DNA from: a virus
Taxonomy: Duplodnaviria > Caudoviricetes
IMG/VR virus record: IMGVR_UViG_3300003860_000008
Location: 1-47,539 of that record
Strand: one strand, 5' to 3'
DNA: 47,539 bases
The translations under genes were made by a program, and so were the position numbers. Shown in pieces: positions 1 through 47,539 of this stretch; within the stretch, counting starts at the first letter, position 1, and the number at the start of each line of letters is the position of its first letter. Below the pieces are notes generated by a model. It had not been told where the DNA came from. It made no database searches and saw only the letters and a list, made by a program, of their open reading frames with translations.

Positions 1-1396
1 AATAGATTCTCTTGGTGGATTTGTTGCTGGAAGTGCTATTGGTGATATGGTTTTGAAGTTTATGACTTACAGAGGATTAGCATACAATGTTGGTTCAGCA
101 TTCTCGAATTTAGGATTTGGAATTATTTCAAATATTATTCAATCTTCAGATGGTCGTAACTTTACTCAACCGCAAATGAGAAAAGCATACTTACTTAGTA
201 TTAATTCTATTGGTAAAAATCTAACTCTTGGTAAATGGGAAGGTCTTGATCAAAATGCTTTGAAGATTCGTACTTTAATGGATAAGTGGGATTTACTTAA
301 AACTTCCAATAATGAAATGTACGAAACATCTACTAAATCAACTGTTAAGAAAGGATTGGGTAGATTTGGTCCAATGAGTTTACAAGAACGTACAGAGTAC
401 TTGAATTATGCTCCTGTAATGATTGCTACAATGATGAATCTTAAACAAGCAAAAGATTCTGAAGGAAATGAAGTTAGTATGTGGGATGCAATGGATGTTA
501 ATGGTCAATTGAAAGAAGGATTTACTTCTGAATTTGATGAGGTAAAAACTATTCTTAAAATTAGAAGAATTATCCAATTAGCACATGGAGATTATTCTAG
601 TTCCTTACAGGTAAAAGAAACAATAACTGGTAGAGCACTTTCTCAATTCCGTACTTGGATGTTTGAGGGATTTGCTGATAGATTTAGAGAAGAAAAGAAA
701 GATGAAATATTGAGTTATGGTAACGATGAAGCTTATATGAACAAAGGTCGTTACAGAAGTTATACTAAAGGTCAATTAACAACTGCAGGTGCAACATTAG
801 GAACTACGATATTGCCTGGAATTGGAACAGCACTGGGAGCTGGAGCAGGTTTTCTGGTAGGTAAATTTTTTGGAATGCAGACAGAGCAATCAGGGTTATC
901 TGATACTCTATTTACATTGAAACAATTAGCTAGAAAATTAGCATTCAAGAAAACTCAATTTGATGAAAGAGGATTCAGTAAAGTTGATTCAGCAAATATG
1001 CGTAAGAATATGACTGAATTGTACATTTTAATGGGTGTAGCTGGTGTTGCTTTAATGATTACTGCTATGGGTGGAGATGATGATGAAGAGAAAGCTCCAG
1101 CAGCTAATTTCCTTCTAAATCAAATGTCAAGAATGCATACTGATATTGCTTTCTACTCAAATCCATTAGAATTTGAAAAACTTACTAAATCATCAGTTCC
1201 AATTATGTCATTGATTACTGATAGTAAAGATTGGTTTGTAGATGTTTCTAAGTTGTATGATGAGGATTCTGAAAATGATGTATTCCAATCAGGACCATTC
1301 AAAGGAATGAGTAAATTAATGATTCAATCTGGTGAAGTACTTCCTGGGTCTGCTCAAGTAATTAAAACTATTAGAAGTTCATCACAAATTTATTAA
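1..1396 (+). CDS. C-terminal part of a giant virion (cargo/ejection-type) protein, 5'-truncated by the window
   Basis: Frame is open from position 2, upstream of the ORF-track start at 47. Gly-rich and hydrophobic segments (GATLGTTILPGIGTALGAGAGFLVG; LYILMGVAGVALMITAMG). Convergent with the replication block, as for the last giant gene in crAss-like genomes. Confidence 0.6.
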   Translation, partial: IDSLGGFVAGSAIGDMVLKFMTYRGLAYNVGSAFSNLGFGIISNIIQSSDGRNFTQPQMRKAYLLSINSIGKNLTLGKWEGLDQNALKIRTLMDKWDLLKTSNNEMYETSTKSTVKKGLGRFGPMSLQERTEYLNYAPVMIATMMNLKQAKDSEGNEVSMWDAMDVNGQLKEGFTSEFDEVKTILKIRRIIQLAHGDYSSSLQVKETITGRALSQFRTWMFEGFADRFREEKKDEILSYGNDEAYMNKGRYRSYTKGQLTTAGATLGTTILPGIGTALGAGAGFLVGKFFGMQTEQSGLSDTLFTLKQLARKLAFKKTQFDERGFSKVDSANMRKNMTELYILMGVAGVALMITAMGGDDDEEKAPAANFLLNQMSRMHTDIAFYSNPLEFEKLTKSSVPIMSLITDSKDWFVDVSKLYDEDSENDVFQSGPFKGMSKLMIQSGEVLPGSAQVIKTIRSSSQIY

Positions 1397-1417
1397 TTTG
1401 GGTAGAATAAAAAATAG

Positions 1418-1447
1418 AAATGCCAGTAATTAAGTTTACTGGCATTT
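1418..1447. terminator. Bidirectional intrinsic terminator between convergent modules
   Basis: AAATGCCAGTAA / TTACTGGCATTT 12-bp inverted repeat flanked by A and T runs. Confidence 0.8.
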
Positions 1448-1466
1448 TTCTTAAATAATAAATTTC

Positions 1467-1664
1467 TTATTTAAATAATTCTGGTTGTCTTTCTTTTAAT
1501 ATATAATATGCATCATACACATCTTTAGATACGTGTGAAAATTCATGTAATATTAATGATGTAAATTTATAACCACGTAAATCATTTTCACATTTTATTA
1601 TTTTAAAATTTTTAATAGGTGAAAGTATTAAAAATTTCGGGTAAGCTGTGAATACTGCTATCAT
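1467..1664 (-). CDS. Hypothetical protein
   Basis: 65-aa ORF co-oriented with the operon. Confidence 0.4.
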   Translation of the reverse strand: MIAVFTAYPKFLILSPIKNFKIIKCENDLRGYKFTSLILHEFSHVSKDVYDAYYILKERQPELFK

Positions 1665-1674
1665 AATTCAATAT

Positions 1675-1824
1675 TCATTCTTCATCATTACCTACTGTAA
1701 TTTCAACTTGAGTTCCATCAATAGTCCATTCAAAAACTTTCTTTTGTTTATCTCTATTATTTCCTAATGAATCAAACAATTCTTGAATATCTTCTTCTGT
1801 GAAGTTTATTTTTATCTTTTTCAT
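1675..1824 (-). CDS. Small hypothetical protein (49 aa, not in ORF track)
   Basis: MKKIKINFTEEDIQELFDS...; ATG overlaps the upstream gene's stop (ATGA). Confidence 0.55.
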   Translation of the reverse strand: MKKIKINFTEEDIQELFDSLGNNRDKQKKVFEWTIDGTQVEITVGNDEE

Positions 1825-2342
1825 GCACTGAATATTTTAATTAACATTGTCAAATATTGTATTGTGAAATCAGGTTCAGAAATCATAACAGTATAATTCT
1901 TAAAATCTTTGAAATCATTTTTATCTGCTTCCATTCTTCTAGTTATAGAATCACTATTATCATTTCTATTTTCTAACCGTTCTTTTCTAATTTCTTCATT
2001 GATATTGAAATAGAAAATAATACAATCTTTTAAATCTTCCTCTTTGATATGACTTATTCCAGTTGGAGTCATTATAAATACAGAATTTTCTTGAAAGAAT
2101 TGTTCATTACTTGTTCCATAATACCAACCATTGAACTGAACATATTCATACATTTTACCACTAGAAATCATTACATTGAATAATTCTTCAGAAATAAAAT
2201 GATAGTCTACACCATCAACCTCTCCTATTCGAGGAGGTCGAGTGGTATATCCAATTTGGTAAACGAAACCTTTTTTCTGAAGTTCTTTTCTAGCGTGATC
2301 TTTTCCCGAAGCAGCACAACCAACTAATATAATTCTATTCAT
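1821..2342 (-). CDS. gmk: Guanylate kinase-like (d)NMP kinase
   Basis: P-loop GCAASGKD; signature YTTRPPRIGEVDGVDYHF; YVQFNGWYYGT. Confidence 0.9.
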   Translation of the reverse strand: MNRIILVGCAASGKDHARKELQKKGFVYQIGYTTRPPRIGEVDGVDYHFISEELFNVMISSGKMYEYVQFNGWYYGTSNEQFFQENSVFIMTPTGISHIKEEDLKDCIIFYFNINEEIRKERLENRNDNSDSITRRMEADKNDFKDFKNYTVMISEPDFTIQYLTMLIKIFSA

Positions 2343-3210
2343 GTTTATTCAATCTTAATTCAATTTTATTTTCTCCACGTAATGTTTTACGGTATTGAGT
2401 AAAACCATAGAAATTACCAGATTGAGCTGAATGACTTTCTGCTATTGCACAATGTTCCAGAGGTGACATGTGACCCATTGATAATAACATATCATGAAGT
2501 TTAATATCTGCTTCATAATCATCTTTCCCTTCAAAGTTATTATAAGAAACTCTTGCACATCTTGCAGTAGCAATCTTAATTTTCAATAAAGGCATATTGT
2601 TGTATACATCAGGATTTGAATTTATTAATTCAATTACTCTTGTATCATCAATTTTATCACCAAATGGAATATGCCATTCACCAGGTTGTAATAACTTAGG
2701 AGTTGAATTATTCATTTCTTCAAGCATTTTATAAGCAACATCTGCAATGTGAATCTCAGCTGCATCATGTGCTCTTAATGCAAGGAAATTCTCCCACTCA
2801 CTAGCCGTTGCTATGATTTTATGCATCATAAATGGTTCAAGTAATCTGTTGCAAAGTTGTTTTGTAACCCCAAATTGTGATAACTGAATTGCAGAATCAA
2901 CTGCTTTATGAGCTGCATGTAACCAATGATTAACGCATTCATTGTGCTCATCATCTTCAAAATATTCAGTTCCTTGCATACCAGAATGATCTTTCTGAAA
3001 TCTCATTGGAATGAATGGATTTGTTTGAACCATCTCCAACATCTTTGCAAATGGAATAGCTCTACTACTCGCTGAATTACGACTCACAGCTCTATGGGTA
3101 TTAAATTCACTTAAAACGATTCTAGGTATAACTAAAATAAAACTTGTTATTCTATTTCCTAATATATTAATACTATCTGCAATTATTTCTGCACTAATTT
3201 GATTACTCAT
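2335..3210 (-). CDS. thyX: FAD-dependent thymidylate synthase (Thy1/ThyX)
   Basis: EFNTHRAVSRNSASSRAIP motif; C-terminal ARCARVSY and GHMSPLEH. Confidence 0.88.
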   Translation of the reverse strand: MSNQISAEIIADSINILGNRITSFILVIPRIVLSEFNTHRAVSRNSASSRAIPFAKMLEMVQTNPFIPMRFQKDHSGMQGTEYFEDDEHNECVNHWLHAAHKAVDSAIQLSQFGVTKQLCNRLLEPFMMHKIIATASEWENFLALRAHDAAEIHIADVAYKMLEEMNNSTPKLLQPGEWHIPFGDKIDDTRVIELINSNPDVYNNMPLLKIKIATARCARVSYNNFEGKDDYEADIKLHDMLLSMGHMSPLEHCAIAESHSAQSGNFYGFTQYRKTLRGENKIELRLNKHE

Positions 3211-3215
3211 ATTTT

Positions 3216-3596
3216 CTATTGGAATAAAGTTGATAATTCTACTTTTTTAAAACCATTAGGTTTCAATATTTTGCCGTCTTCTCTAAGAATCGGTTTTCCA
3301 TCTGGTCCAAGTTTATTCATATTATTGGCATGAACTAAATTGAATGCTGGAATAATCATATCTTGAAAACCATGTTTAATAATTGTACCTAATAGAATAT
3401 ATAGTTGATCAGTTAATGCATCAAGTATTTCTATTTTATCGTCATCTAAACAAGCATCAAGATACTCACCAAGTTCTTCTTTACCTAAAATATAACGAAG
3501 ATTTGATTCTTCTATTGATAATAATGTAGGTTCTGTTGCGAACTCTTGTTTGAACTTCGTATGAAATTCGATAATCTGAGAAATTTGTTTTTCCAT
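3216..3596 (-). CDS. MazG-like all-alpha NTP pyrophosphohydrolase (dUTPase-like)
   Basis: EELGEY...EILDALTD motif; VHANNMNK; REDGKILKP. Confidence 0.85.
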   Translation of the reverse strand: MEKQISQIIEFHTKFKQEFATEPTLLSIEESNLRYILGKEELGEYLDACLDDDKIEILDALTDQLYILLGTIIKHGFQDMIIPAFNLVHANNMNKLGPDGKPILREDGKILKPNGFKKVELSTLFQ

Positions 3597-3771
3597 GTTT
3601 ATTTATTTATTTATTTAATCAAATTCATTATTAACTTTGATAATGAAACTACTTATTATTTCTTTATTGATACTTCTAACAATATGTTTACTTTTTATTA
3701 AACCTCTAAAAGGTAAAATACCTTTGTGGAATATATAATATCTGTAAAAATTTCTATAATTGTTCATATTT

Positions 3772-3963
3772 TTATTCTAAATTCATTAAATCTTTTGCTA
3801 CTGAAACATTGAAAGTTTCTTCAAACCAATGCCAAATTTCATACATATCTATACCTATTTCAAAATCTAAGAATGGCTCATCTATTTCTTCTTTATCATT
3901 TACAGGAATATCACCTAATTCTTCCCATAATTCTTTGGCTTTTTCTAATGATTTATTAATCAT
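3772..3963 (-). CDS. Hypothetical phage protein
   Basis: Probable start ATG at 3963 overlapping the ligase end; LWEELGDIPV...EIWHWFEETF. Confidence 0.65.
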   Translation of the reverse strand: MINKSLEKAKELWEELGDIPVNDKEEIDEPFLDFEIGIDMYEIWHWFEETFNVSVAKDLMNLE

Positions 3964-5110
3964 GTCTATCAATTTGTTTACAAACAGGTATATATAACAT
4001 ATCATCCTTAGTAAGTCTAAAATATTTAACTGTTGCTAGTTTTCCAATATATTTTTCTTTATTTTCAAATCTTTCTTGATTTATTTCAAAACTTCCATCA
4101 ATACCACAACCGCAATGTTTACCATTGGGTAATAATACGATTACTTTTTTCGCTTTTCCTTTCCAAGCTCCTTCTCCTTCAATAATATCTACAATTGGAA
4201 ATTCAGCATCAATGAAGTTCTTACGTTTTAATAATTCTTTGGATCTTCCATCTACCTTGTAAGCAGAATTAGGAATACGTATCATCAATCCTTCATAACC
4301 ATTCTCTAATGCAAGTTCTTCCATTCTATCTAATGTTTCTCTATCTTTACACAGCATATCTGGAACAAATTTAATCTTATCAAATTCGAAAGATGTAAAT
4401 AACTTACTAAGTTTAGTAGATCGTTCGTTATAAGACAAATCAGGATAATCTTTATCATAAATATCGTAAATATGATATTCTAATTTCTCACTAGATTCCA
4501 CTAAATCATCTTCTGTAGGTTTAGATTTTCTACATAAAGACATTAGTTTTTCAAATTCATGTTTCAAATCGTGATTGTAAATTTCTCCATCGAATACAAT
4601 ATTCTTATGCTTTTCGCAAATAGAAATAAGTTCATGGAGAATGTGCGGACATGAAAGATATTCTTTACCTGTTCTGCTGACAATTGCGACCTTGTTTTCC
4701 TTTTCTGACCAATATATATTACATCTTGCTCCATCGAGCTTAGGTTGAGAGTAAACAGGGTATTCTAAGGTCTTTTCATAATCTTTGAATTTATGAGCTA
4801 ACATTGGTAGAAAGATTTTTTGTGTTTGTGCTTCTTGTACAGAATAAAAGTAATTACTTTTCAGTTTTTTACTTACTTCTTGTCTGACCATTTCATGAGC
4901 ATAATCTTCTGCTGACATGTAATTTGATCTTCCGATATTCATTTCTTTACTTGCTTTGAATACTGGATTTTTCATCTTCCCGTCTTGTAATCCATCTTGA
5001 GTGTATATTCCAGAAGCACTTAATAATGTTTCTGAATCTGCATCAAAGGAAACATAACATTGCCAAACTCGGACTCTATTTGATGAGTCAATCGAATATA
5101 ATCGTACCAT
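3956..5110 (-). CDS. lig: ATP-dependent DNA ligase
   Basis: Motif I QPKLDGAR, motif III FDGEIY, YHIYD, motif IV YEGLMIR, LLKRK, C-terminal OB-fold. Confidence 0.93.
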   Translation of the reverse strand: MVRLYSIDSSNRVRVWQCYVSFDADSETLLSASGIYTQDGLQDGKMKNPVFKASKEMNIGRSNYMSAEDYAHEMVRQEVSKKLKSNYFYSVQEAQTQKIFLPMLAHKFKDYEKTLEYPVYSQPKLDGARCNIYWSEKENKVAIVSRTGKEYLSCPHILHELISICEKHKNIVFDGEIYNHDLKHEFEKLMSLCRKSKPTEDDLVESSEKLEYHIYDIYDKDYPDLSYNERSTKLSKLFTSFEFDKIKFVPDMLCKDRETLDRMEELALENGYEGLMIRIPNSAYKVDGRSKELLKRKNFIDAEFPIVDIIEGEGAWKGKAKKVIVLLPNGKHCGCGIDGSFEINQERFENKEKYIGKLATVKYFRLTKDDMLYIPVCKQIDRHD

Positions 5111-5265
5111 ATTTTATTTTTTAATAATTTTTAATGCTATTTCTAAACCTTCGATTTTAGCTTCTGTTAAAAATACTTCTTGTGATGTTACCATAATCAT
5201 AGTACTATCATTTAATTCAGATATTTTATTTTCTATTTCTTCAATTATTTCGTAAATCATAATTT

Positions 5266-5514
5266 TTAAATCTCAATGTAACTTACTCCTTCTTTTTTTA
5301 ATTTTTCAATTATCTTTAAATCACTTTCTAACATTTCAATATTTTCTTCTAGTAATGTAATAACTGAATCAATTTCATATTGTGCTGTGTCATTACCATT
5401 TAATCCTAACTCAACAGCATTTGATACCATTGATGGTGGAATAGAAGATCTAATCAATATTTTAGAAATTGTTGATAATCCGAATGGTTGATACTCGATT
5501 AATAGTCTACTCAT
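5266..5514 (-). CDS. Hypothetical protein
   Basis: ORF; likely start MSRLLIE at 5514. Confidence 0.6.
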   Translation of the reverse strand: MSRLLIEYQPFGLSTISKILIRSSIPPSMVSNAVELGLNGNDTAQYEIDSVITLLEENIEMLESDLKIIEKLKKEGVSYIEI

Positions 5515-5519
5515 AATTT

Positions 5520-5738
5520 TTAATTTAATAATTTTTGATTTGAAAATATTATAGTTGATATTTTCAATGTACATAAATTACTGTTATATTTTTCAATAGT
5601 AATGTAATCACTGAATTTTACAAGATATGGTAGTTTTACAATAATTCCGTTTACACATACATCAACATTTTTACTATTTATTGTAACTTTAGTTAAAATT
5701 TCTTGAAAATAGTATGTCCATCTTGCAACCCTTCTCAT
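5520..5738 (-). CDS. Hypothetical protein
   Basis: ORF tightly packed in operon. Confidence 0.5.
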   Translation of the reverse strand: MRRVARWTYYFQEILTKVTINSKNVDVCVNGIIVKLPYLVKFSDYITIEKYNSNLCTLKISTIIFSNQKLLN

Positions 5739-6001
5739 AATATTAATTTATCTAATTTATACTTCATGCTTTTCCAACTTGATTTTAAAGCACTTGATTC
5801 TTTTGTTGATAATATTGAAATATCAGTTACCATATTAAAACTTGTATTATTACGATCATTATTCCATTTCACATGTTCATTACGTTGTTCTAAAAGAACA
5901 TTAGCTTTTTCTTTAGCATCTTTTAAAATAGATTGAAATCTGATTATCTCAGATTCAACCTCTTTCATTGTTTCTAGTGTATTAGTATTATGATAATTCA
6001 T
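5735..6001 (-). CDS. Hypothetical protein
   Basis: ORF overlapping neighbours. Confidence 0.55.
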   Translation of the reverse strand: MNYHNTNTLETMKEVESEIIRFQSILKDAKEKANVLLEQRNEHVKWNNDRNNTSFNMVTDISILSTKESSALKSSWKSMKYKLDKLIL

Positions 6002-6362
6002 CTTTTTTAATTTTAATTTTATGTTTTAATTCTACTACTTTAACTCTATCTAAATCAACATCTTTTCTCAATAATTCTTTAATTGATAATAAAGCAATTG
6101 GATTTTTACAATCAGCAATCGCTTTAGCAATATCTGAAATACTTTGCATTAATTGCATTGATATTAACTCATTTGTTTGCCAAAGTTTAGCAATATCTTG
6201 ATTACACTCATTAGTCAATGCAATCAAGCATTGATTTATCGGAGCTTTTAGTTTTCCTCGATAAGCGGAAGTGTGTTTCAAATCTTCTAATGCATGCTTT
6301 GTTACTTGAGCAGCCATTAGAAAGGTTATTCTTGATAATGTTTCTTCTGAAATTTCGTTCAT
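5988..6362 (-). CDS. Hypothetical protein
   Basis: 124-aa ORF. Confidence 0.65.
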   Translation of the reverse strand: MNEISEETLSRITFLMAAQVTKHALEDLKHTSAYRGKLKAPINQCLIALTNECNQDIAKLWQTNELISMQLMQSISDIAKAIADCKNPIALLSIKELLRKDVDLDRVKVVELKHKIKIKKDELS

Positions 6363-6753
6363 AGTTTCTATAAAATGTTAGTTCGTTTTCTGGAATATCT
6401 GTAAATTTTAAATTTAACAATTCATCTAATAAATTATGATGACCAAATTCATCTTCATAATAAGGAGAATCTTTAAATCCTAAAGCAACAGGTTTGTCAT
6501 TCAATTTCTTAGTAATAGTATCTAATATTACTTTTTGTCGAGGAGTTGTCCCATTAAGTTTTCGTTGTTTAGTACATTTCCAAGATTGTTTATTATTACA
6601 AGATTTACACTTTAAATTATAATATTTATATGGTGTTTTCACACGCTTTAAATATGTATGTTTAATATGAAAATAAAAATCAGATAATGGTAATTTTTTA
6701 CAACAACTTTTACATACTTTTTTTTCACCATTTAATACAATTTTCTGCCCCAT
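6211..6753 (-). CDS. Basic protein with N-terminal Cys4 zinc ribbon
   Basis: KVCKSC...LPLSDFY...CKSC; 3' end overlaps the next gene by about 150 nt. Confidence 0.5.
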   Translation of the reverse strand: MGQKIVLNGEKKVCKSCCKKLPLSDFYFHIKHTYLKRVKTPYKYYNLKCKSCNNKQSWKCTKQRKLNGTTPRQKVILDTITKKLNDKPVALGFKDSPYYEDEFGHHNLLDELLNLKFTDIPENELTFYRNYERNFRRNIIKNNLSNGCSSNKACIRRFETHFRLSRKTKSSDKSMLDCID

Positions 6754-7405
6754 ATTTAGATTCTATTAAATTATTAATTTGTTTAAAAGAATATTTGCGT
6801 ACATCATTGACAAAACTATCAGTATCTTCAGTGATATTAGTAAATAGAATATCATGATTGTTCGATATTAAAGGCATAAATTGTAAGCCTTGTTTTCCTA
6901 GAAATAGAAAAATTGTACCAGGAGCAGTATCATTAATATTTCTAATGGCTGACGTTATGAACTTATTCCATTGTTTAGTATGATTTAAACTTTCATCTTT
7001 TCGAATAGTATTTGATAAGTTTAACATAAGGATTCCCTGAGTTGCCCATGATTCTAAAGTTGTATCGAAATCTATTTGTAATCCATAATCTTTTTCAATA
7101 CTATTTCTCATATTATAAAGATCATCTGATAGAAAAGTATTTGTAGATGTGGATCCACAAAGTAATCCTGATGATTGAGTTATAATAGGACTTGGTCCTA
7201 TTATAACTATTTTCAATGATTCAAAAGGACAAAGTTTAAATGATTTAAATACATTTTCTTTAACTGGTATTATGTCATGAATTGAATATTCCATCTTTAA
7301 GAAAGTCATCAATCTAGTCATGTATTCAGAACGAAGTGTATCTTTTAGAATACGAGTCCATCCTATTCCAATTTGATTTTCCCAAAAAGCTTTTGTTAAA
7401 TTCAT
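6725..7405 (-). CDS. ung: Family-1 uracil-DNA glycosylase homolog with degenerate catalytic motifs
   Basis: VFKSFKLCPFESLKIVIIG, LESWATQGILMLN, FKQIN..L...IKW match Ung. GQDPY reads GPSPI and HPSP is absent. Confidence 0.8.
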   Translation of the reverse strand: MNLTKAFWENQIGIGWTRILKDTLRSEYMTRLMTFLKMEYSIHDIIPVKENVFKSFKLCPFESLKIVIIGPSPIITQSSGLLCGSTSTNTFLSDDLYNMRNSIEKDYGLQIDFDTTLESWATQGILMLNLSNTIRKDESLNHTKQWNKFITSAIRNINDTAPGTIFLFLGKQGLQFMPLISNNHDILFTNITEDTDSFVNDVRKYSFKQINNLIESKYGAENCIKW

Positions 7406-7929
7406 AAGTATTTGTTTATAACATTATTATTTTTCTCGAAGTCACATCGAACTTGATATGCTTCAATTTCTGCATTAAAATGACCAAGATTTATAGTATT
7501 AGTATTAATTGTTATGCGAGATTTCCATTTTTTTCTCAACTTACACCAAGTAACCCCAATGTATTTAGAACTTGTTTTAGTTTTATCTTGTTTATGACAA
7601 TTATTTTCTATACTGGTGACCCATTCAAGATTTAAATGAAAATTATTTAAAGGATTTCCATCTTTATGGTTTACGAATGGTAAATTGAAAGGATTTGGAA
7701 TGTATTGAGCAACTAATCTATGTACAGCAAGTGTTTTAGTAGTATCATTGTTATTTAATTTTACACTATAGTATAATATATAATCACGTCCATTTTTACT
7801 TAGTTTTAATATTTTTTCCTTATTACATTTAAAACTCTTTACTCTTCCATAACTACTTATGTCATAATCAGGAAAATTTTTAACTGGTTTCCATATCTCC
7901 AGAAATGGACCATAAACTAATTCTTTCAT
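7402..7929 (-). CDS. NUMOD4-HNH-AP2 homing endonuclease, copy 1
   Basis: EIWKPV...YDISSYGRVKS (NUMOD4); VHRLVA...VNHKDGNPLNN...NLEW (HNH); SKYIGVTW...KW...LGHF..EIEAY (AP2). ATG at 7929. Confidence 0.92.
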   Translation of the reverse strand: MKELVYGPFLEIWKPVKNFPDYDISSYGRVKSFKCNKEKILKLSKNGRDYILYYSVKLNNNDTTKTLAVHRLVAQYIPNPFNLPFVNHKDGNPLNNFHLNLEWVTSIENNCHKQDKTKTSSKYIGVTWCKLRKKWKSRITINTNTINLGHFNAEIEAYQVRCDFEKNNNVINKYL

Positions 7930-8018
7930 AAACAAAAAATCCTATCGGTTTTCGAGGTTGCAGCTCTACTCACCAATAGGAATTATTTAAATTTCGTAAA
8001 TGTGACTGCAACTTCACA
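7930..8018 (-). ncRNA. Structured kissing-loop leader RNA, copy 1
   Basis: Hairpin TGTGA-AGTTGCAG-TCACA and hairpin CCTATTGGT...GAG-CTGCAAC-CTC...ACCGATAGG with complementary loops, then a U-tract; covaries with copies 2 and 3. Confidence 0.8.
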
Positions 8019-8021
8019 ATA

Positions 8022-8029
8022 CAAATATA
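8022..8029 (-). promoter_or_regulatory. Bacteroidota sigma-A -7 element
   Basis: TATATTTG (TAnnTTTG) directly upstream of leader copy 1. Confidence 0.75.
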
Positions 8030-8040
8030 AGAAAAAATTA

Positions 8041-8619
8041 TTAAAAATCTTCAGATGGTTTTAATATAGCGTTACCATTCAACTTAATAGAAGTTAAAGT
8101 TTCTTCTTGTTCAATCATTATTGACCAAACTTCTTGATCTTCAATAGATTTTCCAATCATTTTTTCCCAAGAAGTTTTCAAAGGTTTTGCTTTAGCAAAA
8201 ATCAATGGAATTGTACTGGGTTTAAAATCAAAGAAGAAGTTTTTCAATATTAAATCTTTACCTTTTTCGGAAACTTGTGAATATCTACCTTTTTTAATTA
8301 ATTGATAATCTACCATATTTTCTTCTGGTATTTCAAAAATCATTACCAATGTGCCATTAGAAATATATTCATCAGCGTAATTTGGATGATTATGTAATTC
8401 TTTATAAAAATTATCATAATCTTTATCAATATAACTAGAAATTACAATTGATACATGTTCGTTATACATTGGTTTTTGTTCATTGTAAATATAAGCATTT
8501 ACAAATCTGGTAGATTCAGTAACCTTACCAAAATTGGTAAGGTTAACTTTAAATAATTCTCTAGGAATATTCAATAGAGGAAAAATAAAAGTAGATGTTT
8601 TAGTAAATGTTACTTTCAT
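8041..8619 (-). CDS. Hypothetical replication-module protein
   Basis: ORF; likely start MKVTFTK at 8619 overlapping the upstream stop. Confidence 0.75.
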   Translation of the reverse strand: MKVTFTKTSTFIFPLLNIPRELFKVNLTNFGKVTESTRFVNAYIYNEQKPMYNEHVSIVISSYIDKDYDNFYKELHNHPNYADEYISNGTLVMIFEIPEENMVDYQLIKKGRYSQVSEKGKDLILKNFFFDFKPSTIPLIFAKAKPLKTSWEKMIGKSIEDQEVWSIMIEQEETLTSIKLNGNAILKPSEDF

Positions 8620-9638
8620 ATTTCTAATTTCATTTCCCCACATTCATAATATTCTGCACAATGATCCCAAGAATCATTATCATTATGATATTTAAATCTT
8701 TTAATAGCAGAAACAATACCTTCTAATTTTTTACCACTTGATAAAGTACCACCTAATGCTCCTAATTTCAATATTTCATGAGTTGTTGTATAAACCATTG
8801 GTGAATTTTTACATTCTTTTTCTATCACAAGAAATTTAAAATAGTCAACAGTATATCCTTCTGATATTAATTTTTTAATTACAGGATATTCTCTGATTCC
8901 TTTATCGTAAAAAGCAGCTTGAAAGTCATAACGATATTTGAAAAAACTTGTAGAAAATTCAGAAATATGACCAGACATAGTTTTAATATCAACTGGGTAT
9001 ATTTTCTTTTTCGAATGATTTATTGTAACAATATCCAATTCCCCTTTGAAATCTACACCTTGAAAAGTAAACTCAATGATAGGTTTTTTAATGATTTCTA
9101 CATCTTTTGTTTTAACAAGATATTGTTTTGTATAAGGATCTGATTTAAGAGCAGCACAAGCAATTAAAGCTTTACTATATTCTTCTTCAGATATTATTAA
9201 TTTATTAGCAGATTCTTGAAGTATTTTAAAATAATCAGAACCAGCTTCTATAATTTTCTGAAATCTAGTTTCTTCTTTATATGTCGGTTGATAGTTAAAT
9301 CTAGCAGCTGCTTCTAAAACAGCACCTTTATGATCTCCTAATTCTCCAGAATCTCTATATTCATTAAATACAATACTAACTATATCAATTATTGTATCTG
9401 AAGGCATTTTTATATTTTTCATAATGTAAAAAGTATCTTCAAATTCACTATCTTCAGTTAACATAAAATCAACTATTTTACCAAAAAGAAAATGAGGTTT
9501 TATTTTTTCAATAATTCCATTTTCTTTATCAATTAATTGTTGTTTAAATCTTTTCTCTGTTTCGATAAAAGATTGAGGATGTTTCAAAATTTGTTTTAAC
9601 AAAGATTGATTTAATTTTTCTAATTTATGATATTCCAT
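8616..9638 (-). CDS. PD-(D/E)XK exonuclease (RecE/DUF3799-like)
   Basis: KGELD...VDIKT...YRYDFQAAFY...FLVIEK. Confidence 0.85.
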   Translation of the reverse strand: MEYHKLEKLNQSLLKQILKHPQSFIETEKRFKQQLIDKENGIIEKIKPHFLFGKIVDFMLTEDSEFEDTFYIMKNIKMPSDTIIDIVSIVFNEYRDSGELGDHKGAVLEAAARFNYQPTYKEETRFQKIIEAGSDYFKILQESANKLIISEEEYSKALIACAALKSDPYTKQYLVKTKDVEIIKKPIIEFTFQGVDFKGELDIVTINHSKKKIYPVDIKTMSGHISEFSTSFFKYRYDFQAAFYDKGIREYPVIKKLISEGYTVDYFKFLVIEKECKNSPMVYTTTHEILKLGALGGTLSSGKKLEGIVSAIKRFKYHNDNDSWDHCAEYYECGEMKLEI

Positions 9639-9640
9639 AT

Positions 9641-10168
9641 TTATAGATATTTATTTATTATATTATTATTCTTTTCATAATTACAACGAGCTTGATAAGC
9701 TTCTAACTCAGTGTTAAATCTTCCTAAGTTTTTTAATATGGTATTTATTCTAATAATTGATTTCCAATTATTAGTTGATTTATCCCAAGAAACACCAGTA
9801 TATTGAGAACTGGTTTTACGATTATAGGAACTATGACACTGATTTTCTCGATTATCAACCCATTCAAGATTGAGATTGTGATTATTTAACTTGTTACCAT
9901 CTTTATGATTAATTTGTGGTAAATTAAAAGGATTAGGGATATATTGACCTACTAAACGATGTATTTTATAGTGTTTACATATATTATTAACTGATAATGA
10001 TATACCAAAATATTGCTCACCTTTATATCCTGATAACCCAGGTTTTAGTATTTTTTCTTTACCAAATTTAAAACTTTTCACTCTACCATAACTACTAATA
10101 TCGTAATCATCCCAACCTTTAACTGGTTTCCATATTTCTAGAAATGGACCATATTGTATTTCTTCCAT
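9641..10168 (-). CDS. NUMOD4-HNH-AP2 homing endonuclease, copy 2
   Basis: Close paralog of copy 1 (YGPFLEIWKPVK, YDISSYGRVKSFK, QYIPNPFNLP, INKYL). ATG at 10168. Confidence 0.92.
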   Translation of the reverse strand: MEEIQYGPFLEIWKPVKGWDDYDISSYGRVKSFKFGKEKILKPGLSGYKGEQYFGISLSVNNICKHYKIHRLVGQYIPNPFNLPQINHKDGNKLNNHNLNLEWVDNRENQCHSSYNRKTSSQYTGVSWDKSTNNWKSIIRINTILKNLGRFNTELEAYQARCNYEKNNNIINKYL

Positions 10169-10258
10169 AAACAAAAAATGCTACCAGCGTTCGAGGTTGA
10201 GGACTCTACTAACTGATAGCAATTATTATAATTTCGTAAATGTGACCTCAACTTCACA
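10169..10258 (-). ncRNA. Structured kissing-loop leader RNA, copy 2
   Basis: TGTGA-AGTTGAGG-TCACA and GCTATCAGT...GAG-TCCTCAAC-CTC...GCTGGTAGC; compensatory changes relative to copy 1. Confidence 0.8.
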
Positions 10259-10261
10259 ATA

Positions 10262-10269
10262 CAAAGATA
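10262..10269 (-). promoter_or_regulatory. Bacteroidota sigma-A -7 element
   Basis: TATCTTTG upstream of leader copy 2. Confidence 0.75.
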
Positions 10270-10280
10270 TGAAAATAAAA

Positions 10281-10811
10281 TTATAATTTTATTAATTTAG
10301 AGAAGAATTTACTAAATCTACCTTGTTGCTGTATTATTTTATATACTAATTTTCGATCATCTAAATGATCAACTTCTACAAACTCATAACTTCCACCAAC
10401 AATATGTTTTACATTATCATCAGGTAAAATACCAGCATGTACTATAGCATCTGTTAAACATTTATCCCACAGCATTGATAAATTCCCAATATCCCAATTA
10501 GGTTCGTAATCATCAGTTGGTTTTTTCCAAGAGATTTCTCTTATTCTAAGTTCTTTATTCATTTTAGATTTTACATTTCCAAAGTTTATCGGAGCGTGTA
10601 TCTCTAAATGAATCTTAACTGGTCCAGATATTTTTAAATCTGGAGGGATGTGTTGTTCAGCAAAACTATGCATTACAGATATAAATCTATTTCTCATAGT
10701 ATAATGAGGACTAGCATATATTGTATTGAATGATATTTTTTGCCATTTTAATCTACTTGTTGCAACGTGAGTTGGGAAAAGTGGAAATTCTATTATTATT
10801 TCGTTATTCAT
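10281..10811 (-). CDS. rusA: RusA-like Holliday junction resolvase
   Basis: WDIGNL...KCLTDAIVHAGILPDDNV matches the RusA DxxN...K...D...DD pattern. Confidence 0.7.
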   Translation of the reverse strand: MNNEIIIEFPLFPTHVATSRLKWQKISFNTIYASPHYTMRNRFISVMHSFAEQHIPPDLKISGPVKIHLEIHAPINFGNVKSKMNKELRIREISWKKPTDDYEPNWDIGNLSMLWDKCLTDAIVHAGILPDDNVKHIVGGSYEFVEVDHLDDRKLVYKIIQQQGRFSKFFSKLIKL

Positions 10812-11057
10812 TTATTCATTTCGTTCAGTTGTTAAGAATGGACTTTCCATATCTTTTAATATATTATTGTCCATTTCATAATTAGACACACCATGATATT
10901 CAGCAACATTTAAAAACCATTCTTGATCTTCATATAAAGATTTTCCTTTATGAAATAAATCAATTGCAGTTTTCTTGTTTTCAAATATTCCTTTAATAAC
11001 CATTGATGAAATACTTCTGTGACTATCACATTCATAAACTATATTCAAAGCTCTCAT
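10812..11057 (-). CDS. Hypothetical protein
   Basis: ORF in operon. Confidence 0.6.
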   Translation of the reverse strand: MRALNIVYECDSHRSISSMVIKGIFENKKTAIDLFHKGKSLYEDQEWFLNVAEYHGVSNYEMDNNILKDMESPFLTTERNE

Positions 11058-11392
11058 ATTTCTTTTTCATTAAATCCATTTAATAATTCATCTAGTGATA
11101 TGTAACCAACTCCTATAAAAGATAAACCTGTTAAATCATGATTATAATTATACCGTAATCTAATTTTTACTTTACCTTTTGGATCAAGTTTAAAATTTTG
11201 AAAACCTTTAAAACCTAAAATACTATTTTTCAGAATTACAGTGATTTGCCAAAAAGCTATTCTATCTTCTGCTGTCATTTTAGATTTATCAAATCCATCA
11301 TATCCTTTATTTTGATAAGTTAATATTGGATATTTTTTTTGAATTTTTGTAAGAGTATCGAAATCTTCTTGTGATATTAAGTCTATTCTCAT
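11054..11392 (-). CDS. Hypothetical protein
   Basis: ORF with 4-nt overlaps. Confidence 0.65.
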   Translation of the reverse strand: MRIDLISQEDFDTLTKIQKKYPILTYQNKGYDGFDKSKMTAEDRIAFWQITVILKNSILGFKGFQNFKLDPKGKVKIRLRYNYNHDLTGLSFIGVGYISLDELLNGFNEKEI

Positions 11393-11601
11393 AGTTTTTT
11401 TATTTTTAAATCATTAAATAATAATTGATTTTTAATACAATTTGATTCACCATGATACCAGATTTTACAATCATTAAACGAAAATACTTTAATTTTATAA
11501 GTTGTGGTATTGTAAATTCTATTCAACATTATATCAGGGAAAAATTCATAATGAATGATGCTTCCTTTTGGTATATCTTCAAGATGTATTTTCTTTTCCA
11601 T
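11389..11601 (-). CDS. Hypothetical protein
   Basis: ORF in operon. Confidence 0.55.
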   Translation of the reverse strand: MEKKIHLEDIPKGSIIHYEFFPDIMLNRIYNTTTYKIKVFSFNDCKIWYHGESNCIKNQLLFNDLKIKKL

Positions 11602-11603
11602 AG

Positions 11604-13316
11604 TTATTTAATTATTTTAGTTATACCTCTTGATTTACCAGTTGTAATATTATGTATTTCAATAGAATATTTACCTATTCCAACTTGACTTCTATAAACT
11701 AACATTTGTACAATTTCACTCATAGTTGTAAAACCAGAATCTTTAATTGTATTTAATGATTCATTTGATCCATGATTTAAAATATAAGCAAGGATTATAT
11801 CAGTCTTAGAAATAGTGAAAACATCCTCTTTTTCTTTGATTACAGGAGGTTTAGTACTATTGTATTCACTTACTATGACAAGTTTCTTTCGAGGTCTTGA
11901 AACAGCTACATACAAAGCTTGATTTTTAGCTAATATAGTACCACCATTTGTTGATCCTAGGATATTATCTTCGAATACATAAGTGTTGATATAAGTGCTA
12001 CCTTGAGCTTTTGTAGAGGTTATTGCATAAGCATATTGAAGATTTGCAAATTGATTTTGTAAAGCATAAGCTAGAGGAATAGAATATTTCCATAATTTTG
12101 CTAAATCTTCTTCATACTGTTTTTTACTTGATTCTGCTACAACTGGTATTCGAGAATAAAATTCTCCAGTTTCATCAATTAAATCTAAATAAACAAGATC
12201 ATAAAAAGTAGGTTCTCCAGCTTCAGAATTATCTTCAGCTAATGCTTGAAATACAGTTGATACTTCTTTCTTTTTAGGTTTAATATCATCTAAGAATACA
12301 GATTTACCAGATTTAAAACAATAAGCACTTGCTTCAATTCTAACATTTTTACGATGTTCAATTTTGTCTACTGTGAAATCTTCAGAATTATTAAATATTA
12401 TTTCTTTACCATTTCCTAATGAATCATAAGATGTAAGCATTTCACCAATAACAAATTGTTCAGATGATCTTTCTCCCCAAATCTTTTTTCTAATTTTCTG
12501 ATTAAGATTCTTTACAGATTGAGAACTATTATGTTTCTCATTGTTGAAAGTTACTGCTTTTACATAATTTACATTACCATTTGCTTTTCTGAAATCTTTA
12601 ACAAATTCATCTAATGCTACATCTTCACTACTTTCAAATAGAACAGAAGAATCACTTTCTTCATCGTACTGATTAATTCTATTTTCTATTGGAATACATC
12701 TCAACAATGGTGAAGGTAGTTTCTGATTTTCAGCAACTAATGTTCCAATATTAATAATAGGACTTGTTACTGCTTGTCTCATCTTTTCAGTCAAAGTGTA
12801 TTGATTTGGTAATGAAAATATAGAACTGATTCGTTCTTGACCTATTGGTGGCAACTGACTTACATCTCCAATGAAAATGATCTTAGCATGAGGTTTTTTA
12901 AATAATTTAAATTCAGCAATCATTGCATCTGAAAGCATAGAGCACTCATCTACAATAACTAAATTCATTTTATTGATTGGAATAATATTCTTTGCTCTTT
13001 TGTTAATATCTGGGGAAAATTCACCAGTTTGTTCGTTTAATTTAATTGATAAGGCTGATGCAATTGTCATTACATGGTCTTCACCAATTGATTTACCTAA
13101 TACTTTCTTTGCCTTGTGAGAGACTGTTATACCACCCCATTTTGAATTTGGATAGTCTTCTAACACTTTCTTAATTAGAGTCGTTTTTCCTGTACCTCCA
13201 GCACCATTTAAAAGGAATACTTTTTCATCAGATCTAAGAAAAGAAAATATTAAGTCCAACGCTTTTTCTTGACCTTCGTTCGCATAGATGTCAGGAAATA
13301 ATTCATATTTATTCAT
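11604..13316 (-). CDS. SF1B helicase (Dda/RecD-like)
   Basis: GAGGTGKT, VDECSM, IGDVSQLPP, YAITSTKAQGSTY, LYVAVSRP. Confidence 0.92.
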   Translation of the reverse strand: MNKYELFPDIYANEGQEKALDLIFSFLRSDEKVFLLNGAGGTGKTTLIKKVLEDYPNSKWGGITVSHKAKKVLGKSIGEDHVMTIASALSIKLNEQTGEFSPDINKRAKNIIPINKMNLVIVDECSMLSDAMIAEFKLFKKPHAKIIFIGDVSQLPPIGQERISSIFSLPNQYTLTEKMRQAVTSPIINIGTLVAENQKLPSPLLRCIPIENRINQYDEESDSSVLFESSEDVALDEFVKDFRKANGNVNYVKAVTFNNEKHNSSQSVKNLNQKIRKKIWGERSSEQFVIGEMLTSYDSLGNGKEIIFNNSEDFTVDKIEHRKNVRIEASAYCFKSGKSVFLDDIKPKKKEVSTVFQALAEDNSEAGEPTFYDLVYLDLIDETGEFYSRIPVVAESSKKQYEEDLAKLWKYSIPLAYALQNQFANLQYAYAITSTKAQGSTYINTYVFEDNILGSTNGGTILAKNQALYVAVSRPRKKLVIVSEYNSTKPPVIKEKEDVFTISKTDIILAYILNHGSNESLNTIKDSGFTTMSEIVQMLVYRSQVGIGKYSIEIHNITTGKSRGITKIIK

Positions 13317-14326
13317 AATATTTTGTTTAATTGTTCATTGAAAATACTACCTGCAGTTTCAACACCACCGTACTTAACAAGATCACTATAATCAGTAACA
13401 TTTGGAAGTTGAGGTATAAAGAAGTGAGGAATATCATATTTTTCTGAAAATACTTTAGACAGTTCTATACCTGCTTTATCATTATCAAATAAACAAACAA
13501 CTTTATCAAATCTTGTTTTATACTCATCCATTACAGATTCCTTCATAGTTACTGACTCTGATTGTAAACCAATAGAAAATATACCTTGAGTGTCGTACAT
13601 ACTCATTACATCTTTTAAAGATTTGGTGATTATTAATAATTCACCTGTTGGTGGTAACTGTGTATATCCTTGATGAACTGTGTAGTTTGCATTATTAATC
13701 CATTTAAACTTTTTATTTGGACTTTCTGGTTGATAAATTTTATACGATAATTGAGCATCTTTCCATTCTTCATAAGCATAAGCTAGTGGTTCAGCTTTTA
13801 CAGCATTTCCATTATAGAATATAAATTTAATTGGTGATACACGAAAACGTTCTAATGTTGATTTTCTAATGGCAAACTGTGACCAAAAATCTTGATCGTG
13901 CTTAAACCATTCTCTTTTATTAATACCAATATTTACAGATTTCTTTTCTTTTAATTTTTCAAAATGTTCAACATGATGTTTTACAGCATCAATATCAAAA
14001 TTAGAAAGTTTAAAATCGTATGCTATTTTAAATAAAGCATTCTCATAAGTTGTTTGAAATAATCTCATCACGAAAACGATACAATCTCCGCAATCTTTAG
14101 TTGCAAAATCGTAGTAAAGAAGTGTATATCTTTCAGTTTTATGATAATATAATGAGAAAGATGGTATTGTATCATCTCGAAACGGTGAGTTCATTAATGA
14201 TAAATTGGATATGTTTTCTCCTATATAAAAAGAATAAATATCTTCTTGACTTACTAATTTCAAAAGACCATCTTTTGTTATCCTCTCATCAAATAATATT
14301 GAATTTAAATTTATTTCATTATTCAT
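13313..14326 (-). CDS. dnaG: DNA primase (TOPRIM)
   Basis: N-terminal SPFRDD..PSF...DFAT...GD; ITKSLKDVM; LFDNDKAG. Confidence 0.85.
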   Translation of the reverse strand: MNNEINLNSILFDERITKDGLLKLVSQEDIYSFYIGENISNLSLMNSPFRDDTIPSFSLYYHKTERYTLLYYDFATKDCGDCIVFVMRLFQTTYENALFKIAYDFKLSNFDIDAVKHHVEHFEKLKEKKSVNIGINKREWFKHDQDFWSQFAIRKSTLERFRVSPIKFIFYNGNAVKAEPLAYAYEEWKDAQLSYKIYQPESPNKKFKWINNANYTVHQGYTQLPPTGELLIITKSLKDVMSMYDTQGIFSIGLQSESVTMKESVMDEYKTRFDKVVCLFDNDKAGIELSKVFSEKYDIPHFFIPQLPNVTDYSDLVKYGGVETAGSIFNEQLNKIL

Positions 14327-14564
14327 CTTTTAGTTTTAATTGATCTACTTGTTTCCAAAAATTTATAATTCCTTCATCTAATAATTCAGAACCATTAAAA
14401 TATAATTCATTGAACGATCTTCCAAAAGTAGCATCTGTTATATTTAAAAAACCTTTCCATCCTGTCATTAATGTAATGTTTCTTTTTTCACCAGGTATTG
14501 TAAATCTGAAAGATAATCCATCATCACTTTGGAAAACTTCTAATTTTGAATTATGTATCTTCAT
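14319..14564 (-). CDS. Hypothetical protein
   Basis: ORF in operon. Confidence 0.55.
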   Translation of the reverse strand: MKIHNSKLEVFQSDDGLSFRFTIPGEKRNITLMTGWKGFLNITDATFGRSFNELYFNGSELLDEGIINFWKQVDQLKLKDE

Positions 14565-14778
14565 TGTTCAATCTATCTTTTAAGTTAAATAAATCTTTAC
14601 TCCAATTACTCACACCTATAGGAGAAGTTCCAATAATCATTACTGGATTCTTTAATTTTACATTAAGTTTAGGTTTACAAGATTTCCAGAGTTTTAACAT
14701 TTCTTCGTAATATTCTTTCGAACAAGGAAATCTTACTCCTGATTCAAGATCTACCCATGAATATTGTTTTTCTTCCAT
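14551..14778 (-). CDS. Hypothetical protein
   Basis: ORF in operon. Confidence 0.55.
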   Translation of the reverse strand: MEEKQYSWVDLESGVRFPCSKEYYEEMLKLWKSCKPKLNVKLKNPVMIIGTSPIGVSNWSKDLFNLKDRLNNEDT

Positions 14779-14792
14779 AATTTAATTAGAAT

Positions 14793-14822
14793 AAAAAAGA
14801 GGATGTTTTCACACCCTCTTTT
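14793..14822 (-). terminator. Intrinsic terminator
   Basis: AAAAAAGAGG...CCTCTTTT hairpin with T-run after the SSB-like gene. Confidence 0.7.
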
Positions 14823-14843
14823 AATGATTAATTTAATGATTGA

Positions 14844-15458
14844 TTACCAACCATCACTAACTGGTTCACTTGCGGGAGCACCTGCATTAGTATTTCCTTG
14901 AGGTTGTTCATCTGGTGCAAGTCTACTCATTTGATCTAAATCTCCAGCGAATAACTTATCATTTGGAGCACTCATTATTTGCAGAAACGGCACCCACGAT
15001 CTTGGTTGTAAGAATTTCTTTGGAGCAGAAGTTGTTCCGTAATTAGTGAAAATTCTAAATTTAGCTCCTGGATTAGCAGTAACAGCACCATGAAGTGCTT
15101 TCATACAACCATCTAACATTTCATTTTGATTACTAAATGCTGGAAAAGAAAATGTAGGAGAAATTACAGCATGTAATAAGTGTTTCAATACTTTACCTTG
15201 TTTCTTCACTTGATCTTCAATTGTAGTCACTTTAGAACCATAAGTAAGTTCTTTGGTAACATAATACAATGCTGAATTGATCGTTGCTCCTGTGTTATCT
15301 GTATAGACAATTTTATAGTCAGGAGAACCTTCTTTATCAGTTGCTTTTTTCTTCATTAAAGAGATTGTTACATCTTCAGTAATACCAGCTAAACCACCGT
15401 TAAAAATTGCTTTTCCTTCTTTAGCATCAAAATCTTCACTGTTCAAATCAATATTCAT
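14844..15458 (-). CDS. Putative single-stranded DNA-binding protein
   Basis: Flexible tail ending in acidic residues plus an aromatic (VSDGW); position between primase and Sak4-like ATPase. Confidence 0.55.
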   Translation of the reverse strand: MNIDLNSEDFDAKEGKAIFNGGLAGITEDVTISLMKKKATDKEGSPDYKIVYTDNTGATINSALYYVTKELTYGSKVTTIEDQVKKQGKVLKHLLHAVISPTFSFPAFSNQNEMLDGCMKALHGAVTANPGAKFRIFTNYGTTSAPKKFLQPRSWVPFLQIMSAPNDKLFAGDLDQMSRLAPDEQPQGNTNAGAPASEPVSDGW

Positions 15459-15513
15459 AATTTTTGTTTTTAATTGTTATTTATTTTATTTAATTTTTAT
15501 TGTTTTTTGATAA

Positions 15514-16365
15514 TTACCAAACTTCTTCGTCTTCAACTATTGCTGTAGAAACATCACCGAATCCATCATCTTTACTTTCTGGAGCATTTACTACTGGAGA
15601 ATCAGAGAATCCATCATCTTCAGTATTATCAATTGCAAATTTTACTGCAGTTGGTTTAGGTTCAGCTTTAGTAACTGGTGATGCTTTTTTAACAACTGGT
15701 TTGATAATTGCTTTCTCAACTACTGGTTTAACTTCAACCATTCCAGCGTTACCCCAATCTTCATCTTCTTCTGCATCAAGATCAACAACTTCTTCATTTG
15801 CTGTTACTCCAGGAATTTCAGAAATGATTTCATCAACTTCTTCTTCTGGTGCAGCACATAATGTTAAATCTTCTTGTTGTCCAACTTCATCAACTGTAAT
15901 CACTTCTTCCAATAATTGATCTCCAGAAGAGTGATTAGAAGTAATTTTAGAAACTGTAAAATAAGATTGACCTTCTACTTGTTCTAAGTGTAAATGATTT
16001 TCTACTTGTGTATCTAATTCTTTCAATTTGATAATGAACTCAAAAGTCTTTTTATCAGAAAACGAATTATTACCAGCCAATAGAAATGAATTATTCGGAA
16101 TTATTTGACCTGCTAAAGGTGCTCCATCCTCATCTCTTTCTACTACACCAGCGTTGTTTACAAGTAACTCAGTACCTCTAAATCCAACTTGGATGTAAGA
16201 TTCTTTACCAATCAAATTAAGTGCTGAAATAGCAGCTTTATTGAAACTAAATTTTCTATTAGCACCATCTTTTAATAATGCTGACATTGTTAATACAGGA
16301 ACATTAAATTGTTCTTCTTTTCTTGTTCTACCTGCTGTCGGTAAACCCCAAATGATATTCTCCAT
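15514..16365 (-). CDS. Hypothetical protein with long acidic low-complexity C-terminal half
   Basis: E/D-rich tail, repeated DDGF, ends EDEEVW. Confidence 0.75.
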   Translation of the reverse strand: MENIIWGLPTAGRTRKEEQFNVPVLTMSALLKDGANRKFSFNKAAISALNLIGKESYIQVGFRGTELLVNNAGVVERDEDGAPLAGQIIPNNSFLLAGNNSFSDKKTFEFIIKLKELDTQVENHLHLEQVEGQSYFTVSKITSNHSSGDQLLEEVITVDEVGQQEDLTLCAAPEEEVDEIISEIPGVTANEEVVDLDAEEDEDWGNAGMVEVKPVVEKAIIKPVVKKASPVTKAEPKPTAVKFAIDNTEDDGFSDSPVVNAPESKDDGFGDVSTAIVEDEEVW

Positions 16366-16554
16366 TGTGTTTTTTATTTATTTATTTATTTATTTTTAAT
16401 TAATTCATTATATTCCTCAATCCATTTAATTGGTATTTTCATTTCTGCATTATGATACCTGATAATTGCTTTACGAATTTCCATAAGTCTTTTAGCATCA
16501 TGTAAATATTTAGGCATTAATCCAATTGGAGGTTTTTCTACTTTTTTAATATTA

Positions 16555-17229
16555 TCAAATTCCATAATATTCTCTGATTGCTGTACTTACAATTGTTAAA
16601 TCATTATCAATAACATCTGTATCAAACATTTCTAATGGTGTTTTACAAGTATCATTACCTGAACTTTTTGTTCTGAATACGTGTCTATTTGGTTCACCTT
16701 GTACTTTTAAAATTTCTGCATATAATACAACAGTACTAAAAGATTCTGGACCCATCTTCTCCAATTGTTTTCCCTGAACCGCTATTCTTTCAACAACATC
16801 TCCCATTTCTCCGACAATTGTTTCAGGATGAGCAAATACATATACTATAATATCATCTCTTAATTTTTCATTAATAGTATTTATTAAATCGTATATTTGT
16901 CCTGCAAATATTCCCCATTTATCAAAACCTTTAGTTGATCTAAATTCTGTACTCATGATATAGTCTGTCATAACGTGGCTAACAGTATCTAGTACAATAT
17001 TTTTAACTTCTGGTTTACCATTGACAATTGTTAATGTGTCATTGATTGTTTTAATATTTGATGTTTTACGATAATTTTTCTTTTCAGAATTATAATTTTC
17101 TGAAAATTTTCTAAAAGGTAATGCTTTTTGATCAGCATTTATAATCACTGTTTCATCAGGATTTAAATTCCTTAATGATGTAGATTTACCCATTCCACTT
17201 TTACCTACTATGAACACTAAAAGTCCCAT
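16555..17229 (-). CDS. AAA_24 / Sak4-like ssDNA-annealing ATPase
   Basis: GKSGMGKSTS, IVLDT, VFAH, KTPLEMF...IDNDL. Confidence 0.85.
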   Translation of the reverse strand: MGLLVFIVGKSGMGKSTSLRNLNPDETVIINADQKALPFRKFSENYNSEKKNYRKTSNIKTINDTLTIVNGKPEVKNIVLDTVSHVMTDYIMSTEFRSTKGFDKWGIFAGQIYDLINTINEKLRDDIIVYVFAHPETIVGEMGDVVERIAVQGKQLEKMGPESFSTVVLYAEILKVQGEPNRHVFRTKSSGNDTCKTPLEMFDTDVIDNDLTIVSTAIREYYGI

Positions 17230-17274
17230 ATTTTATTTGTTTATTTATTGATTACTAATTTATTTGAGGGGTAT

Positions 17275-17282
17275 CAAAGATA
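17275..17282 (-). promoter_or_regulatory. Bacteroidota sigma-A -7 element
   Basis: TATCTTTG in the intergenic gap upstream of the ATPase. Confidence 0.6.
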
Positions 17283-17303
17283 GTGATTTTTAATCATATA
17301 TCC

Positions 17304-17597
17304 TCATTTTCCGAAACTATTAATAGAATTATCTATCAACATTTCATTATCTTTATATAACTCAATAGTTGATTGATTACCATTATCTTCAGAGGACATT
17401 ACTTCTTCACAATCTAATCCTCCATCTATATCTAATGATGGAAATACTTCAGAATTATCGTTAATGAAATCAATTAAATTATTATGATCTAAATTCTTAC
17501 CTTTTATCAATTGTTCCATTACATCTAATCTGTCATCAGGAACAAATACTCTTTTCCATGATGTTGTTTTATAGTCTAAATATCCCATATTAATCAA
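17304..17597 (-). CDS. Hypothetical protein
   Basis: ORF. Confidence 0.65.
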   Translation of the reverse strand: MINMGYLDYKTTSWKRVFVPDDRLDVMEQLIKGKNLDHNNLIDFINDNSEVFPSLDIDGGLDCEEVMSSEDNGNQSTIELYKDNEMLIDNSINSFGK

Positions 17598-17880
17598 ATA
17601 TTTCTTCAGACCAACAATTATTTAATCGTTCGTTCAATCCCCTTTTTTCCATTTCAGATTTAGTCTTTTCTTGACATTCTTCAATAGATTCTCCATATAT
17701 GAATAATGAATCATCTATTCCATCTTTACTCCAGTGTATTTTAAATTTCATTTTATTACTTGTTTTTATAAAAGTTATACCATCTGATTGTCGTTCGAAA
17801 AAAGTATCAAAACCAGCTAATAATGATATTTTTCGTTGAACTTTGTTTAGATCATTTACAATATCTTGAAACATTTTCAT
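17590..17880 (-). CDS. Hypothetical protein
   Basis: ORF. Confidence 0.6.
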   Translation of the reverse strand: MKMFQDIVNDLNKVQRKISLLAGFDTFFERQSDGITFIKTSNKMKFKIHWSKDGIDDSLFIYGESIEECQEKTKSEMEKRGLNERLNNCWSEEIFD

Positions 17881-18194
17881 TTTCCTTCATTATTAATTGT
17901 TAAAATTTCTTCACGAACTTCCATTGCTTTAATTTTACGTTTGTTCCATAGTTCTCCACGCAACTCAGGATTATCTTCTTGAACTTTCCTAGAACATCTA
18001 CCAATAGAATCTAAATAGCTGATTTTACGTTCAGACATGTCTTTTAAGAAGTCTTTCACGTTTTTATTCATATCATATCCAGATTCTACCAGATAGTTGT
18101 AATACAGTCGCTCATTAGAATCTCGTAATGATGGATTTTCTACGAGCTTCTGTTTCACCCATTTTAGTTTGTCTTTAATCATCGAATCCGTCAT
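17877..18194 (-). CDS. Hypothetical phage protein
   Basis: P.LRDS..RL...SIGRCSRKVQEDNPELRG pattern. Confidence 0.7.
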   Translation of the reverse strand: MTDSMIKDKLKWVKQKLVENPSLRDSNERLYYNYLVESGYDMNKNVKDFLKDMSERKISYLDSIGRCSRKVQEDNPELRGELWNKRKIKAMEVREEILTINNEGK

Positions 18195-19278
18195 CTTGTT
18201 CCTCCTTTCTTTTGGTTGCGTAAAATTGATTTACTTTACGTAATGTTTCAGGTGGTGATACTTCGTAATCTGAAGCAGGTCCAAGTTGTTCAAATTTTCC
18301 AAGTTCTCCTATAAATAAGAAACTAGCTAAAATATTTGTTGGACCATCTCTATTCTTCACAATTTTGATCATTCTATAACGATCTTTGAAACGAGTTATG
18401 TCAAATCCTAGACATTTATCAACCATTAAATAGAATGGAGAAGCAACTGCGATAATAGTGTTACTGTCCTCTGCCACCGATCCAGTGTTCTTTATATCAC
18501 TCTGAACTGGATGCCAATTATCACCATCTCCTCTACGATTCATTTGTTCTTGACTTCTATTAATTTGAGAAATTACTACTGGAGAAAATCCAAAAAGATT
18601 TCTAAACATAACAAGATGTCTTGAAGCGGTATCAATTGCTAATTTTAAATCAGCATATTTACCTAAATCAATTAATCCGATATGATCAATTACAATCTCA
18701 GTAATTAAATTAGGATCATTAGGGGTATAACCAGTAATCTCACCAGTAGAATCATAAATAATTGTTCCTCTTGTTTTAGCATATCCCAATAGAATATTAT
18801 ACAATGAATCAGGATTTACTTTGTATCTGAAAAATAAAAACTTACTTTCCAATTCCTCCATCTCAAGATTGTATTTTTCTATTAGCTCCAATATATGAGG
18901 TTGTAAAGTATGATTACCTTTTGATAAAAGTTCATTGTAACTGATAATTATACCATGATCTTCAAAAAGTCTTGAACAAATATATTTTCCCAATTGTTCT
19001 TCAGCAGTTAATTCTAATGAGAAATATACAATTTCTAATTTATTAATATAATTAGGATTTTTCTGAATAAATTTAATTGCTCCATAAACATAAGCTGAAT
19101 TAACAAATGCTGTTTTACCAACACCACTTGCTGCAAATATCAAGTCGTATCGTCCTTTCTGAATGTTACAGATATAATCACCTAATGTTCCGAAACCTTC
19201 AAATGGAATACCTTTATTTAAACCTTTTAATCCTTTTTTTATATTATCTGTAAGTTTATTCCATGTTGTTTTTTTCAT
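18175..19278 (-). CDS. dnaB: DnaB-like SF4 replicative helicase
   Basis: AASGVGKT, YFSLEL, VIDHIGL, ISQINR, IKNTGSVAEDS, IVKNRDG. Confidence 0.9.
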   Translation of the reverse strand: MKKTTWNKLTDNIKKGLKGLNKGIPFEGFGTLGDYICNIQKGRYDLIFAASGVGKTAFVNSAYVYGAIKFIQKNPNYINKLEIVYFSLELTAEEQLGKYICSRLFEDHGIIISYNELLSKGNHTLQPHILELIEKYNLEMEELESKFLFFRYKVNPDSLYNILLGYAKTRGTIIYDSTGEITGYTPNDPNLITEIVIDHIGLIDLGKYADLKLAIDTASRHLVMFRNLFGFSPVVISQINRSQEQMNRRGDGDNWHPVQSDIKNTGSVAEDSNTIIAVASPFYLMVDKCLGFDITRFKDRYRMIKIVKNRDGPTNILASFLFIGELGKFEQLGPASDYEVSPPETLRKVNQFYATKRKEEQDDGFDD

Positions 19279-19392
19279 GTTTCCATTGTTTTCTTAGCAT
19301 GTTCTATTAGTATTGATACATAGTGAGCTTTATCAGTTGTTAAATCTTCGATGAATCCCATTTCTTCAAAATACATTATTGCTTCTTCTATA

Positions 19393-20037
19393 TCACTCAT
19401 AAGTTATTTCAGTTGTTTTTAGTAATTCATGTAATTCTTCAGGAATATAATCACTCATACCATTTTTAAACCAATCAGTTCCGTAAAATCCATAACAAGA
19501 ATCAATTTCTTCATCTTCGGTAATAGTTTCATAGTTAGATGGATCAAGAATCATTATTCCTTTATCACCAAAATTAGCAAGTGGACCTTTTAAATATTTA
19601 ACTTCTTCGATAATTCTAAAACCGTAAACATCACCTTTTAAATATTGATCATAAGTTTCAACTTCACTCTTAAAGTAATTAATGATTTTTTCTTTTGTAG
19701 CTTTTGTAACTATTTTACCACCGTATTCTTTTAAAGCATATTCTCTACTGATGTAGATAAATCCTATTTGTCCAGAATCCCATCTACAATCAAAAGAACC
19801 TGTTGAAATACTTAAACCTGAATGATCATATAGATATAAAGGTAATATAATAACAGCCTTTCTTTCTTTGATTAAATAATCAGATAATTCTTCAAAACTA
19901 TTAAAATCATTACTTGAAAGATTATGGTCACTATCTCCTAAAGAATATCTATTATGGAAACAAACCATTGTTCCTAAGTTATCATTATCTCTAGGATTTT
20001 GAGGATCTGACTCTGGTGTAATTATTATTTTTTTCAT
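19393..20037 (-). CDS. Conserved hypothetical phage protein
   Basis: NPR..DNLG, LPLYLYDHSG, WDSGQIG, DSCYGFYG motifs. Confidence 0.8.
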   Translation of the reverse strand: MKKIIITPESDPQNPRDNDNLGTMVCFHNRYSLGDSDHNLSSNDFNSFEELSDYLIKERKAVIILPLYLYDHSGLSISTGSFDCRWDSGQIGFIYISREYALKEYGGKIVTKATKEKIINYFKSEVETYDQYLKGDVYGFRIIEEVKYLKGPLANFGDKGIMILDPSNYETITEDEEIDSCYGFYGTDWFKNGMSDYIPEELHELLKTTEITYE

Positions 20038-20042
20038 AATTT

Positions 20043-20600
20043 CTAAATATTTGTGTTATTCCATGAAGATCCTTCTTCACCTTTTACTTCATTAAATATT
20101 CCCCATGATTCCCAAGAAAATTGATTTAATACAGTTTCAATCTTAGGAAGGAATTGTAATTTACCTGCTTGTTTTTGAGAAGCTAAAAATGATTCTGTAG
20201 CTTTAATTGCTTTCTGATGTTGTTCCTCTGTTTTAATTTTTTTAAGATATTTCTTCTGATGATCTTTATATTCTTTAGAACTATCAGCTGTCGCCCTTAA
20301 TCTTCTAACACCAACTTTAATCGGATAGATTTGATACCACTCACTAAAATTAATTTTTTCTATCCCTAATAGTTTTTCAACATTAGAGATATTAAGAATT
20401 GTTTTAGTGAATAATGCAGTATTATCAGAAGTTATAAATTTAGTATCACAAAGTTCATTACGCATTTCAACACATTGTTCTTTAGTAAAAACTTGAGATA
20501 TATATTTATATTCTTTATAATATAAAGTGTGTAATATAAGATATTGAGCAGGAGTTATCTTGAAAAAAATTAACTTTTTTAAGTCAATTTCTATTTTCAT
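20043..20600 (-). CDS. Putative replication initiator / helicase loader-like protein
   Basis: FSEWYQIYP...LNQFSWE pattern; near dnaB. Confidence 0.5.
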   Translation of the reverse strand: MKIEIDLKKLIFFKITPAQYLILHTLYYKEYKYISQVFTKEQCVEMRNELCDTKFITSDNTALFTKTILNISNVEKLLGIEKINFSEWYQIYPIKVGVRRLRATADSSKEYKDHQKKYLKKIKTEEQHQKAIKATESFLASQKQAGKLQFLPKIETVLNQFSWESWGIFNEVKGEEGSSWNNTNI

Positions 20601-20776
20601 TTTTCTTTGATTATTCTATATTGATAATTTCCTGAGATTATAATTTCATTTGGTGTAAAACCATTAGTGAAAAACACTAATTCAAAATCTTCTCTTGGTT
20701 TAATAAATTTAAAAAATCTTAAAAACTTTTTCCATATTGGAGTTTTAAGTTCTGATGTAACAATATATCTTGTCAT
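20597..20776 (-). CDS. Small hypothetical protein (59 aa, not in ORF track)
   Basis: MTRYIVTSELKTPIWKK...; 4-nt overlaps with both neighbours. Confidence 0.55.
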   Translation of the reverse strand: MTRYIVTSELKTPIWKKFLRFFKFIKPREDFELVFFTNGFTPNEIIISGNYQYRIIKEK

Positions 20777-21345
20777 AAATAAGTTATTTTTAAAGGGTTA
20801 AAATTTTGTATTGCATTATATTTATTAATTATTCCATTTTCTCTTTCAAAATCACATCTTGCATTATAAGCTTCTTCTTCAGTATTAAATCTTCCTAAAT
20901 TAATTGCTATTTTATTAAATTTTATAGCAGCAATCCATTTATTATTTATTTTATCCCAACTAACACCAATATAATTTGATGTCTTATTTGTTTTTATTTT
21001 ATTATGACAAACATTTTCTCGTTGAGAAACCCATTCAAGATTCAGATAATGATTATTTAATTGATTACCATCAATGTGATTTACAACCATTGAATCATCA
21101 TTATTAAATACAAAATGTAAAGCAACTATTCGATGCACTTTTTGAGTTTTCTTACTTTGATATTTACGTAGAGCAAATGTTAAATAACCTCTTTCATTAG
21201 GGCATGGGTTTAATATTCTTTCTTTAATAGTTATTGAATTAGTTCCTCTTGGTACAACTCTATATAAACTTTTAATTCTTCCTAAATTACTAACTTGATA
21301 TAATCCTTCATAATTAGTAATATCCATCCATATTTCTTTTTCCAT
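20773..21345 (-). CDS. NUMOD4-HNH-AP2 homing endonuclease, copy 3
   Basis: EIWMDITNYEGLYQVSNLGRIKS; VHRIVA...VNHIDGN...NLEW; SNYIGVSW. Likely start ATG at 21345. Confidence 0.92.
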   Translation of the reverse strand: MEKEIWMDITNYEGLYQVSNLGRIKSLYRVVPRGTNSITIKERILNPCPNERGYLTFALRKYQSKKTQKVHRIVALHFVFNNDDSMVVNHIDGNQLNNHYLNLEWVSQRENVCHNKIKTNKTSNYIGVSWDKINNKWIAAIKFNKIAINLGRFNTEEEAYNARCDFERENGIINKYNAIQNFNPLKITYL

Positions 21346-21433
21346 AAATAAAAAAGCCCCATTAATCCGAGGTCGAAGGCTCTTCATAATGAGGTCTTAA
21401 ATAATGTTTTTAAATGCAGCTTCGACTCTACAC
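21346..21433 (-). ncRNA. Structured kissing-loop leader RNA, copy 3
   Basis: GTGTAG-AGTCGAAG-CTGCAT and CCTCATTA...GAG-CCTTCGAC-CTC...TAATGGGG, then a U-tract. Confidence 0.78.
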
Positions 21434-21435
21434 TA

Positions 21436-21443
21436 CAAAGATA
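21436..21443 (-). promoter_or_regulatory. Bacteroidota sigma-A -7 element
   Basis: TATCTTTG upstream of leader copy 3. Confidence 0.75.
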
Positions 21444-21453
21444 AGAAATAATT

Positions 21454-22488
21454 CTATATCCATGTTATTTTATTTTGATCGAAACCTTTAATTGCAGAAT
21501 TTAACCAATTTTCATCTTGAGTATTTTTTAAATAAATCATATAAATTTGAGCAATTCTATTATTCTCAGCATTACAAGCTCTTAAAGCTTTTTGAATACA
21601 AAGTGAATCATTATTTAAAACCTGATTAAATACAACTGTTTTTAAATTATAAAATGATGTCCCCATACTTATCATAGATATTACAGATAGTTTATTCAGT
21701 GTACCATTAGAAAATAATGATAATGTGTTTTTGTTAGATTTTCCATGAAAACTAGCGTCACCAATTTGATCGGCAATGGTAGATCGTGCTGTGAATACTA
21801 AACACCGTTCTATATTTTCTATTAGCTCTTTAGTCTTATTCAATTTAGTAACAGAATTATAAATAATATCAGCTCTTTTTGAAATAATACCTTTGATTCC
21901 ACGATGATTTCCTATCTCTACAGCTCTATTAAAACGATTGTCCCAAATAGTGTACAAAGTTTGTTCATCCTCGCTTAAATCAATTCCTATACAGGTAATT
22001 CGATAATCTGCAATGATTCCATCATCAATAGCTTGTTCGAAAGAATAAGAATATAACTTTTTCAATTTCAAGATATTAGATATTCTATTTTCATCAGTTT
22101 CATTCAATGTACCAGTCAATGCTAATATTCTACTTCCTGACAACTGTTTCATTTTGACAAAAGACAATACAGATAAGTTATAATCATGTATTTCATCACA
22201 AATAATGAGGTCATAGAATTTCTTATTTTTCTTTATTGAATTACTCCATTCTAAAGTCACATTGATATTATTTCGAAGATTCCACTTTTTCATTTCTGCT
22301 TCCCAAGAACCTAGAATAGGTATCTTAGGAGCTAAAATAAGAACTTCTAATGGTCTTGAAACTGTATTCAACGCATCTATAACCGTTTTCGTTTTTCCGA
22401 CACGAGGAGAAACATGAATAATTCCAATGAAACGATTCTCAACAATAATATCAGTTACCTCTTTTTGTATTTGAAATCGTTTCTCCAT
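21454..22488 (-). CDS. SF2 helicase (DExH/ResIII-like)
   Basis: SPRVGKT, ICDEIH, LALTGT, QKALRA. Confidence 0.88.
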   Translation of the reverse strand: MEKRFQIQKEVTDIIVENRFIGIIHVSPRVGKTKTVIDALNTVSRPLEVLILAPKIPILGSWEAEMKKWNLRNNINVTLEWSNSIKKNKKFYDLIICDEIHDYNLSVLSFVKMKQLSGSRILALTGTLNETDENRISNILKLKKLYSYSFEQAIDDGIIADYRITCIGIDLSEDEQTLYTIWDNRFNRAVEIGNHRGIKGIISKRADIIYNSVTKLNKTKELIENIERCLVFTARSTIADQIGDASFHGKSNKNTLSLFSNGTLNKLSVISMISMGTSFYNLKTVVFNQVLNNDSLCIQKALRACNAENNRIAQIYMIYLKNTQDENWLNSAIKGFDQNKITWI

Positions 22489-22491
22489 AAT

Positions 22492-22809
22492 TTACCAAAT
22501 ATCTGATTGTATAGTTTTACATTTTTCTATGACAACTGTTGCATTTTGTTCTTGCATTTCAGGATATAGTGTATTTTTATACAATAATTGATAAGTACCT
22601 GGTTTTAATGTGAAATAAGTATTATAATCCTCAGGATTTGATGATGTACTCATGAGTACACCAACAGATACACCATTAATAAATGCTTCATGTGGTTCAT
22701 TATTACAATGTATAACCAACTTACCATTAGGAGAGTAATCACATTTATTATTCTTTTTGCACGATATTACAATCAGCAAACATACGCTTAACATTATTAT
22801 TTTCTTCAT
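22492..22809 (-). CDS. Putative lipoprotein
   Basis: MKKIIMLSVCLLIVIS-CKK signal peptide II; start at 22809. Confidence 0.7.
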   Translation of the reverse strand: MKKIIMLSVCLLIVISCKKNNKCDYSPNGKLVIHCNNEPHEAFINGVSVGVLMSTSSNPEDYNTYFTLKPGTYQLLYKNTLYPEMQEQNATVVIEKCKTIQSDIW

Positions 22810-23251
22810 CTTTTTCTTTTTTAAATTGTTTAACAAATTCTTCAGCAATTAATTCACTCCAATTTTCAATATTCTTGATAAAGTTATCATCAAAGTTTCT
22901 AGTACTGGCAATTAATGATTTCATTGCTGCTAATTTAATCATTTCTTTTTTATTCGTTGTAATACTATTTCGAATGATAATAGTATTTTCTATTAGCTCA
23001 ATGTCTAAATCATCTGTAGAGATAGCTAAAACAGCTTCTTCAATTGATATATGAAGATAATGAGTATTAGTTGTGTAGGTACTTTTAGAAGCACCTATTT
23101 CTGAACAAATTGGAATGATATTTCCACCTATGTTTTCGTAAGATTTAACCTTACAAGGAATAACACGACCACCTGATAATTTTTCATCTTTCCATTTCTT
23201 ATGAGTAAGAAAGACTTTTGTTCCAATTGGATAAATTTTTAATTTTTTCAT
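22748..23251 (-). CDS. Hypothetical protein
   Basis: ORF. Confidence 0.6.
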   Translation of the reverse strand: MKKLKIYPIGTKVFLTHKKWKDEKLSGGRVIPCKVKSYENIGGNIIPICSEIGASKSTYTTNTHYLHISIEEAVLAISTDDLDIELIENTIIIRNSITTNKKEMIKLAAMKSLIASTRNFDDNFIKNIENWSELIAEEFVKQFKKEKDEENNNVKRMFADCNIVQKE

Positions 23252-23253
23252 TT

Positions 23254-23472
23254 TTAATAAATATAAGAGGTCATGTTATTATGTTTTTTATTGTATTTTT
23301 CAATACATAATTTATCAAGATATTTTACTGTACACCATTGAGAAAATACATTATCAACATCTGCTTTTATAAATCTCCTATGAGCATCTACTCGAACCTT
23401 AGAAGATGTTCCTCTAATTCTTTTAATAACCCATTCATCGGATGTAACTACTTCTTTTAATGATATTTTCAT
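23254..23472 (-). CDS. Hypothetical protein
   Basis: ORF. Confidence 0.55.
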   Translation of the reverse strand: MKISLKEVVTSDEWVIKRIRGTSSKVRVDAHRRFIKADVDNVFSQWCTVKYLDKLCIEKYNKKHNNMTSYIY

Positions 23473-23690
23473 TGTTTAAATTGTTTTTTAAATTCTTCAA
23501 ATTCTTTATCATATTGTCGTAAAGCAAATTCACTAATATGATCAATTTTACTAATTGGTTTTGTGAATGGTTTTAAAGATTCCATTTTAGCTTTTAAAAT
23601 AAATAATGTAGATAATACATGATGGTTAGGACATTTAGCTATTTCTTCATCAATTAGAGAAATAACTTCTTTCTTTGAAATATTTTCCAT
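23469..23690 (-). CDS. Hypothetical protein
   Basis: ORF; likely start MENISK at 23690. Confidence 0.55.
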   Translation of the reverse strand: MENISKKEVISLIDEEIAKCPNHHVLSTLFILKAKMESLKPFTKPISKIDHISEFALRQYDKEFEEFKKQFKQ

Positions 23691-23702
23691 AATTAATAAA
23701 AT

Positions 23703-23728
23703 AAAAAAGGAGCTATATTTCAAGCTCC
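23703..23728 (-). terminator. Intrinsic terminator
   Basis: GGAGCT/AGCTCC stem followed by T6 on the minus strand. Confidence 0.65.
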
Positions 23729-23737
23729 TATTAATGA

Positions 23738-24268
23738 TTAATCTAAAGTTGATGTTCTAGTAAATGTTACATCAGCTCCTAACTCTTTTAAAGTATCAGC
23801 TAATTTTTCAACTGGTGTTCTACTAATTTCTTTATCTAATTCTTCACGATAAGGAAAAATATCTACGATTGGAGAAACTGCTGAACTTGTAATTTCATAA
23901 TCAACCATTAATGTTGATAATGATTCTTTCAATTTATCAATAGCATCTTTAACTGATTCTGCAGCAACAAAGAATGTTTGACGAATGTTCTTACTTCCTT
24001 CACCATCTGCAGATCCATCAAACTTAATTTTAAGGATGTACCAAACTCCAGATTCAGTATCATAATGAAAAATATCATGAAGTTCTGTACGTGCAATACT
24101 TACGATATTAAATTCACCACGAATGATTTCACCTAATTCTTCATAGATTCTAGTTTCTGCGTGACTAAATGTCATTGCAGCTACAAGATACGGTTCTGTT
24201 ACACGTTTAAACGTCCCATTCTCTTGCTGAGTAGTATACTTTACTTTTACTGTAAAATAGTTATTCAT
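23738..24268 (-). CDS. DUF4494 family protein (Bacteroidota)
   Basis: YFTVKVKY...ENG..KRVTEPYLVAAMTFSHAETRI...IVDIFPY. Confidence 0.8.
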   Translation of the reverse strand: MNNYFTVKVKYTTQQENGTFKRVTEPYLVAAMTFSHAETRIYEELGEIIRGEFNIVSIARTELHDIFHYDTESGVWYILKIKFDGSADGEGSKNIRQTFFVAAESVKDAIDKLKESLSTLMVDYEITSSAVSPIVDIFPYREELDKEISRTPVEKLADTLKELGADVTFTRTSTLD

Positions 24269-24284
24269 ATTTATTTGTTTTTGA

Positions 24285-25571
24285 TTACTTGTTTAATAAT
24301 TGAACCATATCTTTATAAATCAAATTTTTATCATTTGATTTAAGTTTGTATTGTTCTTTGACTATTTCCCACATACGATCTTCAGTGAATTTAGAATCTA
24401 CATAAAGAGCTTTCTCTGATTCAGATCCTATTACAAAAATACTAGTAGAAGAAACAATAGACTCAATGATTGGAAATTCTATTTCTATATTGAACTTTTT
24501 ACAAATAGAAATAATATGTTCTTCAAATGATAATTCTACCAATACCTCATCTAATGTTTCAGAATCAACCAATACACTTTCTCTTACTTCAGATTTCACA
24601 ATTTGAACTTCAACTCTTGGTGTCCAATTAGATGTAGAATATTCTATTTTCTTTTTACCAATAGAAAATCTATTATCTGACATAATTGAACTCATTATAG
24701 ATTCTCCAAATTCAGGAAGTGTACCATTAGAATAACAATCATTGATAATATCAACCCAGTTTTGAGAGAAATTACCAAAACCTAATTGAGATTCAATATC
24801 ATCTTTATCATAAGTATCAATATAATCTTTAATTACTTCATCAACATTCATTCTTTTCAAAGCATAGGAAATTTCAGATCGAGTAGTATAAACATCTCTG
24901 ATTACACGCATCTCATCAATTTCTGCTATTGAATGATCATAAACATATTTAGATTGTTGATCAGGATCTGAGAAGATTTTGATTCCATTCTTGTAAATTG
25001 TAAATTCTTTGTTTGGAAGATTATTCTCATAGATTTTAATATTCTCTTGGTGAGAAGTGTAAACAGGTTCTCCAGTTAAGAAATAAGAATCCCAATTATC
25101 AATTACTTCTTGAAGTTTATCGTGACCATTAAGAATGATGTGAGTGTCATAATGTATAATACTTTCAGGAACATTACCAATATTCCAAATACCATCTTCA
25201 TCCAGACAGTTACTTACCAACTCCCTTATAGCCATCCAGAACTCCCAATCGTAACCTAGGTTTACAGCAAATCCAGTTTGATGATAAATAATTTGACCAT
25301 CATTTAAATCATGTTGTTTTATTTCAATAAGATTTTTCTGTTTTCCAGTACTTACATCTGTTACTAATTTCTCATTAAAAGAATATTCGAAGTTGCCACT
25401 AGAGATAGTGATTTGTATATCATTACGAAGTAAAATAGCAATTGCGTATTTTAATCCTGAATCATATTTACCAGTTTTTGAATGATCATCTCGTTTGGAA
25501 CTATCACCCATAGAAGTTAAGTCCAATAATGAGAGAATCCCATTATTGGAGAATGTTAAGTTTTTATTCAT
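24285..25571 (-). CDS. GHKL/HATPase-like ATP-binding protein
   Basis: MGDSSKR...TGKYDSGLKYA and AIRELVSNCLDE motifs. Confidence 0.6.
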   Translation of the reverse strand: MNKNLTFSNNGILSLLDLTSMGDSSKRDDHSKTGKYDSGLKYAIAILLRNDIQITISSGNFEYSFNEKLVTDVSTGKQKNLIEIKQHDLNDGQIIYHQTGFAVNLGYDWEFWMAIRELVSNCLDEDGIWNIGNVPESIIHYDTHIILNGHDKLQEVIDNWDSYFLTGEPVYTSHQENIKIYENNLPNKEFTIYKNGIKIFSDPDQQSKYVYDHSIAEIDEMRVIRDVYTTRSEISYALKRMNVDEVIKDYIDTYDKDDIESQLGFGNFSQNWVDIINDCYSNGTLPEFGESIMSSIMSDNRFSIGKKKIEYSTSNWTPRVEVQIVKSEVRESVLVDSETLDEVLVELSFEEHIISICKKFNIEIEFPIIESIVSSTSIFVIGSESEKALYVDSKFTEDRMWEIVKEQYKLKSNDKNLIYKDMVQLLNK

Positions 25572-25600
25572 AAAGTTTATTTTGATTGTTTATATTAATT

Positions 25601-25693
25601 TGTGGACATGACAGGATTCGAACCTGTAAACGCTCCTCCCATTTAAGGGCTGCCTTCTTATAAGGAGTATATTTTCCAACCGATCACACACCC
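25601..25693 (-). tRNA. Degenerate tRNA-like element (possibly Leu-TAA-derived)
   Basis: Perfect T arm ACAGG-TTCGAAT-CCTGT; acceptor GGGTGTG/CATGTCC with wobbles; irregular D and anticodon arms. Confidence 0.45.
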
Positions 25694-25808
25694 GACCATT
25701 TTCAAAGTATTCCACCAATAGACATCAAAACTACCAGTCCCAATTAATAAATGCATCGACTCATTCATACTTTGAAAATTGTGGATTCGAACCACTTTAC
25801 TTCTTTAA

Positions 25809-26240
25809 TTATTTTTTCAAATCAGCAATATCAGATTCTAATTGCTCAATTTCTAAAGCAATTTGTTCAGCTTCTTTAGTATAATCTTCTGTTGCTTCTT
25901 CGATATTTCTTTCTAATTTAGCAACAATTCTACGAGCATTGTTCACATTATTCCAGAATACAGAAATTTGTTCAGTACGACCAGCATTAGATTTTAACAA
26001 ATCAGGATTGATAGATACTTGAGCATTCTTTACTTCTTCAATAGCATCTTCCAAATTCTTTTCTAATTGCTCAATCTCTTCAACATTTTCAACACCTTTG
26101 TTTGCGATGAATCTTTTCTTTGTTGTGATTTTACTTTCAGCATTTTTAATGATTTCACCGTAGAATTTCTCTAAATTTGTTTCATTAGAACCTTCAAATG
26201 CTTCGATAGCACGACTTACAATGTTTAATTTTTTACCCAT
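25809..26240 (-). CDS. Coiled-coil hypothetical protein
   Basis: E/K-rich heptad pattern. Confidence 0.75.
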   Translation of the reverse strand: MGKKLNIVSRAIEAFEGSNETNLEKFYGEIIKNAESKITTKKRFIANKGVENVEEIEQLEKNLEDAIEEVKNAQVSINPDLLKSNAGRTEQISVFWNNVNNARRIVAKLERNIEEATEDYTKEAEQIALEIEQLESDIADLKK

Positions 26241-26269
26241 GGTATTTATTTATTTAATTAATTACAAAT

Positions 26270-27732
26270 TTACTTTTTTCTTTTGATAAATATCTCAACT
26301 GGTTCGTTAGGAATATCTATTTTATTTTCTTTTGGAGGAGATTTCTTAAAAGGTAATGATTGTGACATCATAGCTACTCCTGCGCTTATCAATTGATCAG
26401 AATTATTATGAACTTGCCTTTTTGAAGGATTTATTTGTTCCCAAGCACAATCTACTGGCATTATACCAATACTATGCATAGAGTCTAACCAATTTTCATG
26501 TCTAATCTGTTCTGGAGATTTAACAATAGGTTTTGGTACATTTTGTATGCATATATCTTGGTTTACTTTATCTAACCATTTCCCATCATTACTTACAGAA
26601 GAAATAGTAGATTCAATAACAATAGCATATTTATTTTTTGATCTCGAATATACCGATAATGATTTTCCTTTATCGTAACAGTAAATATTATCAGTTATCC
26701 CTTCTTCAAATAAAGCTTCTGTTATTATTCCAATTGTTCCTTCAGTAGATATAATACAATCACCAACTTTAAATCGTTCTCTACATATTTCTAATGGTGT
26801 AAGTTCTTTTACTGGTTCTTCATAGATTTCAAATTTTGAACCAATATTATCATTGTCCCATTTAATTTGAACTTTACCGTGAATATTATGTAAAACTTTT
26901 CCATTTTCACTATCAACATCATAAACATCGCCTACAATATAAGCTCCTCCAGAATATGTACATTTTACTTTTTTAGGAATATCATCATCATGGTCAATAG
27001 GAGATGTTCTATTAACTAATTCAGCATATTCATTATTTCTTGATGACCAAAGCATAATAGGATGTAACACATTATCAATATCATAATCAGTATAAATATT
27101 ACCATTGTTATGTATTCTATAAACATTACCACATATAGTACCTATTGTTCCTTTAGGTGATTTAATTTTATTACCTAATTTGAATTTAACATAACATGTC
27201 GTTAATGTTTTATTTCCAACAAGTACTAAACCATCTTGATGTATTAATAATTGATTAGTACCATCTTGAATCATTACCAAGTTTTCATAATCTGTAGTTT
27301 CTGATCCAGATTTAATTACAGTCCAAGGACGATCATTAATTCGAATATCACCTACAGGATTATATGTAGTATTAGTAAAACCAAACCATCTAAAAGCATC
27401 CATGTGACTAATATAACATCTACCTCTATCAATAATATTTACAATATCACCTCTATTGAATTTAGTATTTTCGGATTTAGTATTTTTTCTATAATCTTCA
27501 ATTGGTATATACTTACCCAGATTAAAACAATGATCGAAATATTCTACTTCTTTCTGTGTTGCATTTACTACTGACTTGATAAAATATGTATTTGGTTCTA
27601 TATTTATTTCTAATAACTCACTATCTAATCTTATTCCAAATCCTTTTTCATTATCAATTGAATCTTCTAGTAATTTAATTATTCCAAAATTCCAACCTCT
27701 TTCATATTTTACATAATCTCCTTTTTTTTCAT
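26270..27732 (-). CDS. Hypothetical multi-domain protein; 5' end out of frame at an A8 run
   Basis: Frame of ORF 26270..27403 stays open to 27736; the ATG at 27732 is one base out of frame (ATG-A8-GGA). Confidence 0.6.
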
Positions 27733-29711
27733 GTTTTCATAATTTTATTTATTATTTTATTACATTTTTCTATATAATAATTATAATTAATATCATAATT
27801 ATCCATTGATTTTTCTAAATATGTATTAAATATTGTTTGTAAACTATTTGCTTCAACTCTTGATTCTCTTGTTCCATCATCAATATCTCCAAAAATATCT
27901 ATTTGCATAGATGCTGTTTTATTTTCTAACATTGGTAATCTTTTAAGTAAATAAATACCACCATTAGAAATATAATATCTATTGATTTTTTGAAGAGGAA
28001 TTTCAATTTGTTTCTCTTTATTAAATGATATTAATTTATTTTTACCAATTGATTTAGCACCCAAACAAAAATCATAAATATTAGTTGCAGATAATATTGT
28101 ATTTTTTATTGGTACATTATTAATAAAATATTCTTGTAATGCTATTGGAACTATTTTCGTTACTTTATTTTTATGTAATTCAAACTCAGAAGTAAAATCT
28201 CCTTTACATTTAAAATCACCATTAGTTTTAACAGCAATATAATCATTTACAGATGTTTGAATTAATGCACTATAATCAACATATTCTAATTGACCAAGTG
28301 TATCGTTTCCTACTAAAACTTCCCAATCTTTACATATTTTATAGTATAATTCATCTAATGATTTATCAAATAAACAAACTATTCCATCAGTATTTGCACT
28401 TAATACATGTATTCCATTTAATTCAAGATCTTCAATCAACATTAAAATTTCAACTTGATTACCAATTGTAACATACATCATTTGTTTAGGATCAAATTGC
28501 CAATTGTATTCTTCACCTAGTTTACCATATCCACCACCATTTAAACTTAATTTGTAGGCTTCTTGAATAGCATTATATTTTCTAATTTTAGTAGCTTTAT
28601 ATTTTCCTTTTGCTTCTAATCTTTTATAAATAATATCTACATATCCTTCTAACCATTTTACACCTAAATGTCTTGGTGCTAATCTTCTTTTACGAATTGC
28701 ATTAGGATATTGACTACCTATATCAGCATCTCTAAGATATTCATTATCATTAGGTTTAATAATTCTAGGTTTATCTTCAGAATGGATTCCTCCTTTTGCA
28801 ATAGTATAAATAGTACCATTGTGTTCAAATTTAAAAATTTGTTTTTTATTTAAATTAACTTCAATTTTTCCTAAATTTTCTACAAAGTTTTGAAACTTAA
28901 TAGTTTTAAATTTCATATATAAAGGAAAACATTCTTTAAATAAATATTTTTCATTTAAATATAAATCTTTATCTGGTGGAGGTAATTCTTTTTTAGTGAT
29001 ACCAAGTAATTTACAATATGAAAGTTTATTAATTTCATCTCCAATTCTAACATCATTATAGTTCAAACATTTAATACCAAATTCAGATTGAATATTCATT
29101 CTTAATTCAATTTTATCAACTCCTTTATATAATGGATCTTCTGTTTCTCCTTTTGATATTAAATAAAGTTTATAAGTAGCTGTAACATCGTGATGATTGT
29201 AGGGTATTATTAAATCTTTAACCTGTTCAATTGTAACATTTTCAGAATGATGAATTGGCATTTCTTGAATGTCATTCATATCAATCATATATTCAATCCA
29301 TTTTAAAGAGGTCATCTTAGCCTTGTTATCAAAATGAAAGATTTTAAATAAATCCAATTGTGGAATAAATAATTTCCATTCAGGATATTTTGGAAAACCT
29401 CCTTTATTTGTTACTTCAATTGTTGCTTGTGCAAATTGATATATCTCACTAGCAATTGTTTCACCATCTCCTAACCATGTTAATTCAGAAAATCTATTTT
29501 GATTATTTAATATGAATTGTATAACTTGTCCATCAAAAGAAATATTATTGAAACCAATCTGTCCAGTTAATGTTTTTAAATGTGCAAGATATATTGTAAA
29601 ATCATTTTGATCTTGATGTATTACAAATTCATATCTTTCTAATGTTTTTGGATTTAAAGAACAATATGTATGGCAATTTTTTAGAGTTTCAATATCATAT
29701 ACTTCTTTCAT
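27729..29711 (-). CDS. polB: Family B DNA polymerase
   Basis: Exo YDIET, GFNNISFD, YNHHDV; Pol DIGSQYP, KLSLNGGGYG, ANTDG. Confidence 0.93.
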   Translation of the reverse strand: MKEVYDIETLKNCHTYCSLNPKTLERYEFVIHQDQNDFTIYLAHLKTLTGQIGFNNISFDGQVIQFILNNQNRFSELTWLGDGETIASEIYQFAQATIEVTNKGGFPKYPEWKLFIPQLDLFKIFHFDNKAKMTSLKWIEYMIDMNDIQEMPIHHSENVTIEQVKDLIIPYNHHDVTATYKLYLISKGETEDPLYKGVDKIELRMNIQSEFGIKCLNYNDVRIGDEINKLSYCKLLGITKKELPPPDKDLYLNEKYLFKECFPLYMKFKTIKFQNFVENLGKIEVNLNKKQIFKFEHNGTIYTIAKGGIHSEDKPRIIKPNDNEYLRDADIGSQYPNAIRKRRLAPRHLGVKWLEGYVDIIYKRLEAKGKYKATKIRKYNAIQEAYKLSLNGGGYGKLGEEYNWQFDPKQMMYVTIGNQVEILMLIEDLELNGIHVLSANTDGIVCLFDKSLDELYYKICKDWEVLVGNDTLGQLEYVDYSALIQTSVNDYIAVKTNGDFKCKGDFTSEFELHKNKVTKIVPIALQEYFINNVPIKNTILSATNIYDFCLGAKSIGKNKLISFNKEKQIEIPLQKINRYYISNGGIYLLKRLPMLENKTASMQIDIFGDIDDGTRESRVEANSLQTIFNTYLEKSMDNYDINYNYYIEKCNKIINKIMKT

Positions 29712-30025
29712 TTTTCACAGTATTTAACTAAATTATTAAATTCTTCTTCATTCATGTAAGTTCGAAAAGGAAGTCCACCAATTGTAATATATGTTGTTGC
29801 AAAATAATAAGGTGATTTTTTACATTTTTCAAATTCTGTTGTAATGATTTCTTCATATGATTTAAGTTCATCACTTTTTTCAATTTCTCTACCTTGTAAA
29901 ATCCAAGTGAATTGTTCTTCAAGTTCTTTTTTAGGAAATTTCTCAAGATGTTCATTTAGATTTTTTAAAGTATCTAATGCTTGTTTTTCAAGATCTTGTA
30001 TAAATTTATTTATTGGATTTTTCAT
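29708..30025 (-). CDS. Hypothetical protein
   Basis: ORF; EFEKCKKSPYYFATTY resembles a terminase N-terminal helix motif. Confidence 0.6.
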   Translation of the reverse strand: MKNPINKFIQDLEKQALDTLKNLNEHLEKFPKKELEEQFTWILQGREIEKSDELKSYEEIITTEFEKCKKSPYYFATTYITIGGLPFRTYMNEEEFNNLVKYCEK

Positions 30026-30204
30026 ACTATATTTTCTAATGGATAACTATTAAGAATTGATTCTTTATTTATAGTAGTTTTATTACTTGGTAAATGTCTA
30101 GAATCTGATTGATACCCACCACCTATAGTAGTTGCTTGATCACTTGCTTGTTTTAATGCAGCTGTTACAAATAATAATACTATTCTTAGTGTTAATTTCA
30201 TCAT
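30022..30204 (-). CDS. Hypothetical protein
   Basis: ORF. Confidence 0.45.
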   Translation of the reverse strand: MMKLTLRIVLLFVTAALKQASDQATTIGGGYQSDSRHLPSNKTTINKESILNSYPLENIV

Positions 30205-30215
30205 AATTTCATAAT

Positions 30216-30431
30216 TTAATTTTCTAATAGTATAAAAAATTCAAGAAATTCATTCACTTCTTTCATTAATTTTAATTTAACTTCTGGAAGTAATCTCATA
30301 TAAGTCATTACACAGTTATGATCTACTTTACAAACATCTTGCATGTACTGAATCATATATTCAGTTGATTTATCTTCAGCATCCATTAATTGATGAATAG
30401 CTGCTAATTTTAGTTTTGTTATATACTGCAT
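30216..30431 (-). CDS. Hypothetical protein
   Basis: ORF. Confidence 0.6.
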   Translation of the reverse strand: MQYITKLKLAAIHQLMDAEDKSTEYMIQYMQDVCKVDHNCVMTYMRLLPEVKLKLMKEVNEFLEFFILLEN

Positions 30432-30436
30432 ATTTT

Positions 30437-30796
30437 CTAATTTAAAAAGTTTTCAAATACATCAAATGGTTTACTAAATTCTTTAATAAGAACTTCTTCA
30501 ACTTCATTTGATTCTTCTATTGAAGCAGATTGAGTTTTAACGAATCTGTGTTTAGAAAATGCTGGTTCTTGAACTTTATCAATTAAATGAATGTAAATGG
30601 GAAAATTTAGAATTTCTTCTAAATAAATCCCAGTTACAATTCCATTATCTTCAGTAAATCCTCTAACAGTATATTCTTTTCCTTCTTTAACCCAATTCAA
30701 ATAAGCTTCTGATACAAATTCTTCCATTCCTGGTTTAATACTCGCATCTCTACAGAGAACAATGTCTCCAATGTTTAAATCACTCATATTAATCAA
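30437..30796 (-). CDS. Hypothetical protein
   Basis: ORF. Confidence 0.7.
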   Translation of the reverse strand: MINMSDLNIGDIVLCRDASIKPGMEEFVSEAYLNWVKEGKEYTVRGFTEDNGIVTGIYLEEILNFPIYIHLIDKVQEPAFSKHRFVKTQSASIEESNEVEEVLIKEFSKPFDVFENFLN

Positions 30797-31259
30797 ATTT
30801 AATTTCTAATTCTTGATTTGTTAATTCAGAATAAAGATTTTGAATTTCATGAAAATAATCTTTATTGATATTTAATAAATAAGAATCTTCACAATCATTA
30901 ATATTTGTAAATACACCAATTTCAACATGATTAGTTGGTAAACTTATTGTAAGTTTTTCTTCATGTTTTGGCTCATCTTTAATTATTGAAATACCATAAA
31001 TTTCATGATTGGAATCAGAAGTTTTCATAGTCTGTAATAATTCAAAACCATATTTTAATAATAATTTGTCAGTTATTCTAATAGGTTTTATTTCATCATA
31101 AGATCTTGGAAAAATATCATTTTTATATTGTAATATTACTTTATCATTTCTTAATTCTATAATTTTTCCAATTCTACCAGTAGGTAATGGTATTTGTGTA
31201 TTTCTTCTGGAAGTTAGTATTTCTACTAGATTTCCAATTTTTAATTTCTTATTGTCCAT
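30789..31259 (-). CDS. Hypothetical Bacteroidota phage protein
   Basis: LKIGNLV...IKPIRITDKLLLKYGF...HEIQNLYSELTNQEL pattern. Confidence 0.75.
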   Translation of the reverse strand: MDNKKLKIGNLVEILTSRRNTQIPLPTGRIGKIIELRNDKVILQYKNDIFPRSYDEIKPIRITDKLLLKYGFELLQTMKTSDSNHEIYGISIIKDEPKHEEKLTISLPTNHVEIGVFTNINDCEDSYLLNINKDYFHEIQNLYSELTNQELEIKFD

Positions 31260-31283
31260 AATTGTTAGTCATTAGAATATAAA

Positions 31284-32162
31284 TTATACGAGTAATAATT
31301 CTGCAAATTTAAGAGACTTCTGATTCATGTCATAACCAGATCCCATCATAATTGATTCTTCACGAGCATTATCTCTAGTAAGAATACGTAAATCATGAGT
31401 AGTAAATCTTGTAATAGCTGAATGCAATCCCCAAGCATTTGCTCCTTTGTCTTTGATTTCAAGATTGATATTCTTGTAAATAGTGTCCATTTTGTTAATA
31501 GCTGCAGTTGACTTTTGCAAAAGTAATTCTTGAGGAGATAAAACTTTATCATAACCAAGTAATTCCAATACAAGTTTATTAGCTAAATCCTTCGATACAG
31601 GAGTACTTAGAAACTTATTGTACAATTCCACTTGCTTTAGTGATTGAGATAGAGCACACTCAATTAAAAAGGGTATCTGCTTCATTTTCTCAGTTAATTG
31701 AATTGAATGACGAAACTTATTTTCATTCATTCGATTGAATTTATAGAATTGATTTTTACAACTCATTGTTAAATCTCCAATTCCAAAACTAAGTGAAGTA
31801 GACCCATCATTAGAATCTATAATAGTGATGAATCTTTCTATTTCATCATTTCCTACAATTCCATTTCCTTTGATTTTAAGCTGGATATATACTTTACGTC
31901 CACCATTAAGAGATCCTGCCTTAGAAATAGAAATATCATCACCAAATGGTAACATTCCTTCTAATACTTTTTCTATTATCTCACGATTCTGAGATGGTGT
32001 ATAACTACCTTTTACAGTATGTATAATCTCTTGTGTTTTCGAATTTAATAATCCGTAATATGCTGAAGCAATAGGATCTCCTAATCCTTGCATTGCAAAC
32101 AATGGTATTTTTTCTATTTGAAAATTTAAACCATTTTCTTCTAATATTTGATCTATATTCAT
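31284..32162 (-). CDS. DUF932/DUF945-like phage protein
   Basis: VKGSYTPSQN, AGSLNGGRKVY, DSNDGS, CKNQF, NAWGLHSAIT. Confidence 0.8.
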   Translation of the reverse strand: MNIDQILEENGLNFQIEKIPLFAMQGLGDPIASAYYGLLNSKTQEIIHTVKGSYTPSQNREIIEKVLEGMLPFGDDISISKAGSLNGGRKVYIQLKIKGNGIVGNDEIERFITIIDSNDGSTSLSFGIGDLTMSCKNQFYKFNRMNENKFRHSIQLTEKMKQIPFLIECALSQSLKQVELYNKFLSTPVSKDLANKLVLELLGYDKVLSPQELLLQKSTAAINKMDTIYKNINLEIKDKGANAWGLHSAITRFTTHDLRILTRDNAREESIMMGSGYDMNQKSLKFAELLLV

Positions 32163-32242
32163 ATTTATTTATTTTAGTTTATTTGCGAAAAAGCAAACGG
32201 CACATAACACAACCTATGCGCAATTTTAAAAACCCTTATCAT

Positions 32243-32536
32243 TCACGCTTCGGGTTTAGAATACCAAGCAAATGCTTCACGTATTTTTTCGCAATATTCC
32301 TCTGATTTAGCAACATTTCTATCAAAACAAGTTTCATCTTTTCCAACACGATAAATATTTTTCATCATTCTAAACGTGTTTAGTATTATATCTAACATAT
32401 AATCAACTTCTTTTTTAGAAACACCTCTAACTTCTTTAAGTTCTTTTCTTAATTTAGAAAGTTTAGGATGATTGAATTTACCTATTTCCATTAATGTTTT
32501 CCAATATTCATCAGATACTTCTTTTTCTGTTCTCAT
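32243..32536 (-). CDS. Hypothetical protein enclosed by attC-like arms
   Basis: 97-aa ORF between inverted repeats at 32224-32235 and 32558-32569. Confidence 0.7.
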   Translation of the reverse strand: MRTEKEVSDEYWKTLMEIGKFNHPKLSKLRKELKEVRGVSKKEVDYMLDIILNTFRMMKNIYRVGKDETCFDRNVAKSEEYCEKIREAFAWYSKPEA

Positions 32537-32648
32537 CTTTTCTAATTTTTTATTAGTGGGTTTTTAAAACTTCGCATAGCTTCGGGACGTTATGCGAAAC
32601 AAAAAAGAAACTTATCAATCTCGCTTCGTACCATAATGCCAATGTAGG

Positions 32649-32870
32649 TTATAGTTTGTTAATTTCTACTTTTACTTGATTCCAATACTTATAATTCAAT
32701 CTGTCGCTATCATAAATATTGGGATTATCATTTAGTATTTCATCAACACAAATCAAAGCATATTTTTTTGCTTGTTCTAATTCAAGTAAATGACCCTCTT
32801 TTCCGTGTGTGAATATATCACCTCTATAAAATTTATTACCTAATTCGTTTGCTTTGTCTTTTGCATTCAT
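32649..32870 (-). CDS. Hypothetical Bacteroidota phage protein (cassette 2)
   Basis: AKDKANEL...AKKYALICVDEIL...YWNQVKVEINKL. Confidence 0.75.
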   Translation of the reverse strand: MNAKDKANELGNKFYRGDIFTHGKEGHLLELEQAKKYALICVDEILNDNPNIYDSDRLNYKYWNQVKVEINKL

Positions 32871-32875
32871 AATAT

Positions 32876-33022
32876 TTATTTTATTTTAAAAATTGGACGT
32901 TTTTTATTTTTGTATTTTCTTTTTATTGAAATTACACCATCTTTTATTTTAACGTCTTCTATGTTCACAATTAAACAGTTAGTAATTAAATTACCATTTG
33001 ATTTGCATTCGTATTTTTCCAT
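32876..33022 (-). CDS. Small hypothetical protein (48 aa, cassette 2, not in ORF track)
   Basis: MEKYECKSNGNL... with A-rich leader. Confidence 0.4.
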   Translation of the reverse strand: MEKYECKSNGNLITNCLIVNIEDVKIKDGVISIKRKYKNKKRPIFKIK

Positions 33023-33177
33023 TTTTTAGTTTATTTATGTGTTTCTTTTTTCTCATCGTTTTTAATTTATCGTTGTGTTTTCTTTTTCCATCGCCTATCG
33101 CTGTCCGTAGTTGCAAAACGTTAGTTTCAATAAAATAAACCCTTTAAGTTGTCGATTCGGGTTTAGAATACCAACGT

Positions 33178-33609
33178 TTAATCATCGCTTTCATTAATGT
33201 CGTAAAAATCGTCAAAATCAAAATTCCAATTTGAAATAATTCCATTTTCATCAATGTCCATTATAATATAATCACCATATCCACTTTCTTTAGGGCATAA
33301 TGTACTTGGAACATATCCGTTATCTTCTGATAATATTATTTCACCATTTTCATTTTGAAGTTCATAAGATAAACAATCGCAAACTTTATAATGTATTTTC
33401 GCTTTTACACCTTGTTTCCAATTAGTTATTTTACCTGTTTCAATGTCTATTAACGGCATCCACAAACTACCATTTTTACAAGGTATATTTTCTCCGTTTT
33501 CTGTGTCGCTTTCTCCATTTACTTCAGTATCTTCCCAATATCTAACTCCTGCTTTTACTTGTAGATATTTTAATTCAACTTCTTTTTTAACTTTAATTGT
33601 TACTTTCAT
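33178..33609 (-). CDS. Conserved hypothetical phage protein (cassette 3)
   Basis: AGVRYWED..VNG...IHYKVCD...YVP..LCP...GYGDYI. Confidence 0.8.
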   Translation of the reverse strand: MKVTIKVKKEVELKYLQVKAGVRYWEDTEVNGESDTENGENIPCKNGSLWMPLIDIETGKITNWKQGVKAKIHYKVCDCLSYELQNENGEIILSEDNGYVPSTLCPKESGYGDYIIMDIDENGIISNWNFDFDDFYDINESDD

Positions 33610-33667
33610 TTTGTTTATTGTTTAATTATTACTCTTTTAAATTTTAATTAGTGGGTTTATTTTACAA

Positions 33668-33745
33668 AAACTAACAACACCTATACAAAACGGCTTGACA
33701 TATACTGTGTTTAGAGCCGTTAAGCGTAGTTGCAAAACGTTATAA
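33668..33745 (+). repeat. attC-like palindromic recombination site
   Basis: AAACTAAC...CTATAC..AACGGCT-loop-AGCCGTT..GCGTAG...GTTATAA. Confidence 0.7.
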
Positions 33746-33940
33746 GCTACTTTCAAGTTGTTCGTATATTAACTTTATTAGTTGCTCTTGATCTAGTACG
33801 TGTTGAAAGTTATAACCATTATAGCCAGAGCTTAATTCAACGTGTTCAATTTCAAATCCTTGTTCAAAATTATCTTCTTGATGTAATTTAACTATACAAT
33901 CAAATTCTATTGAATAGAAATTTATCATTACTGTTTTCAT
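33740..33940 (-). CDS. Hypothetical protein
   Basis: ORF whose stop codon lies within the GTTA core site. Confidence 0.6.
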   Translation of the reverse strand: MKTVMINFYSIEFDCIVKLHQEDNFEQGFEIEHVELSSGYNGYNFQHVLDQEQLIKLIYEQLESSL

Positions 33941-34104
33941 TTTTTTAATTCTTTAATTAATTCTTGTAATTTTACTATTTTCTCCCAATCTTCAACAGAA
34001 TACATGACAGAACTCTTCCAAGTATATTTATCAATGATTTTATGCAATTGGTGATTATAATATATTCTTAATATTATATTTCTAATGGTTCTTAGTATTT
34101 TCAT
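33937..34104 (-). CDS. Small hypothetical protein (55 aa, not in ORF track)
   Basis: MKILRTIRN...; ATGA overlap with the next gene. Confidence 0.45.
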   Translation of the reverse strand: MKILRTIRNIILRIYYNHQLHKIIDKYTWKSSVMYSVEDWEKIVKLQELIKELKK

Positions 34105-34161
34105 TATTATTGAATTATTGTGAGTTAATAGAATATCTATAGATGATGAGTAATTTTAAAT

Positions 34162-34194
34162 AAGAGGAAGGCATTTCATAGCTACCTTCCTCTT
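34162..34194 (-). terminator. Strong hairpin / terminator downstream of tRNA-like element
   Basis: AAGAGGAAGG / CCTTCCTCTT 10-bp stem. Confidence 0.6.
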
Positions 34195-34224
34195 GTTGTG
34201 TATTTACTGTTGATTTTAAATACA

Positions 34225-34298
34225 TTGTTGTCAAGGTGGACTCGAACCACCATCTCAAGATTAGTCTCTTGTGCTTTACCAATTAAGCTATTTGACAT
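34225..34298 (-). tRNA. tRNA-like gene with aberrant 6-nt anticodon loop (GACTAA)
   Basis: D arm TAGCTTAATTGGTAAAGC, anticodon stem CAAGA/TCTTG, T arm GGTGG-TTCGAGT-CCACC, acceptor TGTCAA/TTGACA. Confidence 0.65.
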
Positions 34299-34299
34299 C

Positions 34300-34995
34300 C
34301 TTACCTAACTGTTCAATTATACACAAAGAGAACCGTTTCCGCATTCTCCTTTACCTAGATCTAGCACCTACAGCATACACGCTATGGTCGTAACCAACGG
34401 ACTAGCCTGTCATGTGTATCTGTTTAGGTCACTGTGATATAGAGAATTTTAGACCATGAATATTTCTATCCTATTAATATCCCTAGTATTAATATCCCAC
34501 CTCAAAGCTATAAGGTTATCCTATTTTATCACATTGCTTGAGGCTCATTAGCACACAGATACGACTCACGCATATTTGTTTCACGTACTCTTTCTCAAGG
34601 AGGTGTACTTCCAGTATTTCTACTAGTATTTTGCACAAATAACTCCACCACATATAAATATACTTGTCTGTTTGTTATTTTATTTGTACCAGCATCAATG
34701 TTTAGCTGTTTTCTTTAAAACTCTCACGTCTTCCAATAGAATACGTTCTCTATAGCTAGCTACCAACCTAATGTGTGCCCGTATTTAACGCACTAAATAT
34801 GCGTACTATATACACTTAATACCTGACTCACAATAACTCCTATATTGGACCAGGATTATAACAACACTTACAGTTTAACCCAGTGTCCAGCTATTTCCCG
34901 TAAGACATATATTGATACCAACGTTAGTGAAGATCATCAAATACAGTGACACTTTGATTTATTGATGTTATTTATTGCTAATCAGCGTGAGGGTA
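34300..34995 (-). ncRNA. Candidate large structured non-coding RNA(s)
   Basis: About 700 nt without ORF, GC-enriched, with multiple long-range helices whose wobbles fit the minus strand. Confidence 0.5.
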
Positions 34996-34998
34996 ATG

Positions 34999-35304
34999 TT
35001 ATTTAGTAGTGACTAATTTCCCTAAAATGATTTCTTCATCTTCTTCACTAATTTTCAATGTTCTAATTACCCATTGAGAAGTAGAATCAAACTCATCAGA
35101 TAATTGACCAGTTGAACTATTGAAGTATTTGAAAGATTTATCCAATACTTTTACAATTTGTAAATTAGTAGAATATTCTTCTGTTTCAATTAAATCTCCT
35201 TCTTTCAAATCATCTGCAGTATTGAAAGAATATCTTTTCAATTTTCCTAATTCTTTCGATGACGTAATTTTAGTATTTGTGTAAACACATAATATTGTTT
35301 TCAT
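34999..35304 (-). CDS. Hypothetical protein
   Basis: ORF. Confidence 0.7.
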   Translation of the reverse strand: MKTILCVYTNTKITSSKELGKLKRYSFNTADDLKEGDLIETEEYSTNLQIVKVLDKSFKYFNSSTGQLSDEFDSTSQWVIRTLKISEEDEEIILGKLVTTK

Positions 35305-35365
35305 ATTTTCTATTGGTTAAAAGTTTTACAAAGCTAGGTAATAATTATACTACCTAGCATTTAAT

Positions 35366-35629
35366 TTAAGATATTTTTCTTGTGATTTGCGAGCTTATCA
35401 TCTCGTCATTATACAATATACTCGTTTTATATTCAATACGAGCACAAGTATCTTCTAAAAGAGAATCAAATATTTCCATACTGATTCTTTTTCCATGTAT
35501 TTGTCGATATACATCATCGTATTCTTTGATACAATCAAGTTTGAATTGTCTACCAATACGTGCAATAGCAGTATCTAGGTTATTTACTTGAATTTTGTTT
35601 TCGAATGTTTTGTTTGAAACTGTTGTCAT
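35366..35629 (-). CDS. Hypothetical protein
   Basis: ORF followed by hairpin GCTAGGTA/TACCTAGC. Confidence 0.6.
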   Translation of the reverse strand: MTTVSNKTFENKIQVNNLDTAIARIGRQFKLDCIKEYDDVYRQIHGKRISMEIFDSLLEDTCARIEYKTSILYNDEMISSQITRKIS

Positions 35630-35631
35630 GA

Positions 35632-36207
35632 TTAATTTGTTTTACAGAAGTTAATTAAATTTTGAAGAAGTAAATTATTTAAATCTTTTTTAGCAGTATA
35701 AGCAGCAACAGCATAAGCAGCAGCAGCAACAGCATGAGTAGCATAAGCAGCATCATCATAAGTAGCATCAGCAGCAGAAGCAGCAGCAGCAGCAGTAGAA
35801 GCAGCATCAGCAGCATAAGCAGCATCAGCATAAGTAGCAGCAGAAGCAGAAGCAGCAGCAGCAGAAGCAGCCTTTCTTTTTTCTCTTAATATTTCAATTG
35901 TGATTTCATCATTAAGATAATCTTTTGCTGCTTGAATAGATTCTCTAGGTGCTTTATTTTCAGGATATTTATTTTCATAAATTTCTAATACAATTTCAGC
36001 ACATGAAATAGCGAGTAATTGATTTTGTTCTTTTGTTGCTAATTTTTTACATACAAACCAATATTTATCTTTTAATGATATTTCAGATTTTAATATTTGA
36101 TTAAGTGTAATTGATTTGTTTTTCATAAAAGATGTTTGAAGTAATTGTTCTTCTGAATAACATCCTTTATTTATTAGCATAAATTCTTTGGTGAATTTCT
36201 TTTGCAT
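35632..36207 (-). CDS. Alanine-rich repeat phage protein
   Basis: CAEIVLEIYENKYPENKAPRESIQAAKDYL followed by an A/Y/D/S low-complexity tract. Confidence 0.8.
   Translation of the reverse strand: MQKKFTKEFMLINKGCYSEEQLLQTSFMKNKSITLNQILKSEISLKDKYWFVCKKLATKEQNQLLAISCAEIVLEIYENKYPENKAPRESIQAAKDYLNDEITIEILREKRKAASAAAASASAATYADAAYAADAASTAAAAASAADATYDDAAYATHAVAAAAYAVAAYTAKKDLNNLLLQNLINFCKTN
35692..35871. repeat. Degenerate (GCA)n coding trinucleotide repeat
   Basis: About 60 triplets: gca/gaa/taa/tca/gta variants. Confidence 0.9.
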
Positions 36208-36400
36208 AATTACTTTGTTTTTAATGAGTATTGGTTGAAATTATCTTGTTTGTGTTGGAATTTATTGAATGCTTTAAGTATTGCTTTCATTACATTTTTA
36301 GCATGAACTATTACTTTAGCAATTCTATGTCCTAAGTTTACTAATACGATAAATCTTAATTTTTTCATTTTAATTGTTTTGATGTTTGATATTGTTAGCT

Positions 36401-36490
36401 AATAGAATATTCATTATTACTATTCACGTTTCGAATAACCTCACTTTACGTGTATGTAGAACGGATTATACCAATGATGAATATTCTATT
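36401..36490. repeat. 18-bp inverted repeat enclosing a 54-nt spacer
   Basis: AATAGAATATTCATTATT / AATGATGAATATTCTATT (one mismatch). Confidence 0.8.
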
Positions 36491-36509
36491 GATTGAATTA
36501 TTTTTGAGA

Positions 36510-36698
36510 TTAAACTTCAGTGAATCCTTTAGCAAGATTCTTTGGAAGTTTCATTTCTTTTAACATTAACTTTTCAGCTTCAGTTTTCTTGAATACTGAT
36601 TTATCAATGTTAACTTTGTGTTCATTGATTTCAGCATGAATAATTGCCATTTCAACTTTAGCTTTTAAAGGTTTGTTACTTGTGTTTTGAGTTTTCAT
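36510..36698 (-). CDS. Hypothetical protein
   Basis: ORF. Confidence 0.6.
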   Translation of the reverse strand: MKTQNTSNKPLKAKVEMAIIHAEINEHKVNIDKSVFKKTEAEKLMLKEMKLPKNLAKGFTEV

Positions 36699-36704
36699 GT
36701 TATT

Positions 36705-36929
36705 TTATTTGTTATCGTTTATGATTATTATACTCAATGAATCTAAGATATTGTGTCCTATGACTTCATTATTATTATCTACATTTCTTACTGTGACTAT
36801 ACCTTTTGAAATACTTATGGTGTAGTCAATTTTCTCAATTTTTGGTTCTTTAAACACATCAGTTTCAATAATCAAATATGCTCCAAAACTCACCCATAGT
36901 ATAAATACTATTATTAATGCTTTTATCAT
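36705..36929 (-). CDS. Small membrane-anchored protein
   Basis: N-terminal hydrophobic helix. Confidence 0.6.
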   Translation of the reverse strand: MIKALIIVFILWVSFGAYLIIETDVFKEPKIEKIDYTISISKGIVTVRNVDNNNEVIGHNILDSLSIIIINDNK

Positions 36930-37174
36930 TATTGTTGAAGTTTATACTCTACAACTGAATCATAGAGTAGTGAGTTAAATATTGGAAACCAATCTTTAGA
37001 ATATGCCTTAGTCACACCATTGTTTGTTGGATGACGTTGTACAAGTTTAGGATAGATTGTTTTCTTTATACCATTAGAAATAGAATTATTTAATGGTTTG
37101 TCCTCAGGTATTCTAAGGACTTTAACATTCGGAAACTTAATGAATCCGAATGTTCCTATTGTTTTAATATTCAT
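36929..37174 (-). CDS. Hypothetical protein
   Basis: ORF; likely start MNIKTIG at 37174. Confidence 0.55.
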   Translation of the reverse strand: MNIKTIGTFGFIKFPNVKVLRIPEDKPLNNSISNGIKKTIYPKLVQRHPTNNGVTKAYSKDWFPIFNSLLYDSVVEYKLQQ

Positions 37175-37349
37175 CTTTTGTGTATTTATCTGATTTTGGT
37201 AAATATATTGCATTCAAGAAACTGAACAATACACATGCTGATAATACAGCACATAGATTTGTTTGATTTTCTAAATATGCTATGTATGATAAGCCAGTAA
37301 AAAATACTGCGAATATCATAAGTCCTTTGAATAAATTTGAGTATTTCAT
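37164..37349 (-). CDS. Small two-TM membrane protein
   Basis: Two hydrophobic segments. Confidence 0.6.
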   Translation of the reverse strand: MKYSNLFKGLMIFAVFFTGLSYIAYLENQTNLCAVLSACVLFSFLNAIYLPKSDKYTKDEY

Positions 37350-37361
37350 AGTTTGTAAGTT

Positions 37362-37676
37362 TTAGTTATTTATTCCTTTTTTCTTTTTCCAAAGATTTAA
37401 ATGGTGTGTTGTTAATCCATTTTTCCAGGCATATTTTCTATAATCGTCGAGTAAAATATTAACACCTTCCATTGTATATACTTTTGTTTGTTTAAGCGGT
37501 GGAATTATGTAATCTTTCTTTTCAGCAAATCTATGCTTGTAAACATTATCATACCAATCACTATCATTCTCTATTCTATAACGAGTTTCATCTTCACTTA
37601 TAACTTTATACACACGACCTTCGGTGATAATACTGATGATAGTTTCTTTTGATACAATGTATTTTGTTTCATCCAT
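37362..37676 (-). CDS. Hypothetical protein
   Basis: ORF; ITEGRVYKVI...YRIENDS SH3-like pattern. Confidence 0.65.
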   Translation of the reverse strand: MDETKYIVSKETIISIITEGRVYKVISEDETRYRIENDSDWYDNVYKHRFAEKKDYIIPPLKQTKVYTMEGVNILLDDYRKYAWKNGLTTHHLNLWKKKKGINN

Positions 37677-37681
37677 ATTTT

Positions 37682-38029
37682 CTATTTGTTAAATTTTGAT
37701 CCATTGTCTTCTTTGTTATATTTCTTCAAAGCATTGGTTTCATTCAATGCTACAACATAAGAATAACCTTCCTCAACAATAAGCTTTGGAAGGTTTTCTT
37801 TAATTGATTTATTAACATCGTACACCATAGTCTTTTCATATAGTGGTTTACTGACGTATAAGGTCGTTTTACATATTTTGAATACTTGGTGTCCTTTGTG
37901 AGGAATTAAGCTCCCTATGAGCTTTAAATTACGTTGTTCTTCTTGAGATAGTTTTACAGATAGTTCTGTATTCTCTTTATCTCTCTTTTTGAATATGTCC
38001 ATGATAAGTTTATTGTTGATAGCATTCAA
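37682..38029 (-). CDS. Hypothetical protein
   Basis: ORF. Confidence 0.65.
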   Translation of the reverse strand: MNAINNKLIMDIFKKRDKENTELSVKLSQEEQRNLKLIGSLIPHKGHQVFKICKTTLYVSKPLYEKTMVYDVNKSIKENLPKLIVEEGYSYVVALNETNALKKYNKEDNGSKFNK

Positions 38030-38411
38030 TTGAATCTTCTAATATTTCTTCTAAATCACTACCACATTCTGTTTGTAGAATGAAATCACAATGACCAGTA
38101 GTGTACCATTCAAGAACTATTTGTTCTACTTGTAACGGTGTTAAGTCTAAACTTTTAATTATTGACTTTGAGTTTATAACATCATCAGATTGTCGCATGA
38201 AATTAAACCATGTAGCCATTTTACAATTATACCATTTCTTTTGACCTACATCATTTCTAATACTGAAGTAGTAATTTGATTTATCTGTTGATAGTGATAT
38301 AATTGTTTTGAAACCTATTATTTCATAACAAGTATTTGTTTTCAAATTTGGTAAACATGTTGTTAGTATTTTAACAAACTTATATTGTTCTGGATGTGTG
38401 ATTATTGACAT
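38010..38411 (-). CDS. Hypothetical protein
   Basis: ORF. Confidence 0.6.
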   Translation of the reverse strand: MSIITHPEQYKFVKILTTCLPNLKTNTCYEIIGFKTIISLSTDKSNYYFSIRNDVGQKKWYNCKMATWFNFMRQSDDVINSKSIIKSLDLTPLQVEQIVLEWYTTGHCDFILQTECGSDLEEILEDSIECYQQ

Positions 38412-38750
38412 TTTTAGTAAGTTTTAAATTAATGATTAAATAAATAATAAACATATTGTCCCGCCTTTCACAAGGTTTTTCATGGTTGTCATCAAGTGAC
38501 AATAGGTAAAGAAAAGGGTCATTGACCGATTCAGTTCACCAATATGTTTAATAGCTCCTAATGAAGCAATAGTGACAGTACAACCGATCAAGGTCATACT
38601 GTCTGATGATAAAACTATAATGTTACGTTTCAAGCGGAAAATCATAAGGTTATTAATCTTAATCATATTTTCTCCTATGTAATGAAATCCCTGGTAATAA
38701 CTCCAAACACCCATTCCCATACATTATAGTATTATTTATCTACAATTAAT

Positions 38751-38785
38751 AAACAAGAGTACAGCGATGTGTCATACTCTTGTTT
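38751..38785 (-). terminator. Hairpin/terminator after the first early gene
   Basis: AAACAAGAGTA / TACTCTTGTTT 11-bp stem. Confidence 0.65.
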
Positions 38786-38791
38786 GGGTTA

Positions 38792-39301
38792 TTATGCTTG
38801 TGCTACGTTCACAGCTGGTGTGTGACGAACTGTTTCTGTAAATACAAAGTGTTTAGGCTCACCCAACACGATTGTTGCTCTACGGTAAATAAATGCACCT
38901 TCAGCAGTAAGAATGAATGCACCGTCTTTACCAGCTCTTTTAGCTGACTTATCCATGTTTGCAATTTCATACTCTGTACCATCTGTTGATTCAATGATTT
39001 GGATATTCATATCCTTATCTTGGATTTGCCCTACAACAACATCCAATTCCATTGAATCACCTAATTCAACAAGACCACTGAAATCAATGTTGAATAATGC
39101 AGTTGCATCTTGTGGTTCTGCTGATAACCAACAATGAGTTAATTTACCTGATTGTGTAAAACGTTCATCACTTGCATTCAATAATGATAATAAGTTTACT
39201 TGACGTTCTTCACCTGTTACTACAACTTGTGTGAACTCTAACTCGATTTTTGTTCCGTTGATTTTACGAGCTGATACTAATGTTAAATCTTTTCTTTCCA
39301 T
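38792..39301 (-). CDS. Hypothetical protein, first gene of the minus-strand (early) block
   Basis: 169-aa ORF with A-rich leader. Confidence 0.8.
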   Translation of the reverse strand: MERKDLTLVSARKINGTKIELEFTQVVVTGEERQVNLLSLLNASDERFTQSGKLTHCWLSAEPQDATALFNIDFSGLVELGDSMELDVVVGQIQDKDMNIQIIESTDGTEYEIANMDKSAKRAGKDGAFILTAEGAFIYRRATIVLGEPKHFVFTETVRHTPAVNVAQA

Positions 39302-39939
39302 GATACTTGTTTTTTAATTGTTTAAATAATTGATTGTTTACTTCTTGTTTACAGAGTTGTTAAGAATGCTAATACATACTGTTGTATGACTGCGTTGTTG
39401 GTAAACTCTATGACTAGTACGAAGCTTTGTGTAATAGTCAATGTTTTTTACTTACCTAGGTAAATACATTATTTGCTATGATATGTTGATTGAAAGTCTA
39501 ATGTGGTAATTACATGAATACTTGATTGATTGATAAATGATCTGCGTAGCATATACACTCTAGCTTTCACGCTATAATAACATAGAAATCTATACAGCCG
39601 ACTCACCGCTCACCACTGTATAGATTCTAATGATAACAAGTGTTACCGTAGAACGACTACGAGTCATTCCCCAGATAACATTCCTTGTTGTTTGAACATT
39701 GGTTATACCTAGTTCGAGGTAGTATGTGTTCATCACATACAAGGTCCATTGCTTACTGCCAATGACAACATCCTATGTTAATCCAAAACTTCAGACTCAG
39801 AATAATTCTGAAATCGTTAGCATGAATACTTAACATAGGGGGAATAGCTTTACTCCCAAAATTTAGTAGGGGTCGGACTATTAGGTGGTCACTACTTAAG
39901 TTTGATCAGAAATAATATCCCCTATTAAAATATTATACT

Positions 39940-39947
39940 TATATTTG
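39940..39947 (+). promoter_or_regulatory. Bacteroidota sigma-A -7 element
   Basis: TATATTTG 24 nt upstream of the GIY-YIG ATG. Confidence 0.7.
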
Positions 39948-39971
39948 TAAAATAAATTAAAAATAAAAATT

Positions 39972-40898
39972 ATGAAAACAGGAATTTACATGATCTTAAA
40001 TACTAAAAATAATAAAGTATATGTTGGTAGTAGTGTCGATATATCAGAAAGATGGAAAAGACATAAATCAGGATTAAACAATAATAAACATTACAATACT
40101 TATTTACAATCTTCATGGAATAAATATCAATCTGAATCTTTTCAATTTTCAATACTTGAATTATGTTCTGAAGAACTATTAACAGAAAGAGAAAATCATT
40201 GGTGTACAATATTTGATTCTCATAATAAATCTAAAGGTTACAACTTAGCATCTATTATGAGAAATGGTCCTTCATCTGAAGAACATAAAAAACTACTATC
40301 TTCTAAAACTACAAATAAGAAAAGAGTATGGTTAACAGATCGACAAGGAAATATTTTAAATGTATTTGAAAGTAATCAGCAAGCAGCAGATATTTTAAAT
40401 ACTACTGTTTCACATATTCAATTCTTAACAACTGGTAAAGTAAAGAAGTTCGATAATCAATTCTTACTATGGGACACAAATAGATTCTTTCAAAAAGATA
40501 TTCAATTACGAAATCAAAAACGAATTGGGTCACCTAGTCAAAAACAAATATTTCAATTCTCAATAGATGGTCAACTTCTAAATTCATTTCCATCTATCAA
40601 AGAAGCGATTTCTCAATCTCAAATATTAAACTTGAAATATCTTATTGATTCTGGTATAAACAACATAGGGGGATCTCTATGGAGCTATATGAATACTGTT
40701 CCTTCAACCATTGTTTCAAAAAATATAAAATATGTATATCAATACTCTTTAGATAAAATACTATTAAATACTTTCGAATCAATTGTTGAAGCTTCTATCA
40801 AAACTAATTCTAAAACTAAAGGAATACAGAAAGTATTATCTGGAGAACGTAATCATCATAATAGTTTTATCTGGAGTAGAGATATTCTTTCAGTATAG
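39972..40898 (+). CDS. GIY-YIG homing endonuclease with NUMOD1-like repeats
   Basis: GIYMILN...VYVGSS..I..RW..H; GYN; repeated QYSLD..LLNTFESI.EA units. Confidence 0.92.
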   Translation: MKTGIYMILNTKNNKVYVGSSVDISERWKRHKSGLNNNKHYNTYLQSSWNKYQSESFQFSILELCSEELLTERENHWCTIFDSHNKSKGYNLASIMRNGPSSEEHKKLLSSKTTNKKRVWLTDRQGNILNVFESNQQAADILNTTVSHIQFLTTGKVKKFDNQFLLWDTNRFFQKDIQLRNQKRIGSPSQKQIFQFSIDGQLLNSFPSIKEAISQSQILNLKYLIDSGINNIGGSLWSYMNTVPSTIVSKNIKYVYQYSLDKILLNTFESIVEASIKTNSKTKGIQKVLSGERNHHNSFIWSRDILSV

Positions 40899-40940
40899 AA
40901 AATTATAAATTTTAGATACCATGTTAGTAGGCAAAGCCAA

Positions 40941-41208
40941 ATGGTGTAAACTGATCTTTGTTTGTTTAATGTCCCTGACGTAATTCAAAGATTACATCAC
41001 GGTTAACCAAAAAAGGTTTACCTTATATACCATGGACTGGAATAAATGTTCTAGTAACTTTTGATAACTTGCTATGAATCAGTTTTTTAACCCATTTCCT
41101 TATTGTAACATTCAGTGAGCTAATATTGTAATGTTTGTTCCAGTCTGACTACAGTATTTGTGCTAGTCTGAGCGTAAGATTCTTACAATAAGCCGAGTAA
41201 ATACTGTA
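40941..41208 (+). ncRNA. Candidate structured RNA with interlocking helices
   Basis: Five helices of 8-16 bp in crossing order; G-U wobbles fit the plus strand. Confidence 0.55.
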
Positions 41209-41316
41209 AAACAAATGACAATTCCTAATGTTTTCTAATATTTATTTCATAATAATTCTCATAGATATATTTCTATTAGCTCCAGTGAATTAATAGAAAA
41301 TAATTATATTTGAATT

Positions 41317-41520
41317 ATGAAATATCTGATACTCTTTTTAATTCTCACATCTTGTATATCTTCTAATGGCTTACATAATGATTCATTAGAACAAGAACAT
41401 CGAAATATGATCAAGCAAAATACTGTGATGAGAAAGAAAGTAATGAAATCTAGGAGATATAATAAAAGTTTTGTTAAAAAGATACATTTGATAATAAGAA
41501 AAAGAAGTGTTATAAAATAA
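41317..41520 (+). CDS. Putative small lipoprotein
   Basis: MKYLILFLILTS-C lipobox; TATATTTG at 41305-41312. Confidence 0.6.
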   Translation: MKYLILFLILTSCISSNGLHNDSLEQEHRNMIKQNTVMRKKVMKSRRYNKSFVKKIHLIIRKRSVIK

Positions 41521-41522
41521 GA

Positions 41523-41548
41523 AACCCTGTATAATTAAATACAGGGTT
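41523..41548. terminator. Bidirectional terminator
   Basis: AACCCTGTA / TACAGGGTT between convergent genes. Confidence 0.7.
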
Positions 41549-41574
41549 ACAAAAGTAATGATAGTAATTAATAA

Positions 41575-41988
41575 TTAGAAATTTTTAATTCTATCTGCTA
41601 GAATTAATTGATATGCTTTCATGATTAGTAATTGTTGATTCATTCTTTTCTGTTCAGCAAGTGGTAATGTTAAGAAGAAATCTCCATTATTGAATGTTTC
41701 TAATTTTTCACTTCTACCTTTCAATTCAAAGAACTCATTGATTATTCTAGTCTGATGATCTGGATGAGGAGTTTCTGGAATTGAGAAATCTTCTAATGTA
41801 TTTTCTAAATGAGAAGATTTGAATACTTTAGCAGTAACCCAAGACTCATGTTTTAATGACTCATCTATAATTAGGAAACCTTTATCTTTCCCATTTTCAT
41901 CTGATGGTAATTCCCAACCTCTATAATCATTATACTTTTGACGAGTCATTGGTTGACTTACTACTTCTTTTATTGATATACACTTCAT
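41575..41988 (-). CDS. Conserved phage protein
   Basis: PMTR..YN.YRGWELPSDEN..D.G.L N-domain; HQTRII.E..EL...EKL..F...Q...M..Y..IL..RI C-domain. Confidence 0.75.
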   Translation of the reverse strand: MKCISIKEVVSQPMTRQKYNDYRGWELPSDENGKDKGFLIIDESLKHESWVTAKVFKSSHLENTLEDFSIPETPHPDHQTRIINEFFELKGRSEKLETFNNGDFFLTLPLAEQKRMNQQLLIMKAYQLILADRIKNF

Positions 41989-42016
41989 AATTTATTTATT
42001 TATTTATTTATTTATT

Positions 42017-42890
<874 letters not shown>

Positions 42891-42891
<1 letters not shown>

Positions 42892-43352
42892 TAGTTCTTT
42901 TTTAGTAATTCAATTTTCTCATTAAAATATTTAATCATACTTTGTAAATATTCTATTTCTTCTTTTACATCTAATGATTTTTTGTAAATGTAATTAGATG
43001 TTAATTTAGTCCAATTATTAGGAATTAATTCAGTTGGTAAAGTAACTTCTTTAATTTTAATTTCTTCAGTTATTGCTTTATGATCTGATATTATAGTACC
43101 AACACAATTAGTATTTATTTTAGTTATAGTATTGTATTCATCATTAGCTGTACAGTTCCCATTTTTATAATATTTAATTCTACCATCGAAAAATAATCTA
43201 TAGAAACAAGTATGTCTGATTATATTAGTAACATCAACAATACCTGGATTAGGATTAATATACATAGAATCAAACTTGAAGACATCATAAAAATCTATTC
43301 TAGGATCTTTAAAAACTTTCTTATACCAACAACCTTTTTCGAATTTTCCCAT
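42891..43352 (-). CDS. Hypothetical protein
   Basis: ORF. Confidence 0.65.
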
Positions 43353-43491
43353 ATTACTGTGAGTTTATATTTAATTACTATGATTTTACATTAGTCAATA
43401 GAAAAAGAATTATCAGTGAAACTCATTATATAGATATTCTATTGACTGACTACCAATAGAAAGTTACTGTTAATTGCTTAATCGCACGAGG

Positions 43492-43590
43492 CAAAGGTAT
43501 CGGAAATAAATTTAACATGCAAGTAAATTGTAAATTATTTATAATAAAAATATAAATATTATATTTGTTTCGATTATTATTGTATATTTG
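43492..43590. promoter_or_regulatory. Divergent Bacteroidota-type promoters
   Basis: TACCTTTG on minus (43492-43499); TATATTTG on plus (43560-43567 and 43583-43590). Confidence 0.65.
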
Positions 43591-43618
43591 TGAAAAAATA
43601 TTCATACATTTGACTACA

Positions 43619-43921
43619 ATGAAAAAGTTTTATGTTAAAAAAAGAAAAATGATTTCAGTTTATTTAGATACCAAGGACAGTATTTTACTATTATCGAAAG
43701 ATCATAGTTTTCATATTTTATATTATATCATTAATCAATCAGATAGTGAGAGAAATGTATGGTTTGCTGATTTAATAAATAAAGAAATAATTGTCAATAA
43801 ATTACAAATCTCACCATCCTCTTTAGATAAACATTTGAAATCATTATGTGATAGAAAGTTAATATTGAAAGATGGTTCAAGAGGTAGATATAAATTAAAC
43901 ATGGGAATATTCTCATTGTAA
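43619..43921 (+). CDS. RepL-like winged-helix DNA-binding protein
   Basis: IVNKLQISPSSLDKHLKSLCDRKLILK...RGRYKLN; ATG at 43619. Confidence 0.7.
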   Translation: MKKFYVKKRKMISVYLDTKDSILLLSKDHSFHILYYIINQSDSERNVWFADLINKEIIVNKLQISPSSLDKHLKSLCDRKLILKDGSRGRYKLNMGIFSL

Positions 43922-43974
43922 TTCGTAACGTTACTGATATACTTGGGAGAGTTATCAGATTAAAAATAAATAAA

Positions 43975-44358
43975 ATGGCAGAATTAGGAATGCAAACAAA
44001 AGTGAAAGTAGCTAAAGAAATGATGGCTAAAGTATTTATAGATGCTACAAGTTCGTCAGCGAATGATGGTATTGTATTTAAATACAAATCTTATTCTGTA
44101 GATCTTCCAGATGGAAAACAAGGATGGGTTTTTGATTTAATTTACAAAGAACCAGTTTATCCTGAAAGAGTCATTCAACAATTTAAATTTGATCGTCCTG
44201 CTAATATTGATAGTAAGAATATGGAATGGCATGTTTTGATTTCAGTAATGACAGAATTTTTAAGAACTTCTGCTAGTACTTGGGATCATTTAGGAAAATT
44301 AATCAATAGTGATATTCTCCTACAGAACTCAATTAGAAAAATGGAAAATGGTAAATAG
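43975..44358 (+). CDS. Hypothetical protein
   Basis: ORF. Confidence 0.7.
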   Translation: MAELGMQTKVKVAKEMMAKVFIDATSSSANDGIVFKYKSYSVDLPDGKQGWVFDLIYKEPVYPERVIQQFKFDRPANIDSKNMEWHVLISVMTEFLRTSASTWDHLGKLINSDILLQNSIRKMENGK

Positions 44359-44920
44359 AATAATTCCCATATCTTCAAATGACGATAAAATATATCGACA
44401 AATTTTGACGATACTTAATTTTATTATTAAGCTGACACCTCAAGAAATTGATGTGTTATCTGAATTGATAAAGTTAAATCATGAGTATAGTGCTTTACCT
44501 GAACTGAAGCGAGCACGTTTTATTTTAAGTAAAGATATTCGTAAAGATATTCGAGATTTATTGAATATTCCAGAAAAGCAATTTAATGGAATACTTGGTA
44601 AAATGAGAAATAAAACTTTTATGGGTGGTCCTATTCTAACAGAAGATGGTGTTGTTCATCCTGAGTTATTATTTAAACCAGATGAACAAGGTTTTAAAAT
44701 AGAAATAATTTTAGATAAATCAATTGTTGTAAGAACCAATAATGTCCAAACTCACAATATAGAACCTATTGTTGAACAATCTTCGCAAATAATAGAAGAA
44801 ACTATTGTAAATGAAGAAGTAAATGAAGAAATTTATAATGATGTTCCTCCTGGTCCTGTTGAAGGATATGTAGATGAAGATATGTTTGATACTGGTTATG
44901 AATTAATACAACCTGAATAA
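44348..44920 (+). CDS. Hypothetical HTH-like protein with acidic tail
   Basis: KLTPQEIDVLSELI...RKDIRDLLNI; start MVNRII at 44348. Confidence 0.7.
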   Translation: MVNRIIPISSNDDKIYRQILTILNFIIKLTPQEIDVLSELIKLNHEYSALPELKRARFILSKDIRKDIRDLLNIPEKQFNGILGKMRNKTFMGGPILTEDGVVHPELLFKPDEQGFKIEIILDKSIVVRTNNVQTHNIEPIVEQSSQIIEETIVNEEVNEEIYNDVPPGPVEGYVDEDMFDTGYELIQPE

Positions 44921-45240
44921 TGGGATTAAAAAATGTAGTTAATCAAAATTCTGTAATATTATCTCGACAAGATGAGATAATAAGAGAGGTTGCTCAAAGA
45001 CATGGTATTCCAATCATGAAAGCAGTTGAAGCTTGGGAATCGTATGTTAAAACTATAAAGAAAATCATAGTCGATGATAATCATCAAGAAGATGGTTTAT
45101 TTACACCTGATAAATACAAAACAGTTTGTGTATTAGGATTAGGTAGATTTTATCCTAATGTGAAATACATGAATAAGATGAATGAAGTAAGAATAGAAAA
45201 GAGAAAAAATAAAGAAAATGGTAGTAAATCTGGAGAATAG
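44920..45240 (+). CDS. IHF/HU-like DNA-binding protein
   Basis: EIIREVAQRHGI...V.VLGLGRF; location upstream of terminase as in crAss-like phages. Confidence 0.55.
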   Translation: MGLKNVVNQNSVILSRQDEIIREVAQRHGIPIMKAVEAWESYVKTIKKIIVDDNHQEDGLFTPDKYKTVCVLGLGRFYPNVKYMNKMNEVRIEKRKNKENGSKSGE

Positions 45241-45754
45241 TTTTTGGGAAGAAAATAATGGAATCAATATTCATTCTGTATTTAATACTTTTTGGGAAAA
45301 GGATGTTTCTGAAAATAAAAAAGAAAGTTCGAAAATAATGTGGGCAATTTACTTATTAGTAAATCCTGATTCTATACTTTACAATGATCCAGCTAAAGAT
45401 ATTTCTATTGTCAAAAATTTTATAAAAGATCCTGATTTCAAATGGGATGATTATGAAGATTTAGTTTATGCTTATAAAGATATTGTATTAACTACAGCAG
45501 AGAAAGCATTGCAGAATTGGAATGAGTTAATGACAATGAGAGATAAATCTTTAAAAAAGATGTACATTAGTTGTATGGATGCTGGTGAGAATGGTGAAGT
45601 CAATGCTACTGAACTTAAAAATTTAGATAGTATTCTTGCCAATACTCCAAAGATGTTTGCTGATTATTCTAAAATCAAAAAAGAATATGAAGAAGAAAAA
45701 ACTCAAAAGAAAGGTAAATCAATAAAATCATTATCTGACTCAGATGATATTTAA
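45218..45754 (+). CDS. Conserved protein preceding terminase (possible small subunit)
   Basis: Helical protein directly upstream of terL. Confidence 0.55.
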   Translation: MVVNLENSFWEENNGINIHSVFNTFWEKDVSENKKESSKIMWAIYLLVNPDSILYNDPAKDISIVKNFIKDPDFKWDDYEDLVYAYKDIVLTTAEKALQNWNELMTMRDKSLKKMYISCMDAGENGEVNATELKNLDSILANTPKMFADYSKIKKEYEEEKTQKKGKSIKSLSDSDDI

Positions 45755-45760
45755 ATAGAT

Positions 45761-47539
45761 ATGATAGAAAACTCAAACTTCAGACTTAAAGAGATTCCTA
45801 ATTTCCATCCAGAATTAGAATATTATGATCGTAAAGAATTTTGGGGTGGTGAGAAAAGAAAATGTATTGAAGGATATTGGGTTGGTGGTAAATGGATGCC
45901 TGGACCTCTTTATTATTATATTAACTTTCATAATATTCTATTTGAGGACGATTCTTCAGTTTCTCAAGCAGTAGGACTTCCTTTCCTTAGAGATATTGAT
46001 TGGGAGTTATTTTTGTATTATGAAGAATGTAGAGGTTTCTCAGGATTTGAATTTGATACAGATACTACGTGTGATAGAAAATATGGTCCTGAATTAGAAG
46101 TATCATTAAAACTAAAAAGAATTACTCAATCAGAAGCAGATTCTAAAACATATATTAATGCTCGTGACTACCTTAGAAAACATCATGGTAAGAATTTAGG
46201 TAAACCTTTGTATAAAAATTCAGCTAAACATTTCTTCTCGATCCAGAGTCGAGGCGGTGGGAAAGCAACACCTTGGTTTACGAAAATCTATACTCCTGAT
46301 GGATTTAAATTAATGCGTGATGTAGAAGTTGGAGATCAAGTAATTGGTTCAACTGGATCACCTATTACAGTTTTGCAGAAACATCCTCAAGGTGAACAAC
46401 CTGTATGGGAAGTAGAATTTCAAGATGGTAGAAAATCTTATTGTCATGAAGGACATTTATGGGAGGTAACTAAACGTGGAAGAAAAAATAAAAAAGAAAT
46501 TTTATCAACTTTGGAACTTTTCAATAAAGGTGTATGTACAGATTTAGGATATAGAGTAGTTTATAATTATTATATACCGAAGTCCCCAGTAACACAACAT
46601 ACTGAAAAAATTCAAACAATTCCTCCTTATGTATTAGGTGCTTTATTAGGAGATGGTACAATGACAACATTAACTCCAAAAATAGCAAGTAGTGATATTG
46701 AAACAATTGAAAGATTTAGAATATTGCTGCCTGATCATGAATTAGTACATGATAAATCTACAACAAATAATTATACAATTGTTTATAGAGGTCAAAGAGG
46801 AACTTTTAATAATAGATTTGGAGCACCCTCGCTTCCAGATAAATCAAACCCATTAACAACAGCAATTAGAAATCTAAAATTAAATGTGACATGTGAATAT
46901 AAATTTATACCTGACGAATATAAATATGGTTCTGTAGAACAACGTTTGGAAATTGTAAAAGGATTAATGGACTCAGATGGGTGTTGTACATTAGGTGGGC
47001 AATGTGAATTTACAAATTCATCATTACAATTAGTAAAAGATTTAAGAGAAATTTTAAATTCTTTAGGAATTAGATGTCATATTGGTAAAGCTGATGATAG
47101 AGTTGGTAGAGTACATGAATATCAAGGACATCTAATTCATTGTAATAAAATTTGTCATAGATTACATATAAATCCTTCAGATACGATAATTTTCCATTTA
47201 ACAAGAAAAATTAAAAGACAAGGTGTAAAATCAGTTTTTGATAAAGTTGCAATAAAAAATATTAAAAAACTAGATTCTAATCAAGAGCAATTCTGTATAA
47301 CAGTTGATTCAAATGATCATTTATATTTAACTGAAGATTATATTGTAACGCATAATTCTTATGGTACTAGCGGTATTTGCGATCATAACTTTCTATTTGA
47401 TGGAGCTACTGATTATGATGTTTATTTAGAACGAAAAAAAATAAAAAAATATTTAGCATCTGATACTATTGTAGGAGCAATTGATACAAAGTATTCAGCA
47501 CCTTTGATGAAAAAGTGTACAACTGCTTTTGATTATTAT
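45761..47539 (+). CDS. terL: Terminase large subunit, intein-containing, 3'-truncated (missing from ORF track)
   Basis: MIENSNF...FW..EKRKCIEG...MPGPLYYYINF...PFLRDIDW; Walker A SRGGGK/S split by intein; frame runs off the window end. Confidence 0.88.
   Translation, partial: MIENSNFRLKEIPNFHPELEYYDRKEFWGGEKRKCIEGYWVGGKWMPGPLYYYINFHNILFEDDSSVSQAVGLPFLRDIDWELFLYYEECRGFSGFEFDTDTTCDRKYGPELEVSLKLKRITQSEADSKTYINARDYLRKHHGKNLGKPLYKNSAKHFFSIQSRGGGKATPWFTKIYTPDGFKLMRDVEVGDQVIGSTGSPITVLQKHPQGEQPVWEVEFQDGRKSYCHEGHLWEVTKRGRKNKKEILSTLELFNKGVCTDLGYRVVYNYYIPKSPVTQHTEKIQTIPPYVLGALLGDGTMTTLTPKIASSDIETIERFRILLPDHELVHDKSTTNNYTIVYRGQRGTFNNRFGAPSLPDKSNPLTTAIRNLKLNVTCEYKFIPDEYKYGSVEQRLEIVKGLMDSDGCCTLGGQCEFTNSSLQLVKDLREILNSLGIRCHIGKADDRVGRVHEYQGHLIHCNKICHRLHINPSDTIIFHLTRKIKRQGVKSVFDKVAIKNIKKLDSNQEQFCITVDSNDHLYLTEDYIVTHNSYGTSGICDHNFLFDGATDYDVYLERKKIKKYLASDTIVGAIDTKYSAPLMKKCTTAFDYY
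46265..47356 (+). mobile_element. Intein (364 aa) with LAGLIDADG endonuclease, Ala1 / class 3-type
   Basis: Begins ATPWFTKIYTPDG; block B CHEGHLW; PYVLGALLGDG and GLMDSDG; ends QFCITVDSNDHLYLTEDYIVTHN/S. Confidence 0.92.

Follow-up and report, generated by a model that had tools for sequence, protein, structure and literature searches.

The window, that is, the whole stretch of DNA analysed here (47,539 nt), comprises an entire 47.5-kb virus record that CheckV rates as 35% complete. It encodes a DNA polymerase, DnaB, a primase, two helicases, Thy1, UDG, a ligase, a DUF4494 protein and an intein-bearing terminase, a gene set for which we take 'crAss-like' to be the appropriate label. Among the cultured matches listed for its exonuclease, Flavobacterium psychrophilum phages rank best (28% identity), with Bacteroides phages equally numerous among all matches, so that the protein comparison assigns the virus to the phages of Bacteroidota. 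The gene of the terminase large subunit (45761-47539, plus strand) carries a LAGLIDADG intein and extends past the window end. On the minus strand, a tRNA gene at 34226-34299 has a short and abnormal anticodon loop, is called 'tRNA-???' by ARAGORN and scores 48.6 bits with the Rfam tRNA model; it is possibly a decayed tRNA. An intergenic minus-strand region at ~25590-25770 contains two motifs resembling T-arms and a 3' end like that of a tRNA, which are called by neither ARAGORN nor Rfam and represent candidate degenerate tRNA-like elements. Two long minus-strand stretches without ORFs of at least 60 aa (33940-35000 and 39300-39970), where the tRNA is the sole Rfam match, are candidates for other non-coding RNAs.

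Three minus-strand ORFs, which are the NUMOD4 genes of the window, are each preceded by a leader of the same construction (Table 1). In all three copies, a TAnnTTTG box is followed by a hairpin with an 8-nt loop (P1), a 20-nt A/U linker, a second hairpin (P2), which contains a purine internal loop and ends in a loop closed by GAG/CTC, a T6 tract and, a few bases further on, the ATG. These elements had been described in a first-pass annotation, and all of them were found again in the sequence, in the same positions, strand and order. The same holds for its observation that the two loops are exact 7-nt complements with another pair, or code, in each copy, and for the loop-E-like AGUA/GAA internal loop of copies 1 and 2. 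The UGAA/GGAU loop of copy 3 occurs again in other family members. Copies 1 and 2 agree at 84 of 101 positions of the leader and encode proteins that are 63% identical, but two positions of the code differ between them, in either loop. The calculated folding energies of P2 are -16.2, -16.1 and -12.8 kcal/mol for copies 1, 2 and 3, respectively; P1 folds with about -4 kcal/mol and the loop duplexes with -8.3 to -8.9 kcal/mol in the three window copies. A covariance model, whose training set included the three window elements, gives exactly three matches in the window (E 3e-16, 3e-16 and 2e-11; next E 0.1). The gene of copy 3 has a further in-frame ATG upstream at 21387, inside P2. We take TAnnTTTG to be the Bacteroidota -7 promoter consensus, and by this resemblance the box would act as a promoter. 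A GIY-YIG-NUMOD1 endonuclease gene elsewhere in the window (39972-40898, plus strand) has its own TAnnTTTG box at 39940 and no kissing leader.

Table 1. Positions of the three leaders, their parts and the genes that follow them in the window.
Feature	Position	Strand	Basis
Copy 1 promoter-like box TAnnTTTG, TATATTTG	8022-8029	-	Bacteroidota -7 consensus
Copy 1 hairpin P1, 5 bp, 8-nt loop A+GTTGCAG	8001-8018 (8014-8018/8001-8005)	-	
Copy 1 loop-1 code GTTGCAG	8006-8012	-	
Copy 1 single-stranded A/U-rich linker, 20 nt	7981-8000	-	
Copy 1 hairpin P2 and T6, predicted intrinsic terminator	7934-7980	-	Fold energy, covariation
Copy 1 P2a stem	7972-7980/7941-7949	-	
Copy 1 loop-E-type internal loop AGTA/GAA (RNA AGUA/GAA)	7967-7970/7951-7953	-	
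Copy 1 loop 2 CTGCAAC, above GAG/CUC stem	7957-7963	-	
Copy 1 T6 tract; ATG	7934-7939; 7929	-	
Copy 1 gene, NUMOD4-HNH-(AP2-like) endonuclease, 175 aa	7402-7929	-	
Copy 2 promoter-like box TAnnTTTG	10262-10269	-	
Copy 2 hairpin P1, loop code GTTGAGG (10246-10252)	10241-10258	-	
Copy 2 hairpin P2 with AGUA/GAA loop, loop CCTCAAC (10196-10202), T6 tract	10173-10220	-	
Copy 2 gene, NUMOD4-HNH-(AP2-like) endonuclease, 175 aa; ATG 10168	9641-10168	-	
Copy 3 promoter-like box TAnnTTTG	21436-21443	-	
Copy 3 hairpin P1, loop code GTCGAAG (21420-21426)	21414-21433	-	
Copy 3 hairpin P2 with UGAA/GGAU purine internal loop, loop CTTCGAC (21372-21378), T6	21350-21394	-	
Copy 3 gene, NUMOD4-HNH_3-AP2 endonuclease, 190 aa; ATG 21345	20773-21345	-	

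Searches beyond the window revealed a large family of such leaders, and the kissing-loop fold is almost certainly real. A viral pattern restricted to the promoter tail and P2 core gave about 200 stretches; among the 120 examined, 77 have an upstream complement of loop 2 of at least 7 nt, which the pattern did not require. The same pattern in bacterial contigs of GTDB gave chance matches, with such a complement in 1 of 120 stretches (of ~370). Metagenome matches chosen on hairpin 2 alone (118, less 4 too close to a contig end) have the upstream complement in 95/114 cases, compared with 1 of 110 control stretches, and all 49 matches of a third pattern pair without mismatch or wobble over the free loop positions. 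The proposed covariation of the stems was borne out as well: in 27 hand-picked sequences, whose kinship was ignored, both sides change in 21 of 24 pairs, a level reached by 0/500 shuffles, and the paired fraction is 95% against 35-39% in slid controls, a comparison that is circular for the kiss itself. Together, the upstream complements and the covariation strongly support the first-pass proposal of an RNA fold under selection, in which a kissing loop is combined with a terminator-like end.

A detector based on architecture alone found 184 matches in 310 partly redundant loci (2.93 Mb) and none in 0.95 Mb of shuffled sequence, and uncovered subtypes in which the upper stem or the internal loop is of another kind, P1 is longer or loop 1 is rich in pyrimidines. 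A separate detector returned 248 elements, of which 158 are distinct, with 40 codes. The AGUAGAG/CUCGAA core, which the search patterns partly imposed, is present in 135/158 copies and the promoter box in 120/158, with a strict box 0-8 nt ahead of P1 in 109/158. Across the 158 members, the ATG lies a median of 8 nt beyond P2, and the linker measures 20 nt at the median and 15 nt at the minimum. Code position 2 is U in 152/153 members (partly imposed by two of the patterns) and position 4 is a purine in 146/153, a loop pattern that we take to be U-turn-like, while positions 3-6 are variable. Linkers are less paired than shuffled linkers, which led us to reject an extension of P1 by pairing between linker and promoter region in upstream read-through transcripts. 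Two further ideas, a hammerhead core and a conserved leader peptide, were discarded after inspection by eye.

In keeping with the earlier remark that the RNA could not be assigned to a named family, a search of the window against Rfam 15 (4227 models) matched the tRNA alone at the gathering cut-off; the region 7800-10400 gave no match near gathering at E<=10, and 10 other loci gave none at E<=1. BLASTN of three elements against 50,697 phage records returned short chance matches alone. Literature searches returned nothing that describes this motif, and the words 'kissing', 'HNH' and 'Flavobacter' are absent from the main text of Weinberg 2017. The family has probably been catalogued before, anonymously, as DNAVirus_8377, a 105-nt motif of 88 sequences with a predicted terminator, mostly from freshwater and with Bacteroidetes hosts, located upstream of HNH_3/NUMOD4/AP2/GIY-YIG genes (Fremin et al, 2023; PMC10690425). 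Judged by this table entry, length, terminator, habitat, host and downstream domains all fit; the main text of the same paper does not contain 'kissing', 'HNH' or 'NUMOD'.

By sequence similarity, the genes behind the window leaders are NUMOD4-HNH endonucleases related to I-HmuI. The HNH_3 domain scores 33.1 bits in copy 3 and 22 bits, under the cut-off, in copy 1, and is not listed for copy 2; PHROG HNH families match the proteins of copies 1 and 2, and the copy 3 protein matches I-HmuI (PDB 1U3E) with E 1.3e-15. Of the original label 'HNH-AP2', the AP2 domain is weak, being seen in copy 3 alone and under the cut-off. Across the family, a downstream ORF is in view for 152 distinct elements (6 had none) and was labelled through the representative of its single-linkage cluster. 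Endonuclease-like genes (NUMOD4-HNH, GIY-YIG, endonuclease VII-like and T5orf172) account for 78 of these and replication-initiator-like genes (DUF6291, Lin1244_N/DUF7833, HTH_36/DnaD) for 39, although 18 of the latter labels rest on PHROG or partial similarity; the remainder are 3 primases, 1 helicase, 1 AntA-KilAC antirepressor, 1 YopX and 29 others. Identical codes and the same leader precede initiators, primases, helicases, the antirepressor and unrelated nuclease folds (HNH, GIY-YIG, endonuclease VII-like), which speaks against the idea of a nuclease-dedicated module. Similarly, the claim that the leader precedes every HNH-AP2 gene applies to the three genes of the window and not in general. 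In carrier genomes, which were chosen for having one copy, 13/15 NUMOD4-HNH genes have the leader (one identified by eye), whereas it is found at 3/21 NUMOD4-HNH loci fetched by protein similarity (one by eye), the other 18 of these distant relatives lacking it. One NUMOD4-HNH gene has a leader of another kind (L128:1370-1500, plus strand), in which an 11-nt segment directly after the box is complementary to a segment in a terminator-like hairpin, the layout of a classic antiterminator.

At two of the three sites, the leader arrived together with its gene. In a collinear relative (L799), the RusA-like gene, the exonuclease gene, a 200-aa gene and UDG are consecutive, with neither HNH gene nor leader at sites 1 and 2, and at site 2 nothing separates the two flanking genes (RusA-like and exonuclease), which overlap each other. 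The comparison therefore shows that promoter box, leader and nuclease gene were inserted there as one cassette; for site 3, no counterpart was found. On the bacterial side, no kissing copy was present among 30 pattern loci from 401 Flavobacteriaceae-family genomes, the model found none in 151 Weeksellaceae-family genomes (a search of low sensitivity, with 28 candidates scored per genome), and 0/5 further bacterial genomes contained the leader. As far as these searches reach, the family is a phage feature.

The arrangement of the leader is best read as an attenuator, one of the roles envisaged for the RNA, of roughly 85 nt, in the first-pass annotation, here with a copy-specific code and with transcription and termination predicted from its parts. 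Since the box lies 0-8 nt before P1 and the ATG a median of 8 nt after P2, the transcript would start at P1, and the predicted ~90-nt leader RNA would meet the terminator-like P2 just before the gene. Closing of P2 followed by the U-tract would terminate transcription and release a short RNA; P2, whose base is only ~8 nt away from the start codon, would in addition impede the loading of ribosomes. Because replication genes lie downstream, read-through must occur. That the leader attenuates the downstream gene in cis is probable. For the element as a whole, we tentatively prefer a ligand-free attenuator in which the kiss in cis favours read-through and terminated copies compete in trans, a combination that falls somewhat short of an even chance. 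We infer termination from the U-tract, the polarity of the kiss from the guanidine-IV riboswitch and feedback in trans from the turnover of the codes.

Among the characterised RNAs that we came across, guanidine-IV RNA (the GGAM-1/mepA motif) alone has a kiss that engages the loop of the terminator itself; as published, it pairs, like the leader, the loop of hairpin 1 with that of an intrinsic-terminator hairpin within ~90-105 nt of 5' leader. The proposal in these accounts is that kissing puts the linker under tension and hinders closing of the terminator base, resulting in read-through (PMC7736828, PMC11611296). By analogy, the 7-bp kiss of hairpin 1 with the P2 loop of the same transcript may favour read-through, for which we consider the chances about equal either way. 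Unbulged kisses of 5-7 bp are described as generally stable without ligand (PMC10907184). In the leader, the linker is too short for stacked helices in 0/158 members, its contour being ~120 A compared with ~78 A for the stacked helix, and linker length does not scale with stem length (rho -0.09, p 0.25). In this geometric model, a kiss in cis is feasible, but the slack and the missing correlation with stem length speak against a hard steric block and weaken a strict strain model.

A small-molecule or ion riboswitch of the guanidine-IV type nevertheless seems very improbable, despite the identical topology and the recurrent core. Set against the published description of guanidine-IV, the leader lacks conserved bases in its loops (40 codes among 158 copies), forms a perfect, unbulged 7-bp kiss and precedes replication and nuclease genes of Bacteroidota phages rather than sugE/MATE-type transporters. 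Its loop bases vary freely, the internal loop and the upper stem are replaceable, and no metabolite is common to the downstream genes. The leader likely acts like a guanidine-IV-type attenuator without being one, with a purpose resembling that of the elements that damp T-even endonucleases.

In the attenuator reading, the terminated copies would accumulate and, sharing the same code, compete for the loops. If either loop of a terminated RNA paired with the nascent transcript, the tether in cis would be lost and termination favoured, giving negative feedback; terminated RNA could, however, pair internally and have no effect in trans. The outcome would be an early burst of the downstream gene, fading as the short RNA accumulates, separately for each code. 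In IsrK of Gifsy-1, as described, a terminated leader acts on its own read-through form (PMC4825925). Initiators, primases and helicases of phages may have the leader natively or by inheritance, and free-standing homing endonucleases would bring it along to limit their own expression.

Evidence for such an action between molecules comes from the codes, of which those in 99 loop-E-class elements (of 158) were usable for comparison. Between nearest relatives by flanking sequence (42 tree edges), double changes number 45 in the kiss and 15 in the stems, or 0.153 and 0.030 per pair, so that codes change about five times faster. The excess comes mostly from one lineage of initiator leaders (33 vs 7) and is weak elsewhere (12 vs 8, p 0.03, the edges not being independent), and over the whole tree the excess of kiss over stems vanishes (151 vs 243, p 0.29). 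The 23 copies of the initiator-leader lineage use three codes, any two of which differ at 3 positions, and no intermediates occur; the codes are reassorted over three downstream gene families and are common to genes just 4-10% apart at third codon positions. Rapid change and three distant codes without intermediates are what selection would produce if molecules acted on one another by code. The signal could also arise without selection, through recombination of old alleles, and we consider code-specific action in trans somewhat less likely than not.

The first-pass annotation had further suggested that the codes serve as a copy-specific lock-and-key that keeps paralogues independent. In the window, cognate duplexes reach -8.3 to -8.9 kcal/mol and non-cognate ones -0.1 to -5.9 kcal/mol. 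None of 14 same-genome pairs share a code, which agrees with the suggestion and lies within chance (0.42); one pair (G041) differs by a single base. Likewise, no code is repeated within any of the 20 loci with at least two copies, some of which are near-identical phages and many of which pair different subtypes. A self-titrating version, in which key and lock sit on one transcript, so that a self-kiss gives read-through and a kiss by earlier terminated copies gives shut-off, is rather doubtful. If it were true, the 7-nt code would define an incompatibility group among lytic Bacteroidota phages and time their replication initiators and homing endonucleases, and a resident phage would silence a late co-infecting relative of the same code, which would drive codes apart.

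The loop-1 code has no general counterpart near the gene. The code 7-mer was found in the 150 nt downstream in 0/158 members, with 11 6-mers against 5.1 expected, and repeats up- or downstream were not enriched at 7 nt and weakly at 6 nt. In a few members (L001, L090, L113 and L516:14540-14640), six bases of the code are repeated just before the start codon. There, the region of translation start would offer loop 2 an alternative pairing partner; family-wide enrichment is weak.

A competing reading is a throttle acting in cis only: the kiss would stabilise or nucleate the terminator and start-codon hairpin, expression would be fixed at a low level, and the codes would drift and recombine. The linker allows the kiss and the full terminator to coexist, P2 alone reaches -13 to -16 kcal/mol, and its top has just 3 bp above the internal loop, which the kiss would stabilise. 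A precedent is found in T-even phages, where, as published, hairpins damp endonuclease genes (PMC2988022) and mobE of T4 is damped by a leaky terminator with 30-50% termination (PMC2790892). Such a throttle leaves unexplained why codes change in double steps, faster than stems and without intermediates; damping by a simple terminator would require no second hairpin, and essential replication genes downstream require read-through. On balance, we regard it as unlikely, if a serious competitor. The T-even parallel itself extends to an RNA structure that limits a free-standing HNH or GIY-YIG gene within a replication operon, and the HNH genes of the window are likewise free-standing and inserted in such an operon. 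In the published accounts, however, this is a single hairpin that hides the Shine-Dalgarno sequence and is circumvented by a late promoter starting within it, or else an intragenic terminator, with neither kissing loop nor code (PMC2988022, PMC2790892), whereas the box of the leader is upstream of both hairpins, and no SD-like purine run precedes the ATG.

Less credible, and in our view improbable, is that the kissing complex presents a shape to a phage or host protein (Rop-like or an antiterminator) that switches read-through during infection regardless of code. The geometry is kept while the sequence varies, including swaps of AGUA/GAA for UGAA/GGAU and variants of GAG/CTC. Yet, apart from HNH, no protein family is widely common to nine carrier genomes at the BLAST level, and rapid change of the codes would have no reason.

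An immunity RNA of the P1 c4 / P4 CI type, as in temperate phages, was another analogy of the first-pass annotation, and it now appears quite unlikely. In its favour, the leader encodes an RNA complementary to an upstream site, precedes replication and antirepressor genes, as in the P4 layout (PMC4825925), and has allele-like codes. As far as the published descriptions go, IsrK and P4 CI share with the leader a short terminated RNA and a read-through mRNA from one promoter, the short form possibly acting on its own locus. IsrK, however, pairs with the region of a downstream ORF and activates translation, whereas the leader forms a loop-loop pair within itself, and CI needs sites on both sides and processing, whereas the leader has the upstream site alone; the downstream search described above revealed no second target. 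IsrK and CI also belong to temperate elements. Among 47 carriers, many of them fragments and 20 at least 90% complete, none has a tyrosine integrase (PF00589) above the cut-off and 1 has a weak match, in a search confined to tyrosine recombinases, and this argues against prophage immunity, as does the lack of a kissing copy in the Flavobacteriaceae-family loci.

That the RNA is an antitoxin, guide or cofactor of the HNH nuclease is rejected as scarcely tenable, since the leader is not nuclease-specific, however many endonuclease-like genes follow it and however regularly it accompanies NUMOD4-HNH genes in the carriers. Type III toxin-antitoxin systems consist of tandem pseudoknot repeats and a downstream endoribonuclease toxin, with a terminator between RNA and gene. 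Of this layout, which had also been invoked, the leader has the predicted terminator (hairpin and T6) alone; it is a single unit per gene without tandem array, and in the window an I-HmuI-like HNH DNase follows rather than an endoribonuclease. In pT181/pIP501 antisense attenuators and ColE1 RNA I, key and lock are the two strands of the same DNA. As in these plasmids, the loop sequence could set the specificity of control over a replication gene, but both loops of the leader are on one transcript and must change together. No plus-strand TAnnTTTG box, the one box type searched, from which a counter-transcript could start lies within 1 kb below any of the three copies.

The leaders thus constitute a widespread phage RNA family without an Rfam model and with no functional description found, located before initiators and homing endonucleases. 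Their topology has so far been known from one ligand-gated riboswitch and here carries an interchangeable 7-nt code. Should the trans step hold, the element would be a protein-free negative-feedback timer through which lytic phages interfere with one another by an RNA code, and the family would supply Bacteroidota genetics with orthogonal attenuators ready for use. The question is directly testable, as three cultured carriers were identified via neighbouring proteins. In Polaribacter phage P12002L (NC_028924.1, 34380-34466, minus strand), the leader precedes an HTH_36 primosomal protein and matches the model with E 2.5e-9. In Flavobacterium phage morran9-1 (NC_048836.1, ~14185-14290; found by the detector) and Cellulophaga phage phi19:1 (NC_021799.1, ~10360-10450; found by eye), the leader is followed by a small ORF and a gene resembling an initiator, and primase/helicase genes lie further downstream. 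In morran9-1, the annotated 47-aa gp42 overlaps the leader (L802:14157-14300) and is probably a false gene call. Finally, a conserved AGTTAT-NGG-T(A/T)ATCTTAA motif lies past the terminator and before a 70-78 aa ORF at several loci (L801:10460-10500, L802:14295-14335, L004, L016, L069 and L109). This ORF matches no Pfam family, and in phi19:1 and morran9-1 it abuts or overlaps the initiator gene.
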